In this document: positions 1 to 64,000 of the stretch, piece after piece
Layout of the letters: the number at the start of each line of letters is the position of its first letter
Numbering within the stretch: the stretch's first letter is position 1
Assembly: GCA_040218735.1 (NCBI GenBank)
Contig: JAVJQW010000011.1
Location: forward strand, 160,001-224,000
Direction of reading: 5' to 3'
Length of the DNA stretch: 64,000 bases
DNA from: Deltaproteobacteria bacterium
GTDB taxonomy: Bacteria; Myxococcota; Kuafuiibacteriia; Kuafuiibacteriales; Kuafuiibacteriaceae
Position numbers and translations under genes: made by a program
The notes under the pieces: model-generated
The model's database searches: none
What the model was told of the DNA's origin: nothing
Seen by the model: the letters and a program-made list of their open reading frames with translations, nothing else

Positions 1-974
1 AGCTGTTCGACGACATCCGCAACTCGATCGACGCCTGCCACCGCGACGGCTCGCTCAAGACGATCATCAAGGCGGACCTGCAGCGTTACATCATCGCCGA
101 CCCCGAGCTGCCGACGACGCTGCACCGCCTCCGCTCCGCCGGCAAACGCCTCTTCGTCCTGACCAACTCCTACTGGGACTACACCAACGCGGTGATGAGC
201 TACCTCCTCGACGATCGCCTCGCCGAGTACCCGCGGTGGCTCAACTACTTCGACGTGGTGATCGTCGGCGCGCAGAAGCCGGGCTTCTTCACCGGCAAGG
301 CGCCGTTCCTCCGGGTCGATCCGCGGACGGGAGAAGTGTCCGACGAACCCGCGACGCGCTTCGAACAACGTGGCGTCTACCAGGGCGGCAACATCTCACG
401 CTTCGAGAAGATCGCACCCGGCGGCGAGTCGGTGCTCTACGTCGGCGACCACATCTACGGCGACATCATCCGCTCCAAGAAGGACTCGCTGTGGCGCACC
501 GCGCTGGTGCTCGAGGAGCTCGAGTACGAGCAGGCCCGCGCGCGCGAGATCCAGCACGCTCAGTCGGACCTCATCGAGCTCGAGGATCGTCGCCGCGCGC
601 TCGACCACGAGGTCCTCACGATCAAGCTCCGCATCAACGCCATCGAGCAGGCCTTCGACACCGCGAACATCTCCCGCGAGCGCACCACCGAGCTCGCGGG
701 TGCGAAGCGACGGCTGCGGATGCTCCTGGACCGCAAACGGCGCAGCCTCAACACGGTGATCGAACGACGCGAGATCCTCACCGAGGAGATCGACCGCGCC
801 TACAACCCGTACTGGGGGAGTGTCTTCAAGGAGGGCTCCGACGTCTCGCGCTTCGGCGAGCAGGTCGAGGAGTACGCGTGCATCTACACGAGCCGTGTGA
901 GCAACCTGTCGAAGTACTCACCCACGCAATACTTCCGCGCCGTGCGCCACTGGATGCCGCACGAGAAGGCGTGA
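1..974 (+). CDS. HAD-IG family 5'-nucleotidase (cN-II-like), 5' end outside window
   Basis: Frame open from base 3; motifs HRDGSLK, LFVLTNS, AQKPGFF, LYVGDHIYGD, WRTALV, YACIYTSRVSN. Confidence 0.9.
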   Translation, partial: LFDDIRNSIDACHRDGSLKTIIKADLQRYIIADPELPTTLHRLRSAGKRLFVLTNSYWDYTNAVMSYLLDDRLAEYPRWLNYFDVVIVGAQKPGFFTGKAPFLRVDPRTGEVSDEPATRFEQRGVYQGGNISRFEKIAPGGESVLYVGDHIYGDIIRSKKDSLWRTALVLEELEYEQARAREIQHAQSDLIELEDRRRALDHEVLTIKLRINAIEQAFDTANISRERTTELAGAKRRLRMLLDRKRRSLNTVIERREILTEEIDRAYNPYWGSVFKEGSDVSRFGEQVEEYACIYTSRVSNLSKYSPTQYFRAVRHWMPHEKA

Positions 975-1084
975 CGTCGTAGCGCCTGCGCCCCGCTGCG
1001 TCACGGTAGGGCGCGCTCGCCGACGGGTTTACGGACCTGACGGCCACCCCTTTCCCTTCGGTAAGGTGCGCGTCCAGGAGGGTC

Positions 1085-1819
1085 GTGGACGTGAAGAGGA
1101 CTTGGTGGATCGCAGCGTTCTTGGGGGCGGGGGTTTCGGGGTGTGGTCTGGGTGCGCTGCTCAGCGCTCCGCGCATCGTCGACGCGGACAACGATGACGT
1201 CGTCTTCATCGGCGACTCGATCTTCGCGCTGTCGGGGGAGATCCAAGCGAACCTCCACGTCCGCAACGGCGGGACGTTCCGCAACTACACCACGTCCGGC
1301 GCCGAGCTCACGGGTGGGCTGATCAACCCGTCCGTCGAGCAGCAGTTCGAGCTCGCGGTGACGGACCCGCCGAACAGCTCGATCGTGGTCATGGACGGCG
1401 GCGGCAACGACATCCTCATCCCGGCCGTCGCGCTGTTCGATCCCTACGACTGCAAGACGCAGTGGTACGAGTTCGGGCGCCTCTCGCGCAGCTGCAAGAA
1501 CTTCATCGACGACATCTACGTCGACGCGGTCGACCTGCTCGACGAGATGAGCGCAGACGGCATCGATGAGGTCGTCTACCTCGGGTACTACTACCCGAAG
1601 GCCGGCTTGCTCGGCGCCGACGACCTCGACGAAGCCGTCGACTACGGCGACATGCGCCTCGCGCAGGCGTGCAACAACTCGATCACGTCGTGTGCCTTCG
1701 TCGACCCGCGGGGCACGATCAAGAACCGCGACATCGTCGCGGACGGCGTGCACCCTTCGACGTCCGGTTCGAACAAGATCGCCGACCTCATCTGGCCGGT
1801 GCTGTCGCCGCTCCTCTGA
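1085..1819 (+). CDS. SGNH/GDSL hydrolase family lipoprotein
   Basis: Lipobox-like GVSGC; FIGDS, GGGND and DGVHP catalytic blocks. Confidence 0.85.
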   Translation: MDVKRTWWIAAFLGAGVSGCGLGALLSAPRIVDADNDDVVFIGDSIFALSGEIQANLHVRNGGTFRNYTTSGAELTGGLINPSVEQQFELAVTDPPNSSIVVMDGGGNDILIPAVALFDPYDCKTQWYEFGRLSRSCKNFIDDIYVDAVDLLDEMSADGIDEVVYLGYYYPKAGLLGADDLDEAVDYGDMRLAQACNNSITSCAFVDPRGTIKNRDIVADGVHPSTSGSNKIADLIWPVLSPLL

Positions 1820-2487
1820 TGCGCGTCGCCCTGCTGCTGGTCGGCGCCGCGACGCTCGCTGCGCTGTTCGCGCTTCAGACGATGCACGAGGCCCCGGCGG
1901 TCGGTCCCGCCGAACGGGTCGAACGGGTCGAACGGGCTCACCGTGCCGCGGACGCAGCGCGCCCTGCGGCGCTCGTCGAACGTGCGCGCGACGCCGACCG
2001 CGACGAAGACGCGGCCCGCGCCGCGCTCCACGCGCGACTCGACGCCGCCGAAGGGTTCGATGCGCGCCTCGACGCACTGCTCGTCGCGACCTACGGCTCG
2101 ACCGGACGCATCCCGGAGCCGCTGCACCGTGGCCCGGTCGCGGAGTACTTCCTCCGCAACCCCGCCGTGCAAGCTGACTTGCAGGCCATGGCGGAAGTCG
2201 AACGGGCCGCCGCGCTCGCCCGGATGCGAACGCGCCTCGGGTTCGACGAGGAGCAGGTCGCCCGGCTCGCCGCGCGAGACCGGCGTCAGGCGGCCCGGTG
2301 GTCGAACGGCCTCGCGTACACAGCCGCCCGCGCGAAGGTCGTCGACCGGGTCGACGACGGAGAACGCGACGCTGCGCTCGCGGCGCTCCGCACCGAATAC
2401 TTCGGCGCACGCGCCGAGACGATCCGGCGGGAAGAGGAGAGCGGCTTCTTCCGGTTCGAGCGCCCGCGCATCCTCGGGCGCAACTGA
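1819..2487 (+). CDS. Membrane-anchored helical protein, possibly lipase-chaperone-like
   Basis: ATG overlaps upstream TGA; N-terminal hydrophobic helix; helical C-terminus ...DAALAALRTEYFG. Confidence 0.6.
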   Translation: MRVALLLVGAATLAALFALQTMHEAPAVGPAERVERVERAHRAADAARPAALVERARDADRDEDAARAALHARLDAAEGFDARLDALLVATYGSTGRIPEPLHRGPVAEYFLRNPAVQADLQAMAEVERAAALARMRTRLGFDEEQVARLAARDRRQAARWSNGLAYTAARAKVVDRVDDGERDAALAALRTEYFGARAETIRREEESGFFRFERPRILGRN

Positions 2488-2489
2488 CG

Positions 2490-4250
2490 TCAGCGCTGGC
2501 CGAGTCGCACGAGGCGACCGGGGCGCTCGCCGGTGAGCTCGCCGTCCTTCGCGATCTCGGTCCCGGCCACGAACGTCGACACGTACCCCTCGGCGAACTG
2601 CAGCAGGCGCTGCCCGCCCGCGGGGAGGTCGCGGCGCATCTCGGGGGAGCGCAGCTTCAGGCGATCGAAGTCGATGATGTTGACGTCCGCGCGCTGGCCG
2701 ACTTCGAGCGTCCCGCGATCGTCGAAGCCGATGAACCGCGCGGTGTCGCGCGTCTGCTTCTTCACCAGCCGCTCCAGCTCGAAGCGGCCCCGTTCACGAT
2801 CGCGACCCCAGTGGGTGAGCAGGAACGTCGGGAAGCTCGCGTCGCAGATCGTCCCGACGTGCGCGCCGCCGTCGGAGAGGCCCGGCAGCGACGCGGGGTG
2901 GTCGAGCATCGTCCGTACGTTGTCGAGGTTGAGCTCGGTGTAGTTGTAGAAGGGGAAGTACAGGAGCGCCTTGCCGTCCTGGTCGAGGAGCGCGTCGTAG
3001 AGCACGTCGAGCATCCCGCGGTTTTCGCCCATCGCCTCCGCGAACAGACACGTCGTCGGGCCCGGCTCGTAGTCCGGCTCCTCGCCGAGGCGGTAGAGGC
3101 GCTTCGCGACGAGGTCGAGGTTCGCGAGGAAGTGATCCGCGATCGGCGGAATCGGGCTCCCGTCGCCGGAGACGCGCTCCGACTTCTCCGTGAGCATCTT
3201 CGCCTTCAGCGCCGGATCACGCATGCGCTTCACACGCTCTTCGAGCGGCAGGTGCGCGATGGCCTTGTAGCTCGGGAAGCCCATGAACGGCTGGAACGTC
3301 GCCTCGAGCCCGAGCAGCACACCGATCGCACGCGGCGCGACCTGCACGTGCATCGAGAGCCCGGACGCGTTGGCCTTCTCGACCCGCTCCAGGATGCGCC
3401 GCCACTGGTTCGGCTCCTGGTCGCGCTGCATCAAGGAGATCGACATCCTGTGCCCCGCGCCCGCGCGCGCCATCGACTCGATGATGTCGAACTCGGGATC
3501 GAAGCGCTCGGGCCCGACCGCCATGTCGAAGTCACTCACCGCCTGGAGCACGCCGTGGCCGAGGCCCTCGAACGCACCGGCGATCGTCATGAGTTCGCGC
3601 GCCGCCGCCTCGGAGGCCGGCGTCGCCTCCCCCTTCGCGCTGCGGTGGTTGTCGCTGCGGCCCGTCGAGAAGCCGACCGCCCCCGCCTGTAGCGAAGCGC
3701 GCACGTGGTTCTTCATCGCGGCGAGGTCGTCGTCGGTCGCCGCTTCGTTCGCCGCGCCGCGCTCACCCATCACGAACACCCGCAGCGCGTCGTGCGGAAC
3801 CTGCACCGCGAAGTCGATCGCGTGCGCGAACGAGTCGATCTTGTCCATGTACTCGGAGAACTTCGACCAGCCCCACGTGAGCCCCTCGGAGAGCGCGGTG
3901 CCCGGGATGTCCTCGACGCCCTCCATCAGCTCGATCAACCGGTCGTGGTCCGTGTCGCGCACCGGCGCGAAGCCGACGCCGCAGGACCCCATCACGCAGG
4001 TGGTGACGCCGTGGATCGACGAGGGCGCGAGGTCCGCGTCCCAGGAGACCTGGCCGTCGTAGTGCGTGTGGATGTCGACGAAGCCGGGGGTCACGAGCGC
4101 GCCCTCCGCGTCGACGGTGCGCGCCGCCGACTCGGGCGCGTCGCCCACCGCGACGATCTTGCCGTCCTTGATGCCGAGGTCACCGGTGCGCCGGGTCGCT
4201 CCGGTGCCATCGATGATCGTGCCGCCGCGGATCTTCAGGTCGTACGCCAT
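2490..4250 (-). CDS. N-acyl-D-amino-acid deacylase family amidohydrolase
   Basis: [34 protein letters not shown] motifs. Confidence 0.88.
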
Positions 4251-4268
4251 GAACGAGTCATCTCAGAA

Positions 4269-4286
4269 TTTAACCGATCGGTCAAA
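4269..4286. promoter_or_regulatory. Palindromic operator candidate (TetR-family-like)
   Basis: TTTAACCGATCGGTCAAA, 16/18 self-complementary, in the divergent intergenic region about 20 bp upstream of the amidohydrolase. Confidence 0.5.
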
Positions 4287-4345
4287 TCCGACATCGGGAG
4301 GACCGACCCCGTGCGACACGGCGTCCCACGGTGCGGTATGCCAAG

Positions 4346-4903
4346 ATGATGCAGAAGATCGCGTTCGTCGCCGCGCTGGTGCTCGTCGGTTGTAAGCCAC
4401 CGCCTCCCGCGGCTTCGACTTCGACGCTGTCGCCTCAGCCCGTCGACCTCACGGCGCTGACCCGGCTGACGCGCCCCGAGAGCACCACGGGCGAGCTGGT
4501 GTACGTGCCCATCTACTCCAGCACACCGCCGCAGGTCGGCAACTCCCGCTTCCCGCTCACGGCGATTCTGAGCGTGCACAACGTCGCGCTCGAGGGGCGC
4601 CTCGCGCTCACCGCGGTCACGTACTTCGATACGGCCGGGCGCCGGCTGAAGGAGATGGTCGAAGCCGACACCGTCCTCGGCCCGCTCGAAACGAAGCAGT
4701 TCGTCATCCCCGCCCGCGATCAGAGCGGCGGAACCGGCGCGAACTTCGTCGTGAAGTGGGAGGCCGAAGCCGAGACCCCGCGCCCCGTGATCGAGGCCCT
4801 CATGATCTCGACCACGTCCGCGCAGGGGGTGTCGTTCACGACCCAGGGCACGGTCATCCAGAAGCTCAGCCGCGAGGCCCCGAGCGACGGACGCGATGAC
4901 TGA
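4346..4903 (+). CDS. DUF3124 domain lipoprotein
   Basis: LVGC lipobox; VYVPIYS, YFDTAG, GGTGANFVVKW, PVIEALMI. Confidence 0.85.
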   Translation: MMQKIAFVAALVLVGCKPPPPAASTSTLSPQPVDLTALTRLTRPESTTGELVYVPIYSSTPPQVGNSRFPLTAILSVHNVALEGRLALTAVTYFDTAGRRLKEMVEADTVLGPLETKQFVIPARDQSGGTGANFVVKWEAEAETPRPVIEALMISTTSAQGVSFTTQGTVIQKLSREAPSDGRDD

Positions 4904-4944
4904 AAAAACGAAAGGCGCGCTACCTACCGGCAACGCGCCCTTCG
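4903..4944 (-). terminator. Intrinsic terminator downstream of secG/tRNA-Leu
   Basis: Minus strand CGAAGGGCGCGTTGCC-GGTA-GGTAGCGCGCCTTTCG followed by TTTTTT. Confidence 0.8.
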
Positions 4945-4959
4945 AAATCCTCGCTGGAG

Positions 4960-5041
4960 TGCGGCGGGGGAGACTCGAACTCCCATACCTCTCGGCGCCA
5001 CCCCCTCAAGATGGTGTGTCTACCAATTTCACCACCGCCGC
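4960..5041 (-). tRNA. tRNA-Leu(GAG)
   Basis: GCGGCGGTGGTGAAATTGGTAGACAC...CCATC-TTGAGGG-GGTGG, long variable arm, TTCGAGT T-loop; CCA not encoded; secG-tRNA-Leu linkage is common. Confidence 0.95.
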
Positions 5042-5090
5042 ATAGGCGAGGACCGGACCTTTACGAAGCAATTTTCTTTTCGTCAACGAT

Positions 5091-5429
5091 TCACTGCGCG
5101 GCAGTGGACGATGCCGCAGGGGGCGTCGCCTGGTCACCCGAAGGCGTCGTCGTCGACTCGGTGGTCTGCTCGGTCTTGATGTCGCTGACGACCGAACGAT
5201 CCCGCGAAGAGAGCCAAGACAGGCTCATGCTCGTCACCATGAAGACGACCGCGCAGCCCGTGGTCATCTTCGTGAGGAAGTTGCTCGCGCCGCGGCTGCC
5301 GAACACCGTCCCCGCACCGCCGCCGCCGAACACGGCGGAGACGCCGCCGCCCTTACCGGACTGCAGCAAGATGACGGGAAGCATCCCGATGCACACGAGC
5401 ACGTGGAGGATGGTCAGCGCGGTCTCCAT
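5091..5429 (-). CDS. secG: Preprotein translocase subunit SecG
   Basis: ILLQSGKGGG...FG...LTKMT, two TM helices, downstream of tpiA. Confidence 0.95.
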   Translation of the reverse strand: METALTILHVLVCIGMLPVILLQSGKGGGVSAVFGGGGAGTVFGSRGASNFLTKMTTGCAVVFMVTSMSLSWLSSRDRSVVSDIKTEQTTESTTTPSGDQATPPAASSTAAQ

Positions 5430-5471
5430 GGCGAGGGGGCGTTTTGCCCAAGGCCTCCTACGTTGTCAAGC

Positions 5472-6230
5472 TCAGGCCGCCGCGGCGCAGATCTCGGCGA
5501 ACGAGTCCGCCTTCAGCGCCGCGCCGCCGATGAGGCCGCCGTCGATGTCGGGCTGCGCGAGCAGCTCCGCCGCGTTGGCGGGTTTCATCGAGCCGCCGTA
5601 CTGGATCCGAACCGCCTGAGCGGTCTCGTCGCCCCACTTCTTGGCCAGCTCGGCCCGAAGGTGCGCGTGGACCTCCTGCGCCTGGTCCGGCGTCGCGGTG
5701 CGGCCGGTGCCGATGGCCCAGACCGGCTCGTAGGCCACCACCACGTTCGAGACCTGGCCCGCGTCGAGGTTGCCGAGGCCGACCAGCAGCTGCTCGGTGA
5801 CGACCGGCAGGGTCTGGTTGCCGTCACGCTGTTCGAGCGTCTCCCCCACGCAGTAGATCGGCAGGAGGCCGCTCGCGAACAGCGCGCTGATCTTCTTCGC
5901 GCAGCTGTCGTTCGTCTCGCCGAACAGCGTGCGCCGCTCGCTGTGCCCGACGAGGCTGTACATGCAGCCCACGTCCTTCAGCATCCCGACCGAGATCTCC
6001 CCGGTGAACGCGCCCTGCCCCTCGAAGTGGCAGTTCTGCGCGGACAGTCGGATCTTCGATCCGGTGATGCGCTTGCTGACGGCGTGCAGCGCCGTGAACG
6101 TCGGCGCGACGCCGACCTCGACGCCCGCGAGTGATTCGATGCGGGGCAGCAGCCCGTCGATCAGCTCGACGGCCTCGCCGACCGTCTTGTGCATCTTCCA
6201 GTTGCCGCAGATGAAGGGTGTACGCGCCAT
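5472..6230 (-). CDS. tpiA: Triose-phosphate isomerase
   Basis: GNWKM, GHSERR, AYEPVWAIGTG, YGGS. Confidence 0.98.
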   Translation of the reverse strand: MARTPFICGNWKMHKTVGEAVELIDGLLPRIESLAGVEVGVAPTFTALHAVSKRITGSKIRLSAQNCHFEGQGAFTGEISVGMLKDVGCMYSLVGHSERRTLFGETNDSCAKKISALFASGLLPIYCVGETLEQRDGNQTLPVVTEQLLVGLGNLDAGQVSNVVVAYEPVWAIGTGRTATPDQAQEVHAHLRAELAKKWGDETAQAVRIQYGGSMKPANAAELLAQPDIDGGLIGGAALKADSFAEICAAAA

Positions 6231-6245
6231 CGTCTTGTCTTCCTT

Positions 6246-7421
6246 TCAGCCTTCCAGCGCCTTCACGCCGGGGAGGGTCTTGCCCTCGATGAGCTCCAGG
6301 CTCGCGCCGCCACCGGTCGACACGTGCGTGATCTTGTCCGCGAGGCCCGTCTTGTTGAGCGCCGCGACCGAGTCGCCACCGCCCACGACGGACGTCCCCG
6401 CGCTGTCCGCGACCGCCGCGGCGATCGCCTCGGTGCCCGCCGCGAAGCTCTCCCACTCGAACACGCCCATCGGCCCGTTCCAGAAGATCGTCTTCGCCTC
6501 GCGGATGACCTGCGCGTAGCGCTCGCGGGTCTTCGGCCCGATGTCGAGCCCCATGAACCCGTCGCGGATCTCCGTGACCGTCTCGGGCGTCGCGTTCTCG
6601 TCGAACGACGCCGCGACCACGTGATCCTCGGGCAACAACAGCTGCACCTTGCGCGCCTGCGCCGCCTTGATGATCTGCTCCGCCGACGTCAGCGCGTCGG
6701 ACTCGACGCGGCTGTTGCCGACGTTCTTCCCGCGCGCCTTCAGCAACGTGTACGCCATCGCGCCGCCGATCATCAGCGCGCTGCAGCGCTGCACCAGGCT
6801 GTTGAGGACGCCGAGTTTGTCGCTGACCTTCGCCCCGCCGACGATCGCCACGAACGGCGCGACGGGGTTGTCGAGGATCTTCCCGAGGTGGTCGAGCTCG
6901 CGCTTCATCAGCAGGCCGGCGCCCTTGTCGCGGACGAACCGCACCATGCCGGTCGTCGACGCGTGCGCGCGGTGCGCGGCGCCGAACGCGTCGTTCACGT
7001 AGACGTCCACGCCCTCGGCGAGCGCGCGCGCGAACTCTTCGTCGTTCTTCTCCTCCGCCGCGTGGAAGCGGAGGTTCTCGAGCACCAGGACGTCGCCCTC
7101 GCGGAGGTCCTTGATGTTCTTCTTCACGCCGTCACCGACGCAGTCGTCCGCGAACGTCACCTCCTTGTCGAGCAGCTCCGACAGCCGCGCGGCCGCCGGC
7201 TCGAGCGACATGTCCGGGTCCCGCTTCCCCTTCGGCCGCCCGAGGTGCGACGCGATGACGAGGCGCGCGCCCTTGTCGATCGCGAGCTGGATCGTCGGCA
7301 GCGCGGCGCGGATGCGGGTGTCGTCGCTGACCTGCCCGTCGGGCGTCAGCGGGACGTTGAAGTCGACACGGATGAAGGTGACCCGACCCTGCAGGTCGAG
7401 GTCGGCGATGGACTGGATCAT
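6246..7421 (-). CDS. pgk: Phosphoglycerate kinase
   Basis: RVDFNVP, SHLGRP, LENLRF, WNGPMG, STGGGA. Confidence 0.98.
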
Positions 7422-7485
7422 GGGAGGCCTCTCGCAGCAGCGGGTCGGGGCCCCGCGGCGCGCGAGGCCCCGTTTCGAACAGCTT

Positions 7486-8496
7486 CTAGGACGACTGCTT
7501 CGCCATGTAGTTGGCGATGTCGACGACGCGGCTCGAGTAACCCCACTCGTTGTCGTACCAGGAGACGACCTTGACCATGCGCTTCTCCATGACGTCCGTG
7601 AGCGCAGAGTCGACGGTCGAGCTGTTGGCGTTGCCGATGAAGTCGATCGACACCAGCGGCTTGTCGCTCACGCCGAGCACACCCTTCATCGGGCCGTTCG
7701 CCGCAGCGTTGAGCGCCGCGTTGACCTCTTCCTTCGTCACGTCCTTGCTGACGTTGGCGACGAGGTCGACGAGCGAGACGTCCTTGGTCGGGACGCGCAC
7801 CGCGAAGCCGTTCAGCTTGCCGGCGAGCTCCGGGAGCACGAGGCCGACGGCCTTCGCGGCGCCGGTCGTCGTCGGGATCATCGACTCGAACGCAGCGCGC
7901 GCGCGGCGGTAGTCCTTGTGCGGCAGGTCGAGGATCTGCTGGTCGTTCGTGACCGCGTGGATCGTCGTCATCAGGCCGTGCTCGATCCCGAACGAGTCGT
8001 TCAGGACCTTCGCGACGGGCGCGAGGCAGTTCGTGGTGCACGACGCGTTCGACACGAGGAAGTGCTTCGAGGCGTCGAACGTCTCGTGGTTCACGCCGTA
8101 GGCGAGCGTCGCGTCGACGTTCTTGCCCGGCGCGCTGATCAGCACGCGCTTGGCGCCGGCCTGGACGTGCATCTTGGCCTTCTCGCCGTCCGTGAAGATG
8201 CCGGTCGACTCGATGACGATGTCGACGCCCATCTCGCCCCACGGGAGCTTCGTCGGGTCGCGTTCGGCGAGCGTCTTGATCGACTTGCCGTCGACGATGA
8301 TCTCGTTGTCACCCTGCGCGACGGTGCCGTCGTACTTGCCGTGCACCGAGTCGTACTCGAGCAGGTGCGCGAGCATCGCGTCGTCGGTCAGGTCGTTGAT
8401 CGCGACGACCTCCAGGTTGTGGTTGGTGCTCTTGTTCAGCGCCCGAAGGACGCAGCGGCCGATTCGGCCGAACCCGTTGATCGCAATGCGCGTCAT
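7486..8496 (-). CDS. gap: Type I glyceraldehyde-3-phosphate dehydrogenase
   Basis: [25 protein letters not shown]; start at 8496 or 8505. Confidence 0.98.
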
Positions 8497-8647
8497 CTCT
8501 CCCATACCTCCAGGCAGCGTGGTTGCTCGGCGCGGTTGATTTAGCGCGGCGCGTCAGCCGAGCGCGCTGCCGCGCACCGTGTAAGAGATCGCTTCAGCCC
8601 CGTCAAGGTGTGGCGTTCGCACCGGCGTGACGTGTATGGGTCGTCGC

Positions 8648-10267
<1,620 letters not shown>

Positions 10268-10274
10268 CGGGGCA

Positions 10275-11099
10275 TCACTCGGGGCGCGTGACGCCGGCCA
10301 GGCAACTGGCCGGCGTCGAAGCCGTCGTCATCCTCACCGGGAGCGCGTCGATTCCGCTGACCAACACGCGGTCGTCTTCGGTGCGGGGACCGCTCGCGGT
10401 CGCGCTGATGTAACAGTCCTTCACCACGTCGACGGAGCTGAGCTCGGTCGGTCGGACGAAGTGCGTCGGCCACAGCACATCGGTGTTCGCCGACGCGCCC
10501 GACGGGAGGCGCGCGACCGCGAAGCGACCGTCGTGGGTCCAGAACCGGTGCGTGACGTCGTCCCTGGGATGGACCGCGATCTCGACGCTGTCGATCGTCG
10601 TGTCGTTCGCGGGGTCGACGAAGTGGACCGTGTACGACGACGCACCCCGAGAGACCTCCGCTACGAAGCGGCCGTCCCGGGAGGGGATGGCTTCGGTGTA
10701 CGCGCCGAGCTCTGCGCGCCGCGCGAGGCGCCGCTCCCCGTTTGCGTCGACGACCAACGCGTGGTCACCGCCGGTCACCCCGCTCCACTCGAGGAGCAGA
10801 TAACCGGCCGCGTGCATGTAGTAGAAGTCGCTCGGCGGCGACCCGGAACCGACGTAGAGCGTCTCGTCCTCGACGAACCCATCCGCGTCCACGCTGCCGG
10901 CGACGATGGTGTACTCGGTGTCCTTCGAGTCCACCGGGCACCCCTCGTAGGTCACACAAACGCGCGTGCTCTCGATGTGCTCCACCATCACCGCGGCGCG
11001 GGTGCCGTCTTCCGAGAAGACCCCGGACACCACGGTGAGCGCGTGGCTCTCGCCGCAACCCGCCAGGAGCAGGAACAACCACGACCAACCTCTCGTCAT
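10275..11099 (-). CDS. Hypothetical lipoprotein (beta-rich)
   Basis: MTRGWSWLFLLLAGC signal/lipobox; host-like codon use. Confidence 0.65.
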   Translation of the reverse strand: MTRGWSWLFLLLAGCGESHALTVVSGVFSEDGTRAAVMVEHIESTRVCVTYEGCPVDSKDTEYTIVAGSVDADGFVEDETLYVGSGSPPSDFYYMHAAGYLLLEWSGVTGGDHALVVDANGERRLARRAELGAYTEAIPSRDGRFVAEVSRGASSYTVHFVDPANDTTIDSVEIAVHPRDDVTHRFWTHDGRFAVARLPSGASANTDVLWPTHFVRPTELSSVDVVKDCYISATASGPRTEDDRVLVSGIDALPVRMTTASTPASCLAGVTRPE

Positions 11100-11176
11100 G
11101 GTGTTCAGCCTCGCTCGATCGCAAACCGCCCCGCAAGTCGGTACGGGCGGTGACCGCACGCACGGCTCGGCGTCGG

Positions 11177-13024
11177 CTACTTCGACGCCGTCGCCGCCTG
11201 CTTCGACTGGATCCAGTCCTCGACCTGACGATCGAGGATCTCCAACGGCACCGCCCCGCCCTGCAGGACGGCGTCGTGGAAGCCGCGGATGTCGAAGTCG
11301 TCGCCGAGCGCTTCCTCGGCCTTCTTCCTCAGCGCCTGGATGCGCAGCATGCCGATCTTGTAGCTCGTCGCCTGCCCAGGCCACACGATGTAGCGCCGCA
11401 CTTCGGAGCGCACCGACTCTTCGGGTTCGGGCGTGTTCGCCAGGAAGTATTCGATCGCCTGCTGCTCGTTCCAGCCCTTCGCGTGCAGGCCGGTGTCGAC
11501 GACCAACCGCACCGCGCGCCACATCTCGGAGGTCAGCCGGCCGAGCTCTGCGTAGGGGTCTTGGTACGTGCCCGGGATCTCCTTGGCGAGCCACTCGGAG
11601 TAGAGCGCCCAGCCCTCCATGTACGCGGTGAAGTGCGCCTGCGTTCGGAACTTCGGCACGTCCTTCAGCTCCTGCGCGATCGCGATCTGCATGTGATGGC
11701 CCGGGATGCCTTCGTGGTACGCGATCACCTCGAGCATGTTCTTCGGCATCGCGGTCATGTCCGACAGGTGCACGTAGTAGACGCCGGGGCGCGAGCCATC
11801 GGGCGTGCCAGGGAAGTAGTGCTGCGCGGCGCCGTCACGCTCGCGGAACGGCTCGACGCGCTTCACGACGATGTCCGCCTGCGGGAGCAGACCGAAGTAC
11901 TGCGGCAGCTGCTTCTTGATGTTCTCGACCGCCGCCTTCGCGTCGGTGAGGTACGCCGCGCGACCCTCGTCGGTGTTCGGGTAGTAGTTCCATTCGCCCT
12001 TGCGCACGTGGTCGAGGAACTTCTCCAGGTCCCCTTCGAAGTCGACCTGCTTCATCACGCCCTTCATCTCTTCGCGGAGGCGCGCGACCTCCGACAGACC
12101 GAGCTCGTGGATCTGCTCGGCGTTCATGTCCGTCGTGGTGTTGGTCCACAGGCGGTACGCGTAGTACGCGGCGCCGTTGTCGCGGCTGCTCACGCCGGTA
12201 GCGATCTCGGGCGAGCGCTTCATCTCCTCCTTCGCCCACGCGATGACCTTCCCGTAGGCGGGCGCGACGTTGTCGACGAGCGCCTTCTTCGCGCGCTGCC
12301 GCATCGCTTCGGCCTCCTCGGCCGTGACCTTCTTCGCCTTCTCGAGCTTCTCGATCTCCGACTTCATGTCGGCCCACAGGCCCGAGTCGTCGCCCTCGCC
12401 GAATGGCTGTCCGGTGATGACGTTCTGGCTCTGTTCGATGACACCTTCCAGCGCGAACTTCGGGTACCGAACCCCGCGCTCGGCGGTGCCCTTCTTCGAG
12501 ATCTCGAGCAGCTGATCGAACGCCGTCGGGATCGCCTCGACGCGTTTGATGTACGCGTCCATGTCCGACGCGCTCTCGACCGTGTGCACGCTGATCAGCA
12601 CCGTCGGCAAGCCGCTCTGTGCGCCGTCCATCTGATGGAAGATCAAGCCGTCGTAGATGAACTTCCGCCCGCGCTCGGTGTCTTCGAGCTGGTGGACCCA
12701 GACGTCCCACGACTGCTGCTCGGCCGGCGAGAGCGCGTCACGATCGAACTTCGCCTTCATCGCCTCGACCGACTTCCGCTTCCACGCGAGGTGTTCGTCG
12801 TAACCCGCGACGGAGAAGTCGCCGAGCTCGTCGTAGCGGTCGCGGCGCCCCATGAACGTCATCTTGATCGGGCTGAACTGCAGCTCCTCTTCGAACTGCG
12901 CGTCGAGCCAACCGACGAAATCCTTCGAGACCTCATCGGTCGTGGTCTCGGCCACTCCGCCGGCGCGGCAGGCGACGACCAGGAACATCGTGACGAAGAG
13001 CGAAGCGCTGATACGGTTCTTCAC
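11177..13024 (-). CDS. DUF885 family lipoprotein
   Basis: HEGIPGHHMQ, AYMEGWALYSE, RLVVDTGLH, PGQATSYKIG; GTG start with VVAC lipobox. Confidence 0.92.
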   Translation of the reverse strand: MKNRISASLFVTMFLVVACRAGGVAETTTDEVSKDFVGWLDAQFEEELQFSPIKMTFMGRRDRYDELGDFSVAGYDEHLAWKRKSVEAMKAKFDRDALSPAEQQSWDVWVHQLEDTERGRKFIYDGLIFHQMDGAQSGLPTVLISVHTVESASDMDAYIKRVEAIPTAFDQLLEISKKGTAERGVRYPKFALEGVIEQSQNVITGQPFGEGDDSGLWADMKSEIEKLEKAKKVTAEEAEAMRQRAKKALVDNVAPAYGKVIAWAKEEMKRSPEIATGVSSRDNGAAYYAYRLWTNTTTDMNAEQIHELGLSEVARLREEMKGVMKQVDFEGDLEKFLDHVRKGEWNYYPNTDEGRAAYLTDAKAAVENIKKQLPQYFGLLPQADIVVKRVEPFRERDGAAQHYFPGTPDGSRPGVYYVHLSDMTAMPKNMLEVIAYHEGIPGHHMQIAIAQELKDVPKFRTQAHFTAYMEGWALYSEWLAKEIPGTYQDPYAELGRLTSEMWRAVRLVVDTGLHAKGWNEQQAIEYFLANTPEPEESVRSEVRRYIVWPGQATSYKIGMLRIQALRKKAEEALGDDFDIRGFHDAVLQGGAVPLEILDRQVEDWIQSKQAATASK

Positions 13025-13062
13025 GGGCGCCCTTTTGCCCCCGCTCGGGGCGCCGGGCAACC

Positions 13063-13452
13063 TCACCCGAGCGCGGCGTTCACATGTGCACGCATCGACT
13101 CCAGATCGGAATCCTTGTCGAGGAAGGCGTGTACGAAGTCGTGCGCGCGGGCGGCATCCGCATCGGCGGGCGCGATCGAGGACGTGTACATGAGCACCGC
13201 GAGGTCGGCGAGGTGGGCGTGGCGCTCGCGCAGGTCGGCGAGGCGCGGGAGGAGGTCCATACCCGAGACGATCGGCATGTTCACGTCGAGGAACACGACG
13301 TCGAAGCGACACGCTGAGTCCGCGAGGACGCGTTCGGCCTCGGCGGCGCTCGCCGCTTCCGTGATCGCGAACGATGCATCGATCTTCCGGAGGCGCCGAC
13401 GCAGCAGGTAGCGTTCGTCTTCGCGGTCGTCGACGATCAGCATGTGGGTCAC
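13063..13452 (-). CDS. Single-domain response regulator
   Basis: LIVDD, FLDVNMP, MYTSS, conserved Lys. Confidence 0.88.
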   Translation of the reverse strand: MTHMLIVDDREDERYLLRRRLRKIDASFAITEAASAAEAERVLADSACRFDVVFLDVNMPIVSGMDLLPRLADLRERHAHLADLAVLMYTSSIAPADADAARAHDFVHAFLDKDSDLESMRAHVNAALG

Positions 13453-14663
13453 GTCCGTTCACCTCGTTCGGGGATCGATACGACGAACCGCGTCCCCATA
13501 CCGGGTTCGCTCTCGAGCGTGATCGTCCCGTTCAGCGCTCGGACGTGACGACCGACGATCGACATCCCCAAACCGGTGCCGTTGGCGCGCTCGGTGTGCA
13601 GGCGCTCGAACATCTCGAAGATGCGCCCGTGCTGCACCTTCGGGATGCCCAGACCGTTGTCCGCGACCGAGATTCGCAGCTCGGCGGCGTCGCGTTCGAG
13701 CGAAATCCGAACGAAGCGGTCGGCGCGATCCGGATCGCTGTACTTCACGGCGTTGGACACGAGGTGAGAGAGGATCTGAAGCAAACGACCCTGCTCGATT
13801 CGGAGCGCTCCGTGGCACGAATCCAACCGTAGCTCGACACCGGCCGCATCCGCCGACTCGGCGTGCGCGATGGCCACGTCGGCGAGCAGGTCATCGAGGT
13901 CCGTCGTCATCTCGGGTGTTTCGCCCTGGGTCGCGCTCGTCAGCTCGAGGAGGTCCGCGACGAGCTCGCTGACGTCGTTTCCGATCTCGATGATCCGCGC
14001 GACGTTCGCGCGCGCCTCCTCCTTCGCGTCGTCGTCGATGTCTTCGAGCGCCGTCTCGGCGAACCGACGCATCATGAGCACCGGGCTCTTCAGGTCGTGT
14101 GACACCCGGTAGGTGAACCGTCGCAGCTCCGCGAGCTCGACCGAGCGCTGCTCGAAGATGACCTCGAGCTGTTCCATCGTGAGCGCGAGCTCGAGCTGCG
14201 CGACGACCTGGCTGGCCAGGGTCGTCAGGTGACGACGCTGCGCGTCGGTGAGGCATCGTGGGTGGTGGTCGATCGCGCACAGCGTGCCGAGGTTGTGTCC
14301 GTGCACCGACAGCGGCGCCCCCGCGTAGAAGCGAACGTGAGGCGGCCCCGTGACCAGAGGGTTGTCGAAGAAGCGCTCGTCCTCGAACGCATCCTCCACC
14401 TCGAACAGATCGTCGTCGAGGATGGCGTGGGCGCAGAAGGCGACCGCGCGGGGGGTCGACTCCACGTCGAGCCCGCAGGAGGCCCAGAAGACCTGACTCA
14501 TCGCGTCGACCATGCTCACGAGCGCGATCGGCGTGCCGCAGATCTCCGCGGCGGTCCGGGTGAGCTGACGGAGGCTACCGGCGACCTTCTCGCGGACCGT
14601 CCCGCACGACGCCAGGACCGCGAGCCGCTCGACCTCGTCCACCGCCTGGGGCGCTTCGATCAA
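13449..14663 (-). CDS. GAF-domain sensor histidine kinase
   Basis: GAF (FCAHAI, RFYAGAPL, GTLCAID), SHDLKSP, NAVKY, DNGLG, GTGLG; TTG start after GGAGG is inferred. Confidence 0.9.
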   Translation of the reverse strand: MIEAPQAVDEVERLAVLASCGTVREKVAGSLRQLTRTAAEICGTPIALVSMVDAMSQVFWASCGLDVESTPRAVAFCAHAILDDDLFEVEDAFEDERFFDNPLVTGPPHVRFYAGAPLSVHGHNLGTLCAIDHHPRCLTDAQRRHLTTLASQVVAQLELALTMEQLEVIFEQRSVELAELRRFTYRVSHDLKSPVLMMRRFAETALEDIDDDAKEEARANVARIIEIGNDVSELVADLLELTSATQGETPEMTTDLDDLLADVAIAHAESADAAGVELRLDSCHGALRIEQGRLLQILSHLVSNAVKYSDPDRADRFVRISLERDAAELRISVADNGLGIPKVQHGRIFEMFERLHTERANGTGLGMSIVGRHVRALNGTITLESEPGMGTRFVVSIPERGERT

Positions 14664-14827
14664 ACCGCGATGTCCTCCATGCGCACGGGGATCGGTTCGG
14701 ACGGATTCCCCTACGCTTGAACGCGGCGTAGAACCCGGGGTCCACCGTGTTCCGGGAAGGAACAAATCTGTACGCCGACCACGGCCCAGGCACACCTAGC
14801 CGCGCCTCTGGCCGGTTTGGCCGACCC

Positions 14828-16288
14828 TCAGGATTTGGCGTTCTGCTTCCTCAGCCGCTCCGACAGCGTGCGCACGAACGTCTGGTACACGTGCAGCGCG
14901 ATCCGCTCGTGCTCGAACATCAGCTGCTGGAGTCGATCCTTACGGATGAGGAGCGCCTTCACCGCGCCGACCGCAGTCACGCGCGCCGACGTGGGCGCGT
15001 CGTCGAAGAGCGACATCTCGCCGACGTACTTCCCGGCGGGGAGCTCCGCGAGGACGCTCTGTTTCCCGCCACCCTCGATCTTCGTGACACGGATCGAGCC
15101 TTCGCGAACGATGAACAGCCCCTCGCCCGCGTGGCCCTGCTCGATCAGGATGTCGCCGTCGCCGAACGACACCTGATCACACACGCCGTACAGCGCCTTC
15201 ATCTCGTCGAGCGTGAGGTCCTCGAAGATCGGCAGCTGCTTGAGCGCGTCGTAGCCGTCCATCCGCTGCACGTAGCCCACCGGCACCGTCTCGGCCGGAG
15301 CCGGCGGCCGCGGGGCGTCGGGGCGCGGCGCGAACGGGTTGCCGTCGAGCGCCGCGAACGGATCCGTGGCGCCAGCGGGCGGGATGCCTTTGACCGACGG
15401 GGCCGGCGTCCCCTTCACGGCGCGGAACGCACCGGAGTTGGCCGGCGCGATCGGCGCGGTCTGGTTCCCCTCCATCGAAGCGTACAGCCGCGCCGTGTCC
15501 TTGTAGTTCTTGTCGAACGCGAGCACGAGCTCGAACGCGTGGCGCGCGTGGTCGACCTGGTTCTGCTCCCACATCAGCCGGCCGAGTCGATAAGCGATCT
15601 CCGCCATCATCTTCGACGTGAGCGGCTGCCCGCGCGGCAGCGCCATCGCGAGCCGCTGCGCCGCGAGGTCGCGGCGACCGAGCTTCACCAGCACCTCCGA
15701 AAGGAGCCCCACCGCCTGAACGAACTGCGGGTGGTTCGACGGCACCTGCGACAACGCACGCGCCGCGCCTTCGTCGTCACCGGCGCGCATGAAGAGCTGC
15801 CCGGCGCCGACGGCGTCACCCGACTTCGCGAGCTGGTCGGCGGCGTTCGTGAAGTCCTTCGCCTTGAAGAGGATCTCGGCCGCCTTCCGGTGGTCGCCGA
15901 GCTTCGCGAACATGCTCGCGGCCTTCTTCTGGTCCCCCGCGTTGAGGTGACACGCCGCGGCCTTGTCCCACTTGTAACTCGCCGCGTACGCACGCGCCGC
16001 CGCGTTCCACTCCTCCAGATCCTCACACGCCGCCGCGGCGCGCTCGTAGTCACGCGACCGGTAGAACAGGTTCGCGATGTTCTTCTTCATCTGGACCGAG
16101 GCCGCGGTGAACTCTTCCCACAGCTGCTTGCCGACCGTCTCCTGCACGCAGCTCTCGTAGAGCTTCACTGCGTCGTCGACCTCGTTCTTGGCCAGGTGGC
16201 GGCGGAGCTGCTCGATCACCTTGCCCGTCGCCATGAACTGTCCGCCCGACGATCCCGACTCGTCGAACTCCCATTCCATCAACGCCAT
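14828..16288 (-). CDS. Helical-repeat (TPR-like) protein with C-terminal cyclic-nucleotide-binding domain
   Basis: N-terminal AA-x-F repeats; C-terminal LIEQG...GEMSLF...SARVTA. Confidence 0.8.
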   Translation of the reverse strand: MALMEWEFDESGSSGGQFMATGKVIEQLRRHLAKNEVDDAVKLYESCVQETVGKQLWEEFTAASVQMKKNIANLFYRSRDYERAAAACEDLEEWNAAARAYAASYKWDKAAACHLNAGDQKKAASMFAKLGDHRKAAEILFKAKDFTNAADQLAKSGDAVGAGQLFMRAGDDEGAARALSQVPSNHPQFVQAVGLLSEVLVKLGRRDLAAQRLAMALPRGQPLTSKMMAEIAYRLGRLMWEQNQVDHARHAFELVLAFDKNYKDTARLYASMEGNQTAPIAPANSGAFRAVKGTPAPSVKGIPPAGATDPFAALDGNPFAPRPDAPRPPAPAETVPVGYVQRMDGYDALKQLPIFEDLTLDEMKALYGVCDQVSFGDGDILIEQGHAGEGLFIVREGSIRVTKIEGGGKQSVLAELPAGKYVGEMSLFDDAPTSARVTAVGAVKALLIRKDRLQQLMFEHERIALHVYQTFVRTLSERLRKQNAKS

Positions 16289-16342
16289 GGCTCGCGATGC
16301 TCGCACGAATCGACGGCGCAGGCATGGTAACGTTCGGCGTCG

Positions 16343-16879
16343 ATGTGGACCTGTGGCCTGTTCGTCCTGCTCGCGCTCGCGACACCCCAGGACTTCGACA
16401 AGGACGGCGTCGCGGACGTGGACGACGACTGCCCGACGGACCCGGGCAACCCGGCCAACAAGGGCTGCCCCGGGGACACGCCGCCTCCCCCGCCGCCGCC
16501 TCCCGCGACGCCCGCGAAGATCGAGGTGTCGGGCGACCGCATCGAGATCGACGACACGATCGAGTTCAAGAGCGGGAGCGCCCGGGTCGATCCGAAGAGC
16601 TTTCAGCTCCTGGCGGAGGTCGCCGCCGCGATCCGCGGCCTCCCCGGTGCGCAGCGGGTCTCGGTCGAGGGCCACACCGACAACCGCGGAAGCGCCAAGC
16701 TCAACCGGCGGTTGTCGAAACAGCGCGCGCGCGCGGTCGTCGCCCACCTGGTGCGCAACGGGGTGGACCGGCGTCGCCTGAAGTTCGAAGGACACGGTGA
16801 GGATGACCCGATCGCCACCAACGACACCCCCGCCGGCCGCAAGAAGAACCGCCGCGTGGATTTCCTCATCCTGCCTTAG
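16343..16879 (+). CDS. OmpA-family protein with thrombospondin type-3-like repeat
   Basis: DKDGVADVDDDCP, poly-Pro linker, EGHTDNRG, NRRLSKQRA, NRRVDF. Confidence 0.88.
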   Translation: MWTCGLFVLLALATPQDFDKDGVADVDDDCPTDPGNPANKGCPGDTPPPPPPPPATPAKIEVSGDRIEIDDTIEFKSGSARVDPKSFQLLAEVAAAIRGLPGAQRVSVEGHTDNRGSAKLNRRLSKQRARAVVAHLVRNGVDRRRLKFEGHGEDDPIATNDTPAGRKKNRRVDFLILP

Positions 16880-17579
16880 CCTCGCGGCGATCGGCTGCAC
16901 GGCCCAGCCGCCCGAGATCCTCGACGCGATCGTCACCGGCTTGGAGCGGGGCGATCTGTCGCCGGCGAAGAAGTCGATCGACCCCGAATACGCCGATCCC
17001 CTCGGCGACCGCGACGTGCTGCTCGAAGACCTCGCCGGCTTCGTCGAAAAGTACGGCAAGCGAAAGCTGGCTTTCACCGACCTGACGACCGGCGCCGACC
17101 CCAGCGCGCTGACGGCGACGCTCACGGGGCGCATGGACCTCGAGCTCGTCGGGCGCCCCACCTGGAAGGTCGTCGGGCCGGCGCAGCTGGAGTTCCGCCG
17201 GCAGGGCGCGTTCTTCGTGCGCAGCGGCCTGTTGTCCCACGTCCGCGACATCCAGCGGCTCATGGCGGCCCGCCGCGCCGCCCTCGAAGCCAACGATGCC
17301 GAGCAGATGCGCCCCCTGCTGCACCCCCGCTACCGCGACCAAGACCTCGACGCCGACGACGCCGTCGAGCGCCTCGCCGCCGACCTGTCGGGGGTTCCCG
17401 TTCGACTGGAGGTGACGAACTACCGGGTCGAGCTGCGGGGCCCGACCGCCCACGTCGACGAGCACTACATCCTTTCGGTCAGGGACAAACGCATGCCGCC
17501 GAGCGTCGCCCGCTTCACGCTCGCCCGAACGGCGGGACGCTGGAAGATCATCGCCGGCCTGTACCCCGAACGGCCTTGA
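16803..17579 (+). CDS. Hypothetical lipoprotein with NTF2/SnoaL-like domains
   Basis: LAAIGC lipobox; two similar halves (IDPEY / LHPRY) ending GRWKIIAG; start uncertain and overlaps ompA. Confidence 0.55.
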   Translation: MTRSPPTTPPPAARRTAAWISSSCLSLAAIGCTAQPPEILDAIVTGLERGDLSPAKKSIDPEYADPLGDRDVLLEDLAGFVEKYGKRKLAFTDLTTGADPSALTATLTGRMDLELVGRPTWKVVGPAQLEFRRQGAFFVRSGLLSHVRDIQRLMAARRAALEANDAEQMRPLLHPRYRDQDLDADDAVERLAADLSGVPVRLEVTNYRVELRGPTAHVDEHYILSVRDKRMPPSVARFTLARTAGRWKIIAGLYPERP

Positions 17580-17612
17580 ACCGGGGTGTCGTTCAGCATA
17601 GGGTCCGGCGAA

Positions 17613-18536
17613 ATGCCGCAGGCGTACGCCCTGAGATTCATCTCCGGCAAGTACCAGGGCGGAGAGTTCCCGCTCACGAACGACCGCGAGATCGTCATTG
17701 GCCGGTCCTCGGAGCTGGACATGGTCCTCGTCGAGGACATGGTGTCGCGCAAGCACGCCAAGATCGCGACGCACACCGGACAGATCGTGATCATGGACAT
17801 GGGGTCCACGAATGGGACCTTCGTCAACGGCGAGAAGATCCGGAAGACCCGTCTCAAAGAGGGTGATCGCATCCTGATCGGGACGTCGATCCTCAAGGTC
17901 GTCGCTGCGTCCTCCAACGGCCCCGTCTCCCAGTCCGTCGCGCGGGAGCGCCTCGAAGAGGTCGGCAAGTCCGACGCGGGCAAGCAGTCCTCGATGAGCG
18001 GTACGCTCGAGGAGGTCCCGATCCCGGACCTGCTCCAGCTGTTCTCCACGTCGAAGCGCACCGGCGTCCTGCACATCAAGTCGGACCTCGGCTACGGCAA
18101 GATCTACCTGCGCAACGGGAACATCTTCTACGCGTCGATCGACGACGACCACGACCTCGGTCCGATGAAGGCCCTGTGTCGCATCGTCGGTTGGGAAGAA
18201 GGCACGTTCGAGTTCGGACCGCCGGAGCCGGACGCCGAGTTCATGCTCGAGCTCGAAGACACCACGGAGTCCCTCCTCATGGAGGCGCTCCGCCAGCTCG
18301 ACGAGTTCCGGCGCATCGCACCGAACCTCCCCGCGCCGCACGAGCGCCTCGCGCTCCCGCGCCCGCTCGAACCGCTCCTGTCGAACCTCAAGGCGCTCGA
18401 GCTCGACGTCTTCCAGCTCATCCACAACCACGGGATGGCGCAGCACGTGTTCGATCAGTCCCCCGCGACGGACTACGAGACCGCCTCGGCGCTGCTGTCG
18501 TTGGTGTCGCAGGGTTACGTGCTTCGCGGCAGCTGA
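17613..18536 (+). CDS. FHA + DUF4388 protein
   Basis: FHA: IGRS...VSRKHA...DMGSTNGTFVNG; DUF4388: SGTLEEVPIPDLLQL...W..GTFEF. Confidence 0.88.
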   Translation: MPQAYALRFISGKYQGGEFPLTNDREIVIGRSSELDMVLVEDMVSRKHAKIATHTGQIVIMDMGSTNGTFVNGEKIRKTRLKEGDRILIGTSILKVVAASSNGPVSQSVARERLEEVGKSDAGKQSSMSGTLEEVPIPDLLQLFSTSKRTGVLHIKSDLGYGKIYLRNGNIFYASIDDDHDLGPMKALCRIVGWEEGTFEFGPPEPDAEFMLELEDTTESLLMEALRQLDEFRRIAPNLPAPHERLALPRPLEPLLSNLKALELDVFQLIHNHGMAQHVFDQSPATDYETASALLSLVSQGYVLRGS

Positions 18537-18566
18537 CGCGCCGAACCACGACGACGCGGATCGCGT

Positions 18567-19247
18567 CTACTCACCTTCACGCACGGGGTAGAGGCTCGGA
18601 GGGAAGTTCCCCGCGATGCCGCCGGACTGGTACTCGATGAAGTAGACGAGCGACCAGATGATCTCCTTCGAGAGGCGGTTCTCCCACGCGGGCATCTCGG
18701 AGTTGTTGCCGTTCACGACCTTCCCGCCCTTCGAGATCATTCGGAACATGTCCGCGTGCTGGCGCTGCTGGCCAAAGAAGAAACCTTGGCCCCCGCCCCA
18801 GTCGGACGGCGGCGGCGGCATGCTGCGCGCGTCCGTCAGGCGACGCCGACCGCCGTGGCACTCGTTACAGAGCGCGGTCCACACCGACGCGGTCTCGATC
18901 GCGGTCTGCTCGTCCCAGAAGATCGCCGGGGCCCGGCGCTCGCTGATCTCCTCGTCGCGTTTCTTCGCCTGGACCAGGCTCAACCCCAGACGCTCACCGC
19001 GGAACTCGAACCACCGATCGCCGAGGTGCACGTCGAGCGCGCGGACGCGCTCCTCTTCCTTCCGCGTCAGCTCATAGGCCCGGCGGATCGGCGCGGGGTT
19101 CGACGCCCCCGGCTCCACGGTCGGCTCGATCGCGTCGGCGCCTGCGGGTTCGATCACCGCGCCCGAGTCGTTCTGGGCCGGTGCCGCGCACGCGGCGAAC
19201 GCGAGCGCCGTCAGGAGGACCTGCCCCCTTCGACGACCGACATTCAT
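18567..19247 (-). CDS. Monoheme c-type cytochrome lipoprotein (paralog A)
   Basis: FAAC lipobox, CNECH, distal MPAW, IWSLVYFI. Confidence 0.82.
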   Translation of the reverse strand: MNVGRRRGQVLLTALAFAACAAPAQNDSGAVIEPAGADAIEPTVEPGASNPAPIRRAYELTRKEEERVRALDVHLGDRWFEFRGERLGLSLVQAKKRDEEISERRAPAIFWDEQTAIETASVWTALCNECHGGRRRLTDARSMPPPPSDWGGGQGFFFGQQRQHADMFRMISKGGKVVNGNNSEMPAWENRLSKEIIWSLVYFIEYQSGGIAGNFPPSLYPVREGE

Positions 19248-20152
19248 GGGTAGGAACCGTACGGCTTGCCGAACTTGTTCTTGTGCGTGCCCGTGCGCTT
19301 CGTCAGTGCGAGCTCGACGGACGCCGAACCGCTCCCGACGTTCGCCCACGCCGACGCGACCTCTGCGCCCGGCGCCCACGCGACGATCTTGCGCTTGCCC
19401 GTGGGCACGCCGTCGATTCGGAACGTCCCGTCCGGCTGCACCTTCGCGAAGTGCCGGTTCGGGAGGATCAACACCGACGCCGCCATGCGCGGGTGGATGT
19501 TGCAGTAGAGGTCGACCACGCCCGGGCTCATGAAGCGGTACGACTTCGCGCCCTCGCCCGCGCGGTACAGACCGAGGTCGAACGTGTTGCCCGGCGAGAG
19601 GGAGAAGACGTTGTGGTAGATCGCGTCGAGGTTCGGGAACTCGACCGTCGTCCCGCGCTCGATCACCGCCCAGTTCGGCGCGAAGCGTTTGTTCTGCTGT
19701 TTGATCGTGACGGAGCGGTTCTTCACCGCGCGACCGCGCACGTTCTCGATGAACACGTACGCGACGGGCTCGCCCTTCGGCACGCTCACCTTCCCCTCGA
19801 CGGTGCCGCCGCCTCGGCTCGAGGTCGAACGACGCGAGGTCGTGGGTGGCGGCGCCTTGCGCGCCTTGGGCGGTGGAGGCGGCGGGGCCGAGCGCCCGTC
19901 CGTCTTCTCGGCGACCGCAGTCGAGCCCGCCGTTCGGTTCAGCAACCGACGCAGGACCTCCGAGCGACGTTTATCGAGCTCCGCGAGCTCGGACAGCGCC
20001 ACGCGCATGGATTCGAGATCGATCTTCAGCTGGCTGACTTCCCGTCGCAGCGCTTCCACGGTCTCGGCGGAAGCACCTTCCTCCTGAGCGAAGGTCCCGG
20101 CGGGGAGCGCAACACCGACCGCAGTCACCCAGGCGATCGTGGTCCTCTTCAT
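19244..20152 (-). CDS. Secreted cupredoxin-domain protein with N-terminal coiled coil and Pro linker
   Basis: Signal peptide; VEFPN.D.IYHNVFS...YCNIHPRM type-1 copper-like ligand set. Confidence 0.8.
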   Translation of the reverse strand: MKRTTIAWVTAVGVALPAGTFAQEEGASAETVEALRREVSQLKIDLESMRVALSELAELDKRRSEVLRRLLNRTAGSTAVAEKTDGRSAPPPPPPKARKAPPPTTSRRSTSSRGGGTVEGKVSVPKGEPVAYVFIENVRGRAVKNRSVTIKQQNKRFAPNWAVIERGTTVEFPNLDAIYHNVFSLSPGNTFDLGLYRAGEGAKSYRFMSPGVVDLYCNIHPRMAASVLILPNRHFAKVQPDGTFRIDGVPTGKRKIVAWAPGAEVASAWANVGSGSASVELALTKRTGTHKNKFGKPYGSYP

Positions 20153-21066
20153 CACGCCCTCCACGCGTACCACAGGAGCGCGATGCTCGCGACGCCGGTC
20201 AGAGCCATCAAACCGATCAGCGCGATCACCACACCGAAGAAGTCCGGCGCCACGACGTGGTGGGGAACCAACCACACCACCCGCGCCGCAGCGCCGTCCG
20301 CGAGGTCTCGCACGATGAAGGCGTAGTCTGCGTCGGTGCTGTTCGCCAGCAGTCGCGCGACGACCGGCGACGGTGGTGCGCTCGCGCTCGCGGCCGAGAC
20401 CTCCCGACCGATCACCAACGCACCGTGTACGGAGAGCGCAGCCTCGATCGCCGTGAACGTCTCCGCGGGCACCGCGTTCCCGACGAGGAGCACGCCCGCG
20501 AGGCGGGGCCCGAGACGGACCCGCGCGGCGCCGATGTTCATGGCGCTGGTGCCGTAGGTCCACGACCCACCGGCCATGTCCTCGCCCCCGAGCAGTCGCT
20601 TGACGACCTCGGAGGTCGACAGGTCGATCCCCTCGAGCTTCTGTTCCCCCGACGCCGCCGTCACCACCCCGGCCGGCGTCAGCAACGCGAGCAGCCCGGC
20701 GCCGCTGCTCGCCCGCACGTCGTCGAGGAGATCCCGCAGCGTCGCGGCGTCGATCCCCGGCGTCGCGAGCGTCGCGCGGACGCGACCGTCGTTGGCGATC
20801 ACCGCGGCCTGCGACTCCAAGAGGTGATGCGCGGAGTCCTGCGACTGCTGGAACATGTGCTCCGCTGCCACGAGGCGGGCGTCGTCGATCGTTTGGTAAC
20901 CGGCGCGGAGCCGCACCACACCGAAGAACGCAAACGCCCCGGCGGCCACGGTCAGCGCGACGGCGACCGCGATCCACCCCTTCGACGCCGACGGCGCCGG
21001 TTCGGGGGTCACGGTCCGCGTCGCGTTCGCTTCGAGGACCTGTAGATGCAACGGGGACCGAGTCAC
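20152..21066 (-). CDS. Two-TM membrane protein with periplasmic Cache-like domain, no output domain
   Basis: TM helix, about 220-aa domain, TM helix, stop immediately after TM2. Confidence 0.6.
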   Translation of the reverse strand: MTRSPLHLQVLEANATRTVTPEPAPSASKGWIAVAVALTVAAGAFAFFGVVRLRAGYQTIDDARLVAAEHMFQQSQDSAHHLLESQAAVIANDGRVRATLATPGIDAATLRDLLDDVRASSGAGLLALLTPAGVVTAASGEQKLEGIDLSTSEVVKRLLGGEDMAGGSWTYGTSAMNIGAARVRLGPRLAGVLLVGNAVPAETFTAIEAALSVHGALVIGREVSAASASAPPSPVVARLLANSTDADYAFIVRDLADGAAARVVWLVPHHVVAPDFFGVVIALIGLMALTGVASIALLWYAWRA

Positions 21067-22835
21067 GTTCCCTCCATGACTTCGATCGTCTGCGTGCCGC
21101 TGAGCACCTCGATCGTCTTGCTGGTCAGGATGTCGTCGGGCGTCTCGACGCGGAGGCGGTGTGCTCCGACCTCCAGCTCGACCGTCGCCCCGACCGCGAC
21201 GGGCTCGTCGTCGATGAACAGGGTCGCGCCGTCCGGCACCCCCGCGAAGGACACGCGCCCCACGGTGGACTGCAACGCGAAGTCGAGGCGCTTCGACTTG
21301 TCACCGACCTCGACCGTCGCGCTCTTCGGGACGTGCCCGGGTTTTTCGACGCGGATCTGTACGCTGCGCCCGCGCAGCAGATCGGAGAGCACGGTCGGCG
21401 TGAAGACGCCGCGCGGCTGCCCGTCGACGAACACCATCGCGCCGGGCGGCGTCGAGGCGACCGCGACCGTTCCGTAACGCACGACCGGATTCGCGGGCGA
21501 CTCCGATTCGCCGCCGAGCACGAACGCGAGACCGCCGAACGCGAGGAGCACCGCGAGGCACACGCCGATGACCCAGCCCATCGAACGCCGCGGCGGGGCC
21601 GCTTCCGGGTTCACGGTCTCGGAGATGATCGACACGTCGACGAAGGATGCGGAAGGCTGCGCGGTGATCGACGAGCCCCCCGCCGCGGACGTCGACCACA
21701 CCGGCCTCGAGTGCGTCACGGTCCGCACGGGCTCCGAGACGTCGAGCGCCGACTCGACCTGCGACCGCTTGGTGCGACGGCTCATTCGGATCGCGGCGGC
21801 GACGTTGCGCTCGAGATCCATCCCCTGCGCGACGGCGCGCTTCACGGCGGCGGCTTCGTCACCGAACAGCGACGTCAGCCACACGCCCGTCTCCCGCGCG
21901 CTGGGGCGGTTCGCGTGTAGCGCGAAGTACTCGTCGAGCGCGCTCGCGAGCGCCTCGGCGCTCGCGAAGCGTCGATCCGGATCGCGTTCCAACGCGCGCA
22001 TCACGATGCGGTCGACGATCTCGGGGAGCTCCGATCGTTGTCCGCTCGGCAGCGGGACGGCGGCGGTGCGCACCGCTTCGACCGTGAGCGCCTCCGCCTT
22101 CCGCTTGAAGAGCGGCTTCGTCATCAGCAGCTCCCACAGGAGTATGCCGAGCGCGAAGACGTCGGTGCGGCGATCGATCTTTCCGTCGACCAACTGCTCG
22201 GGTGCGGAGTGCGCGAGCTTGCCCTTGAAGCCACCGATGCGTGTGTCGCCGCGGTCGAGCATCGTCGCCTTCGCGATGCCGAAGTCGAGCACCTTCACGT
22301 CGCCGTGGTAGGTGACGATCACATTCGACGGGCTGATGTCTCGGTGAACGAGGTTCATCGGGTTGCCGTGCGGGTCCCGGAACTCGTGTGCGTAGTGCAG
22401 CCCTTCGGCGCACTGTTGGACGATCGCACACGCCATGCGGGTGGGCACGACGATCTGCTGCTTACGGCAACGCCGCAGGATCGACAGGACGTCCTCACCC
22501 GGCAGGTACTCCATCGCGATGAAGTACTGCCCGTCCGACTCGCCGAGCTCGTGGGTCGCGACGACGTTCGGGTGGTGCAGCTGCGCTGCGATGCGCGCCT
22601 CGTCGAGGAACATCGCCTTGAAACGTTTGCTCTTCGCGAGGTGCGGCAGGACGCGCTTGAGCACGACGATCTTCGTGAACCCTTCGATGCCCTCCTGGAC
22701 GGCGATGTAGATGTTCGCCATCCCGCCCTGCGCGAGTTTGCCGACGAGGCGGTAGCGGCCGATCGTGCGACCGGTCAGGCCTTCGTCCCAATCGCCCGTA
22801 TCGGCCGCAGACCCATGTTCCCAACCCGTGCTCAC
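21063..22835 (-). CDS. Ser/Thr protein kinase with TM helix and PEGA domain
   Basis: GGMA, HRDISPSN, DFGIAK, APE, DVFALG; C-terminal STPPGAMVFVDG; start uncertain. Confidence 0.92.
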   Translation of the reverse strand: MSTGWEHGSAADTGDWDEGLTGRTIGRYRLVGKLAQGGMANIYIAVQEGIEGFTKIVVLKRVLPHLAKSKRFKAMFLDEARIAAQLHHPNVVATHELGESDGQYFIAMEYLPGEDVLSILRRCRKQQIVVPTRMACAIVQQCAEGLHYAHEFRDPHGNPMNLVHRDISPSNVIVTYHGDVKVLDFGIAKATMLDRGDTRIGGFKGKLAHSAPEQLVDGKIDRRTDVFALGILLWELLMTKPLFKRKAEALTVEAVRTAAVPLPSGQRSELPEIVDRIVMRALERDPDRRFASAEALASALDEYFALHANRPSARETGVWLTSLFGDEAAAVKRAVAQGMDLERNVAAAIRMSRRTKRSQVESALDVSEPVRTVTHSRPVWSTSAAGGSSITAQPSASFVDVSIISETVNPEAAPPRRSMGWVIGVCLAVLLAFGGLAFVLGGESESPANPVVRYGTVAVASTPPGAMVFVDGQPRGVFTPTVLSDLLRGRSVQIRVEKPGHVPKSATVEVGDKSKRLDFALQSTVGRVSFAGVPDGATLFIDDEPVAVGATVELEVGAHRLRVETPDDILTSKTIEVLSGTQTIEVMEGT

Positions 22836-22953
22836 GACGTCGTTCGTATCCGCCGGAAAAGGTAACGAGGTTCCGAGGTTCACGCCAGCAACTCGTGTGG
22901 ACCGCGGGGGCGCGATTCGTATAGCAGTGAAGGCGGTGGCACGAAGTGACTCG

Positions 22954-24435
22954 ATGCTTCGCCGACTGACGCGCCTCGGAGGAGGCGGTGGTCGAAGTGC
23001 GCTCGAGAAGGCCCAACGCGCCATCGCCGCCAACGACCCGCGCACCGCAGCCGTGCACACCGAAGAGGCGTTTCGTCGCCTGTCCCCCGACGACGGCACC
23101 TCCTGGCTCCACCTGGGCGATCTCGTCACGATGCTGGATCGCCTCGAATCCGCCCAGCTCGCCTACGAACGTGCCGCACAGGACGCACGCGTTCGACCCA
23201 CCGCGCTCGCGCGACTCGCGGCGCTTCACCTGCAGGAGGACCGCGGCGCGGACGCGGAGCAGGTCGCCACGATGGGGCTCGAAACCGCACCGCGCGACCC
23301 GATGCTGCGCTGGCTTCAGGCGCTCGGCGTGGAGAGGACCCGGGGGGCCGGTGCCGCACTGGAGCTGTTGCTCGACCTCGCACACGACGAACCGGAGTTC
23401 GTGCACGCGTACCGCGACGTAGGACGACTCTCGGCGAAGACCGACGACGTGTATGCATGCATCGAAGCCTGGCGCCGCGTGGTCGAGCTCGCGCCGGACG
23501 ACTTGGAGGCGCAGACCGCGCTGGGGATCGCGCTGACGGAGGCCGGCGAGAACGACTACGGCGTGGAGGTGCTGGAGCGCGTCGTCGCGCGGAGGGGCGA
23601 TCACCCGCCGTACGTCGCCAACCTCGGGCTCGCGCTGTTCCGGTCCCGGCGCCACGACGAAGCGCTCGACGTCCTGGAGCGAGCGACGGCGCGTTGGCCC
23701 GACGAAGCCCACGTGCTCGTCAACCTGGGCGTCGTGCTCGAGCAGCTCGAACACTACGACCGAGCGGTCACGGTGCTCCGTCGCGCCGTGGACGTCGCGC
23801 CGCACTTCGCACCGGCTCATTTCAACCTCGGCCACGCCCTGTCCGGCCGCGGTGAGACCGGCGCGGCCGCGCTCGCCTTCGCCCGGGCGGCGGAGCTGGC
23901 GCCCGACGACCCCGAGATCCTGGCCGCGCGGCCCCCGGACGCGATGGAGGACAGCCTCACGGGGACGCTGTCTTCGTTGTCCTTGGATGCGCTCGTCGAG
24001 CTGATTCGCGCCCGGCGCACGAGCGGGCGCCTGATGATCGTGACGCCGGACGGCAACGCCTCGGCGCTGCACCTCGTCGAAGGCCAGGTGAGCTCGGCGC
24101 ACGCGACGGGCATCGATCTCGTCGACCGCATCGTTCGCAACGGTCTCGCGTCGCCGAACTTCCTCGATCGCATCGAAGACGACATCGACCCCCACCGTCA
24201 CCCCGAGCGCGTGGGTGCCTTACTCGTAAGGAGGTTCGGCGCAGACCCGGCAGCTTGGCGTCGAGTCCTCCTGCAGCATACGGAAGTGTCTCTCGCGCGC
24301 ATGCTCCACCAGCGCGACGGGCGCTTTACGCTCGTCCACGAGTCGTTCCCGTCGTTCGGAATCGACGCCGATCCGCGATCGCTCATCGCGAAGATTCGCA
24401 GCGAGCAGACCCAAGACTTCGATCGGGATCGCTGA
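22954..24435 (+). CDS. TPR-repeat protein with C-terminal DUF4388-like domain
   Basis: Multiple NLG/A..P TPR motifs; LTGTLSSLSLDALVELI...GRFTL. Confidence 0.8.
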   Translation: MLRRLTRLGGGGGRSALEKAQRAIAANDPRTAAVHTEEAFRRLSPDDGTSWLHLGDLVTMLDRLESAQLAYERAAQDARVRPTALARLAALHLQEDRGADAEQVATMGLETAPRDPMLRWLQALGVERTRGAGAALELLLDLAHDEPEFVHAYRDVGRLSAKTDDVYACIEAWRRVVELAPDDLEAQTALGIALTEAGENDYGVEVLERVVARRGDHPPYVANLGLALFRSRRHDEALDVLERATARWPDEAHVLVNLGVVLEQLEHYDRAVTVLRRAVDVAPHFAPAHFNLGHALSGRGETGAAALAFARAAELAPDDPEILAARPPDAMEDSLTGTLSSLSLDALVELIRARRTSGRLMIVTPDGNASALHLVEGQVSSAHATGIDLVDRIVRNGLASPNFLDRIEDDIDPHRHPERVGALLVRRFGADPAAWRRVLLQHTEVSLARMLHQRDGRFTLVHESFPSFGIDADPRSLIAKIRSEQTQDFDRDR

Positions 24436-24468
24436 GTCAGAACGACCTCGTCGCCTTGCTGGCCTCTA

Positions 24469-25881
24469 GTGATTGAGCTATTCCGACCGTCGGTGAGAAG
24501 CGCGACGATCGCGGTAGTCCTGCCCCTGCTCCTCCTCGCGTCCACGGCGCACGCTCAAGAAGACGACGACGGCGGGAGTGACATCGCGCCAAGCCTTCCT
24601 CCGATCGAAGACGAAGAGTCCGATCCGGCGCTCGACGAGATTTACGATCGCCTCGACGAGATCGAGGAACGCCTCAACGGTCCCGACCCGTCGACGTACG
24701 CGATCCGTGGAATCGAAGTGGACCTGAACGGCTACGTCGACTTCGGCTTCTTCGTTCCGATCGGCAACGACGGTGTCGGTTGGGTGCAGGACTTCGGCAA
24801 CGCCGCGTTCCCCGAGTACCAAGGTCAGTACGGCTGGGTCTTCCTGGGCGACATCCTCGCGACGACCGTCAACTCACGCGGTGAGGCGGCGGACCTCGGC
24901 GACGCACCGGGCGCGAACCGATTCGACTCGATCAACTCGCGCGGCGCGCCCGGCTTCGCCGTCAACGAGTTCAACCTTCGGCTCCAAGCGGAGCTCGGCG
25001 CCGACGTCGTGCTGCGCACCAGCGTCAACTTCGTCCCCCGCACCGGCAACGAGTTCGCGCTCGGCGACTTCGTCGAAGTCGACCTCGCGGAGATGGAGTG
25101 GATCCTGACCGAGGACGGCGGCACTTCGATCTTCGTCGGCAAGTCGCTGCCGACGTTCGGCATCGAGTACAAGATTCGGAAGTCGGATCAGCGGCGCGGC
25201 GTCACGCCGTCCTTGATCCACCGCTACACGTCGGGCTCGCAGCTCGGCCTCAAGATTCGCAGCAAGCTGCTCGACGACTGGGTCGTGCTGGCGGCGTCGG
25301 TCACGAACAACTCGATGACGACCGAGCAGTTCCACTTCTACGACGAGATCGACAGCAACATCGGCAAGACGCTCAACGGTCGCGCGGCGGTGCGCATCCC
25401 GATCGGTCGCTTCATCTCCGCCGCCACCGGGCACACGTTGGAGATCGGCGCGTCGGGAACGTTCGGCGCGCAGGACCGCGCGCTCGATAGCGAGGACAAC
25501 ATGTGGTTCGTCGGCGTGGACTTCGAGTACCGCGCGACGTCCTTCGGTGTGCGCGGCCAGTGGATCCGCGGCGGCGCCCCCGGCAACCCGGAGGACGGCG
25601 TGTGGATGCTGGACCTGAACGACTCCGGGTACGTCGAGCTCGACTGGCTCGTGTTGCCGTTCCTCGGGCTCCACGTGCGCGGCGGGATGCGCGACGCGTT
25701 CGTCGCGCTCGGGACCGAGCGCGCCTATCTCACCAAGAACTACCGCGTCACGGCGGGTGCGCAGTTCGTGTTCACCCCGCAGATCACGCTGAAGACCGAA
25801 TATCTCTACAACGGAGAGTTTGGTGGCGTGGCATCCTTTACCAACGACATCTTCACTTCGTCGTTGCTGCTGAAGTTCTGA
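24469..25881 (+). CDS. Outer-membrane beta-barrel (porin-like) protein
   Basis: Signal peptide (AHA), short coiled coil, alternating beta strands, terminal Phe. Confidence 0.72.
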   Translation: MIELFRPSVRSATIAVVLPLLLLASTAHAQEDDDGGSDIAPSLPPIEDEESDPALDEIYDRLDEIEERLNGPDPSTYAIRGIEVDLNGYVDFGFFVPIGNDGVGWVQDFGNAAFPEYQGQYGWVFLGDILATTVNSRGEAADLGDAPGANRFDSINSRGAPGFAVNEFNLRLQAELGADVVLRTSVNFVPRTGNEFALGDFVEVDLAEMEWILTEDGGTSIFVGKSLPTFGIEYKIRKSDQRRGVTPSLIHRYTSGSQLGLKIRSKLLDDWVVLAASVTNNSMTTEQFHFYDEIDSNIGKTLNGRAAVRIPIGRFISAATGHTLEIGASGTFGAQDRALDSEDNMWFVGVDFEYRATSFGVRGQWIRGGAPGNPEDGVWMLDLNDSGYVELDWLVLPFLGLHVRGGMRDAFVALGTERAYLTKNYRVTAGAQFVFTPQITLKTEYLYNGEFGGVASFTNDIFTSSLLLKF

Positions 25882-25897
25882 AGCGAGGTCATTCGAG

Positions 25898-27547
25898 ATG
25901 AAGCGCGCATACAACATCCTCGGCGCCGCGATCGTCGCGAGCGCGTTCGGGTCGACGTCTTGTGACTCGCTGTGCGGAGACGCGAGCTGCCGAATCACCG
26001 AAGCGGAGTGGACCCGCATCAGCTCGCTCGCCGGGCTCGGCGATCCGATGCCGGACCCGGTGAACAAGTACGCGGGCGTCGGCGACGTCGCCGCGGAGAC
26101 ACTCGGGCAGCAGTTCTACTTCGACGGTCGGTTCTCCGGCGTGTCGAGGCAGCGCGACACCCTCGGGCGCTTCGTCGGTACGGGACGTGCGCCGCTCGGT
26201 GACCAGATCAACACGTCGTGCGCGGACTGCCACGACCCGCGCAACGGCGGCACCGACCGCACCTCGTCGCCGGGGCACGTGTCGGTCGGCGCGGGCTGGT
26301 ACGACGTCAACTCGCAGGCGACGGTGAACTCGGCGTACTACCAGGTGAAGTACTGGAACGGTCGCTACGACTCCCTCGTCTGGCAGATCCTCGCGGTGAA
26401 CGAGAGCGGCGTGTCGCAGAACTCGACGCGCCTCAAGGACGCGTGGCTCATCCACGACCTCTACCTCGACGCGTACAACCAGGTGTTCGGCGACGACCAC
26501 CCATTCCCGTTCGACTACCGCGACGACGGCCTCACACGTTCCTCGATGATCTCCATGCTGGAGCCGGACGGGACGTGCACGTTGGTCCAGACTTCGTCGA
26601 CCGCGGACCCGACCTGCCCGCTCGAAACCACGTCCGGCCAACCGCTCTGCCACGAGGTCGACAACGGCGGAACGACGCTCTGCCTCCCGCTATGGCCGCC
26701 GAACGGTAAGCCGGGGAACAAGATCAACGGCGACACGGACTGTGACCTCGCGGCCTTCTCACCGGGTACGGATCCGCAGTCCGACAACTTCGACGCGTTC
26801 GACTGCATGCCCGACGACAACCAGAGCGACATCACGCGGGTGTACGTGAACTTCGCGAAGGCGATCGCCGCGTACGAGTACCTGCTCGTGAGCAAGAACT
26901 CGGCGTTCGACAAGTGGGTCGAAGAAGGCGCGGACTCGGAGCTCATCTCGGCGAGCGCGCGGCGCGGGGCACGGCTGTTCGTCGGCAAGGCAGCTTGCAT
27001 CGACTGTCACAACACGCCGCTGATGTCCGACGACCTGTTCCACAACATCGGCGTTCCGCAGGTCGGCGCCGCGGTGCCGACGGAGGCGGACTGCCCCGAG
27101 GGTGCGAGCTGCGACTGTGTCACGCCGGACTCGAGGAGCTGTCGAGCGTGGGGCGCCTACGGCGGGCTGTTTGCGCTGCAGGGCGGCTCGAACCGCGGCG
27201 ACAACTGCGACAACGCGTTCGTCGACGCGTGCAACGACACGCGCCAGCCCTACTACGACCTGGAGATCACCGACGCCTTCAAGGGCGCGTGGCGCACGCC
27301 GTCGCTGCGTTCGGTCGCGCTGACGGCGCCGTACATGCACAGCGGTGCGCTCCAGACGCTGCAGGACGTCGTCGAGCACTACAACTACGGAGGCACCCGC
27401 GACGGCGCGGCGACCGACCAGCTCTCGGTTCGAATCGCGCCGCTCGGCCTGACGGACCGCGAGATCCTGGACCTCGTGGCGTTCCTCGAATCCCTGAACG
27501 GCGAGGCGCTCCCGCTCGACCTCGTCACCTCACCCGAGTTGCCCTGA
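25898..27547 (+). CDS. Diheme cytochrome-c peroxidase/MauG-family lipoprotein with Cys-rich inserts
   Basis: CADCH, YWNGR, CIDCH, FHNIG, RTPSLRSVALTAPYMHSG. Confidence 0.88.
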   Translation: MKRAYNILGAAIVASAFGSTSCDSLCGDASCRITEAEWTRISSLAGLGDPMPDPVNKYAGVGDVAAETLGQQFYFDGRFSGVSRQRDTLGRFVGTGRAPLGDQINTSCADCHDPRNGGTDRTSSPGHVSVGAGWYDVNSQATVNSAYYQVKYWNGRYDSLVWQILAVNESGVSQNSTRLKDAWLIHDLYLDAYNQVFGDDHPFPFDYRDDGLTRSSMISMLEPDGTCTLVQTSSTADPTCPLETTSGQPLCHEVDNGGTTLCLPLWPPNGKPGNKINGDTDCDLAAFSPGTDPQSDNFDAFDCMPDDNQSDITRVYVNFAKAIAAYEYLLVSKNSAFDKWVEEGADSELISASARRGARLFVGKAACIDCHNTPLMSDDLFHNIGVPQVGAAVPTEADCPEGASCDCVTPDSRSCRAWGAYGGLFALQGGSNRGDNCDNAFVDACNDTRQPYYDLEITDAFKGAWRTPSLRSVALTAPYMHSGALQTLQDVVEHYNYGGTRDGAATDQLSVRIAPLGLTDREILDLVAFLESLNGEALPLDLVTSPELP

Positions 27548-28065
27548 TGCGAAGAACATCCTGGCTCCTGTGCGCCGCCCTCGGGTGCGCATCGTCCTCC
27601 ACCTCGAACACGATCGAGCCGGACGCACCGCGCCCGAAGGTCGGTGCGGCGTGGTTCACGATGCGCGCGCAGCAGCTCGGCGTCTCCATGACGGACGCGA
27701 AGAAACGCGACGCGACGTTCGACCCGGGGACGGTGCCGACCGACTTCTGGAACCCGGCGACGGCGACGAACACCGGCGCGGTGTGGAACGCGCTGTGCGC
27801 GGAGTGCCACGGCGGCCAGATGGATCCGGGTGACGCCGCGAAGCTCCCCGCGCCCGCGGTGGGCTGGGGCACCGGCACGGGACGCATCTTCGCGGAGGAC
27901 CGCCCGCTGCCGGCGGCGTACGCGAAGATCTTCGACGGCTCCGACGACCCGAAGAAGATGCCGCCGTGGAAGGACAGACTCTCGCGCGAGCAGATCTGGG
28001 CGCTCGTGCACTTCGTCGAGCAGCTCTCGAACACCGCCTCGGCGCGTGTGTACCTCGAAAAGTAG
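27547..28065 (+). CDS. Monoheme c-type cytochrome lipoprotein (paralog B)
   Basis: ATG overlaps upstream TGA; ALGC lipobox, CAECH, MPPW, IWALVHFV. Confidence 0.82.
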   Translation: MRRTSWLLCAALGCASSSTSNTIEPDAPRPKVGAAWFTMRAQQLGVSMTDAKKRDATFDPGTVPTDFWNPATATNTGAVWNALCAECHGGQMDPGDAAKLPAPAVGWGTGTGRIFAEDRPLPAAYAKIFDGSDDPKKMPPWKDRLSREQIWALVHFVEQLSNTASARVYLEK

Positions 28066-28074
28066 TAGCCGCGG

Positions 28075-28791
28075 TCAGCCCGGCAGCACGCCGGTCTCGA
28101 CCTGGAGCTGGTGAAGGCGCGTTTCGGCGTCGCCGTGGATGCGGACGTCCTTGGCGTTCGCTTCCGCGAGGGCGTGGACGAAGAACTCGTCGAGCGGGTG
28201 GGTGTCGCGTTCGTTCCACGCGTCGACGATCGCCTTGTGTCTCGCCCACCGCTCGAGCGCGAGCTCGACGTGCCCGAGGAACGCGCGCTCGTCTTCCGGT
28301 CGAATCGCGTAGGCGACCGGGCACGCCACCGAGCCGGGGCCGCCCCGTTGGGTGTCGGTCGCCCAGCCGACGGGGTACGTGCGGCACCCGGTCGGGCGCG
28401 CCGCGTAGACGCCGCAGCGCTGGTAGCCGCCGATGTCGACGAGCTGGTTGCACCGCCCGGTCTCGGGGTCATGGATCAGCTCGAGCTCGGCGTGGCCGGT
28501 CCAGCCGACGGCGGCGTGCTGGATGCGGGGGTCCGCCTCGACGGCGAAGCTGTGTTCGTGCGGTGCGACGGTGCGGACGACGAGCGCCGCCGACAGGGGT
28601 ACGTCGATCGACCGACACAGCGCGACGGCGTCGTCCACGGCGACCTTCACGCGCAGGTGGCAGCAGTGCGCCGGGCACACGGCGCAGGGTTCGACGACGG
28701 GTCGGTAGGGCGCGATCTTCGTGGTGGGGACGCCGTTTTCGTCGCAGCGGGGCGTCAACGGGTGCGGCGTCAGGCGAAGCACGTCGGACAC
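28075..28791 (-). CDS. YkgJ-family (CxxCxxxCC) cysteine-cluster protein
   Basis: CAVCPAHCC...GRC...CGVYAARPTGCRTYP; start uncertain. Confidence 0.8.
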   Translation of the reverse strand: MSDVLRLTPHPLTPRCDENGVPTTKIAPYRPVVEPCAVCPAHCCHLRVKVAVDDAVALCRSIDVPLSAALVVRTVAPHEHSFAVEADPRIQHAAVGWTGHAELELIHDPETGRCNQLVDIGGYQRCGVYAARPTGCRTYPVGWATDTQRGGPGSVACPVAYAIRPEDERAFLGHVELALERWARHKAIVDAWNERDTHPLDEFFVHALAEANAKDVRIHGDAETRLHQLQVETGVLPG

Positions 28792-28965
28792 TCGGCCGAG
28801 GATGCCTGACTTCGCGCGCTTTTGCCGCAACCCGCACATGGCCCCACCGATAACCACAATCAGCGCGGCGTGTCGCTTGTGTCCCTGCGACCCGCCCATC
28901 CCCCGCGACGGACGACTGGGCCGGTCGTCCGTCGCGGATCCCAATTTCCTTCGTATCCTCGCGTC

Positions 28966-29850
28966 ATGCCGGAGCTACCGGACGTCACCGTCTACGTCGA
29001 AGCGCTCGCGGAGCGCGTGGTCGGCGAGGTGCTCGAGAAGATCCGCCTGAAGAGCCCGTTCGTCCTCCGCTCGGTGCGCCCGCGGCCGCGGGTGTTGGAG
29101 GGGAAGACGTGCACGGGGATGCGGCGCATCGGGAAGCGCATCGTCTTCGAGTTCGAGGACGACCTCTTCCTCGTCATCCACCTGATGGTCGCGGGGCGTT
29201 TCAAGTGGGGGAAGAAGGGTGCCGCGGTGCCGGGGCGCATCGGCCTCGGTGCGTTCGACTTCGCGTCGGGCACGTTGTTGTTCACGGAGGCGAGCTCGAA
29301 GAAACGCGCGTCGATTCACGTGGTGGAGGGCGCCGAGAACCTCGCGGAGCACGACCGCGGTGGCTTGGAGGTCATGGGGGTCTCGCTCGCGGCGTTCAAG
29401 GAGCGACTCACGCGCAAGAACCACACCCTCAAACGCGCGATGACCGACCCGCGCATCTTCTCGGGCATCGGTAACGCGTACTCCGACGAGATCCTCTTCC
29501 ACGCGCACCTGTCACCGATGAAACTCACGCAGAAGATCTCGGACGAGGAGATCGAGCGCCTGCACGCCGCGACGCAGTCCACGCTCGAACAGTGGACCCA
29601 GACGCTCCGCGACGAAGCGAAGGCCGGCTTCCCGACCAAGGTCACCGCGTTCCGCGACGAGATGGCGGTGCACGGGAAGTACAAACAGCCGTGCCCCGTG
29701 TGCGGGAACAAGGTGCAGCGCATCGTCTACGCCGAGAACGAGACGAACTACTGCGCGACCTGTCAGAACGGCGGGAAGCTGCTGAAGGACCGGAGCCTGT
29801 CGCGGCTGCTGAAGGACGACTGGCCTAAGACGGTGGAAGATATGGAGTGA
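28966..29850 (+). CDS. Fpg/Nei family DNA glycosylase
   Basis: MPELPDV N-terminus, HLMVAG, GIGNAYSDEIL (H2TH), CPVC/CATC zinc finger. Confidence 0.92.
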   Translation: MPELPDVTVYVEALAERVVGEVLEKIRLKSPFVLRSVRPRPRVLEGKTCTGMRRIGKRIVFEFEDDLFLVIHLMVAGRFKWGKKGAAVPGRIGLGAFDFASGTLLFTEASSKKRASIHVVEGAENLAEHDRGGLEVMGVSLAAFKERLTRKNHTLKRAMTDPRIFSGIGNAYSDEILFHAHLSPMKLTQKISDEEIERLHAATQSTLEQWTQTLRDEAKAGFPTKVTAFRDEMAVHGKYKQPCPVCGNKVQRIVYAENETNYCATCQNGGKLLKDRSLSRLLKDDWPKTVEDME

Positions 29851-29854
29851 TCCG

Positions 29855-30895
29855 TCAGGGGTCGTACAGCTCGAGATCACCGGCGGAGATGTGGATCTCC
29901 TTCGCCTCGAACGGCGCCTCCAGCTCGGGCGCGGACTCGTCCAGGCGCTGAACCAACAACACCCGCTCCACCTTCTTGCGGATGCAGCCGATGCCCAGGA
30001 GCGCCTGCTCGCGGGCGGTACCGCCGGGGGCGAAGCAGCGGACGACGTCGACCTCCTCCGTGAGGCCGAGCATCGCGAGCTCGGTGAAGAGCTTGGCCTG
30101 GGCGCGGCGGCCGGACTGCCGGGTCCACTGCTCGTCCACGTGGATGATCGTGCGCCCCGTCTCGCTCTTGTAGCGGCGCACGAAGGCGCAAGCGTCGATG
30201 CCCTGCCCCGCGTTCTTTCGGTAGACCCACAGCTCGTAGTCGAAGCGCGGGTCGTCCTTGTAGCGCCACGTGAGCTGCTCGACGGACTTGTCGATGCCCA
30301 GCTCCACGCGCTCCTCCGGGGCAGCCATCGCGCGGCCGAGCGTGGCGAGGATCGCGTCGTCGATCGGCACGGTCGTGATCTTCGTGCGGATGCGGCGCGC
30401 CTCCTTCGCGAGTTTCCTGAACGGCGAGACCGCGCGTCGCGACAGGCGCGACGAGAGCCCCTCCAACCCGATGTAGAGGTTGCGGGCGTTGAGCTCACAG
30501 ACGAAGTCGAAGTCGAGCGACTCGAAGAACGGCTGCGCCCGCTCCGTCGCCGCGATGTAGACGTACGCGAGGCCCTCGTCGCGCGCGCGGCGGACGAGCG
30601 CGTCGATGATCTCCGAGTCGACGTCGAGGTCGCCGCTCGAGCGCCCCAACGCCCCGGTGCCGATCTGCCCCGCCGCGTACTTCTCGCCGGCGACGATCAG
30701 GTCCCCGCGCACCAGGCTGCCGAAACCGCAGATGCGCTCCTGCTCCGCGACGAACACCGCGGGCGCCTCGAACGCGCCGGGCGCGTCGACGTAGCGCCAC
30801 TTCCAGGCGTCCAAGAGGTTACGACGGGAGGAGCGGGTCTCGAAGAGCTCCGCGATCCCTTCCTCGTCGCCCGCGCGGTACTCGCGAACCTTCAC
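29855..30895 (-). CDS. GNAT-family acetyltransferase-like protein
   Basis: VREYRAGD, WKWRY, second LTWRY half; GNAT topology by eye. Confidence 0.7.
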   Translation of the reverse strand: MKVREYRAGDEEGIAELFETRSSRRNLLDAWKWRYVDAPGAFEAPAVFVAEQERICGFGSLVRGDLIVAGEKYAAGQIGTGALGRSSGDLDVDSEIIDALVRRARDEGLAYVYIAATERAQPFFESLDFDFVCELNARNLYIGLEGLSSRLSRRAVSPFRKLAKEARRIRTKITTVPIDDAILATLGRAMAAPEERVELGIDKSVEQLTWRYKDDPRFDYELWVYRKNAGQGIDACAFVRRYKSETGRTIIHVDEQWTRQSGRRAQAKLFTELAMLGLTEEVDVVRCFAPGGTAREQALLGIGCIRKKVERVLLVQRLDESAPELEAPFEAKEIHISAGDLELYDP

Positions 30896-30949
30896 GGCGC
30901 ACAGCGTACACACTCGGGGCTCTGCATCGGAGCACCTTGTTCGCGAAAT
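30893..30949. repeat. Degenerate direct repeat, copy 1 (matches 31583-31640)
   Basis: Manual alignment 51/58 columns identical, including an exact 19-mer ACAGCGTACACACTCGGGG. Confidence 0.9.
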
Positions 30950-31008
30950 CAACACGAGCTTCTGACAAACGCCGTCAGATCCCGTGCCCTCGGACTGAAG
31001 GAGGAGAC

Positions 31009-31446
31009 ATGAACAGACTCCCACTCGTCCCTATCACCGCCCTGCTGCTGGCCTCGGCCTGCGGCGGCCCCGACGACACCTTCGAAACGGCCACGCATTC
31101 GTCGGCCCTGACCCGCGAGATGGCGTCCTACCGCGTGCGCGATGGCGACATCCTCGTCAAACGAGATCCATACCAAGTCGAGGTGCTGGAGCTCGTCGTC
31201 GTTCGGGGCGCCGTTTCGACGAACGACGTGCTGACCACGCAGGTGCCGACGCTCGAGTACACGTGCGATAACGACCCGCCGCAGGCCGGCGACGAGTGTC
31301 AGTGCGACAACAACAAGCCGCCTATCTTCGGAGGTACCTCCTGGGATTGCGTGGAGCTACAACTCGACTGCAAGCCGAAGAAGTACGACAGCGGCACGCA
31401 CGAGTGTTCTGACTGGGAGGGCCCGCCCGTGTGGCCGTTTCCGTAG
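31009..31446 (+). CDS. Hypothetical lipoprotein with Cys-rich C-terminus
   Basis: Strong RBS AGGAGGAG, LASAC lipobox, six Cys in the C-terminal ~60 aa. Confidence 0.75.
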   Translation: MNRLPLVPITALLLASACGGPDDTFETATHSSALTREMASYRVRDGDILVKRDPYQVEVLELVVVRGAVSTNDVLTTQVPTLEYTCDNDPPQAGDECQCDNNKPPIFGGTSWDCVELQLDCKPKKYDSGTHECSDWEGPPVWPFP

Positions 31447-31461
31447 CGCCCTCCAGCTCCC

Positions 31462-33837
31462 TTAGGACTTCGCCTTCGCCTCGCGGATCTGCGCCGCGGA
31501 GGCGAGGAGTGTGTCGTACGCGATCGTGTCGCCGCTGGTGTAGCGGCCGAAGCTCAGCACGCCGGTCGGACACATCTGCACGCACGCCGAACAGCGTACA
31601 CACTCGGGGTCCTGCATCGGGAGCCCCTTGTTCGCAAAATTCATGATGTCGATGCCCTGGTGGCATACCGAGGTGCAGACGTTACAAGAGATGCACTTCT
31701 TCTTCTCGGGGAAGATCCGGAACTTCGTGAAGCGCGCGTAGATGTGCATCAGCGCCGCCAGCGGGCACGCGAAGCGGCACCACACCCGTCCGCTGAACCA
31801 GAAGTAGAAACCCACGCCGACGATGCCCGCGAGGAACAGATCCACCACGTGGTAGTAGTTGAGCTGCACGCCCGCGACCGACCACCCGGACAATAGGCCC
31901 TCGTAGAACGTGCGCGCGGACCGCCCGAACGAAGAGTCCGGCATCCACCAGCTGATCGCACGCGCAGCGAACAGAACGAACGCCGCAAACAACACGACCT
32001 GCCCGATCATGTTGAGGCGGTTCCACTTCGGGCCATGCGGCATCTTCGTGCGGTGGCGATCGCCGAGTGTCTCCGCGAGCGCGCCGCAGGAGCAGATCCA
32101 CCCGCAGTACGCGCCCTTCCCCCAGCGCCGGATCATCAGCGGGATGATCACGAACGTCTGCACGCCGCCGATCACCAGCCACCACGTCATCGGCTCCGAC
32201 GTGAAGAAGTTCCAGATGAACAATGGCCACGCGAGCACGAACCCGAACGCTCGCCAGTACTCGCGCCCGTGCGCGGACCACTGCGTCGCCGGGAACAGGT
32301 TGTCGGCGAACGTCTTGCCGAACCCGTCGTCGAACACCCCGTTGTGCCCGAGGTAGGGGAGGAGAATGTACGGCAGCAGGAACAGCGGAACGAGCTGCAT
32401 CGCCATCAGCGTGAGTGTCTGCGTCTTCACATACGGCGTGCGCCGCCGCTTGATGCGGTCGATGCCGAACGCCACCACCGCGACCGAGTACGCAAGCGCG
32501 TAGTAGAAGCCGGGCTCGGTCGAGGTGATCGCAAACGTGCCGAACAACGTCTTGGGGTCCTTCGCCGCCTGGGAGATCGTCGACAAGAAGCCCTTCATCC
32601 CGAACGGGAACCACCCGTGGCTCGTGAAGTAGTCGTGGATGACGCCGCTGCCCGACTTCCAGTTGTAGACGAACACGCAGAACAGCATGAACGCCGCGAA
32701 CGCCGCGATGGACTTCGGCGTCCACTCGCCGCGGATCGGGATCTTGCTGCGGCGGAAGAAGTCGAGCGGCGCCTCGCGGCCGATCATCGCGAACACCACG
32801 TCGTTGGCGATCGTCTGCGCGTTGCCGTCGGCGTCTTGGATGCGCACGTCTTCGTCGCGCACCTCGAGGAGCTTGCTCGCCATCATCAGCTGGATGCCGC
32901 CGCGGTGCGTCCCGCCCGCGAGCCCGGCGCCCATCGCGGAGTTCACACGGTCGGAGACCGGGTTCTCGATGTCGACCTGCGCTTCCGGGTCGCGCCGGAA
33001 CGTCTCGAGTTTTTCGATATTCTCCGGCTTGGGTCTGGAGAACTCAGGTTTTCGATAAGACAGCGTGACGTTCGCGCCGACCATCGCCAACGCGATCGCA
33101 CTCTCCAACGCAGAGTCACCGCCACCCACGATGAGTACGTTCTTGTCCGCGTACTCACGCGGGTCATAGAGCCGGTGATAGACCTTGTCCTTGTCCTGCC
33201 CGGGGACGCCGAGGCGTCGGTAGTTACCACTGCGCCCGATACCGATGATAACCCGCTGCGCGCGCGTGACCTTCGCCTCGCCCTTACCACCGTGCACGAC
33301 CTCGAGCACGTCGCCCTTCTTCTCGACGCGATCGATGTGCGCCGCGACGGGCTCCACGCCCGCCTCCTCCTTCTGCCTCTCGAGCTCCGCGAGGAGGTCC
33401 TCTTTGACGTCCGCCGTGAACTGCAGATCACCCGCCGGCGTCATGTCCGTCGGGTAGGTGAAGATCGGTTTGCCCTTCGGGAAGTTGACGATCGTGTTGA
33501 ACGCCTCCGCGGCCTCGTAGACCACGAAGCTCAACCCCGCCTTCTTCGCCTCGACCGCCGCCGCGATCCCCGACACGCCCGCGCCGACGATCACGAGGTC
33601 CTTCACCCCCTTGCCGCCCTTCCCTTTCGAGAAGCCCGGCTCTTCGAGGATGGCCTGCACGGCGCGCGCGCCGGTGTGCGCGGAGAACTTCAGCAGCGGG
33701 ATGCCGGTGAGATCGCCCACGATGCGCACGCCGGGCACCGCGGTCACGCCGTCCTCGCCGACCTCCGGCATCTTCTCCACGTGCCCCGCCGGCCAGCGGG
33801 TGTGGAGCCAGTGCATGTAACGCGCGAGGGGGTTCAT
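31462..33837 (-). CDS. FAD/NAD(P)-binding oxidoreductase fused to membrane 4Fe-4S (NapH/RdxA-like) domain
   Basis: VGAGVSG, VGGGDSA, several TM helices, CGWICS, CRFACP, CISCNVCTSVC, CVRCSACVQMCP. Confidence 0.88.
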   Translation of the reverse strand: MNPLARYMHWLHTRWPAGHVEKMPEVGEDGVTAVPGVRIVGDLTGIPLLKFSAHTGARAVQAILEEPGFSKGKGGKGVKDLVIVGAGVSGIAAAVEAKKAGLSFVVYEAAEAFNTIVNFPKGKPIFTYPTDMTPAGDLQFTADVKEDLLAELERQKEEAGVEPVAAHIDRVEKKGDVLEVVHGGKGEAKVTRAQRVIIGIGRSGNYRRLGVPGQDKDKVYHRLYDPREYADKNVLIVGGGDSALESAIALAMVGANVTLSYRKPEFSRPKPENIEKLETFRRDPEAQVDIENPVSDRVNSAMGAGLAGGTHRGGIQLMMASKLLEVRDEDVRIQDADGNAQTIANDVVFAMIGREAPLDFFRRSKIPIRGEWTPKSIAAFAAFMLFCVFVYNWKSGSGVIHDYFTSHGWFPFGMKGFLSTISQAAKDPKTLFGTFAITSTEPGFYYALAYSVAVVAFGIDRIKRRRTPYVKTQTLTLMAMQLVPLFLLPYILLPYLGHNGVFDDGFGKTFADNLFPATQWSAHGREYWRAFGFVLAWPLFIWNFFTSEPMTWWLVIGGVQTFVIIPLMIRRWGKGAYCGWICSCGALAETLGDRHRTKMPHGPKWNRLNMIGQVVLFAAFVLFAARAISWWMPDSSFGRSARTFYEGLLSGWSVAGVQLNYYHVVDLFLAGIVGVGFYFWFSGRVWCRFACPLAALMHIYARFTKFRIFPEKKKCISCNVCTSVCHQGIDIMNFANKGLPMQDPECVRCSACVQMCPTGVLSFGRYTSGDTIAYDTLLASAAQIREAKAKS
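31583..31640. repeat. Degenerate direct repeat, copy 2 (inside 4Fe-4S coding region)
   Basis: Matches 30893-30949; encodes FANKGLPMQDPECVRCSA on the minus strand. Confidence 0.9.
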
Positions 33838-33890
33838 GGCGTACGCGGAGAGGTACCGCGACCCGGGTACGCCGTCGAGCGCCTACCAGA

Positions 33891-34517
33891 TCAGCGGTCG
33901 CCGCCGCGCGGGGTGAGCAGCTCGTCCTCGACGGACGTGCGCACCGTCTTGTCCCGCATCGAGACCACGCGGGGCTCCGGCTCCCGCACGTCGTCCGTGA
34001 GGTCCGACGCGATGCCGGCGCGCGAGCGGTGACGGAGCAGCGAGTGCATCTGCGCCTCGCCGCTGCCCTCGCGCTCGCCCATCGCGTCGAGGAGCTTGCT
34101 GTGCGACGAGATGATCGACCGGAGGCTCGCCTCGAACTGCGCCTTCTGGCGCCGCAGCTCGTCGATGTCCTCCATGATCCGCACGAGGCGTGTGTGGGCG
34201 TTCTGGATGATCTGCTCCGCCTGCGACTCCGCCTGCGCGATGACGATCTCCGCCTCTTTGCGCGCGTTGTGTTTGATGTCCTCGGTGATCTGCGTCGCGG
34301 TGATCATCGTCTCCTTGAGCGTGCGTTCACGCTCGCGGTGCTCGTGGATCTCCGCCTCCTTGCGCTTGAGGTCTTCGCGCAGGCCGTTGTTGTCACGCAC
34401 CAGCCGCTCGACGTCGTTCGCGAGGACGTCCAGGAACGCGTCGACCTCGCGCGTGTCGAAGCCCCACAGCGTCGTCCGGAACTGCTGCTGCTGAATGTCC
34501 AGCGGGGTGAGCTTCAT
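33891..34517 (-). CDS. DivIVA domain protein
   Basis: MKLTPLDIQQQQF...GFDTREVDAFL plus coiled coil. Confidence 0.9.
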   Translation of the reverse strand: MKLTPLDIQQQQFRTTLWGFDTREVDAFLDVLANDVERLVRDNNGLREDLKRKEAEIHEHRERERTLKETMITATQITEDIKHNARKEAEIVIAQAESQAEQIIQNAHTRLVRIMEDIDELRRQKAQFEASLRSIISSHSKLLDAMGEREGSGEAQMHSLLRHRSRAGIASDLTDDVREPEPRVVSMRDKTVRTSVEDELLTPRGGDR

Positions 34518-34568
34518 GGCGGCCAATGTAGCCGCGCGCGCCGGACCCCGCAAACTTCGTGCGCGCGG

Positions 34569-35231
34569 TCAGGTCTGACGCGCGCCGAACACCGCCGTCC
34601 CCACCCGCACGAGCGTCGCCCCCTCCTCGATCGCCGCCTCGAAGTCCGAGCTCATCCCCATCGAGAGCACCGGGAGGGGCGCCTGGACGCGGCCTTCCAG
34701 GTCCGCCGCCAACGCCCGTAACGCCGCGAACGCGGCCCGGGTCACCCCCCGCGGCGGGATGCACATCAGGCCCCTCGGGACCACGTTCGGGAGCGCCAGC
34801 GCGGCCCGGATCAGGGCTTCGGCCCCCGCCGGCGCGACCCCGGACTTGGCGTCCTCGCCCTCGGTGTTCACCTGGACGAGGACCTCCAGCGGGGCCCCCT
34901 CCCGGGCGTCCGAGAGGCGGCGCAGGAGCTTTTCGCTGTCGATGGTGTGAACGACGTCCGCCACCGCCGCGCGCTTCGCCTTGTTGGACTGCACGTTGCC
35001 GATCAGGTGCCACCGCGCGTCGTCCGGCAGGAGCGAACGTTTGCGCTCGAACTCCTGCACGAAGTTCTCCCCGAAGTCGCGCTGCCCGGCCGCGTACGCC
35101 GCCCTCAAGGACGCGTCCGGCTGGCGCTTGCTGACCGCGACGAGCGTGACCTCCGCCGCGTCCCGCCCCGCGCGCGCACACGCGTCGGCGATGCGCGCGT
35201 TCACCTCGGCGAGCGACGCCGCGACCGTCAC
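34569..35231 (-). CDS. yggS: YggS family PLP homeostasis protein
   Basis: LVAVSK, FGEN, WHLIG, LSMGMS, VRVGTAVFG. Confidence 0.95.
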   Translation of the reverse strand: MTVAASLAEVNARIADACARAGRDAAEVTLVAVSKRQPDASLRAAYAAGQRDFGENFVQEFERKRSLLPDDARWHLIGNVQSNKAKRAAVADVVHTIDSEKLLRRLSDAREGAPLEVLVQVNTEGEDAKSGVAPAGAEALIRAALALPNVVPRGLMCIPPRGVTRAAFAALRALAADLEGRVQAPLPVLSMGMSSDFEAAIEEGATLVRVGTAVFGARQT

Positions 35232-35779
35232 ACCAACCCTCGCTTCGCGAGCAGCGCGAGGGTCTCCTCGAGCGGCAGCCCCACCACGTTCGTGTAGCTC
35301 CCGCGCACTTCGGCGACGAGCGCGCCGCCCTCGCCCTGGATGCCGTAGGCGCCGGCCTTGTCCATCGGCTCGCCGGTCGCGACGTAGCGATCGATCTCCG
35401 CCGACGACAGCACGCGAAACCGCACCGCGGTGGTGACCAAGAGCTCTTCGACCTGCCCGCCCACCGCGAGCACCACCGCCGTGTGGACCACGTGAGATTC
35501 GCCGGAGAGCTTCGCGAGCGTACGCTTCGCGTCGTCGATGTCCTCGGCCTTCCCGAGGATCGCGTCCCCCAGCGCAACCACGGTGTCGGCGGCGAGCACC
35601 GGCTGAGCGAGCCCGTGCGCGAGCGCCTTGTCGCGCGCGACGCGTAGCGCGTAGGCGTCCGGCGCTTCGCCCTCGCGGGGGGTCTCGTCGACGTCCGCCG
35701 GACGTACCTCGATCGCCACGCCCGCCGCGGTGAGGAGGTGGCGACGACGCGGCGATGCGGAGGCGAGGACGAGGGTCAC
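35228..35779 (-). CDS. maf: Maf family nucleotide pyrophosphatase
   Basis: LVLASASPRR, ADTVV, DKAGAYGIQ, NVVGLP. Confidence 0.95.
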   Translation of the reverse strand: MTLVLASASPRRRHLLTAAGVAIEVRPADVDETPREGEAPDAYALRVARDKALAHGLAQPVLAADTVVALGDAILGKAEDIDDAKRTLAKLSGESHVVHTAVVLAVGGQVEELLVTTAVRFRVLSSAEIDRYVATGEPMDKAGAYGIQGEGGALVAEVRGSYTNVVGLPLEETLALLAKRGLV

Positions 35780-35872
35780 GCGTCCACGAAATCGCACCTT
35801 TTGTTCGTGCGCACCAGACGAGAATCCCGCGCGGGAGAACACAGCGAGGTTTCCTGCTACGTTCCCAGTCGC

Positions 35873-36226
35873 GTGAAGCGACTCGCGGTTCAGCTCGCCC
35901 TCCTCGTGGGGGTGCTCGGCGCCTGCGGCGAGCCTGCCGTGGACGACCTCGCGTGCCCCGCCGGCTACAAACAAGACGGTGGCGTCTGCTCCGACCCGTT
36001 CGAGATCTCGAAGACCCCGGCCGACGAGGACGCGTTGGTGTACACGTGTGTCTGCGAGTCGCTCTGCAACCGGCGCACGTTCGACGAGCAGACGTTGACG
36101 ATGTGCTTCGAGCCTTCCATCGACGTCGCGGGGATCGCGTTCGACCGCTTCTGCGATCGCGGGGGCTGCCAGGGCAGCTTCAGCTGCACCTGTGAGTGCA
36201 CGAGCGAGGGCGACCGATGCGACTGA
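35873..36226 (+). CDS. Small Cys-rich lipoprotein
   Basis: VLGAC lipobox; many Cys (CVC, CTCEC). Confidence 0.7.
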   Translation: MKRLAVQLALLVGVLGACGEPAVDDLACPAGYKQDGGVCSDPFEISKTPADEDALVYTCVCESLCNRRTFDEQTLTMCFEPSIDVAGIAFDRFCDRGGCQGSFSCTCECTSEGDRCD

Positions 36227-37065
36227 GCACGCGCTTGACACGAGCGCTGATCGTCGGACTCGTCGCGGGCGCGTGGTCAGCCAGCCCGGCGAACGCGCAG
36301 GAGGAGCCGGGCGGCCCACGCATCCCCGAGCCGGGCGGCCCGCGCATCCCGGCGCCGCCTCCGTCGACCCCGGCCCCCGCACCGCCGCCGCCTTCCACGC
36401 CGACCAAGGCGCCCCCCGAGACGACGCCGCCCCAGGCCGAGTCGAAGGCGCCCACGTCGGCCGAGGCGACGGTCGAGCCCAAGACCGACTCGAAGCCCTT
36501 CCGAATCTACGCGGGCCTCGGGTCGCACTTCCCCGTCGCGCAACGCGGCGGCCTCCTCCCGGTCGACGAGATTGGCGGTGGCGTCGCGCTCGAGCTCGCC
36601 GGTGGATGGCAGGCCACGGAGTCCATCCTGTTGGGGCTGCGCTTCGACCTCCTCTTCGCGTCGGCCCAAGGCGCCGGCTGGGCGAAGATCCTCCGCGCCG
36701 ACGTCGGCGGCGGGCTCGGCCTCGACGTCGGTCCGACGCTGCAACTCACCTTTCACCCGTTCGAACACGCCACGCTTCGCGTCGGCGTCGACGGTTACCT
36801 CTCACGCGCGTCGACCAGCCAAGCCACGAGCGACGGCGTCCGCATCGGGACGCTCCGCGTCGCGCCCGGGGAAGAGATCGGCGTCGGGTACGGCGGCTGG
36901 TCGGCGGGCGGGACACTCGTCCTCGCGTACCGGGGCGTCACCGTCGACGTCCGCTACATCCGCACGCAGTGGGGCTCCGCGAGCATCGCGGGCCGCGAGC
37001 TCGACGCAAACGGGCTGTCGTCGGACCGCCTCAAGGTCGCGGCGGGATACACGCTGCATTTCTGA
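36217..37065 (+). CDS. Secreted protein: Pro-rich linker plus probable small OM beta-barrel
   Basis: Signal ANA-Q, (EPGGPRIP)x2, amphipathic strands, terminal YTLHF. Confidence 0.65.
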   Translation: MRLSTRLTRALIVGLVAGAWSASPANAQEEPGGPRIPEPGGPRIPAPPPSTPAPAPPPPSTPTKAPPETTPPQAESKAPTSAEATVEPKTDSKPFRIYAGLGSHFPVAQRGGLLPVDEIGGGVALELAGGWQATESILLGLRFDLLFASAQGAGWAKILRADVGGGLGLDVGPTLQLTFHPFEHATLRVGVDGYLSRASTSQATSDGVRIGTLRVAPGEEIGVGYGGWSAGGTLVLAYRGVTVDVRYIRTQWGSASIAGRELDANGLSSDRLKVAAGYTLHF

Positions 37066-37564
37066 AGCAGCGGGCGCGCAGCGCCGTGCACGCTTCGACT
37101 TCCCATCGCTCTTCGGGCGCGACGAGCTGGCAGTTGAAGGCGTCGGACCAGCGCGCAATCTCCTCGACCTCCGCCTCCCAACACGCGACGACCTCGCCGA
37201 CCGTCGCTTCGCACCCGCGATAACCGCCCGCGCAGCTGTCCGTCGGGCGATCGCAGGTCACCGTCGGGATCACGCCGACCTGTCGACGGCACTGATCGAT
37301 CGGTTCCTGGCAGGTGTTCGCGGACGGTCCGAGCGCCCCACCCGGCCAGAACGGTACGAGCGGCCCGCCGACGCTCCAGTGACACTGGCGCGCGCGTGTG
37401 ATCATCAGCTCCTGAAACTCGGCGTAGGCGCCACAGAGGTCGCGCTCGGCGTCGCTCTCGAGCGCGTCGATCAACGTTCCCGGCGCGAGTGCGTGCTCGA
37501 TCTTCGGCGACGAACAGCCGCTGGCCAAGCACACCCCCACGACGAAGACGATTCGGGCCAACAC
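37031..37564 (-). CDS. Hypothetical Cys-rich lipoprotein
   Basis: LASGC lipobox, CEATVGEVVAC; start uncertain; convergent overlap of 35 bp. Confidence 0.55.
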   Translation of the reverse strand: MLARIVFVVGVCLASGCSSPKIEHALAPGTLIDALESDAERDLCGAYAEFQELMITRARQCHWSVGGPLVPFWPGGALGPSANTCQEPIDQCRRQVGVIPTVTCDRPTDSCAGGYRGCEATVGEVVACWEAEVEEIARWSDAFNCQLVAPEERWEVEACTALRARCFRNAACIPPRP

Positions 37565-37633
37565 GCGCGCGAGCTTAACAACAGCTCCACGAATTTGCTC
37601 GCCCGCTCCGATGCGAAGTGCTAGCGCGATCCC

Positions 37634-38452
37634 ATGCCGCTGAAGGACAAGACGATCGCAGTCATCGGGGTCGGGAACATGGGCGGCGCGCTGCTCGGCG
37701 GGCTCATCGACAGCGGCGCGGTCGAGAAGGACCGCGTCGTCGTGCACAACCGGCGCGACGACAAGACCCAGGACATTGCGAAGCGCTTCGGCGTCCGCGG
37801 CGCCGCGACCAACGCCGAAGCCGTCGAGGGGGCGGACATCGTGCTCGTCGCGGTGAAGCCGCAGATCTTCGAGAAGGTGCTCGGCGAGATCCGCGACGCC
37901 CTCTCGCCCGACGCGCTGGTGCTCTCCGTCGCCGCCGGCATCACCACCGCGAAGATGGAGGCGGTCCTCGGCGAAAAGGCGCGCGTCGTCCGCGCGATGC
38001 CGAACACCCCGTCGCTGATCAAAGAAGGCGCAAGCGCGATCGCCCCCGGCACCAACGCAACCGCCGAGGACGTCGAGGTCGCCCGCGCGATCCTGTCCGA
38101 GGTGAGTCGCGTCGTCGTCGTCGACGAGATCCACCTCGACGCGGTCACGGGCCTCTCCGGCAGCGGCCCGGCGTACATCTTCCTGATCATCGAGGCGTTC
38201 GCAGACGCAGGCGTGAAGGTCGGCCTGTCACGCGAGATCGCGCAGGACCTCGCGGTGCAGACCATCCAGGGCGCCGCGCGCCTGCTCCAGCAGACCGGCG
38301 AGCACCCGGGCCGCCTCAAGGACATGGTGACCTCCCCGGGCGGCACCGCGATCGCAGGCCTGCACACGCTGGAGGCGGGCGGCCTGCGCACGACGATCAT
38401 CAACGCGGTGGAGGCCGCGACGAACCGGGCGCGGGAGCTCGGGCAGAGCTGA
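37634..38452 (+). CDS. proC: Pyrroline-5-carboxylate reductase
   Basis: GVGNMG, AVKPQ, RAMPNTP, SGSGPAY, VTSPGGT. Confidence 0.96.
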   Translation: MPLKDKTIAVIGVGNMGGALLGGLIDSGAVEKDRVVVHNRRDDKTQDIAKRFGVRGAATNAEAVEGADIVLVAVKPQIFEKVLGEIRDALSPDALVLSVAAGITTAKMEAVLGEKARVVRAMPNTPSLIKEGASAIAPGTNATAEDVEVARAILSEVSRVVVVDEIHLDAVTGLSGSGPAYIFLIIEAFADAGVKVGLSREIAQDLAVQTIQGAARLLQQTGEHPGRLKDMVTSPGGTAIAGLHTLEAGGLRTTIINAVEAATNRARELGQS

Positions 38453-39845
38453 TCCGCTCGGTCCTGCGAAACAACCTAAAGAAGCTCCCCGGGCCGAGCG
38501 GCTCCTCGTCGAACCCCCTCGGCGGAGCGAGCTCACCATCACGACGGCGCAACCGGACGAACACCTCGGTGGCCGAGTCCGGAGCGCCACACTTCGTACG
38601 GAGCGGGCGCCGCGCCCACCGCAGCGGCGACAACGCGCATGCGAGATCCTCTGCGACGACGTCGTCTCCGGGTCCGGCGAGCCGAGCGACCGTACGCGCC
38701 TCGTCGACGATACCCGCGGCGACGGCGAGCCGTGCGCGGCGAAAGCGCCCGTACGTCTGTGCGTTGTCGATCGCGAACCCGCCCAACACCACGGCGACCG
38801 CGACCGCCGCGTAGACCCGTTTCGTCGCGATGCGACGGAGGCCGTCTGCGGCGAGCACGGCGAGGATCAGTACGACGAACGCGAAGTACCGCGCCTCCGG
38901 ACGTACGAGCGCGAGCGGCAGCAACGTGAACGACACGAGACCAATGGGGTAGAGCGCGGCACGCCGATCGACCGCGAGCCGCGCGACCAACTCGACGATC
39001 GCGAGGACCACCACGAACGCGCCCGCGTGCGTCCACAGGACTTCGAACGTCTCCGGCAAGCGATCGAGGAGCACACGAAGGACGGACCACGGATCCGCCA
39101 CCATCGCCTCGAGGCTCGTGGCCCCGCCGAAGACCTGCGGTGCACCGAGCGGCCCCGGCCCGGACGGGACCCACCACGTCCCGCGCCCGAGGCTCCATCC
39201 GACGACGGCCCAGAGGACGGTGACCACGCTCGACCCCGCTATCATCGCTGCGCCGTGACGACGCGAGCGCGCGAGGAACACATACGCGATGACACACGGT
39301 ACGACGCTGAGGAAGTTGAACCGGACGAGGACCGCCGCTGCGAGCCCGAGCCCCGCGCCGAACGCACGGCGCTCGGATCCACACGTCACGGCTGCGACCG
39401 ACGCGGCGAGCACAGCGGTCCCGAAGAGGTCCGGAGTCACGTCCGTCACCGCAGAGAGGAACGGTCGCGTCGTCACGAAGGCCATCAACGCAACCAGCCC
39501 CCATCGAACCCCTCGCGCACGGCCGACCAGACCTCCGATCGCCGCCGCCGACGACACCGTCACCACGATGATCCCGAAGCCGAGCCACAAGCCGCCGACC
39601 GACGCGAGGAAGAGCGCCGCCGGATACCCAGGCGCTCGAAAGACTCCGCTCTCCAGGTGGAGCAACGCCCGGACGCCTTCGCCATCGGACCAGCCCCAGA
39701 CCACGGGGAAGTAGACCGCAAACGCGTCCCCACCCGGTGCCAAGGCGAATACGGCGAAGACCGCACCGACGACGAGCATCATCACGAACGCCAGCAGAGC
39801 GCCCGCGTGTGCGTCTCGCTCGGTCGCCTGCCGCGAGCTCGTCAC
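38400..39845 (-). CDS. Multi-pass membrane protein, GT-C (ArnT/PMT-like) glycosyltransferase-like
   Basis: About 11-13 TM segments, RAPGYP, TPDL, LVRFN, EARY motifs. Confidence 0.6.
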   Translation of the reverse strand: MTSSRQATERDAHAGALLAFVMMLVVGAVFAVFALAPGGDAFAVYFPVVWGWSDGEGVRALLHLESGVFRAPGYPAALFLASVGGLWLGFGIIVVTVSSAAAIGGLVGRARGVRWGLVALMAFVTTRPFLSAVTDVTPDLFGTAVLAASVAAVTCGSERRAFGAGLGLAAAVLVRFNFLSVVPCVIAYVFLARSRRHGAAMIAGSSVVTVLWAVVGWSLGRGTWWVPSGPGPLGAPQVFGGATSLEAMVADPWSVLRVLLDRLPETFEVLWTHAGAFVVVLAIVELVARLAVDRRAALYPIGLVSFTLLPLALVRPEARYFAFVVLILAVLAADGLRRIATKRVYAAVAVAVVLGGFAIDNAQTYGRFRRARLAVAAGIVDEARTVARLAGPGDDVVAEDLACALSPLRWARRPLRTKCGAPDSATEVFVRLRRRDGELAPPRGFDEEPLGPGSFFRLFRRTERISSARAPAPGSSRPPPR

Positions 39846-39895
39846 CTCCAGCCGTATCCTCGACAGGGCGACGGGCTGTCAATGCGGCCGAAGAT

Positions 39896-40384
39896 TCAGG
39901 TGAGTGGGTCCGCAGCGCGCTCGGTCGGCCGGACACGCTTGCCCTCGATTTCCAAGAACAACCCTTCGTCGTCCTCACCGAGTAGCGGCTCCAACCGGAA
40001 CGACGCCGTGCTCGTGAACTTCGCCTCGAACGTCCCGTCGCGCGCCCGGCAGTGCAGGATCCCGTCGCCGTCCATCGACAGCGTCGCCGGGTCGAGCTTC
40101 TCCCGACGCTCGTCCGACAACAGCAACCACACCGCGCCGCCCTCACCGAGCTGTACGTCGTTCACGAACAGCGGCGGGCCCTCGATCTCGACGTAGGCCC
40201 AGTTGACCTCGTTCTTCAGGCAGTAGCGCCCGTCCTCGGCGCGATCGATCCACCGATCGAACGCCTTCTTCACCTGCGGGTTCTCGACGAGCGCGCCGTC
40301 GTGGAACCAGCGCCCGAGCGCGTCGCGGCGGATGGTCGTCTCGCGCGTGAAGTGCGCGGGGACGTTCGCTTCGCCGTCGGTCAT
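39896..40384 (-). CDS. DUF1285-like protein
   Basis: IRRDALGRWFHDG, VEIEGPP, LDPATL. Confidence 0.65.
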   Translation of the reverse strand: MTDGEANVPAHFTRETTIRRDALGRWFHDGALVENPQVKKAFDRWIDRAEDGRYCLKNEVNWAYVEIEGPPLFVNDVQLGEGGAVWLLLSDERREKLDPATLSMDGDGILHCRARDGTFEAKFTSTASFRLEPLLGEDDEGLFLEIEGKRVRPTERAADPLT

Positions 40385-40455
40385 GGCCCCCTCAGCGTAC
40401 GGGTCGCTTCCTTGACAGTCCAATCGAACGGGTGCCCAGATCGCGCGGAGAAGGC

Positions 40456-43400
40456 GTGCAGCCCGGAGACATCATCGTCCGCCGCTTCCGCATCGAGCGC
40501 CGGATCGGCTCGGGGGGCATGGGGACCGTCTACCGCGGCCGCGACCTCGAATCCGGCGCCCCCGTCGCGGTGAAACGCCTCGACATCCGCGGCAAACACG
40601 ACCAGGAGCGCTTCCTGCGCGAAGCGTCCGTCCTCGCCGACCTCGACCACCCCGGCATCGTCCGCTACGTGGCCCACGGCCTCACCGAGGAGAAGGAGCA
40701 CTACCTCGCGATGGAGTGGGTCGACGGCGTCACGCTGTTCGAGCGCCTCGCGGAGGGGCCCCTCTCGGTGGTCGGCGCCGTAAAGCTCGGCGCGCGCATC
40801 GCCGACGCACTGTCGATCGCCCACCGCCACGGCATCGTCCACCGCGACATCAAACCCCCGAACCTCCTCCTCCCCGGCGGCGACCTCGCCTCGGTGAAGC
40901 TCCTCGACTTCGGCGTCGCGCGCATCACCGGCGCCTCGACCGGTCCGTCCATGACCCGCACCGGCGCCCTCATCGGGACCCCCGGGTACATGGCGCCCGA
41001 ACAAGCGCGTGGCGAGAAGGGCCTCGACCACCGCGCCGACATCTTCTCGCTCGGCAGCGTCCTGTACGAAGCGCTCACCGGGCGCCCGCCCTTCTCCGGA
41101 ACCAACGTGATGGCGGTGCTCGCGAAGATCCTCCTCGAAGAGGCGGTGCCGATCCGCGACGCACGCCCCGACGTCCCGCACGTCCTCGAGCTCCTCATCA
41201 CGCGCATGCTCGCGAAGGATCCCGAGCAACGCCCGGCGCGCATCGAAGAGGTGCTCGCGGAGCTCACGGCGTTCGATACGAAGTCACTCCCCGCGGCGCG
41301 CATCGAGCGCGACCTGTCGGAGGCGCCGACCAAACCGCCGTCGATCGGCGACACCGAGCAGCGCGTCATCTGCGTCGTGCTCTGCGGCGTCGCCGAGGGC
41401 ACCGCGGACACGTGGGCGCCCGACACCGCCGACGCGATGGAGGCCGACCTCACGCGCGTCGTCGAAGACCTCGGCGGCCGCCTCGACCCCCTCCTCGACG
41501 GCTCGAGTGTCATTCACTTCTCCGGCCAGGGCGCGCCCCACGACCTCGCCGCGCAGGCGGCGCGCTGCGCGCTCGCGCTGAAACGCTTCTACGGTGACGC
41601 CCCGGTGGTGGTCGCGACCGGGCGCGGCGTGGTGTCCGAGCGCCTCCCCTTCGGCGAGGTGATCGACCGCGCCGCCCGCACCCTGACGTTCGCCGAGGCC
41701 GGTCAGATACGCGTCGACATCGCGACCGCCGGGCTGCTCGAGGGCCGCTTCGACGTCGAACACGACGGCGCCGGCCCCTACCTCGTCGGCGAACGCGACC
41801 AGGTGCTGATCGGCCGCACGTTCCTCGGGCAGCCCGCGCGCTGCGAGGGGCGTCAGCGCGAGCTCATCACGATCGAAGCGACGTTCGTCGAGTGTGTCTC
41901 CGAGCCGGTCGCGCGTGCGCTGCTGATCACCGCGCCGCCCGGGCTCGGCAAGACGCGCCTGCGCGTCGAGACCGTCGAACGTCTGCGCAGCCGCGAAGAC
42001 GAGCTCGAGGTCTTCTTCGCCACCGCCGACTCCCTCGGCGCCGCCTCTCCCTTCGGCTTGCTCCGCCAGGTCGTGCGGCGCGCCGCCGGCATCCGCGAGG
42101 ACGACCCCGATGAGGAAGCACGCACCAAGTTGAGCGCCCGCGTGGCTCGCGTGGTCGACGCATCGGAGCGCGACGCGGTCACCGCGTTCCTCGGCGAGAT
42201 CGCGGACGTCCCGTTCCCCGACGACTTCTCGGATCGCCTCGCCGCCGCGCGCGGCGACCCGATGTTGATGGGCGACCGCATCAAGGCGGCGTGGACGGAG
42301 TGGCTCGGCGCGGAGGTCGAAGCGCAACCTGTCTTGCTCGTGCTCGACAACCTGCACTGGGGCGACCTCCCGTCCGTCCGGCTGATCGACCACGCGCTGA
42401 AGATCCACGACGAACGACCGCTGATGGTGATCGGCTGCGGCCGCCCCGAGCTGCACCAGACCTTCTTCGAGCTGTGGAGCGACCGCGACGTCCAGGAGCT
42501 CAAGCTCGGCCCGCTCACGAAGAAGGCGAGCGAGAAGCTCGTGAAGAAGGCGCTCCCGGACCTCGACGACGAGCGCCGCGCACAGATCGTCGACAAGGCG
42601 GAGGGCCACCCGTTCCTCCTCGAGGAGCTGATGCGCGCCGTCGTCCGCGGCGAAACGGAGCTGCCAGACTCCGTACTCGGCGTCGTGCAGGCCCAGCTCG
42701 ACGCGCTCGGCCCCGACTACAAACGTGTCCTGCGCGGCGCGAGTGTGTACGGCGATCGGTTCTGGCAAGGTGCGGTCCTCCACCTCCTCGGCGGTGAGGC
42801 GACGACCAGCCGGGTGTCGACCTGGCTCGACGACATCGAGGACCGCGAGCTCATCGAGCGCGAGCGTGACAGCCTCTTCGCGAACGAACGCCAGTACTCG
42901 TTCGGCTCCAGCATCGTCCGCGAGGCAGCGTACGCGATGCTCACCGACGCCGACCGACGCCTCGCGCACGGCCTCGCCGCCCAGTGGCTGGCCGAACACG
43001 GTGAACGCGACGCCGCGATCCTCGCGCAGCACTTCGATCGCAGCGGTCAGGCGGCACGCGCCGTCCCACACTACGTCCGCGCGACCGAACACGCGCTGGA
43101 GGGCAACGACCTCGACGCCGTGCTCGCGCGCGCCCAGCGCGGCGTGGAGTGCGGCGCCCAAGACGAGGACCTCGGCCGCCTTCACCTCCTCGCCGCGACC
43201 GCGCACTACTGGCGCGGCGCCTCGCGCGAGACGATCGCTTCGGCGATCGACGCGACCCAACACGTCGGCCGCGGCACCGTCGAGTGGTTCAACGCCACCG
43301 GCCTCGTACTGTCGTCGCTCGGCCGGCTCGGTGAGCTCGATCAGATCGAACCGTGGATCGAGCGGGTCGAGGCGGCCGACGCCGAGCCCTCGGCGGTCAG

Positions 43401-44352
43401 CGCGCAGGTGAGCTGCCTGTCGAGGAACGCCGAGCACCTGATGATCCTCGGGCGCTCCGACCTGGCATCGCGGCTGTTCACACGCGTCGAGTCGATCGTC
43501 GAAGGTGCTTCGCTCGACGCCCTCGCCGAAGCACGCTGGTTCCGACTGCGCGCGCGTCGCGCGCTCCTCGACGGCGACGTGGGCACGCACGCCACCGGAC
43601 TGATGGACGCCGCGGAGCGCTTCGAGGCCGCGGGCGACATTCGCAACGCGTGCAACGAGCGCATGAACACCGGCTTCGCGCTGTCGCAGCTCGGCGAGTT
43701 CGAGCGCGCCGAGGAGGCGCTGCGTCGCGCGCGCGAAGACGCCGAGCGCGCGGACCTCGGCCAGATCGTCGCGTGGGCCGACAACAACCTCGCGTACGTG
43801 CTGAGCGTGCACGGCGACCTCGACGACGCACGCGCCGTCGGCGAGCGGGCCGCGCAGACCGGCGTCCGGCAGGCCGACCCCCGCCTGGAGGGCACCTCGC
43901 GCACGTACCTCTCCGGCACGTTGCTGCGCGCCGGCGACTACCTCGGCGCGATGCAGGAAGCGGAGCGAGCGGCGGAGCTGTTGGCGTCGATCCCCGCCTC
44001 GCAGGTGGTCGCGCTCGCCGCGAAGACCCGCGCGCTCCTCGCGCTCGGCCAGCCGCTGAAGGCCCTCGCGTCGGCCGAGCAGGCGATGAAACGCCTCGCA
44101 GAGGTCGGTGCGATCGAGGAAGGTGAAGGCCTCGTTCGCCTCGTGTTCGCGGAAGCGCTGCACGCCAACGGCCGCGGAGCGCGCGCGGAGGACGTCATCC
44201 GGGAGGCCCGCACCCTGCTCTTCGCGCGTGCGGCGCGCATCACGGACTTGACCTGGCGCAGCAGCTTCGTCGATCGCGTGATGGAGCACCGTCGGACGAT
44301 CGAGCTCGCCGAAGCGTGGGGCCTCGAAGACGTGCCGACGCTCTCGGGATGA
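40456..44352 (+). CDS. Ser/Thr kinase-(cyclase-like)-STAND/AAA ATPase-TPR protein
   Basis: GSGGMG, HRDIKPPN, DFG, APE; Walker A PPGLGKT, Walker B LVLDNLHW, GHPF; C-terminal helical repeats. Confidence 0.88.
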   Translation: MQPGDIIVRRFRIERRIGSGGMGTVYRGRDLESGAPVAVKRLDIRGKHDQERFLREASVLADLDHPGIVRYVAHGLTEEKEHYLAMEWVDGVTLFERLAEGPLSVVGAVKLGARIADALSIAHRHGIVHRDIKPPNLLLPGGDLASVKLLDFGVARITGASTGPSMTRTGALIGTPGYMAPEQARGEKGLDHRADIFSLGSVLYEALTGRPPFSGTNVMAVLAKILLEEAVPIRDARPDVPHVLELLITRMLAKDPEQRPARIEEVLAELTAFDTKSLPAARIERDLSEAPTKPPSIGDTEQRVICVVLCGVAEGTADTWAPDTADAMEADLTRVVEDLGGRLDPLLDGSSVIHFSGQGAPHDLAAQAARCALALKRFYGDAPVVVATGRGVVSERLPFGEVIDRAARTLTFAEAGQIRVDIATAGLLEGRFDVEHDGAGPYLVGERDQVLIGRTFLGQPARCEGRQRELITIEATFVECVSEPVARALLITAPPGLGKTRLRVETVERLRSREDELEVFFATADSLGAASPFGLLRQVVRRAAGIREDDPDEEARTKLSARVARVVDASERDAVTAFLGEIADVPFPDDFSDRLAAARGDPMLMGDRIKAAWTEWLGAEVEAQPVLLVLDNLHWGDLPSVRLIDHALKIHDERPLMVIGCGRPELHQTFFELWSDRDVQELKLGPLTKKASEKLVKKALPDLDDERRAQIVDKAEGHPFLLEELMRAVVRGETELPDSVLGVVQAQLDALGPDYKRVLRGASVYGDRFWQGAVLHLLGGEATTSRVSTWLDDIEDRELIERERDSLFANERQYSFGSSIVREAAYAMLTDADRRLAHGLAAQWLAEHGERDAAILAQHFDRSGQAARAVPHYVRATEHALEGNDLDAVLARAQRGVECGAQDEDLGRLHLLAATAHYWRGASRETIASAIDATQHVGRGTVEWFNATGLVLSSLGRLGELDQIEPWIERVEAADAEPSAVSAQVSCLSRNAEHLMILGRSDLASRLFTRVESIVEGASLDALAEARWFRLRARRALLDGDVGTHATGLMDAAERFEAAGDIRNACNERMNTGFALSQLGEFERAEEALRRAREDAERADLGQIVAWADNNLAYVLSVHGDLDDARAVGERAAQTGVRQADPRLEGTSRTYLSGTLLRAGDYLGAMQEAERAAELLASIPASQVVALAAKTRALLALGQPLKALASAEQAMKRLAEVGAIEEGEGLVRLVFAEALHANGRGARAEDVIREARTLLFARAARITDLTWRSSFVDRVMEHRRTIELAEAWGLEDVPTLSG

Positions 44353-45776
44353 CCACGATGAACCAACGCCACCTCGTCTGCCTCGCCCTCGCCTTCGGTG
44401 CCGCCGGGTGCTTCGACTCCCAGGTCGACGCGGACTTCGTCGCGGTCGACCTCCGCATCGGTTACGACGCCGACTTCCCCGTCGAGCGCTTCGACGTCAG
44501 CGCCCTTCGCGTCAGCGACGACGCCGTCGTCTTCGAAAGCCAGGAGAACGTCCCGGCGCCCACCACCCAGACCTCGACCCGCGCGCTCCGCACGGTGCTC
44601 AACGGAGACGCCTCGTTCGCCGACGCCGAGGCGCGCATCGTCGTCACCGCGGTCGACGCGGACGGCGTCGCGCTCGGCGAGCGCACCACCCGTGTCGTCT
44701 TCGAGCTCGGTCGCATCCTCACCGCGACGGTCGCGTTCTACGCACCGTCGACCTGCGGCGACGGCGTCATCGACGAGGGTGAAGCGTGTGACAGCGCGGG
44801 CGCGGCGGGCTGCAGCCTGACCTGCCAGATCGAAGCGGGTTTTCTGTGCGCGGGCGCGCCGAGTTACTGCGTCATGGAGAGCCGCGTCGCGGTGGTCGAC
44901 TCCAACGCCCCGGCGTGTCCGGGCGAGGGCTCGGTTGTTTCCCCGTTCTGCACGATCCCCCGCGCGGCCATGGCGCCCGCGGTCGACCACTTGTTCGTGC
45001 GCGCAGGCGACTACCGCAGCGCGGTCGTGCTCGACCGCGACCTCACCGTCATCGCGGAGCCGGGCGTCGTCGTCGAGGCGACGACCGCGCCCGTCCTGGA
45101 GGTCTACCGCGCCGACGTCCGCTGGAGCGGCGGCACCATTCGCGGCCTCGGCGGCGTCGGCGGGGGCGTCGGCGTGCGCGGCACCGGCGCGGTGCTCGAG
45201 CTGGAGGACGCGGTCGTGGGCCCGTCGAGCACGGTCGCGATCGCACTGACGGACGGCGGTTACCTCGAAGCGCGCCGCACGCGCATCGCCGGCAACCGAC
45301 AAGGGATGGTGCTCGACTCGCAGGGTGGGTTCACGATCGAGAGCTGCATCGTCGCCAACAACGGCGGGGTCGGCGAGGCGGTCGGCGGCGTGTGGATCCG
45401 TCAGGCGCCTTCCACGTCGCGCATCGCCAACATCACGGTCGCCGACAACACCGGCGCGGCCATCCGGTGCGACGAATCAATCGATCTCCTCAACACGATC
45501 GTGTGGAGCGAGACGACGGTGACGAGCTCCGTCGTCGCGACGTGTGTCCCGGTCTACGCGGACATCGGCCCCGCGGAGGCCGGGCTCTCGCTCCCGACGG
45601 GGAGCTTCAGCCTCGATCCGCAGCTCACACCGGACCAACACCTGTCGCCCGACTCCCCCTGCCGCGACACCGGCGACCCGGACTCGGTCGCGCGCGGCGA
45701 CGCGCCGGCGTTCGACATCGACGGTGACGCGCGACCGCGCGGCCCCAACATCGATATCGGCGCCGACGAGCTGTGA
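44349..45776 (+). CDS. Lipoprotein with myxobacterial Cys-rich repeat, beta-helix and choice-of-anchor-Q-like tail
   Basis: AAGC lipobox; CGDGVIDEGEACD; SPCRDTG...DIDGDARP...DIGADE. Confidence 0.78.
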   Translation: MTTMNQRHLVCLALAFGAAGCFDSQVDADFVAVDLRIGYDADFPVERFDVSALRVSDDAVVFESQENVPAPTTQTSTRALRTVLNGDASFADAEARIVVTAVDADGVALGERTTRVVFELGRILTATVAFYAPSTCGDGVIDEGEACDSAGAAGCSLTCQIEAGFLCAGAPSYCVMESRVAVVDSNAPACPGEGSVVSPFCTIPRAAMAPAVDHLFVRAGDYRSAVVLDRDLTVIAEPGVVVEATTAPVLEVYRADVRWSGGTIRGLGGVGGGVGVRGTGAVLELEDAVVGPSSTVAIALTDGGYLEARRTRIAGNRQGMVLDSQGGFTIESCIVANNGGVGEAVGGVWIRQAPSTSRIANITVADNTGAAIRCDESIDLLNTIVWSETTVTSSVVATCVPVYADIGPAEAGLSLPTGSFSLDPQLTPDQHLSPDSPCRDTGDPDSVARGDAPAFDIDGDARPRGPNIDIGADEL

Positions 45777-45779
45777 CCG

Positions 45780-46883
45780 TCAGAGCTGAAGCCGCGCTCC
45801 GGCGCTGAAGCGTCCCGCAAAGCCGAACGCGACGTCCGAGCGCCCCTCGGCGGCCTCGACGCGCTTGGCGAACGGCGCGGACAGCGCCGCCGCCGTCCAC
45901 AGCGACAGCGGCCCGACCATCTCGTACACGATCGTCGCACGCATCCCGAGCGTGGCCGCGACGCTCGACGCGGCCCACTGGGTCATCGCGGACGAGGACT
46001 GCCCCGGCGCGAAGCTGCAGGTCGGCGTGCCACACGTCGAAAGGTACGTGTTCACGCCGCTCGCCGATATCGAGCGCACGCTCAACGTGAGCCTCGGCTC
46101 GAACCGAAGGCGCTGATGCGCAAAGCCGAAGTCGCGGCCCACGGACGGCTCGACCTCGATCAGTTGGCCATCCAGCCGCGCCGACGGGCTCCGGCCGTAC
46201 CGCGCCAGGACGCCACCGGCCCACGTCCCGTCGGAGAACGAAAACTCCGCCGCCGGCCCGAGCCACACGTTGCCGTCGTCCGACAACGTCGCCTCCGCGA
46301 GCCCGGCCAGGCGGATATCGAGGCCCGCCTTCGCCGAGGGGTCCGACAGCGACGACCGGTACGTCTGCATCGCGCGCCGGTATTCGTTCGGCGCCTTCGG
46401 CGTCACGACCCGCGTGCGCTTCGCGCGCACCGGCTCCCTTGGTTTCTTCTTGCGCGGCGCGGCCTCGTACGGCGCAAACGGCGCCAGGCGCTCCGCTGCG
46501 ACGCGGGGATCGACGGAGGAGACCAACACGATGGGCTCGCCGCGGGGACGCCGCCGGTGGTTCGCCGGATAGATCGGCACGCGCTTGGGCATCGCGGCCT
46601 CCTCCGGCACGAGCACGCGCGACTCGATCAGCAAGCTCGCTTGCAACACGTCCGGCACGACCCGCTCGAAGCGTTCACCCGTCTGCTGCACACCGACGTA
46701 GACACCGTTGGGATCCGGCGCGACGTGCACGACCGCCGACGAGCACCGCGTGCCGGCGATGCGCTCGAGGTCGAGCCGCCCCACTACGTCGGCGATCAGG
46801 TGCTGATGCCCCCGGAGCGTCACTTCACACGGAGCGGCACCGGGGACGGTCAGCATCCAGAGCGTGGCGAACGCGAGGCTCAT
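45780..46883 (-). CDS. Hypothetical secreted/outer-membrane protein
   Basis: Signal-like N-terminus, C-terminal amphipathic strands; overlaps the upstream stop. Confidence 0.55.
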   Translation of the reverse strand: MSLAFATLWMLTVPGAAPCEVTLRGHQHLIADVVGRLDLERIAGTRCSSAVVHVAPDPNGVYVGVQQTGERFERVVPDVLQASLLIESRVLVPEEAAMPKRVPIYPANHRRRPRGEPIVLVSSVDPRVAAERLAPFAPYEAAPRKKKPREPVRAKRTRVVTPKAPNEYRRAMQTYRSSLSDPSAKAGLDIRLAGLAEATLSDDGNVWLGPAAEFSFSDGTWAGGVLARYGRSPSARLDGQLIEVEPSVGRDFGFAHQRLRFEPRLTLSVRSISASGVNTYLSTCGTPTCSFAPGQSSSAMTQWAASSVAATLGMRATIVYEMVGPLSLWTAAALSAPFAKRVEAAEGRSDVAFGFAGRFSAGARLQL

Positions 46884-48742
46884 AGCGACTCGAGGAACCG
46901 GACGAGATCGTCGGTCTCGTCCGACGACAACGTAAACGGCGCCCCCATGGCTCCAGACTGAGCGACACGAACCACGTCGTGCAAGGTGGCCGCGCGGCCG
47001 TCATGGAAGTACGGCGCCGTCGCGCCGACGCCGACCAGCGAGCGCGTGTGCACGCTCTGGAGCCCGAACATCCGATACGGAGCGTTGTCGGTGTACGCCG
47101 CGCCCGCGTGGCAGCTCACACAACCGACCCGCGCGAAGACGGCCGCACCGCGCTCGATGGCGTCGGACTCGACGGCGCGCGGCGTCGGGGTTCGCGTCCA
47201 GTCGATGTAATCGGCGACGTACTGCGACTGCGCCGGCGACAGGCCGCTGCCCGGGCTCATCCCGCGCGACGTCATCATCGCGTTCTCGGCGACCGTGGCG
47301 CGTTGGCCCTCCCAGCGCACGGGCTCGGTCATCGACACACGCCCGGCGAGCGACGGCGTCTGACGCAGGCCGATGTCGAAGAACCACGTCATCCCGTCGT
47401 CGCGTCCGCCGACGTGGCACAGCGCGCAGCTCACGGCACTCCCCGGACGGGTCACGTTCGGATCCATCGTGGAGTAGAAGAGGCGCTGACCGATCTCGAG
47501 CTCGGGTGACAGCACCGACGGCGCGACTTCGATCCACCGCTTCATCGGCAAGGCCTCCTTGGAGCCCGCGACGAGATCGAGGCTGCTGTCCCGCGGGTCG
47601 GCTTCGCCGATGTCGAGCTCGGCGATCGAGCGATCGATGAAGCCGTACACCCAGGCGGTGCGGTTGTCCGTGAACAACACACTCGTGGTGCCCGCGGGGG
47701 CCGCGAGGGTCGTGACCGGGCGCGGCTCGAAGCCGATGTGTCGACCGCCCCGGATGAAGCCGCCGTCGCCGTCGTAGAGGTATCGCGAATCCGAAGCTTC
47801 GTGCTGCGCACCGACGACGACCACGGCTTCGGCGCCTTCGATCGGGACCGCGAGCAACGCGGAGTCGTGGGAGACCGCGACGCCTGAGGGGGCCCCGCTC
47901 AGCGGCGGGTACAGCGCGTAGTCGATGAGCGAGATGACCGCCGCGTTTCCGAGCTCGGGCTCGGCGTCTTCGTCGAGCGGCTGGGCGATCACGACGGGCG
48001 CGGGCTGCATGACGTGGCCGTAGTACTCGGAGTTGGGGTTGGTCGGGATGGGCGTCGCGGTGACGACGTAGATGCCCGGGATGTGCAGGAGTCGCCCGTC
48101 GGGCGCGACGGTCGGATCGCCGGTGAGGCGGAGCGTGGCGGCCTGGGTAGAACCGAGCTCGGGCAAGGCGATGACCTCGGGCGCACGCGTCGCGTCGCGC
48201 AGATCGATACGGACGAGCTGCCGACTTCGCAGCGTCACGACGAAGAGCGCGGCGCCGCTCGGGTGGACCGCGAGGCCGCGGGGCTCGCCCGCGACCGGCC
48301 ACTTCCTCAGCACCTCGAGCGTCGTCGCATCGAGCTCGTAGACGAGGTCTTCCAGCGAGACCGTCACGAAGACGCGGTTCGTCGGGGCGTGGGCCACGAC
48401 CCCGAACGGTTCGGCGCCGAGCTCGACGCTCGTGGTGTAGGTCGGGACGGTGGTGGCGCCGTCGTAGACGCCGAGGGCTCGGACCGAACGGAGTGTCACG
48501 AACAGGCGCTCCCCCAGCTGCGCGATGCGCGTGGGCTCGCCGGCCGCCGCGATGTGGTCGAGCTTCTCGGACTCCGGCTCGAAGCGCGCGATGCTCTCGT
48601 GCACGGGGTTCGCCACGTAGAGCGCCGCGGCGCCCGGCGTCGCGGCGATCGAGGAGCTGCCGTTGGGCGCGGTGAGCTCGAAGGTCGCGTCGGTGCAGCC
48701 GAGCGCAGCAATCATCAGGAGATAAGTGGGGTTACGAACCAA
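46880..48742 (-). CDS. YncE/YVTN beta-propeller + diheme cytochrome c lipoprotein
   Basis: ALGC lipobox, GEP repeats, CALCH, CVSCH, APYFHDG; TTG start inferred from RBS. Confidence 0.82.
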   Translation of the reverse strand: MVRNPTYLLMIAALGCTDATFELTAPNGSSSIAATPGAAALYVANPVHESIARFEPESEKLDHIAAAGEPTRIAQLGERLFVTLRSVRALGVYDGATTVPTYTTSVELGAEPFGVVAHAPTNRVFVTVSLEDLVYELDATTLEVLRKWPVAGEPRGLAVHPSGAALFVVTLRSRQLVRIDLRDATRAPEVIALPELGSTQAATLRLTGDPTVAPDGRLLHIPGIYVVTATPIPTNPNSEYYGHVMQPAPVVIAQPLDEDAEPELGNAAVISLIDYALYPPLSGAPSGVAVSHDSALLAVPIEGAEAVVVVGAQHEASDSRYLYDGDGGFIRGGRHIGFEPRPVTTLAAPAGTTSVLFTDNRTAWVYGFIDRSIAELDIGEADPRDSSLDLVAGSKEALPMKRWIEVAPSVLSPELEIGQRLFYSTMDPNVTRPGSAVSCALCHVGGRDDGMTWFFDIGLRQTPSLAGRVSMTEPVRWEGQRATVAENAMMTSRGMSPGSGLSPAQSQYVADYIDWTRTPTPRAVESDAIERGAAVFARVGCVSCHAGAAYTDNAPYRMFGLQSVHTRSLVGVGATAPYFHDGRAATLHDVVRVAQSGAMGAPFTLSSDETDDLVRFLESL

Positions 48743-48859
48743 TTCTTCGCCCTCCTGCTCCTTTCGTTGCCCCTCGGCCACATTCCTTACGTGGCCGGAG
48801 CGGGCGATTTTTCTTCGTAAGGTTCCAAGGCGAGCGGCAACGTACAGGGGAAGGCGACC

Positions 48860-49465
48860 GTGGCGTCCTCGAACAGCGAGCCGAAGGTGATCGAGCTGCG
48901 ACCGCGCGCGGCGGAGCGCCCCGTGTCCGACGAGGCGCTCATCGTCGCGTGTGGTCTCGGCGACGAGTCGGCCCTCGTTCAGCTCTTCGAACGCCACAAG
49001 GAGTTCGTGCACCGCTACCTGTATCGCTTCTTCCCGAGGGATCCGGAGTACGTCGAGGACCTCGTGCAGTCGACGTTCCTCGAGGTCTGGCGCTGCGCGC
49101 CCCGGTTCCGGAACGGGAGCGCCGGCCGCACGTTCATCGTCGGCATCGCGACGAACCTCTCGCGCATGCGACGACGCGGCGAAGCCCGACGCCGCCGCGC
49201 CATGGACGCGCTCGCCGCCGAGCCCCAGCGCGCCGGAACGACGCCCGAGGAGCGCGCCGTCGTCGGCCAACGCGTACGACGCCTCGAAGCCGCGATCGCC
49301 ACCCTCTCCGAGAAACAGCGGGAGGTGTTCGTGCTGTGTGACCTCGAAGGGTTCAGCGGGGGCGAAGCCGCCGAGACCCTGGGCATCCGCCCCGGCGCCG
49401 TTTGGCGACGGCTCCACGACGCCCGTAAGAAGCTGAGAGCTGCCCTACGAGAGGACGAGCGATGA
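48860..49465 (+). CDS. ECF RNA polymerase sigma factor
   Basis: EDLVQSTFLEVW (region 2); LSEKQREVFVL...EAAETLG...RLHDAR (region 4). Confidence 0.92.
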   Translation: MASSNSEPKVIELRPRAAERPVSDEALIVACGLGDESALVQLFERHKEFVHRYLYRFFPRDPEYVEDLVQSTFLEVWRCAPRFRNGSAGRTFIVGIATNLSRMRRRGEARRRRAMDALAAEPQRAGTTPEERAVVGQRVRRLEAAIATLSEKQREVFVLCDLEGFSGGEAAETLGIRPGAVWRRLHDARKKLRAALREDER

Positions 49466-50661
49466 CCCGTTGTCCGACACCCGAGGCGCTCGACCGCGCC
49501 TTCGTCGAACCCGACGCCGAGATCGATCGGCACATCGCGCGCTGTGAGGCGTGCGCGCGCGAGAAGGCCGAACAAGACGCCTTGATGGCGACGCTCGACC
49601 AGCTCCCCTACGCGCCGATGTCCACCGACCGCAGCGCGTCGATGCGCATCGCGCTCGCGGCCGCGGCGCGCGCGACGCCGCAGCAGCGATCGCGGCGGTG
49701 GCCCGTCGCGTTCGTCGCGGCGGCGGCGGCGGTCGCGGCGGTCGTCGTGCTCCTGAACGGCACGGACACGCGCCCGGCGACGGAAGCGGGTGCGCCCGAG
49801 GCCCGACCGCCGGTCGCGAAGGTCGCGCCCCTACGGCCCGAACAGCTAGAACGGCCCGTACGGCCCGCGCCCGTATCGGCGGTCGAGCTGCGCGACGGCT
49901 CGCCGGTGTTCGAGGTGCCGGCGCTCGGGGTCACGTCGATCGTGGTGCGCACGGACGACGCGGAGATCCGCGCCGAGCGCGCGCGTTTCCAGGTCTTCGC
50001 GGAGGCCGGTTCGCTCGTTCGCCTCCAGGTCATCTCGGGTGTGCTCGAGCTACGTCCGCCGGGCGGCGGAAACATCGCGTTGGAGGCCGGCGAGTCGTGG
50101 ACCGCGGAGCCCGCCGAGGTCGAGCCGGCGGCGGTGGCCCCCGTCGAGCCGAGACGCGTGGTCGAGCGCGCCGCGCCCTCGGGTTCGCAGGCGCAAAAGG
50201 CGAGCGCGACGGGGCGCACGGCGCTGGAGGACGAAGCATCGCGCGCGACGGAGCGCACGGCGTTGGAGGACGAAGCATCGAGCGCGACGGAGCGCGCGGC
50301 GTCGGAGGCGGACACGCCAAGCACGGCGTCCGAGGCGGACGCACCGAGCGCGACCACGGAGGCACCCGCCGAAGCGTCCGGCGACAAAGCGGAGCCCCCG
50401 GCATCCCCGGACGAAGCGTTCGCCTACGCATGGCGCGCGTTCCGCAGCGGCGACTACGCCGCGGCGGCGCACAACTTCGAGATCGCTGCGGAGGGGGACG
50501 GCCCGTTCGCCGAGGACGCGGGTTACTGGCGCGCCATCGCCGAGCTTCGGCGCGGCGACGAAGAACGTGCGGTCGAGTTGCTCGATGCGTTCTTGGAGGG
50601 GCACCCGACCTCGGCGCGTCGGGACGAGGTGCTCCGTCTCAAGGACAAGCTCCTGCGATGA
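49462..50661 (+). CDS. Anti-sigma factor (ZAS/FecR-like) with repeat linker and C-terminal TPR
   Basis: HIARCEAC, TM helix, FecR-like strands, AFLEGHPTS; overlaps the sigma gene stop. Confidence 0.78.
   Translation: MTRCPTPEALDRAFVEPDAEIDRHIARCEACAREKAEQDALMATLDQLPYAPMSTDRSASMRIALAAAARATPQQRSRRWPVAFVAAAAAVAAVVVLLNGTDTRPATEAGAPEARPPVAKVAPLRPEQLERPVRPAPVSAVELRDGSPVFEVPALGVTSIVVRTDDAEIRAERARFQVFAEAGSLVRLQVISGVLELRPPGGGNIALEAGESWTAEPAEVEPAAVAPVEPRRVVERAAPSGSQAQKASATGRTALEDEASRATERTALEDEASSATERAASEADTPSTASEADAPSATTEAPAEASGDKAEPPASPDEAFAYAWRAFRSGDYAAAAHNFEIAAEGDGPFAEDAGYWRAIAELRRGDEERAVELLDAFLEGHPTSARRDEVLRLKDKLLR
50200..50352 (+). repeat. Approximately 39-bp decaying tandem repeat in the anti-sigma linker
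   Basis: GCGACGG(A/G)GCGCACGGCG(C/T)TGGAGGACGAAGCATCG units; peptide S-ATGRTALEDEA / SRATERTALEDEA / SSATERAASEAD. Confidence 0.8.
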
Positions 50662-50668
50662 CCCGCGC

Positions 50669-51571
50669 TCAGAAGTCTGCGATGCGCTCCACGAGCTGCG
50701 GCTGATCGACGAACGGGTTGCGGTTGTTCTGGTGGGTCGCGATGCGTCCGTTGCGCGCGCGCTCCCCGTCGGACGGCGGATCTTCACAGTGCCACCGGCG
50801 CAAGGTGCCTTCCTCCCCCGCGGGGATCGGGAGCTCGTACCGAACCGCGAAGTAGAAGTGCGCCCGTGCGATGTCGCCGCGTGTCTCGGCGCGCACCTCG
50901 AAGACCTCCGTCCTCGCGTCTTCGCCCGGGCCGAGGTGTGAGCCTCCGCCGCTCCAGGTGCACGCCGCCTCGCCAGCGTCTCCGCACGCGACGTCGCCGA
51001 ATTCGTGGACGCCGCGCGTCCCGTTCGCGTGGGCGATTGCCGGGAAGAGGTGGTGGAGGTCGCCCTCCGCGGGGAAGTTCTCGGCGCCGTCGCTGCGCGG
51101 CCAGCTGTGCTCGGTGGTGATGATGTCCTGGCCCATTCCGGGTGAGCGGGTCCCGTCGGCTTCGACCTGTTGGGCGGTGTAGACGCAGGTGACGAGGTTG
51201 TCCTCGTCGACGTCGACGCTCCCGGTGATGCCGTACATCAGGTTGCGCGCGGCGTCGTAGCCGAAGCCTCGCGCGCCGTCCGTCACGAGGTCGTGCAGCG
51301 CGGCGCGGAGGGCGGCGCCTTCCAGCTCGAGGGCATCCGCGTAGAGCGCGTCCTCGGCGGTCGTGTCGAACGTGCAGGGGTCGGGCCGCGGCCCACCGTC
51401 GCGTGCGCCGGCGTCGTGGGGACCGGCGTCGTGCGGACCGGCGTCGGGGGTGCCGGCGTCCGAGGCACCGCCGTCGCGTTCCGTCGTCGGCTCCGGCGGG
51501 TCCTCGATGCCGCTGCACGACACCAGCGCGAAGGCCGCGAGCACGAGGAACGATGACGAGCCGCGGGTCAC
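50669..51571 (-). CDS. Endonuclease I family secreted nuclease lipoprotein
   Basis: LVSC lipobox, DAG repeats, EHSWPRS, DLHHLFP, RGDIARAHFYFAVRY, NRNPFVD. Confidence 0.9.
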   Translation of the reverse strand: MTRGSSSFLVLAAFALVSCSGIEDPPEPTTERDGGASDAGTPDAGPHDAGPHDAGARDGGPRPDPCTFDTTAEDALYADALELEGAALRAALHDLVTDGARGFGYDAARNLMYGITGSVDVDEDNLVTCVYTAQQVEADGTRSPGMGQDIITTEHSWPRSDGAENFPAEGDLHHLFPAIAHANGTRGVHEFGDVACGDAGEAACTWSGGGSHLGPGEDARTEVFEVRAETRGDIARAHFYFAVRYELPIPAGEEGTLRRWHCEDPPSDGERARNGRIATHQNNRNPFVDQPQLVERIADF

Positions 51572-51632
51572 CGTTTGTCGGTACGTCGTCGCGCCCCTCC
51601 TCCGCAAGCGAGCTCGGGGTGACGCGGAAACA

Positions 51633-52571
51633 CTACCGGCGCTCACCGACCCAGTTGGCGGAGAACTTCGGCTCGAACGCGGGGAGCACGGTGATCTTGC
51701 CTTCGAACTCCGCGTCGCTCGAGAGCCGGTCGGCGACGCCGTCGTCGTCGTCGTCGATCAGCGTGACCTTGCCGCCGAGCTCTACGCCGCTGTCGAGGCG
51801 CGCCGCGCCCAGCGCAAACTGCCCCACGGTGTCGCGGACGAACTCACACGCGTTCGTCAACGCGCCGGCCGAGATGCTCACCGTCTGCCCGGCGACCGAG
51901 ATGTCGACGCTGCCGTCGCCGCCCGTCACCTCGTCCACGATCGCCTGACACGGCACCGCGTTCTGAATCGTGACTTCGAGCGAGGAGGCGTTCTTGCCGA
52001 ACAGGTGCGCGGTCACCGCGAGGACGAACTCACCGTAGTGGACCTGCAGCACGTAGTCGTCGAGCTCGACGCGGTCTTCTTCCTCGCGGTCGCCTTCGAT
52101 CTCCGCGGCGATCTTCACGTCGCTCGGGAGCAGATCGTCGCGCCACTCGAAGCGGTTCTCGCCGGGGATGGCGAGCATGGTGAGTTTCTCGGTGCCCTCG
52201 ACGTCGTCTGTGAAGACCAGCTCGGTCTCGACCTCGACGGCGCCGAGCGCCTCGCGGAGACCGACGACGACTTCGCCGTCTTCCTTGAGATCGTCGGGGA
52301 GCTGGCTGTCGATCGCGAGCTGGATGGGCGGCTTGAGGAGCGGGGTCGCGACGTCGATCGCCGCCCCCTCGATGAACCCTGGGGCGGCGAGGCTGATGGA
52401 CTCCGTGATGATGAGCTCGGCGAGCGCGCCGCCGATGCCGCCTCGACCGAAGGGCTCGCTGATGTCCCAGACGGCCGTGGTGTCGTACGTACCTTCGAGT
52501 TGGATGTCGCTGCCGCAGGCGGTGGTCGCGGCGGAACCGAGCAGGAGGGCGACGAGAGGGAGCTTCTTCAT
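51633..52571 (-). CDS. Hypothetical lipoprotein
   Basis: MKKLPLVALLLGSAATTAC; acidic; DDDDDGVAD motif. Confidence 0.72.
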   Translation of the reverse strand: MKKLPLVALLLGSAATTACGSDIQLEGTYDTTAVWDISEPFGRGGIGGALAELIITESISLAAPGFIEGAAIDVATPLLKPPIQLAIDSQLPDDLKEDGEVVVGLREALGAVEVETELVFTDDVEGTEKLTMLAIPGENRFEWRDDLLPSDVKIAAEIEGDREEEDRVELDDYVLQVHYGEFVLAVTAHLFGKNASSLEVTIQNAVPCQAIVDEVTGGDGSVDISVAGQTVSISAGALTNACEFVRDTVGQFALGAARLDSGVELGGKVTLIDDDDDGVADRLSSDAEFEGKITVLPAFEPKFSANWVGERR

Positions 52572-52585
52572 GCGGCGGCGATGAT

Positions 52586-52601
52586 TGCAGCCCGTGTGCC
52601 A
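52586..52601 (-). promoter_or_regulatory. Sigma54 (-24/-12) promoter candidate
   Basis: TGGCACACGGGCTGCA = GG-N10-GC just upstream of the 52571 start. Confidence 0.55.
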
Positions 52602-52703
52602 CGCAAAAAGCCACCTCACCGACCGCTTCGCGTGTCGACGTAGCGCCACACCGTCGCTCCACCACCCCTTCGCGTGACCGAATCGGCGTGACGGCGGCGA
52701 CAC

Positions 52704-53774
52704 TCAGGGCCGCAGCAACGCAAACGCCCGCAGGAAGTTCTCGCCGAGCACCTTGCGAATACGTGGCTCGGACCACTTCCGATCCAGCATCGCCTGCACT
52801 AACCGTGGATAGCTGTCCCCGGAGCGGAGTTCCTTCGGCGGGATGATCGCGCCGTCGTAGTCACTCCCGATCGACACGAAGTCTTCGCCGACCACGTCGA
52901 TCACGTGCTGCATGTGCTCAACGATCATCTGTCCGTCGCGATGCCCGTGATCACCTTCGAGGAAGAACGCGGAGAAGATGATGCCAACGGTGCCGCCCGT
53001 GTCGGCGATCGCCTTCAACTGACGATCGTCGAGGTTGCGCCAATGCGGCTTGGCGCCGACGACCCCGGTGTGCGTATCGATCAACGGGCGCGTACGATCG
53101 TGTGCATCGACGGCGTCCCAGAACCCATCCGGGTGCACGTGCGCGAGATCCACGAACACGCGCGCTTCGTCGAGCTGCTCCACGAACCGACGCCCGCGCT
53201 CCGTCAGCCCCTTCGACCGACGCAACGAGGACATCGGCGAAGACGTCGTCCCGAGCACCGAGTTCGTCAGGTGCACGACGGTCACTCGGGTGATCTCGCG
53301 GTCCGGCACGGACAGCACACCGTCCGGCGCCGCGTCGAAACAGTTGCCGCCCTGCACCGCCAACATACACGCGTGGGCGTTCGCGGAGCGCGCGGCGGCG
53401 TACTCACTCCGCGTCCGCGCGAGCTTCATCATCCCGTCGGACGACGCGATCAGCGCGTGCATCCGCGCGAGGTTCTTCTCGAACGTCTTCCACCGCCCCG
53501 CCGCCGTGCGAAACGGGTTCGTCGTGATGGACCACATGCCGCCGGTCAGCCCCGCGTCCGCGGCGCGCGGGAGGTCGAGGTGCCCGAACGCGTGACCACG
53601 CAACCACGTCTGCGCGTGGCGCGTGAAGGGGTCGTAGCCGACGAGGCGCACCGGGATGAACGTGTCGAGGTGAAGGTCGATGACCTCCGCGTCGCGGGTG
53701 AGCTGAACGGCCTCGGTCGAGATGCCGAGGCGGGCCGCGACCCCGTTCACGTCCTGGTTCTGCTCGAACGCCAT
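52704..53774 (-). CDS. Membrane dipeptidase (peptidase M19)
   Basis: IDLHLD, VDLAH, DTHTG, RNLDD, IGSDYDG, KVLGENFLR. Confidence 0.9.
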   Translation of the reverse strand: MAFEQNQDVNGVAARLGISTEAVQLTRDAEVIDLHLDTFIPVRLVGYDPFTRHAQTWLRGHAFGHLDLPRAADAGLTGGMWSITTNPFRTAAGRWKTFEKNLARMHALIASSDGMMKLARTRSEYAAARSANAHACMLAVQGGNCFDAAPDGVLSVPDREITRVTVVHLTNSVLGTTSSPMSSLRRSKGLTERGRRFVEQLDEARVFVDLAHVHPDGFWDAVDAHDRTRPLIDTHTGVVGAKPHWRNLDDRQLKAIADTGGTVGIIFSAFFLEGDHGHRDGQMIVEHMQHVIDVVGEDFVSIGSDYDGAIIPPKELRSGDSYPRLVQAMLDRKWSEPRIRKVLGENFLRAFALLRP

Positions 53775-53864
53775 CGCGGAGCGGGCATACCGTCCGTTGG
53801 CAGTACCCGTCCACGGCGTTGACACCGCGGACGACGTTCGGGCGCCCAGGCCCGCGTTCGGCTC

Positions 53865-53880
53865 CGGCACGGACCGTGCT
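53865..53880 (+). promoter_or_regulatory. Sigma54 (-24/-12) promoter candidate
   Basis: CGGCACGGACCGTGCT = GG-N10-GC ahead of the operon that encodes an NtrC-type activator. Confidence 0.5.
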
Positions 53881-53892
53881 GAAGGAGCCTCC

Positions 53893-54495
53893 ATGACACT
53901 CGACCTCTACGACGGATTCCTCGAAGTGGGCCGCGCCATCCGCCGGCCCGAAACGCTCGCCGAACGCTGGCGGGACCGCGCGCTGCTGCCCGAGGACGCC
54001 CCTCCGCTCGGGGTCTTCGTCGCGCTCACGCTCACCGCGATCCTGGGGCTCGCCGCCTACGGGCTCACGATGGGCATGCACCACGGCGCCGGCGGGATGC
54101 TCGCCGCCGCGGGGAAGGCGCCCCTCGCCGCGGGGGCCGGGTGGTCGATCGCCCTCCCCTCGCTCTACATCGTGAAGCAGAAGCTCGGCTCGCGCCTCGA
54201 CGCGAGCACCACCGCGCTCGCCGCACTCATCACCTGCAGCTTCGGCGCGCTCGCGATGCTCGCGGGGGCTCCGGTGAGTTGGTTCTTCACCGTCGCCGTC
54301 CCGGTCTCGTTCGTTCGTTACCTCGTCAACTTCATCATCTTCGCGGGCGTCGGCGTGGCGATGACCGACGTCTTCCTCCGCGTCATGAAACACATCGCGC
54401 CGGATGAGAGCCGCGCCACCGCGTTCCTGTGGCTCGGCCTCGTCGGAACCCTCGGCGCCGAGCTCATGGTGCTGCTCGACCTCTTCGACTTCTGA
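53893..54495 (+). CDS. Hypothetical membrane protein (Yip1-like fold?)
   Basis: RBS AAGGAG; about 5 TM; SIALPSLY. Confidence 0.72.
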   Translation: MTLDLYDGFLEVGRAIRRPETLAERWRDRALLPEDAPPLGVFVALTLTAILGLAAYGLTMGMHHGAGGMLAAAGKAPLAAGAGWSIALPSLYIVKQKLGSRLDASTTALAALITCSFGALAMLAGAPVSWFFTVAVPVSFVRYLVNFIIFAGVGVAMTDVFLRVMKHIAPDESRATAFLWLGLVGTLGAELMVLLDLFDF

Positions 54496-54511
54496 GCAAG
54501 GAGAATCAGCG

Positions 54512-55192
54512 ATGACTACCGAAACCCAAGTCCCCGGAATGTTCGACCTCGTCCTCTCGGACCAAGCGCGCCTCGATCGCCTGATGCTCGACGACAGCCG
54601 CGTCATCACCGTCATCGAGCAGCTCCTCGCCCTCTCCGTGCTCGGCCTCGTCCTCACGGGCGTAGCCGTCGGCGTCGCCGCCGAAGCCATCGACATCTCG
54701 AGCTACCACCCGCTCGCCGCGCTGTCCCGCGGCACCGCGGTGCTGTGGATGCCGCTGACCGCCGTCGCCGCGTTCCTCGGTGCGCTCTCGATCTGCCTCC
54801 CGAGCTTCTACTTCTATACCCAGCTCGCCGGCATCGACGCTTCGTTCCGCCTCGTCACGGCGCAGGCGCTCCGCGCGCAGGCCACGACTTCGGTGTTGCT
54901 CCTCGCGGCGCTCCCGGTGTTCCTCGCGCTCGCCCTCGCCAACGTCGCCGTCGACGTGGCGAGCGGATCTGGCGTGCTTTGGGTCGGCTTGCTCCTCCCG
55001 TTCGTGCTGGGGCTCTTCGGGATCAGCAGCGTCTACCGGAGCTTCTCGCGGCTGGTGCTCAGGCTCCCGAAGACCCATGCGCGCCGCGGTAAGTTCGTGC
55101 GACGCCTCGTCCTCGCGTGGGGCGCCGTTTACACCTTCGTCGCGCCGGTCGCGATGTTCCGCATCGGCCAGGCGCTCAGTGAGTTGCTGTGA
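54512..55192 (+). CDS. Hypothetical membrane protein, distant paralog of upstream gene
   Basis: RBS AAGGAG; about 5 TM; SICLPSFY. Confidence 0.72.
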   Translation: MTTETQVPGMFDLVLSDQARLDRLMLDDSRVITVIEQLLALSVLGLVLTGVAVGVAAEAIDISSYHPLAALSRGTAVLWMPLTAVAAFLGALSICLPSFYFYTQLAGIDASFRLVTAQALRAQATTSVLLLAALPVFLALALANVAVDVASGSGVLWVGLLLPFVLGLFGISSVYRSFSRLVLRLPKTHARRGKFVRRLVLAWGAVYTFVAPVAMFRIGQALSELL

Positions 55193-55848
55193 TGGGTGCG
55201 ACGGGAACGTTACTCATCTACGTCGTCGTCGGTCTCACCGTCGCGGCGTGGACGTGGATGGCGCGCCGCCACTCGGGCCCCTGGGCGCACGGCGTGGCGA
55301 CGCTCGCCGCGCTCGTCTTCTGGCCGGTGTTCCTGCCATTTGCGTTCGGTCGGGCGTCCCCGAGCGGCGCCGGGGAGCGAGGCTCGCGGTTCGACCAGCG
55401 CATCCGCGAAGGTGAGCTGCGGCTGGAGCGTGCGCTCGCGTCCCTGGAGGGCGTCGCCGAGAACCTGCTCGCGCCGCAGCGCGCGCACGTCGCGAAGCTG
55501 TCCGACGGGCTCCGGGCCATCGCGCGACGCGCAGAGGACATGGAGCAGCTCCTCTCGACGCCGGAGTTCGACCGGCGCCGCGCCGAGGCGCTCCTGTCGT
55601 CCACGGACGACGACGCTTACGCCGAGCGGCTGCGTCGGCGCCTCGACAACGTGGTGCGGCTGGAGACGATGCACGACGACGCCGTCCGTGACCTCGAACG
55701 CGCGCTCCTGCAGGTAGAGGAGATCGGCTCCAAGATGGTGCTCCTGCGCTTCGCCGAGGACCCGGACCACGAGGCGCTTCGCCTGCTCGAGGAGCTCTCC
55801 CTGACCGTCGAAGGGGCCACGGAGGGCCTCGCGCTGACGACACCGTGA
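55189..55848 (+). CDS. Membrane-anchored coiled-coil protein
   Basis: Two N-terminal TM helices then long helical region; coupled to neighbours. Confidence 0.68.
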   Translation: MMGATGTLLIYVVVGLTVAAWTWMARRHSGPWAHGVATLAALVFWPVFLPFAFGRASPSGAGERGSRFDQRIREGELRLERALASLEGVAENLLAPQRAHVAKLSDGLRAIARRAEDMEQLLSTPEFDRRRAEALLSSTDDDAYAERLRRRLDNVVRLETMHDDAVRDLERALLQVEEIGSKMVLLRFAEDPDHEALRLLEELSLTVEGATEGLALTTP

Positions 55849-57521
55849 CACCCACCGAACCCACCGCTACGCTCGCTCCCGCCAACGCGATGCGCTCCCT
55901 GTACGCCTACAGCCTCGTGCCGGTGCTCTCCGTATCGCTGTTGCTGTTCCTCACCGCGGTGCGACGCGGGCGGGGGGCGTTCGGGCTCGCGGCGTTCGCG
56001 CTGACGGTCTGTGCGTGGTCGTTTTCGTTGTTCACGATCTGGATCCCGCCGCTCGCGGACCTCGGGGAACGGTTCGCGGCGATCGGTGCGTTCATCTCCG
56101 CTGGTTACCTGCACGCGGCGTACGACGTGACGCGGCAGCGCTCCTACCGCCTCGTGGTGTTCGCCTACGGCGTGGCGGCGGCGATCACCGCGGCGGGTGT
56201 GCTGCGCCCCGGGCTCCTCTACGGACCGCGGGCGATGGTGACGGGGCCGATGTTCTGGCCGTCGATGGCCCTCTCGGTGACCGCTGCCCTCGTCCCGCTG
56301 GTCCACCTCTACCGACGCTACCGCGAAGTCGACGTCGCCGAACGCGCGTCGCTGAGGTGGATCGGCGTCGCGGGGGTGCTGACCTACACGGGCGGGTTAT
56401 CGAACGCCGTACTCCTCTCCCACGGTTATCCTCTCCCCTACAGTATGTTCTTCGTCCTGGGTGGGTTGCTGGTCGTCGGCCACGTACTCAGAAGTCATGA
56501 GCCACGCCACGAGCGTCGCCTCCTGGAACGAAGCCTTCTGTACTCAGCGGTCGCCGCCTTTCTCTCGGCCGGATTTCTCTTCGGTGTAGTCACATTATTG
56601 CAGGGTTCCGATGAGCCATTTCTCGGCCAGTATCGAATTGGCGCTCTGTTTCTATTGTTCATGGCCGCGCTCGCCTTCGAACCCATTCGGCAACAACTCA
56701 CCGAGGTCGTAGGACGCAGCGTCGTGAAGAACCGCGCGCCCGCCACCGCGGTCGCGAAGGGCCTCGTGGAGCAGGAGGCCCGCGCCGAGCACGCGCAGCG
56801 TCTGGCGGAGATCGGCGCCCTCGCCTCCGCGGTTGCCCACGAAGTTCGCAACCCGCTCGGGGTCCTCTCCGCGCACCTGAAGCTCCTCGAACGCAAGGAC
56901 GTCGACCCCGACACGGTGGCGTCGATGCGCGAGCAGATTCAGCGCGCGTCCGTGTTCGTCGACGACCTCCTAACCTACGGACGCCCGCGCCCGCTGGAGC
57001 TGCGGTTGTTCGATCTCGTCGCGACGGTTCACCTCGCGACGTCGACCGCGAAGCAAGGGTCGCCGTTCGACACCGACGAGATCACATTCGACGTCGAAGC
57101 CTCGGCCGACGAGCTCCTCGTCGAAGCCGACCAGGCGCAGATTGCGCAGCTGTTCGTGGTGCTCTTCGACAACGCGATCGCCGCCGTTCACGATCGCGAC
57201 GGGCCCCAGCGCGTGATCACCCGATGCCGCAGCGCGGGTGATCGGCTCGTCGTCGAAGTGGAGGACACCGGCTCGGGCGTGCCGGATGCCGTGGTTTCGC
57301 GCCTGTTCGAGCCGTTCGTCACCAGCCGCAAACGTGAAGGGCCGCGCCCGGGGACCGGGCTGGGCCTCGCGATCGCCAAGAAGATCGTCGAGCGCCACCA
57401 CGGGCGGATCACGCTGGCGGAGGGCGCGCTCGGCGGGGCGTGCTTCGAGATTCACCTCCCGAAGGTCCAGGCCGTGCTTGCGTCCAGCGCCGAAGATGGC
57501 GGACAAGAGCGGCGCCCGTGA
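55845..57521 (+). CDS. Multi-TM sensor histidine kinase
   Basis: AHEVRNPL, DNAIAA, DTGSG, FEPF, GTGLGL. Confidence 0.92.
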   Translation: MTPTEPTATLAPANAMRSLYAYSLVPVLSVSLLLFLTAVRRGRGAFGLAAFALTVCAWSFSLFTIWIPPLADLGERFAAIGAFISAGYLHAAYDVTRQRSYRLVVFAYGVAAAITAAGVLRPGLLYGPRAMVTGPMFWPSMALSVTAALVPLVHLYRRYREVDVAERASLRWIGVAGVLTYTGGLSNAVLLSHGYPLPYSMFFVLGGLLVVGHVLRSHEPRHERRLLERSLLYSAVAAFLSAGFLFGVVTLLQGSDEPFLGQYRIGALFLLFMAALAFEPIRQQLTEVVGRSVVKNRAPATAVAKGLVEQEARAEHAQRLAEIGALASAVAHEVRNPLGVLSAHLKLLERKDVDPDTVASMREQIQRASVFVDDLLTYGRPRPLELRLFDLVATVHLATSTAKQGSPFDTDEITFDVEASADELLVEADQAQIAQLFVVLFDNAIAAVHDRDGPQRVITRCRSAGDRLVVEVEDTGSGVPDAVVSRLFEPFVTSRKREGPRPGTGLGLAIAKKIVERHHGRITLAEGALGGACFEIHLPKVQAVLASSAEDGGQERRP

Positions 57522-58897
57522 GCAGCCCCGAGCGTTCCCTCCTCCTCGTCGAAGACGACGCCGCGTTCCGCAAGGTCTACGGCGCGCTCCTCTCGGACGC
57601 GGGTTACGACGTCCACGAAGCCGCCGACCGCTCCACCGCGTCGGCCGCGCTGGCGGCGACGCGCTTCCCGGTGGTGCTCCTCGACCTGATGCTCCCGCCC
57701 GACGGCACCGTGGAGGGTGGCCTCGCGCAGCTCGCCGAGGTCACGTCGGCGTGGCCGATGACGAAGGTGATCGTCGCGTCGGGCGCCGGCGACACACAGA
57801 ACCTGCTCCAAGCGATCCGGGGCGGCGCCTATGACTTCCTCACCAAACCCATCGACCCGGACGTGCTCCTGATCGTCGTCGAACGCGCGATGACCAAGTT
57901 CAAGCTGGAGCAACGCGTCGAGTTGCTCCAGTCCGAGCTCGCCGAGAAGAACCCATCCGTGACGATGGTCGGTGAGAGCGCCTCGTTCAAACGCTGTGTT
58001 TCGATCGCCGAGCGCGTCGCGTCGAGTAACCTACCCGTCCTACTCACCGGGGAGAACGGCACCGGAAAAGAACTCATGGCGCGGACGGTCCATGACAGGA
58101 GTCGCCGCGCGAAAGAGAAGTTCGTCGCGATCAATTGTGGCGCGCTCCCCGAAAACCTCGCGGAGTCGATGTTGTTCGGACACGTGAAGGGCGCGTTCAC
58201 CGGCGCGGCGCGCGACCACGCCGGCCTGTTCGCCGAGGCGGACGGCGGCACGCTCTTCCTGGACGAGGTCGGTGACATGCCCCCGCTGCTCCAGGTCAAG
58301 GTGCTCCGCGCGCTCGAGTCGGGTGAAATCCTCCCGGTGGGTGCCAACGAATCCACGAACGTCGACGTGAGACTCGTGTCCGCGACCAACCGCGACCTGG
58401 ATCAGGCCCAGGCCGACGGAACGTTCCGCGAAGATCTCTACTGGCGCCTCAAGGGCGCGGAGATCGAGCTCCCACCGCTGCGGGAGCGCCTCGACGACAT
58501 CCCGCTCCTCGCGCGTCACTTCCTCAACCAGGCGGCGCACCTCGGGGCGGACCAGCGGGCGAAGCGCCTGTCGAAGGGCGGCGAAGAGGCCCTACTCGCG
58601 CACACCTGGCCCGGCAACCTGCGCGAGCTGAAACACGAGATGCAGCGCGCGACGGTGATGGCCGGCGACGAAGCGGAGATCGCGGCCGAGGATCTCTCGT
58701 TCATCCAGAAGCGAAGGCGTCATGTGGGCGCCACGGATCCGAAGACACTCTCCGACAAGATCGAAGCGCTGGAGCGGCAGGAGATCCGCGCAGCGCTCGC
58801 CGCGCACGACGACAACCGAACACACGCCGCGGCGGCGCTCGGGCTGTCGCGGCAAGGGCTGCTCAAGAAGATCGAGCGCTACGGAATCGAATCATGA
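57518..58897 (+). CDS. Sigma54-dependent response regulator (NtrC family)
   Basis: Receiver, GENGTGKE, GAFTGA, FLDEVG, WPGNLREL, Fis-type HTH. Confidence 0.95.
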   Translation: MSSPERSLLLVEDDAAFRKVYGALLSDAGYDVHEAADRSTASAALAATRFPVVLLDLMLPPDGTVEGGLAQLAEVTSAWPMTKVIVASGAGDTQNLLQAIRGGAYDFLTKPIDPDVLLIVVERAMTKFKLEQRVELLQSELAEKNPSVTMVGESASFKRCVSIAERVASSNLPVLLTGENGTGKELMARTVHDRSRRAKEKFVAINCGALPENLAESMLFGHVKGAFTGAARDHAGLFAEADGGTLFLDEVGDMPPLLQVKVLRALESGEILPVGANESTNVDVRLVSATNRDLDQAQADGTFREDLYWRLKGAEIELPPLRERLDDIPLLARHFLNQAAHLGADQRAKRLSKGGEEALLAHTWPGNLRELKHEMQRATVMAGDEAEIAAEDLSFIQKRRRHVGATDPKTLSDKIEALERQEIRAALAAHDDNRTHAAAALGLSRQGLLKKIERYGIES

Positions 58898-59676
58898 CCG
58901 ACCTGGACCGACGAAGAGACGTCGCCCTCGCCGTCGCCGCGGAAGCCGGCGCGCTCGCGCTCGAGTATCAGCGTGACCCTGCGTCACTCGTCGTGGACGC
59001 CAAGGGCCCGCAGGACTGGGTGACGATCGCGGACCGCGAGGTGGAGCGCCTCGTCCGCCGACGCCTCACCGATGCCTTCGCCGGCGACGCCGTGATGGGC
59101 GAGGAGGACGGCGGCCAGGTCGCCGATCAACTCTGGGTCGTCGACCCGATCGACGGCACCACCAACTTCCTCCGCGGGCTGCCGGAGTACGCGGTGTCGA
59201 TCGCCTATGTGGAAAGCGGCGTCGTCGAGCTCGGCGTCATCTTTGCCCCCGCGCTCGGACACACCTGGGTCGCGCAGCGCGGTCAGGGCGCGACCTGCGA
59301 CGGCCGCGCGATTCGGGTGCGCGGCGGCGCCAAGATCGAAGAGGCCGTCATCACCGTGGGTTTCGACTTCAAACAGGGGGTCGAACCGTTCCTCGGGTGC
59401 CTGGAGCGCATCCTGCGCTCGGGCGCGGCGTTCCGGCGGTTCGGCGCCGCGACGATCGGGCTCGTATCGGTGGCGTCGGGGCACGTCGACGCGTTCTGGC
59501 AGATGCGCCTCAACCCCTGGGACGTCCTGGCGGGGCTGCTGATCGTGCAGGAGGCGGGGGGTCGCACCAACGACTTCCTGGCGGACGGGGGCCTCGAGCA
59601 CGGCAACCCCACCCTCGCCTGCGCCCCCGGCGTCGCGGACGCCATCGCAGACCTCGTCGGCATCCCGCTGATGTGA
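58894..59676 (+). CDS. Inositol monophosphatase family protein
   Basis: GEE, WVVDPIDGTTNF, PWDVLAG..IVQEAGG. Confidence 0.92.
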   Translation: MTDLDRRRDVALAVAAEAGALALEYQRDPASLVVDAKGPQDWVTIADREVERLVRRRLTDAFAGDAVMGEEDGGQVADQLWVVDPIDGTTNFLRGLPEYAVSIAYVESGVVELGVIFAPALGHTWVAQRGQGATCDGRAIRVRGGAKIEEAVITVGFDFKQGVEPFLGCLERILRSGAAFRRFGAATIGLVSVASGHVDAFWQMRLNPWDVLAGLLIVQEAGGRTNDFLADGGLEHGNPTLACAPGVADAIADLVGIPLM

Positions 59677-59784
59677 CGGTCGAAGCCGAACGATCCAGGC
59701 GACACATCGTCGGTGTTGGACGACGCTCGCGCCCCGGGCGAGCCCCGCGTGGGGTGGCATCCGACTTGCTCCTCCGATCGACCG

Positions 59785-61176
59785 ATGACTTCGGCAATCG
59801 CGGCGCGCGCCGCTCAACCACCCGTTCGGTCGCCCCACGAACCTTCCGGCCCTGAAGCCAAGACGCGATCGAGCGGGGAGGAGGCCCCGGCGTTCACCCG
59901 CACGAAGGAGGCCGCCTCCCGGCCGGTCGCGACGAGCCCGGCGGGCGTCGGCCCGACCGCGCTGGGCGTTCGGCTCGGCAACGTCGAACCGGTGAACCTG
60001 AAACCCGTGAAACCCAGCGAGGTCAGTGCGCTGTTCGAAGCGCACAAGCGGTACCGACCGTCGCGCGATCGTTTCATGCGGTACGCCCAGGCGCTGAAGG
60101 CGCTCCACCCCGACGCCAAGATCGGTCAGATCCAGATCCCGAGCGACGACGCCGATGACTTCTGCATCAGCCACCTGACCATCCCCGCGCGCGGCGAGGC
60201 GACGAACGTGAAGTTCTTCAAGTGCGGAACCCACGGCCCCGAGAGCCCCTACGGCGCAGTGATGATGGAGGCGTTCATGCGCGACCAGCTGCAGCACGTC
60301 GACCTCGAGAACACCACGGTGGTGTTCGCGCACGGCGTCGACGCGTGGGGTTGGGAGTTCGACCACCGCGGCACCGAGGACAACGTCGACCTCAACCGTC
60401 ACGGCAACCCCAGCGAGGCGGGGAGCGACGTGTTCCCGAAGGTCCGCGACGCCGTCACGGCTTCGTCGGCGCCGAGCACGACCGCGCTCGGGTCGATGCT
60501 GTGGACGCTCAAGGGCCTCGTGCAGAAGGCGCTCGCGTTCGGCACCGACGCCACCACGCGCGGGATGGCGGAAGGCCAGAATGTCGACCCGCGCGCACCG
60601 CTGTTCATGGGGGAGAAGGACGCCGAGCTCCTCCCGGAGATCCGCGCGCTGATCGACGACGTGCTCGTCCCAGCGTACGCGGAGGCGACCGACATCGAGG
60701 AGCAGGACTTCCACACCGGGCTCGGCGACTCCGGGCGGGTCTACGTCATGGAGGTGCTCACCGACCCGAAGCGCGCGGCGGAGGTCATCGCCGCCGTCGA
60801 GGGGACCGACCTGATTCACCAGACGAAGGCGGATCAGCGCTACGACACGAGCCCGGTCGACTCGACGAACTGGTCGAAGCACGCCGCGCCGGAGGGCGCG
60901 CGCGTCAACACCATGACCGTGGAGGCCGGCGGCTTCGCACCGGGGAGCCTCCCGTTTGGCTTCGACGCGGACTCACTCGTGGGGTTGCTGATGACGGCGA
61001 ACGTCCTGCGCGTGCGCGGGCAGCTGCATCACTTCTGGGACGAGGTCGAGCCCGAGCGCCGCGAGGAGATCCGGCAGGCGGTGCGCGACCTGTTCAACCC
61101 CGACGACGACACCTGGCAGCAGATGGTGTTCGCATCGACGAACACGCTGCAGGACAAGCTCTACAAGGGCGCGTGA
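59785..61176 (+). CDS. DUF2817/M14-like zinc carboxypeptidase-fold protein with low-complexity N-terminus
   Basis: GTHGPE, EDNVDLNR, DFHTGLG, TVEAG. Confidence 0.72.
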   Translation: MTSAIAARAAQPPVRSPHEPSGPEAKTRSSGEEAPAFTRTKEAASRPVATSPAGVGPTALGVRLGNVEPVNLKPVKPSEVSALFEAHKRYRPSRDRFMRYAQALKALHPDAKIGQIQIPSDDADDFCISHLTIPARGEATNVKFFKCGTHGPESPYGAVMMEAFMRDQLQHVDLENTTVVFAHGVDAWGWEFDHRGTEDNVDLNRHGNPSEAGSDVFPKVRDAVTASSAPSTTALGSMLWTLKGLVQKALAFGTDATTRGMAEGQNVDPRAPLFMGEKDAELLPEIRALIDDVLVPAYAEATDIEEQDFHTGLGDSGRVYVMEVLTDPKRAAEVIAAVEGTDLIHQTKADQRYDTSPVDSTNWSKHAAPEGARVNTMTVEAGGFAPGSLPFGFDADSLVGLLMTANVLRVRGQLHHFWDEVEPERREEIRQAVRDLFNPDDDTWQQMVFASTNTLQDKLYKGA

Positions 61177-61179
61177 GCG

Positions 61180-61632
61180 TCAGAGCGCGGACGGCGGACG
61201 CGACTGGTGGAGCACGAGCTGTTCGAACGGCTCGGCGACACACGCGGCGAACGCCTCGCAGCCCTCGCGCTCCACGCACGCGCCCATCGCTTCGACGTGC
61301 GGGCGCACGGTGGTGGGCATCCGCTGCGATGCGGTGGCGCACGCGTCGCGTCGCTCGTCGAGCGACCCCGCGGCCTCCTTCTTCAGCTCCGAGATGCCAA
61401 CGTCGCGAATCGCGTCGAGGCCCTCCGCCTCGATAGCCGAAGCGATGCGCGGTTGGTGACGAGCGCGCGCGGCGATCATCACGTCGATCGTCGCGTCCGC
61501 GCACGTCGCCGCACGCTCGCGGAACTCGACGCACTGTTCGACGAGCCCGGCGGCCGACGAATCCGTGCCGGGTGATTCGGCGACGTCGCAGGCGATGAGG
61601 AGGGGGAGGAAGATGAGCGCGTTGTGTTTCAT
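61180..61632 (-). CDS. Hypothetical Cys-containing lipoprotein
   Basis: LLIAC lipobox; CVE...C, C.AFAAC. Confidence 0.7.
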   Translation of the reverse strand: MKHNALIFLPLLIACDVAESPGTDSSAAGLVEQCVEFRERAATCADATIDVMIAARARHQPRIASAIEAEGLDAIRDVGISELKKEAAGSLDERRDACATASQRMPTTVRPHVEAMGACVEREGCEAFAACVAEPFEQLVLHQSRPPSAL

Positions 61633-61675
61633 GCCCTGACGAACGCGCGCGGCGGTCGACCGTGACAAAGAAAGT

Positions 61676-62383
61676 TCAGCGCGCGGATTCGAGGCGCCAA
61701 TCGACCAGCGCCCACTCGACCCACGCGCACGACCCGACGGCGCTCGTCAGGTGGAAGAGCGCGTGAAGTTGGAGCGCCTGCAGCGGGTGGTCACAGGCGA
61801 GCACGAGGTGCTCCGGTACCCAGAGCACCGCGAAGCCCCCGACGTAGGCGAGCACGGCGACGAAGAACCAGCGGCGTCGATCGCCATCGCCGCGCAGCGA
61901 GAGCGCGCCGGTGCGGGCCACGATGTACGCGACGATCAGCGCGTAGCTCACGATGAAGAACTGGAACCACTCCGCGAACGCGACGTACGCCACCGTGAAC
62001 GCGACGCCGTATCCGGCGAGCGCAGACGCGACGCCGCGACGGACGCTCGAACGACGCGCCGCGAGCGCGTAGACGAACGTGAGGCCGGTGTAGATCATCG
62101 GGAGCTCGTCGGCGGCCTGCGAGACCCTCAGCAGCGTTCCGTGGAACAGCGCGGAACCCAGGCCCACCACGGCCACCGCGAAGGCCGCCGCGGCGAAGCG
62201 CGGCTTTGCCTTCCACGGCAGCCGTCGAGCGCGCAGCAACACCACGACGGCGAGTGCGACGATCGCGAAGCTCGACCACGTGTTCCACCACTCCGCGACG
62301 TAGGTGGAGTACACGTAGTTGGGCTCGCACCAGTCGACGTTGGACGGCGCGCCGAACCCATCCCAGTAACCGCGCTCACCCAT
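61676..62383 (-). CDS. Alkaline ceramidase (CREST superfamily)
   Basis: VDWCEPNY...AEWWNTWS, GSALFH, DELPM, LHALFH; about 7 TM. Confidence 0.85.
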   Translation of the reverse strand: MGERGYWDGFGAPSNVDWCEPNYVYSTYVAEWWNTWSSFAIVALAVVVLLRARRLPWKAKPRFAAAAFAVAVVGLGSALFHGTLLRVSQAADELPMIYTGLTFVYALAARRSSVRRGVASALAGYGVAFTVAYVAFAEWFQFFIVSYALIVAYIVARTGALSLRGDGDRRRWFFVAVLAYVGGFAVLWVPEHLVLACDHPLQALQLHALFHLTSAVGSCAWVEWALVDWRLESAR

Positions 62384-62466
62384 CGCCGGACACTCTTGAC
62401 ATATTCGGGGGACATCTGGCACGCGCGCGCACGCGTCTTACTTACTCAGTTCGACGCACGTAAGTA

Positions 62467-62491
62467 TCGAGAAAAATTGGATTTTTCTCGA
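62467..62491. promoter_or_regulatory. Perfect 11-bp inverted repeat (operator candidate)
   Basis: TCGAGAAAAAT-TGG-ATTTTTCTCGA, 8 bp upstream of the -35 box. Confidence 0.6.
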
Positions 62492-62499
62492 CAACGGGG

Positions 62500-62528
62500 T
62501 TGACGCGACCAGGGCGTATCCGTACGTT
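62500..62528 (+). promoter_or_regulatory. Sigma70-type promoter candidate
   Basis: TTGACG-17 nt-TACGTT; predicted start about 62535 coincides with a perfect 11-bp hairpin (62535-62559). Confidence 0.6.
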
Positions 62529-62595
62529 CGGTCTCGCGACACGGTGAAACCGTGTCGCGCGTCCCCACAACCCTTTTCACCCCGAGAGGAGAGCC

Positions 62596-62721
62596 ATGAG
62601 CCAAGCCAAGTTCATCGTCTGGTCAATGCGCTCCCCTGTGCAGAACGGATTGCACCTCGGGCTGAGCAACGCGGTTGCGTGCCGATACGACGGCACCGCC
62701 GGGACCGACCCCCTGAGCTGA
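62596..62721 (+). CDS. Putative leader peptide (41 aa)
   Basis: RBS GAGAGGAG; MSQAKFIVWSMRSPVQNGLHLGLSNAVACRYDGTAGTDPLS*; terminator 29 nt downstream. Confidence 0.55.
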   Translation: MSQAKFIVWSMRSPVQNGLHLGLSNAVACRYDGTAGTDPLS

Positions 62722-62749
62722 CGGTCTACAACGACGTCGGCGCGCCAGG

Positions 62750-62790
62750 AGGCCGGGTCCCCACTTCGGGTACCCGGCCTTTTTTCGTTT
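62750..62790 (+). terminator. Intrinsic terminator / attenuator
   Basis: AGGCCGGGT...ACCCGGCCT stem followed by TTTTTCGTTT. Confidence 0.8.
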
Positions 62791-62861
62791 CTCCCAAGAC
62801 CCGCGGGTCGCCGACGCTCTCCACGCCCGGCCTCCCGCTTCAACGAAGAAGGAGGTGCGCC

Positions 62862-63098
62862 GTGGCGCACGAGACCGACCGCAACCGCGAACGCCTCGAC
62901 GCCGAATACGAGCGTCTGCGTCGCTACTCCGACTACCGCGAGTTCGTTCGCGGCAAGCGTGACGGACGCCTCGGCTACCCGATCGCGGGGATCTCGGAGA
63001 TCTACATCGAGGGGTACATCCTCGGCCGCATGGTGGCGGAGCGCGCCCGACGCGACACCCCGCGGTTCACGATCAGCCCGGCCCGCCGGATGAGCTGA
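62862..63098 (+). CDS. Small basic protein (78 aa), weakly Rmf-like
   Basis: Strong RBS AAGGAGGT, GTG start; RGKRDGRLG...EGYILGR. Confidence 0.55.
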   Translation: MAHETDRNRERLDAEYERLRRYSDYREFVRGKRDGRLGYPIAGISEIYIEGYILGRMVAERARRDTPRFTISPARRMS

Positions 63099-63111
63099 TC
63101 GAAGAGAAGTC

Positions 63112-63190
63112 GCGGCGCGAAGGACGATGGCACGCAGCGAGTCTTCCCGGACTCCACGCCCGCCGGTGCAACGCCGGCCCTTCGCGCCGC
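63112..63190 (+). ncRNA. Degenerate tRNA-like RNA 1 (CCC in anticodon-like loop)
   Basis: 12-bp closing stem GCGGCGCGAAGG/CCTTCGCGCCGC; arm GAGTC-TTCCCG-GACTC; T-like arm GCCGG-TGCAACG-CCGGC. Confidence 0.55.
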
Positions 63191-63207
63191 TCGAAACAAG
63201 AAGCTCT

Positions 63208-63272
63208 CGAGGTCATGGCCACGCGTGTAGGCGCGTCGTCTTTCTGGGTGCGAAACGCACCCAGAGGCCTCG
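63208..63272 (+). ncRNA. Three-way-junction structured RNA 2 in the HNH leader
   Basis: CGAGGTC/GGCCTCG closing stem; ACGCGT-GTAG-GCGCGT; TCTGGGTGCG-AAA-CGCACCCAGA. Confidence 0.45.
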
Positions 63273-63311
63273 CACCGTACGAAGGAAGACAGATTCAGGG
63301 AGGTGACACCG

Positions 63312-63857
63312 ATGGAGACGCTCGTGCTCTCACACACGTATCAGCCACTGGACCGCATCGGGTGGCAGCGCGCCATCACGCTGTGGGTCCTCGACAAGGT
63401 CGAGATCCTCGAGTCGTACGACGACAAGACGATCCGCTCCGTGTCCATGGCCATCGAGATGCCCGCGGTCGTGCGCTTCGTGCACGCGGTCCGCATCCGC
63501 ATCGGCCACCCGCGCTTCTCCCGCGAGAACGTCTTCGCCCGTGACCACGGGCGCTGCCAGTACTGCGGCAAGAAGCTGACCCGTCAGACCTCGACGTACG
63601 ACCACGTCGTGCCGCGTCGCCTCGGCGGCCTCACGCGGTGGGACAACATCGTCATCGCGTGTCTGACCTGCAACCAGCGTAAGGGTGGTCGCACGCCCTT
63701 GCAGGCCGGAATGAAGCTGCGCTCGCAGCCCGTCCGACCCAAGTCGCTGCCGTCGACGTTGCGCTTCACACTTCCGGCGCCTGACAAGGTTCCGGTCCCG
63801 TGGCGCCAGTACTTCTACGACCTGACGTACTGGCATGGCGCGCTCGACGAGTCGTGA
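63312..63857 (+). CDS. Stand-alone HNH endonuclease (181 aa)
   Basis: RBS GGGAGGT; TLVLSHTYQPL...WQRAI; RENVFARD, CQYCG, DHVVPR, GG..WDN...ACLTCNQRKG. Confidence 0.92.
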   Translation: METLVLSHTYQPLDRIGWQRAITLWVLDKVEILESYDDKTIRSVSMAIEMPAVVRFVHAVRIRIGHPRFSRENVFARDHGRCQYCGKKLTRQTSTYDHVVPRRLGGLTRWDNIVIACLTCNQRKGGRTPLQAGMKLRSQPVRPKSLPSTLRFTLPAPDKVPVPWRQYFYDLTYWHGALDES

Positions 63858-63874
63858 CGTCGTGCGACGAATCT

Positions 63875-63910
63875 GCCGCGGCGCTCCTCGCTCACGGGGG
63901 GCGCCGCGGC
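63875..63910 (+). other. GC-rich hairpin after the HNH stop
   Basis: GCCGCGGCGCTCC...GGGGCGCCGCGGC, no U-tract. Confidence 0.55.
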
Positions 63911-63915
63911 CCTGC

Positions 63916-63992
63916 TACCGCGAGACATCCGGGGATCGGCGCGTTCACTGCCACGTGACCGCGCGAGGCGGGTTCGACTCCCGCCGCGGGGT
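63916..63992 (+). ncRNA. Degenerate tRNA-like RNA 3 (GCC in anticodon-like loop)
   Basis: Canonical T-arm GCGGG-TTCGACT-CCCGC; TCAC-TGCCAC-GTGA arm; imperfect acceptor TACCGCG/CGCGGGG; near window edge. Confidence 0.5.
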
Positions 63993-64000
63993 TCGTGTTC

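Follow-up and report, generated by a model that had tools for sequence, protein, structure and literature searches.

The end of the 64,000-nt window (the whole stretch of DNA that was analysed) carries a compact series of elements on the + strand. A conserved GC-rich motif (62418..62437) forms the 5' edge of this module. It is followed by an AT-rich perfect palindrome (62467-62491), a promoter-like sequence (62500-62528), a 5' hairpin (62535-62559), a leader ORF of 41 aa (62596-62721), an intrinsic terminator (62746-62790), orf78, which encodes 78 aa (62862-63098), and two structured RNAs, RNA1 (63112-63190) and RNA2 (63208-63272). Then come an HNH endonuclease gene of 181 aa (63312-63857), a GC hairpin (63875-63910) and a third, cloverleaf-like RNA, RNA3 (63911-63990). 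All ten elements that an initial annotation had listed in order on the + strand do lie there. The sister genome G001 repeats the same order, from promoter/operator, 5' hairpin and Shine-Dalgarno sequence with ATG, through terminator, orf78, RNA1 and RNA2, to HNH and RNA3. The order is also partly kept in four further genera, and this recurrence argues that the elements are more than chance. On the 3' side of the locus are an Hsp70-like gene and an oxidoreductase, and inspection of the contig revealed no further tRNA-like units downstream of HNH and RNA3, so the idea that this is the start of a larger system does not hold.

The palindrome, with 11-bp arms and a 3-nt spacer, abuts the -35 hexamer and is a candidate operator. 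It is unique in the genome except for one site with five mismatches within a coding region, and AT-rich repeats are found at its position in four related genomes (G001, G004, G007 and G011). The GC-rich motif recurs about 30 nt 5' of the AT-rich repeat in the same four genomes, where the upstream genes differ. In the genome of the locus (G000), seven sites match this motif with two mismatches or fewer, and the only exact copy is the one described here. The candidate promoter consists of TTGACG, a 17-nt spacer and TACGTT, and its -35 hexamer is kept in all four relatives. A consensus promoter scan passes it over, since the second hexamer agrees with the consensus at 3/6 positions only; by consensus, this putative promoter is weak. 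The 5' hairpin (11 bp, z = -3.7) is 96% identical to G001, whereas the neighbouring spacers are 38-40% identical, and G004 has a hairpin at the same place.

The leader ORF is preceded by a purine-rich Shine-Dalgarno stretch (62584-62593). Its counterpart in G001 encodes 38 aa and has the same Shine-Dalgarno sequence with ATG and the same stop position; the leader body is about 40% identical, and a 9-nt indel keeps the frame. Equivalent leader ORFs are present in G004, G006, G007 and G011 and 5' of Myxococcaceae arrays, the Myxococcaceae leader peptides being alignable, and an ORF was found at this position in every leader compiled. The 41-aa peptide contains 19 of the 20 amino-acid types (nucleotide-shuffle P = 0.0086), a diversity reached by 20 of the 5486 ATG-ORFs of 36-46 aa genome-wide. 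It holds no run of codons for one sensed amino acid, and most rare types occur once. Across the family, leader peptides sample 16 to 20 amino-acid types within 25 to 45 residues. This diversity is significant in all five HNH-linked leaders of the family (P = 0.0012 to 0.0086) and non-significant in 9/17 leaders, including the C64 leader of the same genome. That C64 leader belongs to a second module in this genome, which heads a true array of eight tRNAs. The leader module (promoter, 5' hairpin, ORF and terminator) also heads true tRNA arrays elsewhere; it always lies immediately 5' of tRNAs or of orf78 and HNH and is oriented like them. No leader was recognised 5' of six other arrays (L030, L043, L048, L053, L079 and L112), nor 5' of the Mycobacterium and Nostoc arrays.

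The terminator comprises a hairpin core (62751-62779) followed by six T, and is 84% identical to G001. A terminator scan misses this hairpin on account of a mismatch within its stem. A near-identical hairpin closes the leader in 15 further loci. A tight terminator pattern matches two sites in the 11.6 Mb of G000, both 3' of leader ORFs; a loose hairpin pattern corresponds to a common terminator type, which was of the leader type in 4/30 loci inspected. In all 16 compiled leaders, the ORF stop lies 26-42 nt before the terminator hairpin (29 nt at this locus), and most of the folded leaders carry a hairpin between stop and terminator. Here, this place is taken by a small hairpin, H1 (62717..62741), that overlaps the stop codon of the leader ORF. 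In G004 and G007 the leader ORF is present with no recognisable T-run terminator.

When the leader is folded without the terminator 3' arm, the final codons of the ORF (62701..62715) are predicted to pair with the terminator 5' arm, enclosing H1, and therefore constitute a candidate antiterminator strand. The same topology was obtained in 6/6 leaders folded singly and in 3/3 consensus folds of Myxococcaceae subgroups. Moreover, the arm can form at least 7 bp with the last ten codons in 14 of the 16 leaders, compared with shuffled means of 3-5.5. At this locus alone the pairing is weak, as 13.5% of shuffles do equally well. The positional tests of single leaders are likewise weak when taken one by one, with 2% to 100% of the shuffles doing equally well, and the duplex energies are no better than those of shuffles. 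The window shows no evident region 1 that would sequester the antiterminator; without translation, the leader would therefore default to read-through. The locus does combine a promoter-proximal short ORF, provided with a ribosome-binding site, and an intrinsic terminator ahead of the putatively controlled genes. The conservation of this module and its plausible predicted antiterminator are in line with the attenuator control initially proposed, and they tip the balance slightly towards the leader being a ribosome-mediated attenuator.

The first gene behind the terminator, orf78, is a lineage-specific small protein gene whose GTG start agrees with its homologues. In G001, G004, G007 and G011 these homologues are encoded upstream of HNH (between tRNA-Asp and tRNA-Trp in G007), and a collection of 5.8 billion proteins holds five matching proteins only. 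No match to orf78 was found in Pfam, NCBIfam, PHROG or PDB; with E values up to 10, the eight family members gave no Pfam match and orf78 no PDB sequence match. As a small basic protein, orf78 resembles RMF (PF04957). RMF clusters also appear among its weak feature matches in the Atlas (0.82), together with structure matches of TM 0.58 to 0.73, which are below the bar of the tool. The Rmf-like label of the initial annotation is thereby reduced to these sub-bar leads of fold and features. Membership of orf78 in the RMF family was rejected, the family profile being unmatched in the eight members at E up to 10.

RNA1, RNA2 and RNA3 received no tRNA call from ARAGORN and none from Rfam at E up to 10. 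They were rejected as tRNAs (RF00005), as none forms a cloverleaf with a 7-nt anticodon loop over the model threshold. RNA1 (MFE -45.1, z = -3.6, 0/200 shuffles as good) folds into a 12-bp closing stem, a hairpin with a CU-rich loop and a T-arm-like hairpin, the stem of which stays paired through double changes. Homologues of RNA1 are present in G001, G006 and G007. It aligns with tRNA-Gly(UCC) genes of arrays and occupies their place after tRNA-Trp; these short alignments and the position indicate that RNA1 is likely a derivative of tRNA-Gly(UCC). RNA3 was called by ARAGORN at a lax threshold only, with a 4-nt anticodon, here as well as in G001. It has a canonical T arm, with a compensatory change in the T stem relative to G001, and its site behind HNH is the one taken by tRNA-Ser genes in relatives. 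From its T arm, short alignments and position, RNA3 is likely a tRNA-Ser relic. The initial suggestion that the RNAs have diverged from tRNAs gains credit from these data, as they occupy sites of true tRNAs in orthologous loci and RNA1 and RNA3 look tRNA-derived.

RNA2 (MFE -39.9, z = -5.9, 0/200 shuffles as good) is a three-helix RNA with a 7-bp closing stem and two hairpins; it has no T loop and matches no Rfam family. In its alignment, 88.6% of cells are paired versus 35-48% with slid partners, eight pairs change on both sides, and the helices are kept through double changes across four genera. Model R1, which describes RNA2, detects a single copy, in each case immediately 5' of HNH, in 5/20 genomes of the family, and RNA2 is missing from most HNH loci. 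RNA2 shares 78% identity with G006; relative to G001, the identity is 82% for RNA1 as well as for RNA2, versus 38-40% for unconstrained spacers. In a near-identical strain, RNA2 differs by a 1-nt loop deletion only. Judged by sequence comparison, purifying selection acts on RNA1 and RNA2, and hence they are more than decaying pseudogenes. The RNA elements and the gene order around HNH homologues are conserved, so the refuting condition set by the initial annotation does not apply, and RNA2 covaries. We also observed an additional T-arm relic between RNA1 and RNA2 in G001, which is missing in G000.

The HNH gene product matches Pfam above cut-off (PF01844 and PF14279; HNH_5 1.4e-14, HNH 1.1e-12). 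It bears the catalytic His-Asn-Asn/His motif and the Cys4 metal site, and residues D97, H98, N112 and N121 as well as C82, C85, C117 and C120 are invariant in 14 orthologues. The gene shares 91% identity with G001, and its synteny extends across genera. Among NCBIfam models, the HNH domain best matches the HNH portions of Cas9d and IscB, over about 60 residues of generic HNH fold and far below the family cut-offs. The GC hairpin 3' of the stop has 16 bp. The lack of a terminator after the HNH gene, as originally claimed, is debatable, because a strong hairpin stands 3' of the stop in 9/9 readable oriented loci, with unrelated sequences, and bears a T run in G006. Contigs of two metatranscriptome-labelled runs contain parts of HNH only; they stem from relatives, diverging by 3-7%, and could represent DNA.

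In 62467-64000 ARAGORN found no tRNA, the only one of the whole window being at 4959-5041, and no true tRNA is left at the locus here or in G001. The situation in other relatives is different: a full-length HNH orthologue lies directly behind true tRNAs in 9/17 related loci (L001-L017), with 1 to 31 tRNA genes ahead of it (31 in G010 and 15 in G003). Synteny of the locus extends to G001, G004, G006, G007, G011 and G015, with 0 to 5 tRNAs, the tRNA-bearing loci being those of G006, G007 and G015. In G007, the same promoter and leader ORF are followed by tRNA-Lys, tRNA-Asp, orf78, tRNA-Trp, RNA1, tRNA-Glu, tRNA-Leu and HNH. Among further loci, 17/80 hold 5 to 25 tRNAs, usually in the order tRNA-Leu, HNH, tRNA-Ser, and 59/80 loci of the HNH family have no tRNA within 4 kb; the array ancestry is therefore deduced from near relatives. 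Plasmid homologues of HNH lie within a 28-tRNA array in Mycobacterium and before a 21-tRNA array in Nostoc, and share 35-40% identity with the HNH gene of the locus. Together with the orthologues behind true tRNAs, they substantiate the assignment of this nuclease to the tRNA-array type. A link between HNH genes and tRNA arrays is described in the texts of PMC8421152 and PMC5966550.

One definition of a long array, given in the text of PMC4758250, is at least 20 tandem tRNA genes at two or more per kb. The locus itself was rejected as a long tRNA array (L-array, tRNA array unit), as it has no tandem tRNAs and no tRNA by ARAGORN or Rfam. What it has in common with L-arrays is its orthology with array loci and the array-type HNH endonuclease. 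We also rejected an RtcB/Ro60 and Y-RNA repair locus. RtcB genes lie on contigs C70 and C66, not on C55, TROVE/Ro60 was not found in the genome, which is 96% complete, and the region has no YrlA match in Rfam. The link to rtcB or TROVE-Ro60 that had been suggested is therefore not borne out.

Altogether, the best overall explanation, which we consider probable, is that the locus is the remnant of an array cassette with a leader-controlled operon. The region is highly likely to be what remains, on the chromosome and by vertical inheritance, of a Myxococcota long tRNA array cassette. The ancestral cassette would have comprised operator and promoter, 5' hairpin, leader ORF with terminator, a run of tRNAs, the HNH gene and tRNA-Ser genes, in this order. 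Its canonical tRNAs would all have been lost in this genus, and the control region, orf78, the HNH gene and the three structured RNAs would have been retained. Transcription would start near 62535. A ribosome reaching the leader stop would mask 62701-62715, so that the terminator forms and transcription ends. With the ribosome absent or stalled early, 62701-62715 would pair with the terminator 5' arm, and transcription would read through into orf78, RNA1, RNA2 and HNH. Since the leader samples 19/20 amino-acid types, the operon would be induced when nearly any charged tRNA runs short or when ribosomes are generally inhibited. In intact arrays, the true tRNAs may act as processing or stability punctuation. 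Tentatively, the tRNA-derived RNAs might play this same role for the orf78 and HNH messages. A broader and rather speculative proposal is that the reserve tRNA arrays of Myxococcota are induced through a leader peptide with nearly every amino acid once, which would work by attenuation as a general sensor of charged-tRNA supply and ribosome speed. Here, the sensor would have outlived the tRNAs and would drive a new stress module of tRNA-derived RNAs, an RMF-like protein and HNH acting together, for instance by combining decoys of tRNA-cleaving toxins with ribosome silencing and nucleic-acid cleavage; we hold this to be improbable.

Purifying selection on RNA1 and RNA2 would also be expected if, broadly as in the initial annotation, the RNAs and the nuclease had acquired a new function once decoding was lost, with the RNAs acting in trans as decoys of toxins or enzymes, or as partners or guides of HNH, with orf78 possibly acting on ribosomes and with translation stress inducing the operon. 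In agreement with this idea, single-copy RNA2 always abuts HNH (5/5 genomes having RNA2), the catalytic residues of HNH are intact despite the loss of tRNAs, and, according to the text of PMC8421152, ribosome inhibitors induce the Anabaena array and its HNH gene. However, in the present computations the RNAs are tied to the protein by adjacency alone, most HNH loci lack RNA2, and processing punctuation is a simpler account of the same conservation. The Cas9d and IscB matches would also favour a trans-acting system but concern a short generic fold far below the cut-offs, the weak RMF-like leads for orf78 receive no support from its sequence, and neither rtcB nor Ro60 is linked; a trans-acting system is thus unlikely. 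Neutral decay would instead make the three RNAs vanishing tRNA pseudogenes and HNH a selfish homing endonuclease of no benefit to the host. The 0 to 5 tRNAs at the syntenic locus among genera, the extra T-arm relic of G001 and the failure of the RNAs in tRNA models fit with decay, and a homing role for array HNH genes is proposed in the text of PMC8421152. Yet RNA1 and RNA2 are far more conserved relative to G001 than neutral spacers, the helices of RNA2 survive double changes in four genera and the near-identical strain shows the loop deletion only. This pattern, as well as the identity of HNH to G001 and its synteny across genera, makes neutral decay very unlikely.

A further alternative is that the leader forms a small RNA gene in its own right, some 250 nt long from 5' hairpin to terminator, with an ORF that is incidental or encodes a small protein and with orf78 and HNH transcribed from their own promoters. 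The best-conserved parts of the leader are indeed the 5' hairpin and the terminator, in contrast to its body, and conserved ends are typical of a transcript whose ends matter. The terminator region, moreover, weakly resembles sRNAs such as Pxr, with a sub-threshold Rfam score of 21.9 bits versus a gathering score of 80. Against a separate gene, G001 keeps Shine-Dalgarno sequence, ATG, frame and stop position despite the diverged body and the indel, an ORF is at the same place in all compiled leaders, and the Myxococcaceae peptides align. In addition, the end of the ORF is predicted to pair with the terminator arm, and the module is always directly 5' of tRNAs or orf78/HNH in the same orientation. 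We judge such a gene to be quite unlikely; it would not be exclusive of an attenuator, as attenuator RNAs can double as sRNAs.

The trn operon of PCC 7120 with all8564 and the Mycobacterium arrays carry the same HNH family as the locus, and the orthologous loci of its relatives are true arrays. Unlike these arrays, the locus has no canonical tRNA gene, and it is chromosomal and syntenic across genera. The Anabaena array is induced by translational stress and controlled by 9-nt direct repeats at the promoter, as described in the text of PMC8421152, whereas here a leader ORF and a terminator stand 5' of the genes. As presented in that text, long-array regulation is known for one cyanobacterium only, in which repeats at the promoter and an as yet unknown repressor are involved. 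Neither 'leader' nor 'terminator' appears as a word in the main text of PMC8421152, and the main text of the PMC4758250 survey makes no mention of Myxococcota arrays. If true, a leader-ORF attenuator would represent a second, mechanistically transparent control route for tRNA arrays, in Myxococcota, and it is directly testable by reporter fusions in cultured Myxococcus or Archangium.

Known ribosome-mediated transcription attenuators include those of the trp, his and pheL type, and the uORF of E. coli topAI-yjhQ is said to be a leader ORF that senses translation stress. The locus resembles these systems in having a short ORF led by a Shine-Dalgarno sequence and followed by a terminator, with an ORF end that is predicted here to pair alternatively with the terminator 5' arm. 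The expected logic, in which a stalled ribosome results in read-through, is shared with them. Unlike in these attenuators, nearly every amino acid occurs about once, with no single-codon run and no evident region 1, and, in contrast to attenuators of biosynthetic operons, the genes controlled by this module would be tRNAs and an HNH nuclease. An all-amino-acid leader would, if true, be a new design principle compared with classical single-amino-acid attenuators.

tRNA-like punctuation is known from the tRNAs of mitochondrial transcripts and from mascRNA. At the locus, acceptor-like closing stems and T-arm-like hairpins similarly flank coding segments, in what is an analogy and not a membership, since cleavage is hypothetical here and RNA2 is without a T loop. 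If the remnant interpretation is true, the locus reveals which parts of a decaying array are retained by selection, namely the switch, the HNH gene and some structures derived from tRNAs. Their retention would argue that HNH and the RNAs benefit the cell beyond the spread of the array. RNA2, conserved and structured, would be a candidate new RNA family. As a minor observation, the G004 locus has an 11-bp stem with a canonical T loop between orf78 and RNA2.

Ten elements named in the initial annotation were all found on the + strand between 62467 and 64000 of the window, which lies on contig C55 of the source genome (G000), a high-GC Myxococcota assembly of 11.6 Mb in 70 contigs. These are a perfect AT-rich palindrome with 11-bp arms (62467-62491) and a promoter-like arrangement of TTGACG, 17 nt and TACGTT (62500-62528), both read from the sequence; an 11-bp 5' hairpin obtained by folding (62535-62559); a 41-aa leader ORF preceded by a strong ribosome-binding stretch (62596-62721); a terminator composed of a hairpin and six T (62746-62790); a 78-aa ORF, orf78 (62862-63098); two structured RNAs, RNA1 (63112-63190) and RNA2 (63208-63272), each of which folds far better than shuffles; the gene of a 181-aa HNH protein (63312-63857); a 16-bp hairpin (63875-63910); and RNA3, a cloverleaf-like RNA with a canonical T arm (63911-63990). 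A simple consensus scan called neither this promoter nor this terminator. The interpretation that accompanied these elements, a translation-stress-inducible operon of a nuclease and tRNA-like RNAs, is supported in part. The elements themselves stand; no further tRNA-like units follow downstream, where an Hsp70-like gene and an oxidoreductase are found beyond 64000, and the suggested linkage to RtcB/Ro60 was rejected, as the RtcB genes lie on other contigs and a TROVE gene was not found. On the - strand, a ceramidase-family gene (61676-62422; Pfam PF05875, 2.1e-39) is oriented away from the module formed by the leader and its control elements. In three related genomes (G004, G006 and G007), neither this gene nor the genes back to ~59700 separate the module from the syntenic upstream gene.

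Full-length orthologues of the HNH protein, with 44-91% identity, were identified at 16 loci of related genomes, and 14 orthologues share the catalytic residues and four cysteines without exception. The HNH gene lies directly 3' of true tRNA genes in 9 of 17 loci (L001-L017), and longer flanks revealed 31 tRNAs ahead of it in one genome (G010) and 15 around it in another (G003). In a wider scan of 80 HNH loci, 17 carried 5 to 25 tRNAs, including loci of Archangium, Hyalangium, Pyxidicoccus and Myxococcus, and the common order at the array end was tRNA-Leu, HNH, tRNA-Ser; another 59 were free of tRNAs within 4 kb, and the remaining 4 had one or two. Among plasmids, HNH genes with 35-40% identity to the protein were found in Nostoc (11 records), Mycobacterium and Mycolicibacterium. 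One homologue is located inside a 28-tRNA array on a Mycobacterium plasmid, another is immediately ahead of a 21-tRNA array on a Nostoc plasmid, and a third, in Acaryochloris, has no tRNA nearby. An association of HNH genes with tRNA arrays is described in reports on mycobacteria (PMC5966550) and Anabaena (PMC8421152), and the HNH gene of the window, together with the arrays of its relatives, is an instance of it. The cassette type, an L-array with HNH, is already known. An HNH domain paralogue (42% identity over residues 34-180) is present elsewhere in the source genome, at G000:C52:200951-201388, within a 672-aa open frame, and similar long forms occur in the sister genome (G001) and in G002.

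The same genes flank HNH in the sister genome and in five other relatives (G004, G006, G007, G011 and G015). The number of tRNAs at this syntenic site is five in G007, two in G006 and one in G015, and there are none in G000, G001, G004 and G011. In G007, the same promoter region is followed by a leader ORF, tRNA-Lys, tRNA-Asp, an orf78 homologue, tRNA-Trp, an RNA1 homologue, tRNA-Glu, tRNA-Leu and HNH. Judged from gene order, G007 appears to be an intermediate state of tRNA loss, and the locus of the window appears to have been inherited vertically and to have lost its tRNAs. Because no tRNAs are present, the locus lacks the defining feature of an array; its descent from an array and its membership of the HNH family are both borne out by the comparisons. 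Altogether, the locus is best read as what remains of a leader-controlled tRNA array cassette after the loss of its tRNAs.

None of the three RNAs was called as a tRNA by ARAGORN or Rfam, and we therefore rejected the idea that they are functional decoding tRNAs. At a lax threshold, ARAGORN returned mainly noise on both strands, and the Rfam matches in the region were all sub-threshold and at chance level (Rothia-sucC, Pxr, Xoo2, Guanidine-III, sucA and SorX). Searches for the RNAs and the leader with nhmmer and blastn gave matches only in the sister genome, and for RNA2 also in G006, so that distant copies had to be sought by structure-aware inspection. RNA1 has homologues in G001, G006 and G007, and its T-arm-like stem survives double changes. 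It aligns with the array tRNA-Gly(UCC) genes of G003, G008 and G010 and is positioned 3' of tRNA-Trp exactly as they are. RNA1 has no D arm, a 6-nt anticodon-like loop and an altered T loop. A G replacing the second T of the T loop, as in RNA1, is also seen in several array units of L006, a locus of G008 (780-1290); one of these units (1124-1195) scores 46 bits as an Rfam tRNA and looks like tRNA-Gly(UCC). At the place that RNA1 takes in the source genome, between orf78 and RNA2, the G004 locus L007 carries an 11-bp stem with a canonical T loop, an acceptor/T-arm minihelix (1382-1412). As for RNA3, its T arm and position are common to the tRNA-Ser genes found 3' of HNH elsewhere, and its T stem shows a compensatory change relative to the sister genome.

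RNA2 consists of a 7-bp closing stem and two hairpins. In five sequences that represent four genera, 88.6% of cells are paired, as opposed to 35-48% when the partners are slid, and eight pairs have changed on both sides. Of 20 family genomes, 5 gave a hit to its covariance model, in each case exactly one and immediately ahead of HNH; ~880 kb of HNH loci yielded no other copy. A weak match to the model on the - strand of the window (33210-33280; 22.8 bits, E 0.028) is probably due to chance. Between the source and sister genomes, RNA1 and RNA2 are each 82% identical, the 5' hairpin 96% and the terminator 84%, whereas identity drops to 38-40% in the spacers and the body of the leader ORF. A strain with 99% identity, recovered from a public DNA run, shows six changed positions and a single-base deletion (62491, 62578-62583, 63253, 63740). 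The only difference in RNA2 is the deletion of one base in a loop, and the stems of RNA1, RNA2, the 5' hairpin and the terminator show none. The contrast with the spacers and the RNA2 of this near-identical strain therefore indicate that RNA1 and RNA2 are conserved and are not neutral debris. We regard RNA2 as a candidate novelty of wider reach. Among public runs, 20 of 23 rows carry part of the stretch; only two carry an RNA label, at 5% of the words, and their contigs, which cover 63302-63671 and 63348-63586 with 3-7% divergence, show neither expression nor transcript ends.

The control region recurs as a module. G001, G004, G007 and G011 have in common a GC-rich motif, an AT-rich repeat that adjoins the -35 hexamer, and a small ORF behind an SD, of 38, 45, ~71 and 25 aa, respectively. 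A 5' hairpin like that of the window is present in G001 and G004, and a T-run terminator in G001 and G011. In the sister genome, the leader ORF keeps its start and stop positions despite a diverged body, and a 9-nt indel preserves the frame. SD-led ORFs also head ten Myxococcaceae arrays, those of G006 and G027 and the second array of G003, and they end 26-42 nt before a hairpin nearly identical in sequence to the terminator of the window. At L052, reading by eye showed a leader ORF together with a terminator that differs in sequence; an automatic leader search ahead of other arrays was unreliable, and L130 was the only locus confirmed, L028, L032 and L065 having too short an upstream flank to be included.

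Within the 11.6 Mb of the source genome, a tight hairpin pattern occurs at two sites, the window and contig C64. On C64, a hairpin near-identical to the window terminator lies behind a small ORF and ahead of an array of eight tRNAs (Tyr, His, Phe, Arg, three Leu and Ser; G000:C64:29950-31300, or L125 2950-4300); the 79 tRNAs of this genome form no other array-like cluster. The 137-nt gap between its last tRNA-Leu and tRNA-Ser, the place of HNH in other arrays, holds no HNH gene. A looser terminator pattern matched 151 of 401 genomes of the phylum; it was dropped as an unspecific marker, since only 4 of 30 inspected loci were of the leader type and several were ordinary terminators beside tRNA-Val/tRNA-Asp pairs. 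The palindrome was likewise rejected as the operator of a regulon, since the only second site in the source genome is a chance match inside a coding region. Upstream of the Myxococcaceae array leaders at L055-L063, short A-rich direct or inverted repeats lie ~60-100 nt before the leader start codon, and a GGAA-type motif is spaced from a CGTC motif, a pair that we take to resemble an alternative-sigma promoter.

Most leaders carry a small hairpin between the stop codon and the terminator. When folded without the 3' arm of the terminator, the 5' arm forms a duplex with the final four to seven codons of the leader ORF and encloses this small hairpin. This antiterminator topology was obtained in all six single folds (62701-62715 in the window) and in the consensus folds of all three Myxococcaceae subgroups. 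At least seven antiterminator pairs form in 14 of 16 leaders, against shuffled means of 3 to 5.5, a signal that is weak for each leader (2% to 100% of shuffles are as good), and the duplex energies are no better than those of shuffles. If the antiterminator, which is weak for the window alone, is counted, the leader of the window shows three of the four features by which computation can recognise a ribosome-mediated attenuator; the codon run is missing. Based on these folds, we infer a ribosome-dependent switch between termination and read-through: a ribosome reaching the leader stop would cover the antiterminator strand and let termination proceed, and a stalled or absent ribosome would permit read-through. 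In the consulted part of the literature, regulation of an HNH-type tRNA array is described only in Anabaena, via promoter repeats (PMC8421152), and the main text of an array survey (PMC4758250) leaves Myxococcota unmentioned. Literature searches outside subscription journals retrieved no description of tRNA arrays preceded by a leader-peptide attenuator, nor any paper on the tRNA arrays of Myxococcota. The putative array attenuator is a second candidate novelty of wider reach.

The leader peptide of the window uses 19 amino-acid types in 41 residues, and those of G001, G004, G006 and G011 use 20 in 38, 20 in 45, 20 in 41 and 16 in 25, respectively. These five peptides are barely alignable with one another, and their diversity has nucleotide-shuffle P values of 0.0012 to 0.0086. 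All 20 types are also present in three related Hyalangium-type leaders; in 9 of 17 leaders, including that of C64, the diversity is not significant. Throughout the source genome, 19 types are attained by 20 of the 5486 ATG-ORFs that are 36-46 aa long. Our hypothesis is that the leader senses general translation capacity.

The orf78 family comprises five proteins among 5.8 billion, plus the homologues in G004, G007 and G011, and orf78 has no sequence match in Pfam, NCBIfam, PHROG or PDB. Ribosome modulation factor appears among its weak, sub-threshold Atlas neighbours. Given these neighbours and the missing sequence matches, the label 'Rmf-like' used in the initial annotation is a lead and not a finding.

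The related arrays display further features. ARAGORN places their tRNA-Leu genes (L004, L005, L009, L011, L012 and L013) at 74-79 nt, as compared with 83 nt for the housekeeping tRNA-Leu of the window (4959-5041), and they therefore seem to be without the long variable arm. Rfam tRNA matches of ~130 nt that span the full model at 42-44 bits (L009 111-242, 245-373 and 1173-1305; L013 2786-2915) are possibly array tRNA genes with an insertion or intron. Finally, L012, a locus of G029, contains a sub-threshold YrlA (Y-RNA-like) match (2216-2287; 43.2 bits, gathering score 69) just 3' of tRNA-Ser genes that are themselves downstream of HNH.

Follow-up and report, generated by a model that had tools for sequence, protein, structure and literature searches.

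Overview of the locus

Why should tRNA-shaped elements persist beside a gene at a locus that encodes no tRNA? The question is raised by a stretch of 64,000 nucleotides (the window) from a Deltaproteobacteria bacterium, in which three such elements (el1, el2 and el3) flank a gene for an HNH endonuclease. The locus is probably the decayed HNH end of the operon of a long tRNA gene array (an 'L-array', or spare tRNA operon), with leftovers that act in cis. It is established that the locus is homologous to and collinear with full arrays, and that el1 and el2 are conserved as single copies and constrained in structure. The three elements would work in cis on the operon transcript, as signals for RNA processing or stability. 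The predicted features of the locus are listed below, with comparisons to the related genomes G011 and G004.

62468..62490, no strand: AT-rich inverted repeat, operator-like, a short way 5' of the -35 box; found by eye, with counterparts at the same position in G011 and G004
62500..62528, plus strand: sigma-70-like promoter, TTGACG, 17 nt, TACGTT; by eye and conservation
62535..62559, plus strand: 10-bp hairpin at the predicted transcript 5' end; kept in G011, with a different hairpin there in G004
62596..62721, plus strand: leader ORF of 41 codons with a Shine-Dalgarno sequence, using 19 of the 20 kinds of amino acid
62746..62785, plus strand: intrinsic terminator made up of a GC-rich hairpin and a T6 tract after it; by eye and conservation
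62862..63098, plus strand: sp78, a 78-aa gene, member of the array operon; homologues at HNH loci and in arrays
63112..63190, plus strand: el1, non-decoding tRNA-like element; fold, covariation and conservation
63208..63272, plus strand: el2, three-way junction in the HNH leader; fold, covariation and conservation
63312..63857, plus strand: HNH endonuclease gene, 181 aa; Pfam HNH_5 (1.4e-14) and HNH (1.1e-12)
63875..63910, plus strand: 16-bp hairpin without a T run, directly 3' of the HNH stop codon
63911..63992, plus strand: el3, tRNA relic; T arm, relaxed ARAGORN call and compensatory changes

tRNA gene content and gene order of related loci

ARAGORN with default settings called no tRNA gene at the window locus, against 33 tRNA genes of the G002 ortholog, so the window holds a remnant rather than an array. 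The G002 array comprises 19 and 14 tRNAs ahead of the HNH gene, and before it stand a promoter, an ORF of 67 aa and the terminator motif of the window. The genome of the window (G000) itself retains an array of eight tRNAs on another contig (C64). Among the features that characterise L-arrays, the locus has the array-linked HNH gene and the homology of control region and gene order, and lacks the long run of closely spaced tRNA genes on one strand.

The order sp78, el1, el2, HNH in the window is that of a relative's array with the tRNAs subtracted. In G010 a sp78-like gene is followed by tRNA-Trp, el1, tRNA-Glu, tRNA-Leu and the HNH gene. G009 has the sp78-like gene, tRNA-Trp and el1 in the same order within an array, on a contig that differs from the one carrying its HNH gene. 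tRNAs detected by ARAGORN lie within 1.5 kb of the HNH gene at six of the 11 orthologous loci of the family, with a maximum of 12 per locus. At least one tRNA was present at 48 of 80 metagenome loci, fifteen of which hold 10-26, and at 23 of 72 loci from species genomes. The tRNA content is strongly different between close relatives.

In relatives, the operon runs from a promoter through a short leader ORF and a terminator into up to 33 tRNA genes, with the HNH gene at the end. In the proposed history, the decoding tRNAs would have been lost in the genus of the window, and the survivors, in order, would be the promoter, leader ORF, terminator, 78-aa gene, el1, el2, HNH gene, hairpin and el3. 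Such a lineage amounts to a natural deletion experiment, in which the decoding tRNAs are gone and three tRNA-shaped RNAs stay, together with the HNH gene, the small gene and the control region. Between el1 and el2, G011 still has an additional tRNA-like element without a D arm, which the genome of the window has lost, and G004 carries a bare acceptor/T-arm minihelix; therefore, decay at the locus is ongoing.

Detection and identity of the elements

Only sequence letters and open reading frames were available to the first-pass annotation, which described three degenerate tRNA-like elements with T-loop-like motifs on hairpins adjoining closing stems. All the sequence features that it named are present, including the 12-bp stem of el1 and the CCC and GCC triplets in 6-nt loops of el1 and el3, respectively. 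Low detector scores had also been anticipated. A tRNA was accepted above 29 bits with RF00005 or upon a default detector call, and in agreement with the expectation ARAGORN at default called none at el1-el3, while its relaxed mode (-ps90) called el3 alone. The Rfam search of positions 62300-64000 at E<=10 gave neither a tRNA nor a YrlA match; other weak matches, such as Rothia-sucC (23.7 against a gathering score of 64.5) and Pxr (21.9 against 80), are far below gathering and were treated as chance. The absence of an encoded CCA was confirmed 3' of each of the three elements.

A 5-bp stem capped by a 7-nt anticodon loop is absent from all three elements: the loop of el1 has 4-6 nt, that of el3 has 6 nt on a 9-bp stem, and el2 is without such an arm. 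For a T loop of the UUCRANY type on a 7-bp acceptor, UUCGACU of el3 fits, el1 has UGCAACG on a 12-bp stem, and the motif of el2 is unconserved. The 7-mer GGTKCRA is not enriched in the window, with 49 occurrences against 43 +/- 7 in shuffles. The proposed Gly identity, based on the loop triplets, is not supported, as the triplets vary among close relatives. In the sister species the loop of el3 reads GGUCAC, a close strain has T in place of the G of the el3 GCC triplet, and el1 homologues of other genera have loops of 7-9 nt with UCUC.

No other isotype of origin was established for el1-el3 by global alignment to 512 distinct tRNAs of the fetched loci, from which the element-bearing G000 and G011 loci were excluded. 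For el1 the mean score was 39.4 with Trp and 37.4 with His, the overall mean being 34.5 (sd 6.7), so that His was not separated from the rest; the best for el3 was Asp, 48.6 against 40.4 overall (sd 7.7). By eye, el1 has a GAAGAG D-arm motif and a GGTGCRA T loop in common with the tRNA-His-like genes of arrays. The genome matches 63889-63943 a second time, on contig C8, at 79% identity and within coding sequence; this match was rejected as chance.

The first-pass annotation also likened the elements to bacterial Y RNAs, and free-standing non-decoding tRNA mimics acting in trans, like YrlA bound by Ro60, would account for elements that are shaped like tRNAs and have non-canonical loops. In a relative's array (L011, 423-474) YrlA was matched weakly, at 27 bits against a gathering score of 69; however, that segment is itself covered by two ordinary tRNA calls, and the window is without YrlA or tRNA match at E<=10. 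The search with PF05731 (TROVE/Ro60) gave 0 matches in G000, which is 96.5% complete, and the control search was positive in Deinococcus radiodurans. Furthermore, el1-el3 are intergenic within a single transcription unit, at 13-40 nt from the nearest coding sequence, and no promoters of their own were seen. YrlA (RF02553) resembles the elements as a non-coding RNA with a tRNA-like domain, and differs in that the window has no match to the model, no gene for the Ro60 partner and no free-standing RNA gene. We therefore set the Y-RNA analogy aside and consider a trans-acting role extremely unlikely.

Structure of el1

el1 has a closing stem of 12 bp (63112-63123 with 63179-63190), an inner hairpin (63139-63154) with the loop UUCCCG, and a T-arm-like hairpin (63162-63178) that carries GGTGCAA and is stacked on the 3' strand of the closing stem. 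Its fold has a z of -3.95, and none of 200 shuffles was as stable. The covariance model of el1 (R2) found one copy per genome in 5 of the 20 family genomes, including G009 at 49.2 bits, which was outside the training set. Among the 80 metagenome and 72 species-genome loci the model returned only members already known. el1 occurs as a single copy in three genera, also within intact arrays, right after tRNA-Trp. Covariation in homologues is present for el1 and el2. In el1 seven pairs have double changes, none of 500 shuffles reaches the score and slid controls are also exceeded; for both elements the analysis is based on 5-6 related sequences, from which the structures themselves were derived. 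The ends of the el1 homologues in loci L006, L007 and L037 are approximate and possibly a few bases off.

el1, which is tRNA-like and does not decode, is an old member of the array. A run of T4-T7 lies directly 3' of it in four of the six homologues (G010, G009, G001 and L037) and is absent in G000 and G011. Formerly, el1 may have acted as a terminator or processing element, and the loss of its U tract would let transcription from the single upstream promoter reach the HNH gene. In G001 a promoter-like sequence, TTGTCC-16-TATTAC, was noticed by eye between el1 and el2.

Structure of el2

el2 is formed by three helices, P1 (63208-63214 with 63266-63272, 7 bp), P2 (63217-63240) and P3 (63243-63265). 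P3, the second hairpin, bears the GGTGCGA motif and adjoins the closing stem. The fold has a z of -2.55, with 4 of 200 shuffles as stable. In the alignment 88.6% of cells are paired and eight pairs show double changes; none of 500 shuffles reaches the score, and slid controls are exceeded. A G-U pair of P1 is G-C in a close strain. The sequence of P1 and the junction are invariant and P3 is freely variable, so that GGTGCGA stands within the least conserved helix, one base of its loop being missing in a close strain.

The model of el2 (R1) found one copy in 5 of the 20 family genomes, each immediately 5' of the HNH gene, and all five are training sequences. At E<=0.1 it gave no new member in the 80 metagenome loci, and in the 72 species-genome loci nothing but the sister species already used in training. 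A possible sixth, el2-like copy in L037 folds with a z of -4.18 and scores 10.9 bits, against 13.2 on the opposite strand. el2 is conserved in four genera. It lies directly 5' of the ribosome-binding site, 15-35 nt upstream of the start codon in four of the five genomes.

In its conserved form el2 is a three-way junction within the HNH mRNA leader, and its reading as a tRNA mimic is not supported. The proposal of non-decoding tRNA mimics consequently stands in part: el1 and el3 are tRNA-like and non-decoding, and the conserved shape of el2 is a different one. As a structure 5' of the coding sequence, el2 could stabilise the HNH mRNA or regulate it. A derivation of P1 from two tandem tRNA-Leu genes, through pairing of their complementary acceptor halves, was considered and dropped, because in L037 the Leu gene beside the el2-like element does not have the same acceptor stem.

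Structure of el3

el3 consists of an acceptor-like stem of 5-7 bp, a weak D-like arm of 3 bp, a 9-bp hairpin whose loop, UGCCAC, has 6 nt, and a perfect, canonical T arm (63967-63985, loop UUCGACU). Alone it folds with a z of -1.46, and 18 of 200 shuffles were as stable, which is not significant. The z of -2.67 for 63860-64000 is mostly due to the 16-bp hairpin after the stop codon rather than to el3. Folds more stable than those of shuffled sequence are accordingly found in el1 and el2 and not in el3. The relaxed ARAGORN call covers 63916-63992 as 'tRNA-???' with a 4-base anticodon (cact), and the G011 counterpart has (gtca). A T-stem pair changes from G-C to A-U in comparison with G011, and a pair of the long hairpin from U-A to C-G in a close strain. 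el3 is known in one genus only.

el3 is a recently degenerated tRNA that retains its acceptor stem and T arm. It may provide an RNase P-type cleavage site, by which the HNH mRNA would be ended right after a protective hairpin. Most orthologous loci have a strong hairpin after the stop codon; a T run follows it at some of them (L007, L012 and L037) and not at others, and tRNA genes commonly come next. The acceptor and T stems of a tRNA form a stack of 12 bp, which is the geometry of an RNase P substrate. The stacks of el1 and el2 would have 17-19 bp, and these elements are therefore a poor fit to RNase P. The position of el3 is where relatives have tRNA-Ser genes. The loop of el3 in G011 resembles by eye an Asp anticodon loop.

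Conservation and alternative explanations

Third codon positions are 69% identical between the window and G011, and spacers 11-56%. Against this level, el1 has blocks of 12/12 and 30/30 identical positions, P1 and P2 of el2 have 32/33, and the T arm with the 3' strand of the acceptor of el3 has 24/28. To judge from these comparisons, at least two of the elements, el1 and el2, appear to be under purifying selection although unable to decode.

The three elements could also be neutral wreckage, that is, tRNA pseudogenes on their way to loss and without present function, whose structure is what has not eroded yet. The failure of default detection for all three, the fold of el3, the drift of loop sizes and loop triplets, and the ongoing decay seen in G011 and G004 are in line with this explanation. 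It does not account for the 30/30 and 32/33 blocks at such a background of divergence, for compensatory changes in all three elements, or for the retention of el1 as a single copy in three genera and in intact arrays and of el2 in four genera, and we consider it quite unlikely.

A conservation at the level of DNA would be expected if the HNH enzyme relocated or reshuffled tRNA genes and the hairpin stretches were its recognition or recombination sites. No other protein gene is as widespread in arrays as HNH (PMC5966550), T-arm-like sequences are found on either side of the HNH gene, and the differences in tRNA content described above are also in favour. However, the compensatory substitutions preserve pairing and not sequence, el2 and el3 fold better on the plus than on the minus strand (for none of the elements is the minus strand better), and the HNH gene is vertically inherited, with its neighbours, sp78 and a Hsp70-like gene, conserved across genera. 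This explanation is highly improbable.

A rather unlikely alternative, though the least so, is that el1 and el2 are cis-regulatory switches and not processing signals. el1 would then terminate or attenuate transcription where the tRNA block gives way to the HNH block, and el2 would be a leader site that binds a protein or ligand, for example in autoregulation by a tRNA-binding protein. The T4-T7 tracts after el1 in four of six homologues are consistent with the former, and the invariant P1 and junction beside a variable P3, together with the vicinity of the ribosome-binding site, with the latter. Nevertheless, no Rfam family was matched, no result indicates a ligand or partner, and a three-way junction within a terminator stem is unusual. 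The switches overlap with the decayed-array explanation, and the two are not mutually exclusive.

With the decayed array as the preferred explanation, the retention of at least two tRNA-shaped RNAs under apparent purifying selection points to a non-decoding role of the tRNA shape in the expression or action of HNH. 'Degenerate tRNA' calls beside HNH genes in myxobacteria would likewise be read as array remnants, and not as Y-RNA-like genes or integration scars. el1 and el2 are short, defined targets for testing.

Control region and leader ORF

The counterparts of the promoter, identified by eye, are TTGACG..TAGGTT in G011 and TTGACC..TAGGTT in G004. The leader ORF corresponds to 38 aa with 20 kinds of amino acid in G011 and to 45 aa with 20 kinds in G004, and the protein sequence is unrecognisable between them. 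The chance of such a residue diversity was 0.0097, 0.0004 and 0.0016 for the window, G011 and G004, respectively, as computed from windows of the same length in proxy proteins of G000. The terminator motif is also found 3' of the leader ORF in G011, and it precedes the 33-tRNA array of G002, the 8-tRNA array on C64 and the HNH gene of Corallococcus. A simple consensus scan for promoters and terminators listed neither the promoter at 62500..62528 nor the terminator at 62746..62785.

A short ORF between promoter and terminator, with a composition that appears to be under selection, is the arrangement of an attenuator. Similar to leader attenuators of the trpL/hisL type, the window has a promoter, a short ORF with a Shine-Dalgarno sequence and an intrinsic terminator ahead of the operon, and in the window and its counterparts it is the composition of the ORF that is conserved (19-20 kinds in 38-45 codons) and not its sequence. 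In the window, the operon downstream of the leader is without decoding tRNAs. The window and G011 share, by eye, a conserved hairpin with the stop codon inside its 5' arm. No convincing conserved antiterminator pairing was found at the leader, where only 6 bp could be drawn by eye.

Comparison with known array systems

The link between HNH genes and L-arrays is already published (PMC8421152, PMC5966550), and the HNH endonucleases have been discussed as possibly implicated in generating the diversity of the tRNA repertoire of arrays (PMC5966550). In the trn operon of PCC 7120 the linked HNH gene is all8564, the array and HNH are co-induced by translational stress in Anabaena, and 3 of the 26 array members were called pseudogenes (PMC8421152). 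The tight linkage of HNH to a long one-strand tRNA array, patchy across phyla, is common to that system (PMC8421152) and the window, whose HNH family, control region and gene order are homologous to full arrays in its own bacterial family. The window locus differs by having no decoding tRNA. HNH is its last operon gene, whereas it is upstream of the array in cyanobacteria, and a leader ORF and terminator stand in place of the 9-nt repeats over the promoter by which the Anabaena array is regulated (PMC8421152). Conserved non-decoding structured members like el1 and el2 are not described for the trn operon in the available text of PMC8421152.

The array units of Mycobacterium have the HNH family in common with the window, and other non-coding RNAs are found inside the arrays (PMC5966550). 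Those arrays, however, are intact and located on plasmids, phages and prophages, and their RNAs are a tmRNA and a structured RNA of ~430 nt, compared with tRNA-sized relics in the window (PMC5966550).

In plant mitochondria, t-elements are tRNA-like structures at mRNA ends that act as processing signals (PMC1920247). As non-decoding tRNA-like structures adjoining the end of a coding transcript, in a genome whose transcripts are punctuated by tRNAs, they provide the working analogy for el3. The analogy would be one of mechanism without homology, el1 and el2 are without the acceptor-plus-T-arm geometry, and cleavage at the window locus is a prediction.

sp78 and the HNH endonuclease

No Pfam or NCBIfam family matched sp78. 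Its homologues ahead of the HNH gene have identities of 77% in G011, 68% in G004 and 62% in G013, and G010 and G009 have further homologues within their tRNA arrays, immediately 5' of tRNA-Trp and el1. Contigs from two RNA-library runs cover positions 63302-63671 alone, at a depth of 2-5, with el1-el3 outside.

The HNH protein is 40% identical, over 89% of the query length, to the HNH within a 28-tRNA array of a Mycobacterium plasmid. In Corallococcus coralloides the HNH gene is accompanied by a single tRNA-Trp-like gene. The linkage of HNH to tRNAs or tRNA-like RNAs persists across phyla, even with one to three non-decoding relics, as in the window and in Corallococcus. By sequence, the nuclease domain is nearest to the HNH domains of IscB and Cas9d, which are RNA-guided nucleases. 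From sequence comparison one could conceive, as a very unlikely possibility, of HNH as an enzyme that works with tRNA-shaped RNAs and not as a selfish homing nuclease; el1 and el2 would then have been retained after the loss of the tRNAs as its RNA partners or substrates.

Organisation of the HNH locus

The window is rich in GC and belongs to a genome of 11.6 Mb (G000). Its HNH locus is a stripped tRNA array, with three structured elements (el1, el2 and el3) around the HNH gene.

Features of the HNH locus and its surroundings (positions in the window)
61676-62422, - strand: ceramidase-family gene (Pfam PF05875, 2.1e-39)
62468-62785, + strand: control region with an inverted repeat, a sigma-70-like promoter, a 5' hairpin, an ORF of 41 codons together with its ribosome-binding site, and a strong intrinsic terminator
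62862-63098, + strand: sp78, a 78-aa gene upstream of el1
63112-63190, + strand: el1, a 12-bp closing stem enclosing two hairpins, one small and one T-arm-like
63208-63272, + strand: el2, a 7-bp stem (P1) enclosing two hairpins (P2 and P3)
63312-63857, + strand: HNH gene, 181 aa, Pfam HNH_5 and HNH
beginning 18 nt past the HNH stop codon, + strand: post-stop hairpin of 16 bp (from folding), with el3 next
63911-63992, + strand: el3, which folds like a cloverleaf and has a canonical T arm and, on its long arm, a 6-nt loop

The search for sp78 in Pfam and NCBIfam returned no family. The ceramidase-family gene adjoins the operon and is also kept in the sister species (G011).

All sequence motifs named in the first-pass annotation are present at el1-el3 and, as it stated, no CCA is encoded. 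Canonical detectors failed on the elements, in line with the low or pseudo scores it expected. With default settings ARAGORN detected a single ordinary tRNA-Leu, far from the HNH locus, and no tRNA at the locus, either in the window or with the sequence extended past its end. Rfam at E<=10 gave no tRNA, tmRNA or YrlA match within 62300-64000. At a relaxed threshold, ARAGORN reported el3 as a tRNA with a four-base anticodon. The 7-mer GGTKCRA was not above chance (49 against 43 +/- 7). The proposed likeness to Y RNAs (YrlA) fails, because the YrlA model did not match at E<=10 and no Ro60 gene was found in the genome.

tRNA arrays around orthologous HNH genes

The search of 20 genomes of the family revealed full-length HNH orthologues (49-91% identity) in ten other genomes. 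tRNA genes flank the HNH gene in six of the eleven loci, with a maximum of 12 within 1.5 kb, and most of them are also supported by Rfam (32-70 bits). The array of the family genome G002 runs on upstream, reaching 33 ARAGORN tRNAs in total. Among metagenome loci encoding a protein related to HNH, 48 of 80 harbour tRNAs, and 15 of the 80 have 10-26 tRNAs; for species genomes, tRNAs were present at 23 of 72 loci. An HNH homologue (40% identical across 89% of the query) also lies within a 28-tRNA array of a Mycobacterium plasmid.

PMC8421152 and PMC5966550 describe an HNH gene linked to the 'L-array' and an HNH gene in the 'tRNA array unit', respectively, and the array context found here is that published unit. 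Arrays, the HNH gene that goes with them and the occurrence of dead tRNAs inside arrays are already published. Neither conserved non-decoding tRNA-shaped array members nor myxobacterial tRNA arrays turned up among the papers listed by the literature searches or in the passages of these two papers that were consulted.

In one relative's array, at least four tRNA genes (L011 163-233, 320-364, 1226-1296 and 2158-2228) carry a ~58-nt repeat as an insertion in the T loop, and the repeat occurs once in another relative's array (L012 2786-2915). Rfam aligns the repeat-bearing tRNAs as tRNAs of 129-133 nt; the repeat could be either a small T-loop-targeting element or an intervening sequence of unusual type. 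The T loop UGCRANN, with G replacing the usual second U, occurs at 18 places (L003-L104) in many array tRNAs and tRNA-likes, including tRNA-His-like, Gly, Phe and Pro genes from unrelated metagenome arrays.

Cultured Corallococcus species (L155-L161, ~1409-1481) possess the terminator motif of the window's operon, followed by a single tRNA-Trp(CCA)-like gene and the HNH ortholog. The tRNA-like gene is 68-72 nt long, has a reduced D arm and lies ~20 nt upstream of the HNH start codon, a minimal version of the tRNA-HNH unit in a tractable organism. Loci of Archangium/Myxococcus type without nearby tRNAs carry a conserved hairpin motif of ~40 nt (GGGYGCTGGYCCAC ... AGGRCC ... GGYGCCCC) 3' of HNH, ~90-140 nt past its stop codon (L042, L043, L046, L050, L135, L144 and L149).

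The window locus compared with full arrays

Homologues of sp78 are located upstream of HNH in three family genomes (G011, G004 and G013), and also, directly 5' of tRNA-Trp, within the G010 and G009 arrays. In both arrays a homologue of el1 is found immediately 3' of this tRNA, so the gene order in G010 is sp78-like gene, Trp, el1, Glu, Leu, HNH, and that of the window is sp78, el1, el2, HNH.

Further elements were observed at these loci. Between el1 and el2, G011 (L004) possesses one further tRNA-like element, without a D arm but with a perfect T arm, which the window's genome lacks. In G004 (L009 ~1380-1410) there is a bare acceptor/T-arm minihelix of 12 bp with the loop UUCGACU. Just past the window end, the window's own locus L001 contains a sigma-54-like site (2508-2524, TGGTAC-N5-CCTGCT), conserved in G011, and downstream of it an Hsp70-like gene (2575-3738, 387 aa). 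The match of its protein to DnaK models (596-625 positions) is confined to the N-terminal ~370 positions. HNH and the Hsp70-like gene remain paired in four loci (L004, L010, L051 and L006).

Conservation of the structured elements

A covariance model of el1, built from five homologues including the metagenome locus L037 (found again by the model), detected exactly one copy in each of five of the 20 family genomes; four of these are training sequences and the fifth, G009, is an independent match (49.2 bits). Across six sequences, 86.4% of cells are paired, and double changes are present in 7 of 22 pairs. Relative to G011, el1 shows no difference in the closing stem (12/12) or in the T-like hairpin plus 3' strand (30/30), and the interior matches at 24/37 positions; HNH third codon positions are identical at 126/182 (69%). 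The inner hairpin has a compensatory pair change between the two species, and among five inspected homologues its loop measures 6, 6, 7, 9 and 9 nt. A T4-T7 tract follows el1 in four of six homologues, and is absent in both from the window's genus. El1 is thus a long-standing member of this array type that has the shape of a tRNA and does not decode, not a fresh pseudogene.

The el2 model likewise found one copy in five of the 20 genomes, each just upstream of HNH, all five being training sequences. Here 88.6% of cells are paired, with double changes in 8 of 25 pairs. P1 and the junction are near-invariant, whereas P3, which holds the GGTGCGA reported earlier, varies freely in sequence and length. 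In a close strain a G-U pair of P1 is G-C and one P3-loop base is lost. A sixth candidate, at L037, folds into this topology (z -4.18), but lacks support from the el2 model. In G001, another family genome, a promoter-like site was seen by eye between el1 and el2, from which the HNH transcript would start at el2. The first-pass reading of all three elements as non-decoding tRNA mimics is supported for el1 and el3 as far as both are tRNA-like and do not decode, and not for el2, which is a structured leader.

The covariation expected in homologues was present, as the scores of el1 and el2 were reached by none of 500 shuffles each; for el1, slid controls scored far lower. Stability beyond shuffled sequence was likewise seen for el1 (z -3.95) and el2 (z -2.55), but not for el3 alone (z -1.46, 18 of 200 shuffles). 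Neutral decay of el1-el3 is contradicted for el1 and el2 by block identity and covariation, and is a possible account of el3. The alternative that conservation reflects DNA-level sites is weakened by the compensatory changes.

El3 was found only in the window's genus and close strains. Compared with G011, its T arm and acceptor 3' strand are identical at 24/28 positions and the D-like part at 22/29; the T stem contains one compensatory pair. In place of the long hairpin, G011 has another one that resembles it in shape (8/26 identical). The close strain shows one compensatory pair in the long hairpin and a change in the G of the 'GCC' triplet. The conserved core of the el1 loop is UCUC or UCCC rather than a fixed triplet, and the Gly-type triplets noted earlier are not conserved. 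The nearest sequence to el3 is an array-type tRNA-Asp; the position of el3 matches tRNA-Ser genes, which in relatives lie 3' of the post-stop hairpin.

Proposed role of the retained elements

In full arrays the HNH message would have to be cut from the tRNA precursor, and its ends would therefore be set by tRNA processing. Where decoding tRNAs became dispensable, flanking tRNA shape may have been retained at places where mRNA ends are set or protected, namely el3 past the 3' hairpin and el2 on the 5' side. Loss of the el1 U tract would allow a single upstream promoter to serve the whole unit. We infer these functional steps as the most likely way in which the locus works. A regulatory role, as terminator or as operator in the leader, overlaps with this explanation by retained shapes.

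Control region and second array

The control region looks like a ribosome-sensing leader. G002 possesses the same layout, with a near-identical terminator motif heading its 33 tRNAs. The leader ORFs of three genera contain 19, 20 and 20 of the 20 kinds of amino acid within 41 (window), 38 and 45 codons, with chances of 0.0097, 0.0004 and 0.0016 against proxy proteins of G000, and the peptide sequence is unrecognisable between them. No antiterminator could be defined in 62468-62785.

Elsewhere in G000, contig C64 (29981-31297, L203) harbours an 8-tRNA array (Tyr, His, Phe, Arg, Leu, Leu, Leu, Ser), headed by another copy of the window's terminator motif and a 37-codon ORF. The array serves Ser, Leu, Arg, His, Tyr and Phe, and 23 codons of this ORF specify one or other of these. 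The three Leu genes measure only 75-76 nt, and none of them has the long variable arm.
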